DNA from: Gemmatimonadota bacterium
Lineage (GTDB): Bacteria > Gemmatimonadota > Gemmatimonadetes > Gemmatimonadales > Gemmatimonadaceae
DNA: 11,114 nucleotides
Assembly (NCBI GenBank): GCA_031372565.1
Contig: JANMLN010000043.1
Span: 1 to 11,114, forward strand
Direction of reading: 5' to 3'
The notes under the pieces are model-generated. The model was not told where the DNA came from. It did not search any database and worked only from the letters and a program-made list of their open reading frames with translations. The translations under genes were made by a program, and so were the position numbers. Below are positions 1 to 11,114 of the stretch, one piece after another (position 1 is the stretch's first letter; the number at the start of each line of letters is the position of its first letter).

Positions 1-1
1 C

Positions 2-886
2 GATCCCGCGTTCGCGCAGGCGCATGCGGCGCTCGGCGAATCGTACATGACGCTTGCGCTGTACGGCGCGATGGCGCCTGCGGAAGCGGTGCCCGCCGCG
101 CGCCAGGCGCTGGACCGGGCCCTGGCGCTTCCCGCACAGCCTGCCGAGGCGCTGACGACGAGGGCCTGCATCGAGGCGGTCCATGAATGGGACTGGCGCC
201 GCGCGGAAGATGATTTCCGCCGTGCCATCGTCGCCAACCCCGCGTCACCGTCGTCGTCCCAGTGGTACGCCATGAACCTGCTGGTGCCACGCGGCCGGTT
301 CGGCGAGGCGCGCGAGCAACTCGCCCGCGCGCAGCTCATCGATCCCCTCTCCCCGGTGGTGTGGTTGAGCGTCGGCCTCTCGCACTTCTACGAGCGCGAT
401 TATCGAACGGCGATCGACACGTTCGACGCGCTGATCGAACGGGACCCGACGTTCGGCGTCGCCCGGATGTTCCTCGCCCAGGCGCTCAGCGTCATGGGCA
501 ACCACACCGCCGCCCTGGGTGCGCTCGACGGCGCCGTCCAGCTGATGGGCGAGAGCCGCGAGCTGCTGGCGGCACGCGGCGTCATCGCCGCGCGCAGTGG
601 CGACGAGGCCGGCGCTCGCGAAGCCCTTGCCACCCTCGAGGCGCGGGGGGCCACGCGCTACGTCTCGCCCGTGCTCATGGCGCAGGTGCAGGCGGCACTG
701 GGAGAGCACGCGGCCGCCGTGCGTTCCATCGAACGCGCGATCACGCTGCGCGCCAGCGATCTGGTGTGGGTGGGGGTGCGCCCCGTGTTCGACGCCCTTC
801 GCAACGTGCCCGGGTTCCTGCCCGCCATGGAGCCGCTCCGCTTGATGACCCGCTCCGGACCCTTCGCGGTGCCGCTCACGGCATAG
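2..886 (+). CDS. TPR-repeat protein, 5'-truncated; probably the C-terminal part of a TolB-like/TPR signalling protein (Ser/Thr kinase or cyclase associated)
   Basis: The frame is open from position 2 (DPAFAQAHAALGESY) before the ATG at 47, so the gene starts upstream of the window. It has repeated TPR-like helices (WDWRRAEDDFRRAIVANP, GRFGEAREQLARAQLIDPLSP, YRTAIDTFDALIERDPTF). The tail VRPVFDALRNVPGF resembles the 'DPxFDxLRxDPRF' end of this protein class. TAG at 884-886. Confidence 0.8.
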   Translation, partial: DPAFAQAHAALGESYMTLALYGAMAPAEAVPAARQALDRALALPAQPAEALTTRACIEAVHEWDWRRAEDDFRRAIVANPASPSSSQWYAMNLLVPRGRFGEAREQLARAQLIDPLSPVVWLSVGLSHFYERDYRTAIDTFDALIERDPTFGVARMFLAQALSVMGNHTAALGALDGAVQLMGESRELLAARGVIAARSGDEAGAREALATLEARGATRYVSPVLMAQVQAALGEHAAAVRSIERAITLRASDLVWVGVRPVFDALRNVPGFLPAMEPLRLMTRSGPFAVPLTA

Positions 887-900
887 GCAGCGCCGGCGCG

Positions 901-1287
901 CTACTGCGGCAGTGCGTAGTCGAACGTGTAGCGATGCACCTTCCCCTCGATCTCGATGCGGAACGTGCCGGCAATGCCGGCGAGTTCGCCGGTGCCGGAG
1001 TCTGGCACCACGCTGATGGCCAACTGCTGCGCACCGCGCGACATCGTACCGCTGTGCTGGAAGACGAACGTGCCGCGCTTCCCGCACAGCGTGCCCTCCA
1101 CGCGTTCGATCGCCACGTACGCGGCCGAGCCCTTGGTCTCGGTCATCGCCGTCAGCATCTCACCCGCGCCCGTGCCTGCGAGGTCCCCATGAAAGACCTT
1201 GTCGAGCCGGAAGCGCGCGGGGAGCGCGGCGGGTTCGGTGATCGGCGTCGTGGTGACATCGAAGGTGCCGGTGGCGACGAGCAGCAT
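901..1287 (-). CDS. DUF3224-like small beta-barrel protein
   Basis: Family-typical segments ATGTFDV, KVFHGDLAGTGAGEML, GSAAYVAIERVEGTL-G--GTFVFQH and VVPDSGTGELAGIAG. The ATG at 1287 (128 aa) fits the family N-terminus better than the GTG at 1317. Confidence 0.8.
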   Translation of the reverse strand: MLLVATGTFDVTTTPITEPAALPARFRLDKVFHGDLAGTGAGEMLTAMTETKGSAAYVAIERVEGTLCGKRGTFVFQHSGTMSRGAQQLAISVVPDSGTGELAGIAGTFRIEIEGKVHRYTFDYALPQ

Positions 1288-1380
1288 GGGGAGTTCCAAT
1301 GGAAGATGGACCGTCACGCGTGGCGCAGCAGGGCTGCAAGCTATGTCGGCCCGCGCTCACGACACAACGCGTGCGTGCGG

Positions 1381-2754
1381 CTAGAACGTTGCCGTGACCG
1401 AGACGAACCCCCACGTGTACGGCAGCGCTGCCCCCGTTGCGCGGAGGTAGTCGCCGGGCGTGAATCGCGCGACCCCGCCGTCAAGGCGCAGGTGTCGACC
1501 AACGCGCCAGATCGCCGTGAGGTCGGCCTCTCCACCGACGTCGCGCGGAGCGTTGGGGATGCTCGCACGCAGGACAGCACCCGTCACGTCATACGCGGCG
1601 TCGTCAACGCTCGCGCGCTGGAACGCGTGGACCGACGTTCGGATGCGCACCGAAGGCGTGGGCGACCACTGGCCGACGATTCGCTCCTCGATGGCGTTGC
1701 GCCGCCCGAGCACATCGGCGAAGCCCAGGAAGGCGTGCGCCAGCGGATACAGTTGGTCCCACGTGCCAGACTGCGCAGGCGCGCCCGCGCCCGTCCCGCT
1801 CGAGTAGTCCGCGCCGACGGTGATTGACGGAGCATGAGAACCGCCCCACGTCCGCGTCAGGTCGGAGACGAACATCCACGCCTGCACGGCGTTGCTACCA
1901 GCCGAGCCGACCTGCAGCCCACCCTCGAACTCATACGTCAACGCAGCGCCCGCCACTGCGCCGAGCGTGCGTGCCGCGATCGTCGTGCGCTGCGAAGCGG
2001 GCGCCGTGCCGGCCGCGTCAACACGCCGGACCAACGCATAGGCCTCGGTGATGGCACTTCCGCCCCGATCCCAGTTCACTTGGCCACCCCACAGACTCGT
2101 GTGCACGTCGGGCACGTTCATCCCGGCAGACACGATGTTCACCGGGTGCACCCAGAGCGCTGTGTACGCGAACGCGCCGGCCCGACCCTCGATCACGCCG
2201 CCCTGAAAGGTCCGACGCGCGTTCACCCAGTCGAGTGGCGACAGCACGCGCTCGCGACCGAAGAGAAGCTCCTGTCGGCCCAGCCGCACGGCCCAGTGAC
2301 CGGAGCCGATCGCGATGTCGCGCGCCTCCACGAAGCCCTGCTGCACATCCGCATCGTCGCGATCGGCCGTGCGGATGCCGCCGGGGAGGTCGCGGCCGCG
2401 TGCGCTCGCGACGCGCCCCTCGACGAAGGCACGCAGGTGGTCGGTCGCGTGGAGGTCGGCGTGGAGGTGAACCCGCACGAGTCCGAAGTTGTCCGTGCGC
2501 ACACCCGCGCCGCCGCCCAGGAAGTTGTCGTCGCGTTCGACGCGCGCGCGCACGTGACCGCCCAACGATAGCCAGGCCCCATCGTCCCACAGCGCGATGT
2601 GCTTCAGCGGATCCATGGCATCACCCGTCACCGGTTTCGACCAATCCTCCCGGTACCGGACCATCTCGTACGCGGGACGGGAGGCCGGGGCCTGAGCGGC
2701 AAGTGGCGCGACAGTCAGAGCAACCAGCATCGAGGAGTAGCGCACAACACGCAT
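1381..2754 (-). CDS. Alginate export (AlgE-like) family outer-membrane beta-barrel protein
   Basis: Signal peptide (MRVVRYSSMLVALTVAPLAA-Q). Family-like motifs RYREDWS, PLKHIAL, WLSLGGHVRARVE, RLGRQELLFGRERVLSPLDWVNARRTFQG and TWDQLYPLAHAFLG. Alternating beta-strand pattern and a C-terminal Phe (SVTATF). Confidence 0.8.
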   Translation of the reverse strand: MRVVRYSSMLVALTVAPLAAQAPASRPAYEMVRYREDWSKPVTGDAMDPLKHIALWDDGAWLSLGGHVRARVERDDNFLGGGAGVRTDNFGLVRVHLHADLHATDHLRAFVEGRVASARGRDLPGGIRTADRDDADVQQGFVEARDIAIGSGHWAVRLGRQELLFGRERVLSPLDWVNARRTFQGGVIEGRAGAFAYTALWVHPVNIVSAGMNVPDVHTSLWGGQVNWDRGGSAITEAYALVRRVDAAGTAPASQRTTIAARTLGAVAGAALTYEFEGGLQVGSAGSNAVQAWMFVSDLTRTWGGSHAPSITVGADYSSGTGAGAPAQSGTWDQLYPLAHAFLGFADVLGRRNAIEERIVGQWSPTPSVRIRTSVHAFQRASVDDAAYDVTGAVLRASIPNAPRDVGGEADLTAIWRVGRHLRLDGGVARFTPGDYLRATGAALPYTWGFVSVTATF

Positions 2755-2784
2755 GGGACAGGAGCCCCGGAAAGAGGAAGCCGA

Positions 2785-4035
2785 TCAGCGGAGTAGTGGA
2801 ACCGACGAGGGCGCATCACGTTGTGGCGCAGCCGCGTCGGCCGCGACGATCGCACCCGCGAGACGGGTGCGATCCGGCGGGATCCGGCGCTCCTGGTGAC
2901 GCACGATGCCATCCGCATCGAGCACCGTGATGATGTTCGAGTGCTCGAAGTCGAAGGACGGAAGCCGGCGATAGCTCACGCCCAGCAACGCGGCGAGCGT
3001 GCGGACGCTCGGCTGCGCCGCTGTGAGCAGGTGCCAGTGCGCATCGAGGTCCATGCGCGTGGCATAGGCGAGCAGCACGGCGGTCGAGTCGCGCCAGGAA
3101 TCGAACGACGCGAGTACGAAGCGCGTGCGCCCGCGCACATCAGCAGGCAGCGAGGCCTGCACCGCCTGCAGTTCGGCCGTGATCACCGGGCAGGTCATGG
3201 CGCACGAGAAGTAGACCATGGCGAGCACGACCGGTGCCCCGCGCAGCCCGGCGAGCGCAAACGGCGCGTCGGTCGCATCGGTCCACGTCGCGGGGACCGC
3301 GTACAACGATCCGCGCGGCACCGGCACTGTCGCCGCCGCTTGCGGTGGCCGCGCGGCCTGCAGATCGCGCGCGAGGCGAATGCCAAGGGAGCCGAGCGCG
3401 TACGACGCTCGCAGTGAGGCACGCAGCGCCGCCCGCATGAAGCCCGCGTAATTGGTAGGATCCGTTGCCAGCGCCGATCCGCCTGCACAGAAGAGCCCCG
3501 CGTCGGGATCTCCGTCACCACGCGACTCACCCGACGTGATCACGCTGTTGAAATCCTCCACCCACTCCCAGGTCTCGGGCCGCGCGATGGTCCCGGTCTG
3601 CATGTGGCCGCGCTCCAAGGCGAGCTCCCACTCGGCCGCGCTCGGTAGTCGCGCTCCCGCCCACTCGGCGTAGGCCGAGGCGGCAAACCACGACACGTAC
3701 ACCACGGGATCCCGGCCTGGTGCCGCACGGCCAAGCACCGTGTCGCCCGACCAGTGCCGCAGGTACGACGTGTCCGCCGCCATGCGCGCCACACGTGATC
3801 GCCGCCATTCGGGCCGCGCCACCACGAAGCGGCGGAACGCTTCGTTGCTGACGGGCTCCGTCGCGAGATCGAACGCGGCGACTGCCGACCGCCGCGCGAC
3901 GGTCGACGCGGCGTACAACGGGCGGATGCGACCCGCGGCCACGCGCTGCCAGCGCGGCGCCGGCTGCGCCGCGAGCACGGTCGCCGTCGCGCACAGCGTG
4001 GCGACGACCGCCGACAAGAGGCGATGCGGGCGCAT
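2785..4035 (-). CDS. Exported fusion protein: N-terminal FGE-sulfatase (NirV-like) domain plus C-terminal SCO1/SenC copper-chaperone domain
   Basis: Sec-type signal peptide. FGE-family motifs EPVSNEAFRRFV, PVVYVSWFAASAYAEWAGARLPSAAEWE, WEW and LGIRLARD (aa ~28-224). Pro/Ala-rich linker. SCO motifs LAGLRGAPVV, YFSCAMTCP (C278-x3-C282), SFDSWRDS and FEHSN (H365). The start ATG overlaps the nirK stop (TGATG). Confidence 0.85.
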   Translation of the reverse strand: MRPHRLLSAVVATLCATATVLAAQPAPRWQRVAAGRIRPLYAASTVARRSAVAAFDLATEPVSNEAFRRFVVARPEWRRSRVARMAADTSYLRHWSGDTVLGRAAPGRDPVVYVSWFAASAYAEWAGARLPSAAEWELALERGHMQTGTIARPETWEWVEDFNSVITSGESRGDGDPDAGLFCAGGSALATDPTNYAGFMRAALRASLRASYALGSLGIRLARDLQAARPPQAAATVPVPRGSLYAVPATWTDATDAPFALAGLRGAPVVLAMVYFSCAMTCPVITAELQAVQASLPADVRGRTRFVLASFDSWRDSTAVLLAYATRMDLDAHWHLLTAAQPSVRTLAALLGVSYRRLPSFDFEHSNIITVLDADGIVRHQERRIPPDRTRLAGAIVAADAAAPQRDAPSSVPLLR

Positions 4036-5579
4036 CAGTCGTGTCCCGCACCGCCGGCCTTCGGGACGTACTTGCCGGACGCACGGACTCTCCGCACGTC
4101 GGCGACGGTCACGCCGTCACCTGCGTTGCCGAAGGCGCCGCGCACGTACGTGAGGACCGCGGCGATGTCCGCATCCTTGAGCTGGAGCGAAGGCATCACG
4201 TTGTTGTACGTCTTGCCGTTCACCTGGATCGCCCCGGACAGGCCGTGCATCACGACGCCGATGGAGCGCTCCTTGTTGGCGAGGAGGAAGTCGCTCCTCG
4301 CGAGGGGTGGAAAGGCGCCCGCCACGCCCTGTCCGTCGAGCTGGTGGCAGGCCACGCAGTTGCCGGCGAAGAGTTGCTTGCCGCGCGCGAGCAACTCGTT
4401 CCGCGACGGCTCCCTGGTCATGGTCAACGCCTTGGGGGTCACCGCAATCGCACTCGGCACGGCCTGCACCGTGCTGCCCTCGGGGAGGTAGACGAAGTCG
4501 CCCTGCTTGCCCGAGTAGACCGCGACGTTCTGCGGCACCTCCACCTTGATCATGCCCAGCGCGCCCTTGTTGAAGGCGCGAAAGATCGAGTGGTCCACAA
4601 GGATGAACGTCCCGGGCACGTCGAACGTCATCTCGACAATCGCCGAGCCGCCTGCGGGAATGAGCGTCGTCTGCCCGTTGCGCTGGTTCGCGACCGACCC
4701 GCCCTCGGTGTAGATGCGGTCGAAGATCTCGCCGATCACGTGGAAGCTCGAGACGAGGTTCGGGCCGCCATTGCCGACAAAGAGGCGCACCGTTTCGCCG
4801 ACCTTCGCGTGGAGCGCGTTGTCGCCGACGAGGGCGCCCACCGAGCCGTTGAACACCACGTAATCGGGCTTCTCGTCGAGCGCCTTCTCCATCGCGAAGC
4901 TCTGCAGTCCGGGCTCGCCGTGCTTGCCCATGGTATAGAACTCGCTCTGCAGCACGTAGTACTCGCGGTCGACGGGCGGCAACCCTTCTTTCGGCTCGAC
5001 CAGGATGAGGCCGTACATGCCGTTGGCGATGTGCATGCCGACCGGCGCCGTGGCACAGTGATAGACGTACAGGCCCGCGTTGAGCGCGGTGAAGCTGAAC
5101 TGCGAACTGTGCCCCGGAGCGGTGAACGACGACGCAGCGCCGCCGCCAGGCCCGGTGACCGCATGCAGATCAATGTTGTGGGGCATGTGGCTTGACGGGT
5201 GGTTGTTCAGATGGAACTCCACCTCGTCCCCTTCGCGGATCCGGATCATCGGTCCCGGCACCGAGCCGCCGAAGGTCCAGAACGTGTATTCCACGCCGTC
5301 CGAGAGGCGTTTCGTGAGTTCACGCGTTTCAAGGCTGACGACGAGCTTGGCCGATGTGCGTCGCATGATCGGCGGCGGCACCTGCGGGGCAAACGTGACG
5401 GCGAGCGTTTCAACCGGCAGCGGCCCGCGTGCCGCTGCGGTGAGCGTGGGCCAGGCGCCGCCGACGGTGCCTGCGGTGCGGAGAGCGCCGTCACGTCCCG
5501 CAGCGAGTGCATGTCCACCGAGCGCGACCGCGGCGCCAAGGGACAGGGTGGAGAGGGTCAAGGAAAGGCGGGGCGTCAT
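4035..5579 (-). CDS. nirK: Copper-containing nitrite reductase (AniA-like) with fused C-terminal cytochrome c domain
   Basis: Type-1 Cu ligands H134/C175/H183/M188, type-2 Cu ligands H139/H174/H330 and catalytic D137/H280, found in [35 protein letters not shown] and LVDHS. Heme motif CVACH (408-412) with a likely distal Met in VMP (M462). N-terminal signal peptide. GAGGA ribosome site at 5584-5588. Confidence 0.96.
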
Positions 5580-5583
5580 GCGA

Positions 5584-5588
5584 TCCTC
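5584..5588 (-). promoter_or_regulatory. Shine-Dalgarno site of nirK
   Basis: The minus strand reads GAGGA-TCGC-ATG; the spacing is short (4 nt). Confidence 0.55.
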
Positions 5589-5628
5589 ACGAGGTGTGGC
5601 CCGCCATGCGGGCGTTTCATATCTGATT

Positions 5629-5649
5629 ACATCATGAGCATGTCAGCTT
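5629..5649. promoter_or_regulatory. Candidate Rrf2 operator upstream of nirK
   Basis: ACATCATGAGCATGTCAGCTT is 16/21 identical to 6202-6222 upstream of rrf2. It is an AT-rich island 49 nt from the nirK ATG. Confidence 0.6.
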
Positions 5650-5654
5650 TATGC

Positions 5655-5680
5655 GATGGCACCCGCGCAGGGGCGCCGTC
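5655..5680 (-). terminator. GC-rich hairpin just after the rrf2 stop; possible weak terminator or processing structure
   Basis: The minus-strand RNA GGCGCCC-CUGCGC-GGGUGCC forms a 7-bp stem with one G-U pair, plus 2 more pairs after a mismatch. There is no U-tract. Confidence 0.25.
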
Positions 5681-5684
5681 CCGA

Positions 5685-6155
5685 TCAGGATCGTCGTCGC
5701 CCCGCCACGTCCGCACGCGCACGAGCGGCGAACGGCCGCGCCCAGGACGCGGTCGGCGGACCCGCGGCCATGTCCGCGATCGTCGTCGTACGAAAGAAGG
5801 CGGTGACCTGGCTCGAGACACCCTGCCAGCGCTCGTGCGCCGGACACGGATTCTTGGCGGAGCACTCGGGACGGCCGAGCAGACAGTGCGGCCGCTCGTC
5901 GATCACCTCGAATGGCGCGATGACGTCGTGCAGTCGGATCGTCACGGCCGACCGCCCGAGAGAAAAACCACCCGACTTGCCGCGCGTGGACCTGAGGACC
6001 CCCGCTCGTGCGAGCTGATGCAGCGTCTTGGCGAGATAGTTCTGCGGAATTCCGAGCGCCGCGGACAACGGAGCAACCTGCACGAGCTCCCCCAGCGGTT
6101 GCTGCGCAATGAAGACCACGGCACGGAGCGCGTATTCGGCAGTCTGGGAGAGCAT
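5685..6155 (-). CDS. Rrf2-family transcriptional regulator with a predicted Fe-S cluster (3 Cys + His)
   Basis: Rrf2 N-terminus MLSQTAEYALRA (ATG at 6155), recognition helix IPQNYLAKTLHQL, wing STRGKSGGFSL and cluster motif C91-x6-C98-x5-C104-x2-H107. Confidence 0.93.
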   Translation of the reverse strand: MLSQTAEYALRAVVFIAQQPLGELVQVAPLSAALGIPQNYLAKTLHQLARAGVLRSTRGKSGGFSLGRSAVTIRLHDVIAPFEVIDERPHCLLGRPECSAKNPCPAHERWQGVSSQVTAFFRTTTIADMAAGPPTASWARPFAARARADVAGRRRS

Positions 6156-6201
6156 CGGGCGGTCGGGGTAAAGGTGAACTCCCGGAATATTGAACCTGTT
6201 A

Positions 6202-6222
6202 ACATCATCCACAAGTCATCTT
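6202..6222. promoter_or_regulatory. Candidate Rrf2 autoregulatory operator
   Basis: ACATCATCCACAAGTCATCTT lies inside the imperfect palindrome TTAACATCA-N8-TCATCTTAA (6199-6224), 46 nt from the rrf2 ATG, and matches the nirK upstream site. Confidence 0.6.
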
Positions 6223-6264
6223 AAATGGAGCGGCCCGACGCCATTCCCTGACAGTACCTGTGTC

Positions 6265-6293
6265 TTGACACTCTGTGTTGTAACACATACTCT
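6265..6293 (+). promoter_or_regulatory. Sigma70-type promoter of the MarR gene, probably giving a leaderless mRNA
   Basis: Perfect TTGACA (6265-6270), a 17-nt spacer, TACTCT (TAnnnT, 6288-6293), then only 5 nt before the ATG at 6299. No Shine-Dalgarno sequence. Confidence 0.7.
6274..6287. promoter_or_regulatory. Candidate MarR operator (inverted repeat)
   Basis: TGTGTT-GT-AACACA is a perfect 6-2-6 palindrome lying between the -35 and -10 boxes. Confidence 0.65.
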
Positions 6294-6298
6294 CCAGC

Positions 6299-6766
6299 AT
6301 GCCGCTCACGCTCCGCCCCGAAAGCCGAACGGCGCGCCCCTTCACCTCCCTCGAGCAGGAGGCGCACCTCAACATCGTGCGCGCCGCGCTCGAACTCGAC
6401 GCAGACCTGGACGACGTGCTCAAGCCCTCCGGCATCAGCAGCACCCAGTTCAACGTCCTCCGCGTCCTGCGGGGAGCCGAGCCGGACGGGCTCTGCCGAG
6501 GCGAACTCGGGCTGCGCCTGCTCGGCCGGATGCCGGACGTGACACGCATGCTCGACCGGTTGGAGGCCATGCATCTCGTGCACAGGCAGCGGGAAGTGAC
6601 CGATCGCCGTCAAGTTCGCACGCGCATCACCACGCGCGGGAGCGCCCTGCTGGCCGACGTCGATGCGCACGTGGAGGCGGAGCATGCGCGTCGGCTCGCG
6701 CACCTGGGTCCGAGAGACCTCCGCACGCTGGTGGCGTTGCTGACGCGCATCCTGCAGCCCGAGTGA
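6299..6766 (+). CDS. MarR-family winged-helix transcriptional regulator
   Basis: Motifs LKPSGISSTQFNVLRVL, PDVTRMLDRLEAMHLVHR and the wing DRRQVRTRITTRG; 155 aa. Confidence 0.92.
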   Translation: MPLTLRPESRTARPFTSLEQEAHLNIVRAALELDADLDDVLKPSGISSTQFNVLRVLRGAEPDGLCRGELGLRLLGRMPDVTRMLDRLEAMHLVHRQREVTDRRQVRTRITTRGSALLADVDAHVEAEHARRLAHLGPRDLRTLVALLTRILQPE

Positions 6767-6845
6767 CCTCAAGGCGACCGCGCCTCGAACCGATGCGCGA
6801 TGCCTTGATCACCGACAGCGTTTCCGCCTCCACGAGGACACAACC

Positions 6846-7796
6846 ATGAGCGCCAGCACCCCCGCACTCTTCGGCGACACGCCACGCGCCGAGCCCGCAA
6901 CGCCGGGTAGCTACGGCGAACCGCCGCGCGGATACCGGCTCCCCGCAGCGACGCGCCTCGGCGCGGTGCACCTGCAGGTGGCCGACCTCGCGCGCTCGGT
7001 TGCGTTCTATGAGGGCACGCTCGGTTTCGCTGTCGCGGCGCGCGACGCGCAACGTGCCGTCCTCACCGCGCAGGACAGCGACCGTACGCTCATCGAACTG
7101 CACGAACGGCGGGGCGCCAAGCCGGCGGGACGGCGCGCGCAGCTCGGCCTTTTTCACGTCGCCATCCTCCTGCCCGAGCGCGCGTCGTTGGGCCGCTTCC
7201 TCCGTCACATGACCGCGCTGGGCGTACCGGTCGGCGCGGGCGATCATCGTGTCAGCGAAGCACTCTACCTCAGCGATCCGGATGGACTGGGCCTCGAGGT
7301 GTACGCGGATCGGCCGCGCAACACATGGCAGCGCCTCGGTCGCGAGCTGATGCTCGCCACGGACCCGGTGGACATGGGAGGGCTGCTCGACGCCGCCGGC
7401 GATGCGACATGGACCGGCATGCCTGCGGGCACGACGATCGGCCACGTGCACCTGCACGTGGGCGACATCGAGATGGGCGCACGGTTCTACGCCGATGCGG
7501 TCGGCTTCGACAAGATCACGTGGCGCTACCCTGGCGCACTCTTTCTGGGAGCGGGCGGGTATCATCATCATCTGGGCACCAATACGTGGGCAGGCCCCGA
7601 CGCCCCGAGCGCAGACGAAAACGATGCGCGGCTGATCGCGTGGACGATCGAACTCCCCGATGCGGCGAGCGTGGCCGAGGTGACCGCCAGCCTGCTGGCA
7701 GGCGGCTACGACGTGGCGCGCGAGGGCCCGCACAGCGCGAGCACCGATCCCTGGGGAACGAAAGTCGTGTTCGCCGTGGCCAAGGTGCCGCACTGA
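6846..7796 (+). CDS. Two-domain VOC/glyoxalase-family protein, CatE-like catechol 2,3-dioxygenase
   Basis: Motifs LGAVHLQVADLARSVAFY, GLFHVAILLP, DHRVSEALYLSDPDGLGLEVYADRP, IGHVHLHVGD, GGYHHHLGTNTW and DPWG. GAGGA at 6834-6838 lies 7 nt before the ATG. The substrate cannot be established from sequence. Confidence 0.88.
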   Translation: MSASTPALFGDTPRAEPATPGSYGEPPRGYRLPAATRLGAVHLQVADLARSVAFYEGTLGFAVAARDAQRAVLTAQDSDRTLIELHERRGAKPAGRRAQLGLFHVAILLPERASLGRFLRHMTALGVPVGAGDHRVSEALYLSDPDGLGLEVYADRPRNTWQRLGRELMLATDPVDMGGLLDAAGDATWTGMPAGTTIGHVHLHVGDIEMGARFYADAVGFDKITWRYPGALFLGAGGYHHHLGTNTWAGPDAPSADENDARLIAWTIELPDAASVAEVTASLLAGGYDVAREGPHSASTDPWGTKVVFAVAKVPH

Positions 7797-7803
7797 CGTC
7801 GAC

Positions 7804-7828
7804 AGCGCGTGCACCAGCGCACGGCGCT
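7804..7828. terminator. Imperfect hairpin between convergent genes
   Basis: AGCG-CGTGC / loop ACCAGC / GCACG-G-CGCT gives 9 bp with one bulge, in the 41-nt gap between two stop codons. There is no U-tract on either strand. Confidence 0.25.
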
Positions 7829-7837
7829 ACACCCGGA

Positions 7838-9097
7838 CTACTCCGGAGCGACGTCGGCGGCCTGCCGCTTGGCCAGCATCGATAGCGCCGGCGGTGTGAC
7901 GAACGTCGTGCCGAGCACCATCACCATGATCGCGCCGAACTCCCCGGCATCGATCGCGCTGGCGGCGAGTCCCATCTGCGCGAAGATGAGCCCGACCTCT
8001 CCACGCGGCACCATCGCCACGCCCACGAGCAGCTTGTTCCCCGTGTACCACCACGGCGCAAAGCCGGCCGCCACCTTCCCGGCAATGCCGATCACCAGCA
8101 GCACGGCGCCAACCTGGAGACTGCGCGGATCGAGCAGCGCGCCAAGGTTCACGGCGGCGCCCACGCTCGCAAAGAAGATCGGGACGAAGAGGTACCCGAG
8201 CGTCCTGGTCTTCTCCTCGATGTCGGCGCGTTGCGGTGTGGGATGCAGCACGACCCCAGCCGCGAACGCGCCAATGATCATCGCCGAACCGGCGCGATCG
8301 GCCAACCAGGCCAGCAGAAAGGCGACGGCAAGTCCGATCAGGCCGATGGCGCTCGCGGAGTCGATCCGGCCAACGGCGCGAAGCAGCGGCGGGACGGCAC
8401 GATTCCCCACCAGCAGGCTCGCGCCGACAAAGCCGATGGCGACCCCTGCCACCTTGGCCACGTGGCCCGCCGTCAATGACTCGCCGCCGGCCAACGACGC
8501 GATCACGCTCAGGATGATGAGGCCCACGACATCATCGAGTACCGCGGCGCCGAGCACGACCTGTCCGTCGCGCTGCGCGAGGAGTCCGAGGTCATCGAGC
8601 ACGCGGGCGGAAATCCCCACGCTCGTGGCCGTGAGCGCCGCCGCTCCGACGAGCGCCGGCACCAGCGCGAGCCCCATCGCGTGCAGCGCGAGGTAGCCGC
8701 CCGCAAACGGCAGGATGACACCGGCGAGCGCCACCGTGACGGCGACACTCCCCACGGCAGCGAGTGCCTTGAGGTCGGTGTGCATCCCGATGTCGAAGAG
8801 CAGGATCAGCACGCCGATCTCCGCGAACGCCTGGACGGCAGGGTCGGCGGGATCCAGGACGCCGAGCACCGACCGGCCCAGCAGCACACCAGCCACCAGT
8901 TCGCCAAGCACGGCCGGCTGCCCCAGGCGCTGAGCCGCGTAGCCGAGCACCGACGTGGCGAAGATCGTGGCCACGAGCGCCAGCAGAAACGCCTGCACGC
9001 CCGCGCCGGTGGCCGCGCCCGCGAGCACGAGCGGCGCGGACACGACGAGCGCGATCCGGACGCGGCGCGCGGACCACGCAGCGCGCCCGATGGCCAC
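7838..9097 (-). CDS. Cation:proton antiporter, CPA2 (NapA/KefB-like) family, membrane domain only
   Basis: Highly hydrophobic. Motifs RLGQPAVLGELVAGVLLG, AEIGVLILLF-IG, ATSVGISARVL, GAAVLDDVVG, FVPIFFASVG and GVAMVPRGEVGLIFA. The GTG start overlaps the speA stop (TAGTG); the exact start is less certain. Confidence 0.9.
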   Translation of the reverse strand: MAIGRAAWSARRVRIALVVSAPLVLAGAATGAGVQAFLLALVATIFATSVLGYAAQRLGQPAVLGELVAGVLLGRSVLGVLDPADPAVQAFAEIGVLILLFDIGMHTDLKALAAVGSVAVTVALAGVILPFAGGYLALHAMGLALVPALVGAAALTATSVGISARVLDDLGLLAQRDGQVVLGAAVLDDVVGLIILSVIASLAGGESLTAGHVAKVAGVAIGFVGASLLVGNRAVPPLLRAVGRIDSASAIGLIGLAVAFLLAWLADRAGSAMIIGAFAAGVVLHPTPQRADIEEKTRTLGYLFVPIFFASVGAAVNLGALLDPRSLQVGAVLLVIGIAGKVAAGFAPWWYTGNKLLVGVAMVPRGEVGLIFAQMGLAASAIDAGEFGAIMVMVLGTTFVTPPALSMLAKRQAADVAPE

Positions 9098-11103
9098 TAC
9101 CGCGCGGCCTCGCCCTCGAGGTACGTGTATCCCTCGAGTCCGGCCACGTAGTCGGCGATGAAACCGTTGGCCTCGCTGCGCTCCATGCCGACCGCGTTGC
9201 CCACCTTGCGGCGGAAGGTGGCCAGCAGATCCGAGGCGCGGTACTGCACGTAGTTGAGCACTTCGGTCACGGTGTCGCCGTGCACGAGATCGCTCACCGT
9301 GTGCCCGTTCTCGGAGAGGCGCACGTGGACGGCGTTGGTGTCGCCGAAGAGGTTGTGCAGGTCGCCGAGAATCTCCTGGTACGCGCCCGTGAGAAAGATC
9401 CCGAGCATGTACGGATCGACGTCGTTGAACGTGTGGAGCGCGAGCGACGCCTCGCCGTCGACGAACCGGTCGATCTTGCCGTCGGAGTCACAGGTCACGT
9501 CCTGGATGGTGCCGCGACGGGTGGGCTCCTCGTTCAGCCGGTGGACCGGCATGATCGGGAAGAGTTGGTCGATCGCCCACGAGTCGGGGAGCGACTGGAA
9601 CAGCGAGAAGTTGCAGAAGTAGCGGTCGGTGAGTGCCGACGACAGTTCGCTGAGGATGTCGGCATACTCGTCGCGATCGCGCTGGCAGAAGCGCGCCAGC
9701 TCGTTGGCCGTGCCGAGGTAGTACTGCTCGGCCTTGGCCCGCTCGCGCAGCGAGAGGACGCCGCTGGCGAAATACGACTGCGCGCGCCCCTTGTGGTGCT
9801 CGATGTCGTGATGGATCTCGCGCACGCGTCGCGGGCTGCGCAGCCGCTTCGTGCTGATCGTCTGGTACTCCTCGTACATCTCGTGCAGGATGTTGTGCTC
9901 GTCGTCGGTCGGGGCCGGGACTTCGGGCATCACCTGCGACTCGACGTCGATGACGTTGAGCAGGAGCAGCGCGTGGTGGGCCGTGAGCGCGCGCCCGGAC
10001 TCGCTGATCAGGTGCGGCATCGGCAGGTCCTGCTCGCGACAGGCCTCGGCCATCGTGTAGACGATGTCGCCTGCGTACTCCTCGAGCGAGTAGTTGGTGC
10101 TGGCCTGTGCGGTGGAGTTGGAGCCGTCGTAGTCGACGCCCAGGCCGCCGCCCACGTCCACGTGCGTGATGTCGAGCCCGAGCTTGCGGAGCTCGGCGTA
10201 ATAGCGCGTCACTTCCTCGAGCGCCGCCTTGATGTAGCGGATGTCGGTGATCTGCGATCCGAGATGGAAGTGGATCAGCTTGACGACGTCGAGCGCATCC
10301 TCGGCCTTGAGCTTGTCGAGGACGCGCACGAGTCCCGCCGGCGACAGCCCGAACTTGGACTTCTCGCCACCCGACTGCGCCCAGCGGCCAGCGCCCTCGC
10401 TGTGCAGCTTGATGCGAATGCCCGCCGTGGGACGCACCCCCATCTCGCGGGCCGCCTGCAGCAGCACGTCCACTTCGGAGAGCTGCTCGAGCACGATGAA
10501 CACGCGGTGACCCAGCTTCTGGCCCATGAGGGCGAGCCGCATGAACTCGTCGTCCTTGTAGCCGTTGCAGACGATGATGTGGTCCGTGCTCTCGGAGAGC
10601 CCGAGCACGGCCTGCAGTTCGGGCTTGGAGCCCGCCTCGAGGCCGACGCCGGTGGCCCGCCCGAACTCGACGATTTCCTCCACGACGTGGCGCTGCTGAT
10701 TGACCTTGATCGGAAAGACCGTCGTGTACTCGCCCGTGTACTCGTACTCCTTGATCGCACTGGCAAACGCCTCGTGCAGCTGGCGGATGCGCGAGTCGAG
10801 GATGTCGGAGAAGCGGAGCAGCACGGGCAAGCCGACGCCCTGCTGCTCGAGGTCCCGGGCGATCTCGTAGAGGTCGACCGCCTGCTCGGGCCGGTTGCGA
10901 TCGGGCCGCACGACCACGTGCCCCGCGGCATTGATGTCGAAGAAGCCCGCGCCCCACCCTTCGATGTTGTACAGCGTCTTGGCGCTCTCGATCGTCCACG
11001 GCCCCGTGGGGGGCGCGGGCGGGCCGCCGTGGCCGTTGACGGGCGCGCTGGCTGGGGACGCGCCGGCGGCCGCCGGCGGCGTGAGTGTTTCGGGGCTGGT
11101 CAT
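9097..11103 (-). CDS. speA: Biosynthetic arginine decarboxylase (PLP-dependent, fold type III)
   Basis: PLP lysine motif FPIKVNQ, plus GLEAGSKPEL, HFHLGSQI, DVGGGLGVDYDGS, SESGRA, NFSLFQSLPDSWAIDQLFPIMP, TCDSDG and GAYQEILGDLHNLFGDTN; 668 aa. Confidence 0.96.
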   Translation of the reverse strand: MTSPETLTPPAAAGASPASAPVNGHGGPPAPPTGPWTIESAKTLYNIEGWGAGFFDINAAGHVVVRPDRNRPEQAVDLYEIARDLEQQGVGLPVLLRFSDILDSRIRQLHEAFASAIKEYEYTGEYTTVFPIKVNQQRHVVEEIVEFGRATGVGLEAGSKPELQAVLGLSESTDHIIVCNGYKDDEFMRLALMGQKLGHRVFIVLEQLSEVDVLLQAAREMGVRPTAGIRIKLHSEGAGRWAQSGGEKSKFGLSPAGLVRVLDKLKAEDALDVVKLIHFHLGSQITDIRYIKAALEEVTRYYAELRKLGLDITHVDVGGGLGVDYDGSNSTAQASTNYSLEEYAGDIVYTMAEACREQDLPMPHLISESGRALTAHHALLLLNVIDVESQVMPEVPAPTDDEHNILHEMYEEYQTISTKRLRSPRRVREIHHDIEHHKGRAQSYFASGVLSLRERAKAEQYYLGTANELARFCQRDRDEYADILSELSSALTDRYFCNFSLFQSLPDSWAIDQLFPIMPVHRLNEEPTRRGTIQDVTCDSDGKIDRFVDGEASLALHTFNDVDPYMLGIFLTGAYQEILGDLHNLFGDTNAVHVRLSENGHTVSDLVHGDTVTEVLNYVQYRASDLLATFRRKVGNAVGMERSEANGFIADYVAGLEGYTYLEGEAAR

Positions 11104-11114
11104 TGCACGGAAAC

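Follow-up and report, generated by a model that had tools for sequence, protein, structure and literature searches.

The nirK-nirV operon of Rhodobacter sphaeroides 2.4.3 was reportedly described by Jain and Shapleigh in 2001. In operons of this type in alphaproteobacterial denitrifiers a signal peptide-bearing protein of FGE fold is encoded directly after nirK, as it is in the cluster analyzed below. The activity of NirV is still termed unknown (PMC10356946, in the excerpt available), and the gene, found in only ~61% of nirK genomes, has been called not mandatory (PMC4770552, in excerpt). The aniA/nirK loci of Ralstonia have a core of overlapping genes for nirK-cytochrome c, a NirV-like protein and Sco: plasmid CP076412.1 of R. 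wenshanensis is annotated with nirK, an FGE family protein and an SCO family protein, and the genes downstream of aniA in R. solanacearum, RSp1502 and RSp1501, are noted only as "putative signal peptide-encoding genes" in the available part of PMC4453514. For the enzyme, the structures of PhNiR (PDB 2ZOO) and RpNiR (PDB 3ZIY) establish a three-domain haem c-copper architecture; as published, they are silent on accessory genes.

Neisseria NirK needs a metallochaperone: in N. gonorrhoeae, AccA, a periplasmic protein of the PCuAC family dedicated to NirK, delivers copper to AniA, and an "alternative, unidentified" metallochaperone has been discussed for bacteria that lack PCuAC (PMC13006917, in excerpt). 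Haem-copper oxidase and sNOR/qCuANOR clusters, such as cbaBA-senC of Bacillus azotoformans, encode a dedicated Sco paralogue together with its presumed client cuproenzyme (PMC3475470, in excerpt). In Nitrosomonas europaea, Neisseria and other betaproteobacteria, nirK is controlled by NsrR, a three-cysteine regulator of the Rrf2 family encoded next to nirK and provided with a site before the regulated gene, an arrangement also seen here (PMC1274295, in excerpt).

The window (the whole stretch of DNA analyzed, 11,114 nucleotides) comes from a Gemmatimonadota MAG of freshwater sediment (G000; 4,439,198 bases, 95.85% complete). It contains a cluster of four co-oriented genes, for an Rrf2 protein, NirK-cytochrome c, a NirV::SCO fusion and an AlgE-fold barrel, with these features:

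6196..6222, minus strand: candidate promoter/operator box upstream of rrf2 (candidate autoregulation site), 27 nt, direct repeat D1
5685..6155, minus strand: Rrf2-family regulator, 156 aa (PF02082, TIGR00738)
5623..5649, minus strand: candidate promoter/operator box upstream of nirK, 27 nt, direct repeat D1
5599..5613, minus strand: GC-rich hairpin GCCCG...CGGGC between the box and the nirK start, from a stem search (stem reported on the plus strand)
4035..5579, minus strand: three-domain NirK with C-terminal class I cytochrome c, 514 aa, N-terminal signal peptide (TIGR02376, Cytochrom_C)
2785..4035, minus strand: fusion of a NirV-like domain (FGE-fold, non-catalytic) with SCO1/SenC, 416 aa, one signal peptide (PF03781 + PF02630)
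1381..2754, minus strand: AlgE-fold 18-stranded outer-membrane beta-barrel, 457 aa, signal peptide, C-terminal Phe (PF13372)

The cluster extends the classical nirK-nirV arrangement: relative to the alphaproteobacterial operons, NirV is followed by Sco, to which it is fused in this genome, an outer-membrane barrel and an Rrf2 regulator are added, and the NirV domain of the present clade has an internal deletion of ~36 residues. Judging functions and co-transcription from sequence, we think it likely that the cluster is an operon for nitrite reduction, repressed by Rrf2, which also encodes an anion channel and, in NirV-Sco, a factor dedicated to the assembly of copper sites. In this scheme, NirK would reduce nitrite to NO, electrons entering through its own cytochrome c domain; the periplasmic fusion protein would be a dedicated assembly or maintenance factor for the copper sites of NirK, its Sco CxxxC/His site delivering copper or handling thiol/copper redox and its NirV domain serving as NirK-specific adaptor; the arginine-lined barrel would most likely pass an anion, here presumably nitrite, across the outer membrane; and the Rrf2 protein, a three-cysteine and presumably Fe-S regulator, would probably bind the box before its own gene and nirK, and release it when NO or nitrite is present. 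(The gene inventory supports this scheme: the genome has no detectable nitrate reductase with which to make nitrite inside the cell; neither narG nor napA, nor nosZ, an NOR-type oxidase or a globin, was found at 95.85% completeness.)

The genes are tightly spaced. The A of the nirK stop codon TGA is also the A of the next ATG at 4035 (a 1-nt overlap), 30 nt (2755-2784) separate the fusion gene from the barrel gene, and rrf2 and nirK are 105 nt apart, a spacer that holds the nirK box. Domain profiles, coordinates and a motif search bear out what the original prediction had said of the layout: four co-oriented genes, the overlap, the 30-nt gap and a shared upstream motif. Consensus promoter or terminator matches that would delimit transcripts were not found at the cluster, and this counts against the operon; the hairpin has no T-run on the coding strand, and recurs at the equivalent place in G003, another species-level genome of the genus.

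NirK exceeds the TIGR02376 cut-off (353.5 against 296.3 bits, NCBIfam), carries its Cytochrom_C domain at residues 398-480, and aligns over residues 56-501 with PDB 2ZOO (615 bits) and 3ZIY (609 bits). Across 31 sequences there is no variation in the Cu-ligand, catalytic and CxxCH/Met columns; with all the metal-ligand columns of PhNiR and RpNiR kept, and no notable difference of enzyme, it is a member of that class. In the 416-aa frame that follows, FGE-sulfatase PF03781 is matched at residues 41-145 (75.2 bits, Pfam) and SCO1-SenC PF02630 at residues 252-376 (35.8 bits). The fusion is not an assembly slip: G001 and G003, two other genomes of the genus at species level, keep the fused frame unbroken, and the linker is also covered, with zero differing letters and zero indels, by contigs from two more samples of the same study. 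NirV and SCO are separate genes in G002 and G005.

How widely is this arrangement shared? The best 80 public loci were collected with an alignment of the fused protein; the adjacency of FGE and SCO is accordingly in part selected, which counts against our reading, while no such selection applies to the nirK, barrel and Rrf2 neighbors. Of the 80 loci, 15 have FGE and SCO fused and 61 have them adjacent; in 4 a contig end cuts them. In 77 the NirV-like gene is immediately preceded by nirK (contig ends cut the other three), and 71 of these 77 have a cytochrome c domain. A barrel gene accompanies 26 of the 80, directly after SCO in 22, its linkage to nirK extending over loci labelled Gemmatimonadota, Verrucomicrobiota, Myxococcota, Gammaproteobacteria, Bacteroidota and Chlorobiota; Rrf2 lies within ~5 kb in 11. 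The low frequencies of barrel and Rrf2 have to be set against our reading, as has the absence of FGE or SCO beside all ten orthologues of the cytochrome c-type NirK in other Gemmatimonadota genera: many NirKs can do without the accessory genes, and the ~61% figure for NirV points the same way. In G217, from another genus of the phylum, the five parts are all present, NirV and SCO being encoded by separate genes.

The nirK-cytochrome c/FGE-like/SCO core is present, within these loci, in cultured Dyella, Salinimicrobium and Aquimarina, among others, and, by a separate plasmid search, in Ralstonia, whose loci differ in having separate NirV and Sco, no barrel, a divergent qNOR gene and regulators of other types. 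Four MAGs labelled Verrucomicrobiales/Verrucomicrobiota (L059, L061, L085, L100) combine nirK-cytochrome c, fused NirV-SCO and the barrel. The gene-neighborhood search upholds the original prediction insofar as the four genes form a recurrent, co-conserved set. Its other elements fare worse: this genome is not alone in having the combination; the parts are facultative, and Rrf2 is usually absent; and "portable" stands on weak ground because no mobile-element genes were found flanking the cluster. (Its appeal to NsrR and its "Cu-loading factor" are taken up below.)

The fusion of NirV with SCO has a history. On a tree of 87 rows the fused state takes five changes, at least three of them forced by well-supported branches, and the window's clade branches from within relatives that have separate genes (99 SH-aLRT). 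By their listed lengths and ranges, at least 30 of the best 150 representatives of 50%-identity clusters span both halves. The fusion arose at least three times, and its repeated, independent origin supports a functional tie between the two proteins.

The upstream motif is real. The 13-mer ATGATGTWAWCAG is found at 5623-5635 and 6196-6208 (0.01 matches expected), and none of 200 shuffles yielded two copies; the 27-nt D1 boxes around these sites, before nirK and rrf2, are identical at 20 of 27 positions. Over the whole genome (4,439,198 bases) ATGATGTWAWCAG occurs at these two sites only, with 0.03 expected from composition, and so does the relaxed core TGACWT-N4-ATGAT, with 0.27 expected. A conserved copy of the core precedes rrf2 or nirK in G003, G005 and L049. 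Of the NsrR consensus in the literature, gATGyAT-N5-ATrCATc, the box matches a single half, through the half-site GATGTWA (PMC1274295, in excerpt), which counts against our reading. The regulator itself is clearly of the Rrf2 family (PF02082, 97.5 bits, Pfam; TIGR00738, 108.4 bits with a cut-off of 73.3, NCBIfam), and for its gene the likeliest start is the ATG at 6155, where the Pfam match begins; a GTG at 6212 in the ORF list would be a less likely start. The NsrR equivalog model gives only 55 bits where 182 are required, which does not support the original prediction's appeal to NsrR, and the IscR model, at 62 bits, also stays far under its cut-off; both shortfalls count against our reading. 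Could the Rrf2 protein have a housekeeping role, IscR-like or other, and simply happen to lie next to nirK, the 27-nt box being a promoter element instead of an operator? It is the genome's sole clear Rrf2 protein (the only family match over cut-off in G000), which favors our reading as well; the IscR score is slightly the higher, the spacing of Cys91, Cys98, Cys104 (C-x6-C-x5-C) and His107 is IscR-like, and TGACWT inside the box resembles a -35 element. Moreover, the cluster is kept in G003, where the Rrf2 protein is degraded and has lost its DNA-binding half, a point that also tells against our own reading. We nevertheless consider a housekeeping role improbable: the box is confined to two sites in the genome, one of them preceding rrf2 itself; G005, G014, G217 and L049 also have Rrf2 next to nirK, with both orientations represented, as do 11 of the 80 wider loci; and the best orthologues (49-53% identity) adjoin, in Gemmatimonadota, not isc/suf genes but NOR-like clusters of haem-copper oxidase and SCO. 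The latter resemble the Bacillus sNOR clusters (PMC3475470, in excerpt) and follow the same pattern of Sco with cuproenzyme; the client center is CuA in B. azotoformans, in contrast to the type-1 and type-2 copper of NirK.

The name "Cu-loading factor" overstates what is an inference about the fusion protein. Its FGE-like domain lacks the two catalytic, copper-binding cysteines of FGE (the pair is replaced), and the most conserved loop of that domain is folded with low confidence (pLDDT 30-40); both count against a role in copper-site assembly, as does the genome's own PCuAC gene, which provides a second chaperone route. That gene lies near a second SCO-like match, which makes the nirK-linked Sco an extra, dedicated copy. 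The NirV-Sco protein might instead work in thiol:disulfide exchange or redox repair, by which the type-1 copper cysteine of NirK (or some other target in the periplasm) would stay reduced or escape damage by NO; the single conserved Cys of NirV and the Sco CxxxC would then form a thiol relay. Cys183 is nearly invariant in NirV-like domains and no histidine is equally so, Sco has a thioredoxin fold whose matches extend to peroxiredoxins and DsbE/ResA-type reductases, and NO is made by the enzyme next to these proteins. Against it, the histidine tied to copper binding by Sco is invariant here (Cys278-x3-Cys282 and His365 are invariant columns across the aligned sequences), and the best fold matches are copper-binding Sco proteins (TM 0.8 to solved structures for the modeled SCO part), so we regard redox repair in place of copper handling as unlikely. 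The barrel invites a comparable question. It is the genome's only Alginate_exp protein (PF13372, 210.6 bits, Pfam; G000), and its model (pLDDT 82.5) best matches AlgE (3RBH/4XNL, E 1e-18, TM 0.66-0.74), the 18-strand alginate export barrel of Pseudomonas aeruginosa (PDB 3RBH, 4AFK) and a member of the same Pfam family; the two are only 15-16% identical, there is no sequence-level PDB match, and linkage to the nirK cluster takes the place of nearby alginate genes. That it takes up copper to supply NirV-Sco and NirK, or is a general porin placed here by chance, and is no nitrite channel, seems to us doubtful, though worth keeping in sight. In 22 loci the gene stands directly after Sco, with the gene for copper handling, not that for the enzyme, as its neighbor; similarity of fold extends to substrate-specific and general porins; and the closest homologues outside the genus (35-40% identity) lie in unrelated neighborhoods, not adjoining nirK, which counts against a nitrite channel. 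Set against this are the AlgE fold and Arg71, Arg94, Arg160 and Arg169, invariant in 27 sequences, which suggest an anion-selective pore; G073 and G121, in which the barrel follows nirK-cytochrome c without an FGE or SCO gene; a close homologue encoded divergently to a chemoreceptor whose NIT domain senses nitrate/nitrite; and the placing of the genome's only family member at the nirK cluster.

For the proposed Rrf2-repressed operon with its own NirV-Sco assembly factor, the AccA-AniA system is a precedent that NirK may need help in obtaining copper (PMC13006917, in excerpt), although AccA belongs to the PCuAC family and is neither Sco nor NirV. The gene set, largely unstudied, is common across many bacterial phyla.

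The gene cluster of the window is a widespread, annotated but apparently undiscussed extension of the nirK-nirV cluster, and the window holds the most compact form of this nirK-nirV-Sco extension. Region 1381-6224 has only one coherent reading, as four minus-strand genes; four co-oriented genes had been predicted there, and profiles match every one of them (Rrf2, NirK-cyt c, FGE-SCO and Alginate_exp):

Start most likely at ATG 6155, minus strand: Rrf2 regulator; PF02082 97.5 bits, TIGR00738 108.4 bits against a cut-off of 73.3
Between rrf2 and the fusion gene, minus strand: NirK, 514 aa; TIGR02376 353.5 bits against a cut-off of 296.3, cytochrome c domain PF00034 at residues 398-480
2785-4035, minus strand: FGE-SCO fusion, 416 aa; PF03781 75.2 bits at residues 41-145, PF02630 35.8 bits at residues 252-376
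1381-2754, minus strand: Alginate_exp barrel, 457 aa; PF13372 210.6 bits

The rrf2 start is placed at ATG 6155 because the Pfam match begins there, which leaves a spacer of 105 nt before nirK. The close packing of the other three genes is as originally described: a single base, at 4035, is common to the nirK stop codon and the start codon of the next gene, and 30 nt separate the fusion gene from the barrel gene. A σ70 promoter scan of 1200-6400 yielded no promoter-like site, and terminator-like sites in that interval are no commoner than in shuffled sequence. The window has a G+C content of ~68-70%. Its organism belongs to the Gemmatimonadota, judging by the names that homologues and contigs bear; the DNA occurs in freshwater-sediment metagenomes, and none of the runs listed for it is of RNA. 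The flanking genes are ordinary: one side encodes TPR and DUF3224 proteins, the other a MarR (divergent), a glyoxalase-family protein of two domains, a Na+/H+ exchanger and arginine decarboxylase. (A side remark: the MarR gene divergent to rrf2 and the two-domain glyoxalase/VOC gene that follows it, at 6299-7796, are syntenic in the genus relative G003. In genome G259 (locus L030), too, the nirK cluster is followed by a MarR-DoxX-glyoxalase set; the pair is possibly linked to the nirK cluster.)

Judged by its sequence, the window's NirK is an ordinary member of the well-studied three-domain class. It is the product of the genome's single TIGR02376-type nirK and matches PDB 2ZOO (615 bits) and 3ZIY (609 bits) over residues 56-501; both are three-domain heme c-copper enzymes, and the window protein has the same architecture. 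His134, Asp137, His139, His174, Cys175, His183, Met188, His280 and His330 are invariant columns in 31 sequences and align with 2ZOO; we take them to be the type-1 and type-2 copper ligands together with the catalytic Asp and His. In the cytochrome c domain, which aligns with 2ZOO and 3ZIY to residue ~500, Cys408, Cys411 and His412 (CxxCH) and Met462 are invariant in the same 31 sequences. (At locus L043 (G154:C1, 4266-5891) a 541-codon open frame consists of an N-terminal piece of NirK, 56% identical to residues 49-169, followed by an Alginate_exp barrel at 169-522; this is apparently a nirK locus in decay, the remains of nirK having become joined to the barrel frame.)

The N-terminal half of the fusion protein has the marks of NirV: a PF03781 domain, a hydrophobic N-terminus ending VLAAQP, and a gene directly downstream of nirK. 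It is 36-60% identical to stand-alone homologues of ~270 aa. When it is aligned to Streptomyces FGE (6MUJ/2Q17), LCHD--SYC is set against LATDPTNYA: both catalytic cysteines of FGE, the pair that binds Cu(I), are replaced, and this half is therefore NirV-like rather than an FGE. A different, single cysteine, Cys183, is nearly invariant in NirV-like domains. (Compared with other NirV homologues, the domain, at window 3351-3650, lacks ~36 residues between its EWE and WEW motifs.) That internal deletion is common to the window's clade and some stand-alone relatives (the proteins P0016 and P0018). The C-terminal half is a Sco domain (PF02630, 35.8 bits against a cut-off of 22.8), with Cys278-x3-Cys282 and His365 invariant in alignments of 10 and 24 fused sequences; its model matches B. 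japonicum ScoI, human SCO1 and A. thaliana ScoI, with a target TM of ~0.8. The model has a mean pLDDT of 77.5, falling to only 30-40 across model residues 142-191. Relatives with separate genes have a Sco with its own cleavable signal peptide; in the fusion that signal peptide is lost and the mature Sco N-terminus is tied to NirV through a linker of ~20 residues. A second SCO-like match lies ~300 bases from a PCuAC gene on contig C76 of the same genome, so that the nirK-linked Sco is an extra copy.

Might the fused frame be an artefact of assembly or a frameshift? This is rejected: the same fused frame is found in G001 and G003, two relatives within the genus, and metagenome contigs cover the linker. 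(In contigs of three metagenome runs, at a depth of 8.5-10, window position 3372 is joined to 3949 through 17 different letters; the source could be a related strain in which the NirV-like domain is largely missing, or a misplaced relative.)

The genome has a single Alginate_exp gene, the third member of the tight row. The model of its product (pLDDT 82.5) has ~18 long strands, and the top 17 listed matches of a fold search are all AlgE (E 1e-18, TM 0.66-0.74); a sequence search against solved structures gave no match. The locus is no alginate operon, the gene's neighbors being the nirK cluster and the DUF3224 gene, and four arginines are invariant across 27 barrel sequences. The reading that we prefer, tentatively and at somewhat less than an even chance, is that the barrel would be an anion (nitrite) channel; copper uptake or a general porin function is a possible alternative. 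A single-protein locus search with the barrel recovers only two contigs, both of the same genus. The nearest homologues outside the genus (35-40% identity) do not lie beside nirK. (One of these, 36% identical, at L040 (G252:C21, 6204-10129), stands divergently to the gene of a methyl-accepting chemoreceptor whose NIT domain is of the nitrate/nitrite-sensing kind.)

How far does the arrangement extend? All four genus relatives (G001, G002, G003, G005) have nirK before and the barrel after NirV/Sco; the two are fused in G001 and G003, and lie in different frames in G002 and G005. In the phylum at large, among 251 sampled genomes (a tally that includes the unpublished G012, on which no individual claim depends), 17 encode a NirK that shares 59% identity or more with the window's. 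Ten of these NirKs carry cytochrome c, and none of the ten is adjoined by FGE or SCO, the barrel following nirK directly in two (G073, G121); the other seven are two-domain enzymes, and six have FGE and SCO next door. In G217, of another genus and 52% G+C, the genes for Rrf2, NirK, NirV, Sco and barrel follow one another closely in a single row. (In two different genera a small ORF, 145-147 aa long and weakly COX1-like, stands beside the nirK cluster: at L029 2623-3066 (G217), where the ORF comes after the barrel gene, and at L044 4164-4601 (G047).)

Beyond the phylum, a one-genome-per-species search with an alignment of fused proteins found 596 relatives, and all stop-to-stop frames of the best 80 loci were scanned with the window's domains and a barrel profile. 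These 80 were picked by likeness to the fusion and say nothing of the share among all nirK genes. In 77 of them nirK is directly upstream of the NirV-like gene, the other three loci beginning less than 500 bases before the FGE-like domain; in this sense the observed module is real, as a recurrent co-location. Of the 77 loci with an upstream nirK, 71 also encode a cytochrome c domain. NirV and Sco share one frame in 15 loci and occupy adjacent frames in 61, four being cut by a contig end. The barrel occurs in 26 of the 80 (after Sco in 22, before nirK in 3), 69 of the loci reaching at least 1300 bases past Sco, and an Rrf2 gene lies inside 11. By record title the 80 are labeled Verrucomicrobiota, Bacteroidota, Planctomycetota, Gamma-, Beta- and Alphaproteobacteria, Myxococcota, Kapaibacteria/Chlorobiota, KSB1 and Gemmatimonadota; cultured carriers include Dyella jiangningensis SBZ 3-12 (with nirK-cyt c, NirV, Sco and barrel), Salinimicrobium soli KCTC 32163, Aquimarina atlantica and Negadavirga shengliensis (each of these two with Rrf2), Frateuria terrea and Rhodanobacter spathiphylli. 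The window's own set of nirK-cyt c, fused NirV-Sco and barrel is matched exactly in four loci labeled Verrucomicrobiales or Verrucomicrobiota (L059, L061, L085, L100). In other collections, the NirV/Sco pair is on 118 records of Ralstonia megaplasmids, and 1.84 billion cluster representatives yield 138 matches at E <= 1e-30; among the 150 best-ranked representatives, no fewer than 30 span both halves of the fusion (as counted from listed lengths and ranges). The cluster is thus present in many public genomes and is not a one-off.

The history of the fusion can be glimpsed in an 87-row tree of NirV and Sco domains joined end to end (quick search in IQ-TREE, with SH-aLRT as the only support). 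The fused or separate state changes five times on it, at least three changes being forced by well-supported branches; by this tree NirV and Sco became fused on at least three separate occasions. The window, G001 and G003 form one group (support 99), nested among Gemmatimonadota whose two genes are separate; further fused groups comprise nine Verrucomicrobiota (100), two pairs of Planctomycetota and one Longimicrobium. Two distant lineages of Gemmatimonadota appear on the tree, a hint that the cluster may have been transferred.

The regulator Rrf2 has Cys91, Cys98 and Cys104 (read from the translation) and His107. It does not reach the cut-off of either the NsrR model NF008240 (55.3 bits against 182) or the IscR model TIGR02010 (62.3 bits against 207.55); none of its eight PDB matches is an NsrR structure, IscR and RsrR being resembled distantly. 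That its gene is one of several paralogues is rejected: it is the sole clear Rrf2 gene in the genome. Its closest orthologues among genomes of the phylum, at 49-53% identity, belong to a cluster made up of Rrf2, a ~185-aa protein, a COX1-family protein and Sco, and by association only this NOR-like neighborhood supports an NO-related role for Rrf2. (The cluster deserves a remark of its own. Loci L033-L036, of G085, G172, G075 and G205, conserve the order Rrf2, ~185-aa protein, COX1-family protein of 577-614 aa and then a SCO1/SenC region, which is Pfam-confirmed in two of the four and a search match in the other two; the cluster is divergent to a cytochrome b / ferredoxin (4Fe-4S) / FlpD fusion protein. 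Its layout resembles the Bacillus sNOR clusters cbaBA-senC, as described in the accessible part of PMC3475470, and it is a candidate for an unusual NO reductase system of Gemmatimonadota.) In G003 the N-terminal ~100 codons of rrf2 are gone, while the nirK cluster persists. (At this locus, L014 (G003:C192), only the C-terminal third of the gene is left, at ~7467-7601 (tblastn, residues 101-145), with box, nirK, fusion and barrel intact beside it.) The remnant looks like a natural loss of the regulator.

The motif said to be shared by the upstream regions is indeed there: ATGATGTWAWCAG stands once before rrf2 and once before nirK, with 0.01 matches expected and two copies in none of 200 shuffles. 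The likeness reaches 27 nt, 20 of them identical between the two copies, and neither this 13-mer nor the relaxed core TGACWT-N4-ATGAT has another site in the 4,439,198-base genome. The core recurs in three relatives: G003 has it before its rrf2 remnant, while in G005 and a Gemmatimonas MAG (L049) it lies in the spacer between divergent rrf2 and nirK. Because the box contains a -35-like hexamer, it may be a promoter or an operator. The five box sites define no convincing dyad, and next to the NsrR consensus gATGyAT-N5-ATrCATc, taken from the accessible part of PMC1274295, GATGTWA by eye resembles one half only.

Among the NO-forming nitrite reductases of soils and waters NirK is the commonest, and its copper supply is, to our knowledge, known for one system only. 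The available text of PMC13006917 describes that the PCuAC protein AccA loads AniA, and that some bacteria with NirK are without PCuAC, mentioning an "alternative, unidentified" chaperone. NirV is present in ~61% of nirK genomes and is not mandatory (PMC4770552, in the part accessible); its activity is called unknown in the accessible part of PMC10356946, and the corresponding part of PMC10999283 makes no statement on accessory genes. In Ralstonia solanacearum the two genes after aniA are called only "putative signal peptide-encoding genes" (PMC4453514, available text); in R. wenshanensis, nirK, a "formylglycine-generating enzyme family protein" and a "SCO family protein" are annotated, divergent to a qNOR gene. 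Our search, which lay outside subscription journals and supplements, found no paper linking nirK, NirV/FGE and Sco, and none meaningfully linking nirK with an alginate-export barrel.

The rest of the denitrification pathway was sought in a draft that is 95.85% complete, in 201 contigs, within which absence means "not found". This draft contains no nosZ of either type, no narG, no napA above cut-off and no globin. A hidden NOR is rejected within reach of the search: the genome's COX1-family genes are only two, the second being a CcoN-CcoO fusion, and the NOR-like oxidase of the relatives has no counterpart above ~20% identity. (A molybdopterin oxidoreductase with weak likeness to NapA/NarG, at G000:C160:1119-2990 of the window's own genome, lies in two frames with a TGA between; the gene may be frameshifted or selenocysteine-containing.)

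Working throughout with functions that we infer for the cluster's proteins, one can join these parts into a single proposal, which taken as a whole is rather unlikely to be right: NirV and Sco would be the long-sought dedicated system for assembling the copper centers of NirK in the many bacteria that make no use of an AccA-type chaperone, with NirV as the NirK-docking adaptor; the barrel would be a nitrite-selective outer-membrane channel; and the set, in a genome in which nar, nap, nor and nos are not found, would be a stand-alone nitrite-to-NO device under one Fe-S regulator switch. If so, docking would explain NirV, a gene without an assigned function since its naming (that function is still called unknown in the accessible part of a 2023 paper), and a nitrite-selective outer-membrane channel would be a class not yet described.

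All parts of the cluster belong to annotated families, and its value is the link among them, not a new kind of system. The order nirK-NirV-Sco in loci labeled as some ten phyla or classes, at least three fusions and tractable cultured carriers together provide a testable hypothesis for NirV and the maturation of NirK. With its recurring AlgE-fold barrel the cluster suggests that nitrite may have a dedicated path through the outer membrane. That nirK is the only gene for a denitrification step found in this genome bears on the sources of environmental NO.

Follow-up and report, generated by a model that had tools for sequence, protein, structure and literature searches.

What supplies NirK with copper is the question raised by a gene lying directly behind nirK in a Gemmatimonadota contig, analyzed here as a stretch of 11,114 nucleotides (the window). 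Among bacteria that live in soil, in sediment, or with hosts, a large fraction rely on NirK for the committed step of denitrification, and the enzyme thereby bears on nitrogen loss and on the emission of NO and N2O. To our knowledge, the route by which NirK acquires its two copper atoms is established only for Neisseria, through AccA, and NirV has, since its naming, been assigned no function that we know of. In a 2026 study, copper is inserted into a closely related NirK by the PCuAC chaperone AccA, and NirK-containing bacteria without AccA are described as having no identified alternative chaperone (PMC13006917). A 2021 review had already raised the possibility that NirV aids copper insertion (PMC8139620). 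A search of open-access main texts returned no paper describing a link between NirV and SCO proteins or between nirK and SCO proteins. The systematic NirV-SCO link is new here; the idea of NirV acting in copper insertion is not.

The fusion gene and its two domains

The gene is a nirV-sco fusion encoding a protein of 416 amino acids (P0001) at positions 2785 to 4035 of the minus strand, on which all other features described here also lie. It forms a single frame without a stop codon, in agreement with the original prediction of one uninterrupted 416-amino-acid frame. A Sec signal peptide predicted directly from the sequence (residues 1 to 23; positions 3967 to 4035) was modelled as a helix over residues 3 to 20. 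Next come a NirV-like domain of the FGE fold (residues 28 to 232; positions 3340 to 3954), a Pro/Ala linker of 18 residues, LQAARPPQAAATVPVPRG (residues 225 to 242; positions 3310 to 3363, exactly where it had been placed), and an SCO domain (residues 243 to 400; positions 2836 to 3309). The FGE-sulfatase and SCO1-SenC matches that had been expected from Pfam were both found above their cut-offs. PF03781 was matched at residues 41 to 145 with 75.2 bits (cut-off, 23.3), covering profile positions 23 to 127 of 255 only, and PF02630 at residues 252 to 376 with 35.8 bits (cut-off, 22.8), spanning profile positions 7 to 132 of 134. The structure model of this two-domain chain has a pTM of 0.80, which hints at a fixed arrangement of the two domains. 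The stop codon of nirK and the ATG of the fusion gene share one base (gacTGATGcgc), confirming the TGATG coupling claimed earlier. A scan of positions 1200 to 6900 for promoters and terminators found none above chance. None of the listed sequencing runs containing this DNA is registered as RNA.

The NirV-like domain matches the FGE chains 6muj and 2q17, its C-terminal half being matched to 6muj by phmmer, and residues 25 to 225 of the P0001 model were aligned by VIA with the FGE-like domain of SenA (8k5i) at a Z score of 12.0. The libraries searched contain no curated NirV model. Profile comparison of the family with the classical NirV of Rhizobium phaseoli using hhalign gave a probability of 96.8% (E value, 2.7e−10; 155 columns), and the P0001 domain alone matched Phaeobacter NirV with an E value of 6e−4. 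Only one cysteine of the domain is invariant, Cys183 (positions 3487 to 3489), which was kept in 100 of 100 aligned rows and aligns with a cysteine of R. phaseoli NirV; in the model it comes after a conserved low-confidence loop (residues 167 to 181). The FGE motif cysteines (YLC..SYC in 6muj and 2q17) face Ala190 and Ala197 of P0001, and, judged by its residues, the domain is not a formylglycine-generating enzyme. The 100-member alignment also placed a deletion of approximately 36 residues around residues 150 to 154 (positions 3574 to 3588). The segment concerned has fewer than 25 residues in 8 of the 100 rows (the clade of the window and, in part, P0009), against a family median of 40, and pLDDT falls below 50 at residues 149 to 151. 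Both this loss in the window clade and the partial coverage of the FGE profile had been missed by the original prediction.

The SCO domain retains the intact site described earlier. Its C278-A-M-T-C282-P283 motif (positions 3187 to 3204) contains the sole C-x3-C arrangement of P0001, and both cysteines and the proline were each kept in 100/100 rows, as was His365 (within FEHSN; positions 2941 to 2943), which occupies the place of the distal ligand in SCO proteins. We take the positions of C278, C282, and H365 to be the copper ligands of this family. Foldseek aligned the domain with 3me7 at a TM score of 0.84 and with human SCO1 (1wp0) and Bradyrhizobium japonicum ScoI (4wbj) at 0.80 to 0.81. 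The VIA search used the whole P0001 model, in which the SCO domain was mostly what was compared, and gave Z scores of 16.5 to 20.1 for SCO-family chains (Z 20.1 corresponding to an rmsd of 2.2 over 158 aligned residues); these ranked above generic thioredoxins, with thiol-disulfide oxidoreductases at Z 12 to 15. In a tree, one branch with 98% support separated the nirK-linked SCO proteins from nine canonical SCO proteins of the same phylum. The canonical SCO of the source genome scored 101.9 bits against the Pfam profile, compared with 38.8 bits for the P0001 domain, and it is encoded elsewhere in the genome next to a PCuAC; copper chaperones are thus not otherwise missing from this bacterium. 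Additional CC-type motifs occur in the flexible SCO N terminus or the linker of 36 of the 100 relatives.

Authenticity and recurrence of the fusion

A frameshift or misassembly that merged two separate genes would produce a similar frame, and 38 of 70 split nirV/sco pairs overlap by 4 nucleotides, so that a single indel could look like a fusion. A database entry shows what such an error looks like: P0130 (695 amino acids; Cu-oxidase and FGE by Pfam) was considered as a second Rosetta stone, joining NirK and NirV, and was rejected as a frameshift artefact because its cytochrome c middle is Arg/Gly/Pro rich and out of frame while the NirV signal peptide is kept. A genome of the same genus (G377) encodes a fused ortholog with 74% identity over residues 1 to 408, and P0004 to P0007, drawn with it from several sources and aligning at 71 to 74% identity, share the same fused frame. 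Relatives with separate SCO genes begin each of these with a signal peptide or lipobox. The P0001 junction has neither a hydrophobic stretch nor a lipobox, as had been noted, and the C-terminal half of its linker is similar to the start of the mature, separately encoded SCO in a same-genus relative (L005/L085); the SCO signal peptide has been deleted rather than read through. Comparison with the G377 ortholog gave dN/dS values of 0.16 for the NirV domain, 0.15 for the SCO domain, 0.41 for the linker, and 0.75 to 0.99 for the ends, the 0.99 of the signal peptide being as expected for such a sequence. Purifying selection acts on both domains and is relaxed in the linker by comparison. Logan contigs from three runs, which belong to one study and two of which may be the source of the DNA itself, spanned positions 3300 to 3370 with 0 differences and 0 gaps, and showed neither a stop nor a frameshift there. 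Given the conservation of the arrangement in a second species under purifying selection and the clean loss of the SCO signal peptide, P0001 is confirmed at the sequence level as a true fusion, and the earlier view that no stop codon had been lost holds. To the extent that sequence data allow, an artefact is refuted, and we consider it barely credible.

The two domains are usually encoded by separate genes near nirK, as the original prediction had stated. When the NirV domain alone served as the query, 72 of 80 loci were split, 3 were fused, 4 had no SCO, and 1 was cut; an SCO domain lay directly downstream at 75 of these loci and nirK directly upstream at 77. Searching with the whole protein yielded 70 split and 6 fused loci among 80 genome loci, the remaining 4 being on contigs that ended before the SCO position, and nirK was directly upstream at 72 of the 80. 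The order nirK-nirV-sco is therefore a conserved three-gene cluster, found in at least 15 named phyla. Among 401 sampled genomes of the phylum of the window, 50 encode a NirK above the family cut-off and 16 carry the cluster; all 16 clear NirV matches in this sample have an adjoining SCO. A count of this architecture had been proposed as a check; with clustering at 50% identity, the fused form makes up at least 34 of the 150 best representatives. Parsimony on the tree placed six changes, at least four of which are forced by well-supported branches. With at least four independent fusions, the Rosetta-stone logic invoked for this gene applies strongly. Rather than being an isolated case, the nirV-sco fusion is the less common form of an operon that is widespread. 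Several long representative matches (P0072, P0105, P0111, P0145, P0152, P0156, and P0162) were set aside, being multi-FGE, dockerin, or caspase proteins without a connection to nirK.

Candidate role in copper delivery to NirK

The adjacent nirK gene (positions 4035 to 5579) encodes a protein of 514 amino acids with a C-terminal cytochrome c domain (P0002). It scored 353.5 bits against TIGR02376 (cut-off, 296.3), with a Cytochrom_C domain at residues 398 to 480. H134, H139, H174, C175, H183, M188, and H330, which we take to be its copper ligands, are invariant or nearly so in 45 aligned NirK proteins, as is the CxxCH motif.

We consider it somewhat probable that nirV-sco is a periplasmic copper-delivery module dedicated to NirK. 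The product of the fusion gene would be a secreted, soluble periplasmic protein in which a NirV-like domain is covalently tied to an SCO-type, copper-binding domain of the thioredoxin fold, and it would represent the joined form of the nirV-then-sco module that stands behind nirK in many phyla, probably cotranslated with nirK. The SCO domain could pick up copper at Cys278, Cys282, and His365 and load it onto apo-NirK that has just been exported. Specificity for NirK may come from the NirV-like domain, either because it docks on NirK, as the original prediction proposed, or because Cys183 acts as a relay or binds copper transiently, and the two are compatible. The original prediction is supported in part: the fusion and its link to nirK are confirmed, and copper binding, transfer to NirK, and the choice of domain that touches NirK are matters of inference. 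A broader form of the proposal, which we put forward tentatively and hold at somewhat below even chances, is that NirV and a dedicated SCO paralogue constitute the missing copper metallochaperone system of AniA-type and cytochrome-c-fused NirK, present in at least 15 phyla and fused at least four times; copper would reach NirK along a relay made up of the invariant cysteine of NirV and the Cys-Cys-His site of SCO. Several observations count against delivery of copper to NirK: the module is not universal, as only 16 of the 50 nirK genomes in the phylum sample carry it; the NirV-like domain of the window has lost approximately 36 residues that nearly all relatives retain; nirV-sco follows nnrS, not nirK, at two loci; and the genome has a canonical SCO and a PCuAC of its own. 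A further point against it is that loss of classical nirV in Rhodobacter sphaeroides reportedly gave no clear phenotype.

SCO proteins can also be thiol-disulfide reductases, a role known for some of them, and sequence alone does not tell the roles apart. The SCO domain might accordingly act as a TlpA-like thiol-disulfide oxidoreductase that maintains in the reduced state either Cys183 or the cysteine of the type 1 copper site in apo-NirK (for instance, once NO from NirK has oxidized or S-nitrosated it), with copper entering NirK unaided. In favor of this role, SCO proteins adopt a thioredoxin fold, thiol-disulfide oxidoreductases scored just under the SCO chains in the VIA ranking, and exactly one invariant cysteine in the NirV-like domain would suit a mixed-disulfide partner. 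However, His365, a copper ligand dispensable for thiol chemistry, is never lost in the alignment; the structures nearest to the domain belong to SCO copper chaperones rather than to TlpA or ResA; and the extra CC-type motifs of the relatives are typical of metal handling. We regard a purely redox role as unlikely, although it is the strongest of the competing explanations. Less probable still is an accessory factor with general duties in the denitrification regulon, buffering periplasmic copper or channelling it to several clients (NnrS, Nor, NosZ, and oxidases) or protecting against NO, with adjacency to nirK reflecting shared regulation only. The position of nirV-sco behind nnrS in L025 (and in L020 by layout) and the low share of nirK-bearing genomes with the module are compatible with such a factor, for which so tight and ancient an adjacency to one structural gene, immediately upstream at nearly all NirV-picked loci in at least 15 named phyla and often with overlapping stop and start codons, would be unusual.

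The NirV-like domain could, lastly, be an enzyme, such as a sulfoxide synthase of the EgtB type or an oxidase related to FGE, that modifies NirK or a small molecule and receives its copper cofactor from the SCO domain. The FGE fold is present, bona fide FGE is a copper enzyme, and P0001 has weak NCBIfam matches to SenA and EgtB. These matches (53.5 and 45.1 bits) are far under their cut-offs of 420 and 360, respectively, alanines occupy both FGE motif cysteine positions, and the window clade tolerates its 36-residue deletion within the domain; we hold catalysis to be very improbable.

Should the proposed metallochaperone role of NirV with SCO be true, a function would have been found for NirV 25 years after its naming. 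With the repeated NirV-SCO fusions and a nirK-nirV-sco order that hardly varies, what was loose speculation becomes a specific hypothesis, one that points to C183, C278, C282, and H365 and lends itself to tests in cultured, tractable carriers of the operon. Annotation pipelines could label nirV and sco as nirK accessory genes.

Known systems and neighboring genes

The classical NirV of alphaproteobacteria (R. sphaeroides, Rhizobium, and Phaeobacter) likewise has the FGE-sulfatase fold, is secreted, and is encoded immediately after nirK, but it is distant from the NirV-like family (23 to 31% identity). At the two classical loci checked, nirV lies behind a clade I nirK, whose product is 35 to 40% identical to P0002, and no SCO gene follows, whereas the partner in the window is a NirK of the AniA or cytochrome-c-fused type and SCO follows or is fused. 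In L025 and, by layout, in L020, nirV-sco stands after nnrS, and nirK is approximately 5 kb away on the other strand. P0001 shares with SCO1, SenC, PrrC, and ScoI, which act in assembly of the CuA site of cytochrome oxidase, the thioredoxin fold, the C-x3-C-P motif, and the distal histidine. Its SCO domain differs from theirs in forming a separate clade, in its low Pfam score, and in lacking its own membrane anchor. Its genetic link is to nirK instead of an oxidase, and it presumably serves type 1 and type 2 copper sites rather than CuA. P0001 and FGE (SUMF1/FGE) have PF03781 and the RLP..EWE and WEW motifs in common. The cysteine pair of FGE, which forms the active site and binds copper, is missing from P0001, which is predicted to be periplasmic and has no sulfatase context.

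AccA is unrelated to P0001 in fold and family, and its gene presumably does not adjoin aniA. The job proposed for P0001 is nevertheless the same as that of this Neisseria member of the PCuAC family, namely, periplasmic insertion of copper into an AniA-type NirK, as described in the AccA study (PMC13006917). P0002 is 66% identical to gonococcal NirK over 297 residues. The unfused operon has the same gene order on the Ralstonia solanacearum megaplasmid, on pAZKH of Azoarcus sp. KH32C, and in Bdellovibrio bacteriovorus and Frateuria terrea. In these cultured bacteria nirV and sco overlap by 4 nucleotides and their two products are made separately, a signal peptide preceding each; the window instead encodes a single polypeptide that lacks a second signal peptide and has a NirV-like domain of reduced length. 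The one report found to mention the Ralstonia pair terms it only "putative signal peptide-encoding genes" (PMC4453514). Chthoniobacter flavus Ellin428 and Oligoflexus tunisiensis are further carriers of the operon.

Upstream of nirK lies a gene for an Rrf2-family regulator of the NsrR/IscR-like type (positions 5685 to 6212), which matched Pfam Rrf2 with 97.5 bits and NCBIfam rrf2_super with 108.5 bits and has a C-x7-C-x5-C motif. Thirty nucleotides downstream of the fusion gene, positions 1381 to 2754 encode an outer membrane porin of the Alginate_exp family (PF13372; 210.6 bits). A same-strand porin of this type, detected with a homemade HMM, was present at 17 of 159 related loci.

Fusion gene and authenticity of the junction

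The nirV-sco fusion gene occupies positions 2785 to 4035 on the minus strand as a single open frame of 416 codons, and its ATG shares an A with the TGA of nirK (gacTGATGcgc). A Pfam scan of the encoded protein, P0001, placed both an FGE-sulfatase domain (residues 41 to 145; E value, 8.7e-21; 75.2 bits; cutoff, 23.3) and an SCO1-SenC domain (residues 252 to 376; E value, 9e-9; 35.8 bits; cutoff, 22.8) above the cutoff, as the original prediction had expected; the positions that it gave for domain, linker, and motifs were likewise all correct. C278-A-M-T-C282 is the only C-x3-C of P0001, and H365 lies within FEHSN. The AlphaFold2 model (mean pLDDT, 87.5; pTM, 0.80) suggests a fixed mutual orientation of the two domains on the short linker.

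The same single frame was identified in G377, a genome of the same genus, with 74% identity over residues 1 to 408, and proteins P0004 to P0007, drawn from several public sources, aligned at 71 to 74% identity with both Pfam domains present. Compared with the G377 ortholog, dN/dS was lowest in the two domains (NirV-like, 0.16; SCO, 0.15), intermediate in the linker (0.41), and highest at the ends (signal peptide, 0.99; C-terminal tail, 0.75); these values are rough because dS is approximately 1, but the contrast between segments is still clear. In three sequencing runs belonging to a single study, two of which are possibly the source of the window DNA, Logan contigs spanned positions 3300 to 3370 with 0 differences and 0 gaps. 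In the closest unfused relative, from another genome of the genus (G284; loci L005/L085), nirV ends in a stop codon and is followed by a 58-nt spacer and an sco gene with its own signal peptide. All three features are gone in the window, and the C-terminal half of the linker (..QAAATVPVPRGSLY) is similar to the start of the mature separate SCO (..QAAPLPARSLY); the fusion therefore removed all three cleanly. Together, the G377 frame, the public proteins, the dN/dS values, the contigs, and the clean loss of the SCO signal peptide bear out a real fusion rather than a lost stop, and an artefactual origin is vanishingly improbable.

Distribution of the nirK-nirV-sco cluster and repeated fusion

The three-gene cluster is widespread, and the fusion is its rare form. 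A genome scan with the whole protein, which is biased to loci matching both domains, identified 80 loci; 70 were split, with a separate SCO ORF immediately after the NirV-like ORF, 6 were fused, and the other 4 reached a contig end ahead of any SCO. In this set nirK lay directly upstream in 72 and elsewhere in the locus in 2, while the remaining 6 had <100 nt of upstream sequence. A second scan used an alignment of NirV-like proteins only; among the matches listed, at least 605 stretches (of 619 candidates) coded for a relative. The best 80 loci comprised 72 split, 3 fused, 4 that lacked SCO in the next 700 nt, and 1 cut; nirK was directly upstream in 77 (2 were cut upstream and 1 had no nirK upstream), and 75 of the 80 NirKs carried a cytochrome c domain. 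The two scans share some contigs and are therefore not independent samples. The 159 loci of both scans represent 15 named phyla, with a majority from Verrucomicrobiota. A 4-nt overlap of nirV and sco was present in 38 of the 70 split pairs, implying coupled translation.

Across an even sample of 401 Gemmatimonadota genomes, nirK-nirV-sco was found in 16, with the fused form only in G377 and the genome of the window (G000), and SCO adjoined NirV in all 16 clear NirV matches. NirK scored above the family cutoff in 50 of the 401 genomes; this query therefore detected the module in approximately one-third of the nirK carriers. One genome of the sample, G157, is flagged as unpublished, and none of the counts rests on it. 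A plasmid search with the NirV-like domain returned 122 records, 117 from Ralstonia, plus Azoarcus sp. KH32C, and both inspected loci (one Ralstonia solanacearum megaplasmid record and Azoarcus pAZKH) were annotated as nirK, "formylglycine-generating enzyme family protein," and "SCO family protein." The cluster was also found in Bdellovibrio bacteriovorus and Frateuria terrea. Two variant layouts were observed. In two Verrucomicrobiota loci (L025:4748-7463, and L020 by layout), nnrS, nirV, and sco are followed by a Crp/Fnr regulator gene, and nirK lies several kb off on the other strand. In an Ignavibacteriaceae locus (L126:4313-4906, plus strand), a DUF6448 protein (191 bits; HCDGLDGP motif) is encoded after nirV where SCO would be.

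In a tree of concatenated NirV and SCO columns from 100 proteins or operons (quick search, SH-aLRT support), 18 rows were fused. Parsimony assigned these rows to six places, and at least four fusion events are forced by branches with good support. Fused forms occupied the window's Gemmatimonadota clade (7 rows) with P0009 beside it, a Verrucomicrobiota clade (5 rows), two Planctomycetota, P0010 and P0011, and one proteobacterium. When 1.84 billion representative proteins were searched, 31 of the best 150 had one matched stretch running through the junction, and Pfam confirmed fusion in three others (P0009, P0070, and P0115), for a total of at least 34 fused clusters at 50% identity. The fusion and the Rosetta-stone logic of the original prediction stand, much stronger than its author could know. 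A candidate NirK-NirV fusion, P0130 (695 aa), was rejected as a frameshifted gene call; the part corresponding to cytochrome c is out of frame and rich in Arg, Gly, and Pro, and NirV still has its signal peptide.

The SCO and NirV-like domains

The SCO domain has an SCO fold by structural comparison. Foldseek gave TM scores of 0.84 to 3me7 and 0.80 to 0.81 to human SCO1 and B. japonicum ScoI, and VIA gave Z scores of 16.5 to 20.1 to SCO chains versus ≤15.2 to generic thioredoxin-like proteins. C278, C282, P283, D316, and H365 were each kept in 100 of 100 aligned rows, and a single branch (98% support; FastTree) separated the nirK-linked SCOs from nine canonical Gemmatimonadota SCOs. The canonical SCO of the window's genome scored 101.9 bits with Pfam, whereas the fused copy scored 38.8 bits in the same search. 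The canonical SCO gene (G000:C76:8365-9281, minus strand) adjoins a PCuAC gene, and the two products are the chaperone pair typical of oxidase assembly. A CC, CxC, or CxxC motif lies upstream of C-x3-C-P in 36 of 100 relatives, a few possibly within signal peptides, either in the N-terminal part of SCO (e.g., L010, L018, and L062) or in the linker of fused forms (e.g., L001 and L002). Absent from P0001, this motif may be an extra copper-binding tail in the relatives.

The NirV-like domain is a member of the FGE superfamily and not an FGE. In an alignment, the YLC..SYC cysteines of Streptomyces FGE chains, the copper-binding catalytic pair, face Ala190 and Ala197 of P0001. The sole invariant cysteine of the domain, C183, follows a conserved loop (GESRGDG.PD) predicted with low confidence in the AlphaFold2 model. 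A profile comparison linked the family to classical Rhizobium phaseoli NirV (probability, 96.8%; E value, 2.7e-10), a cysteine of which aligned with C183; the relationship is remote (23 to 31% identity). Two classical loci were inspected (Phaeobacter and R. phaseoli), and in both the nirK that precedes nirV is of clade I and no SCO comes after nirV. Approximately 36 residues of the domain were lost in the window's clade, which accounts for the half-length Pfam FGE match; 8 of 100 rows have <25 residues in a segment with a family median of 40.

Putative role and genomic surroundings

The best-supported reading, which we somewhat favor, is a dedicated module that supplies NirK with copper in the periplasm. 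The SCO site would bind copper and hand it to apo-NirK, and the NirV-like domain would recognize NirK or relay copper through Cys183; the originally proposed docking and hand-over mechanism stands as a hypothesis. Behind this reading are the tight, ancient nirK linkage, coupled translation, repeated covalent fusion of the two accessory proteins, a dedicated clade of SCOs whose ligand residues are intact, and selection acting on each domain. Against it, the module as detected by this query is absent from 34 of the 50 nirK genomes in the Gemmatimonadota sample, and ordinary copper chaperones are also present in the window's genome. Moreover, nirV-sco follows nnrS in two loci with nirK several kb away, and a general denitrification or NO-stress copper accessory is an improbable but competing explanation. 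A classical nirV knockout reportedly has no phenotype, which also counts against copper supply to NirK. A thiol-redox role for the SCO domain is unlikely, though the foremost of the alternatives, and an enzymatic role for the NirV-like domain is very doubtful.

A passage in PMC10356946 describes the activity of NirV as unknown, and one in PMC4770552 describes NirV as not mandatory for NirK maturation. AccA, a PCuAC, was shown to supply the type-1 copper site of AniA, the Neisseria NirK, and a statement by the same authors holds that no alternative chaperone has been identified in NirK bacteria without AccA (PMC13006917). For the two Ralstonia genes after aniA, a passage of PMC4453514 goes no further than the label "putative signal peptide-encoding genes." Searches of the open-access literature yielded no account of NirV and SCO as a pair or a fusion. 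P0001 is a new combination built from two known families; the fusion draws attention to a module of nirK accessory genes that is conserved but overlooked, and it opens the old question of NirV function to direct testing.

The nirK directly upstream (4035 to 5579, minus strand) matched TIGR02376 (353.5 bits; cutoff, 296.3) and encodes a C-terminal cytochrome c domain (Cytochrom_C, residues 398 to 480); the residues at copper-ligand positions and the CxxCH were invariant or nearly so among 45 aligned NirKs. Located 105 nt upstream of nirK, an Rrf2-family regulator gene (5685 to 6212, minus strand) encodes a C-x7-C-x5-C motif, and its product, on the same strand as nirK, probably senses NO or nitrite for the cluster in the manner of NsrR. 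An outer-membrane porin gene of the Alginate_exp family (Pfam; 1381 to 2754, minus strand) lies 30 nt downstream of the fusion gene. Using a homemade HMM, a same-strand Alginate_exp-type porin was identified in 17 of 159 related loci (including L005, L118, L119, L129, and L169), and a porin directly follows nirV in three of the four loci without sco; the porin could serve the cluster as a channel for nitrite or copper. Overlapping ORFs of 155 to 219 aa occupy both strands at positions 6213 to 6845, which separate the Rrf2 gene from a glyoxalase-family gene (6846 to 7796, plus strand). The two ORFs scanned there, 6190 to 6849 (plus) and 6221 to 6772 (minus), had no Pfam match, and the latter had no NCBIfam match. 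The genes for an Na+/H+ exchanger and a biosynthetic arginine decarboxylase (7838 to 11103, minus strand) are ordinary housekeeping genes unrelated to nirV-sco.
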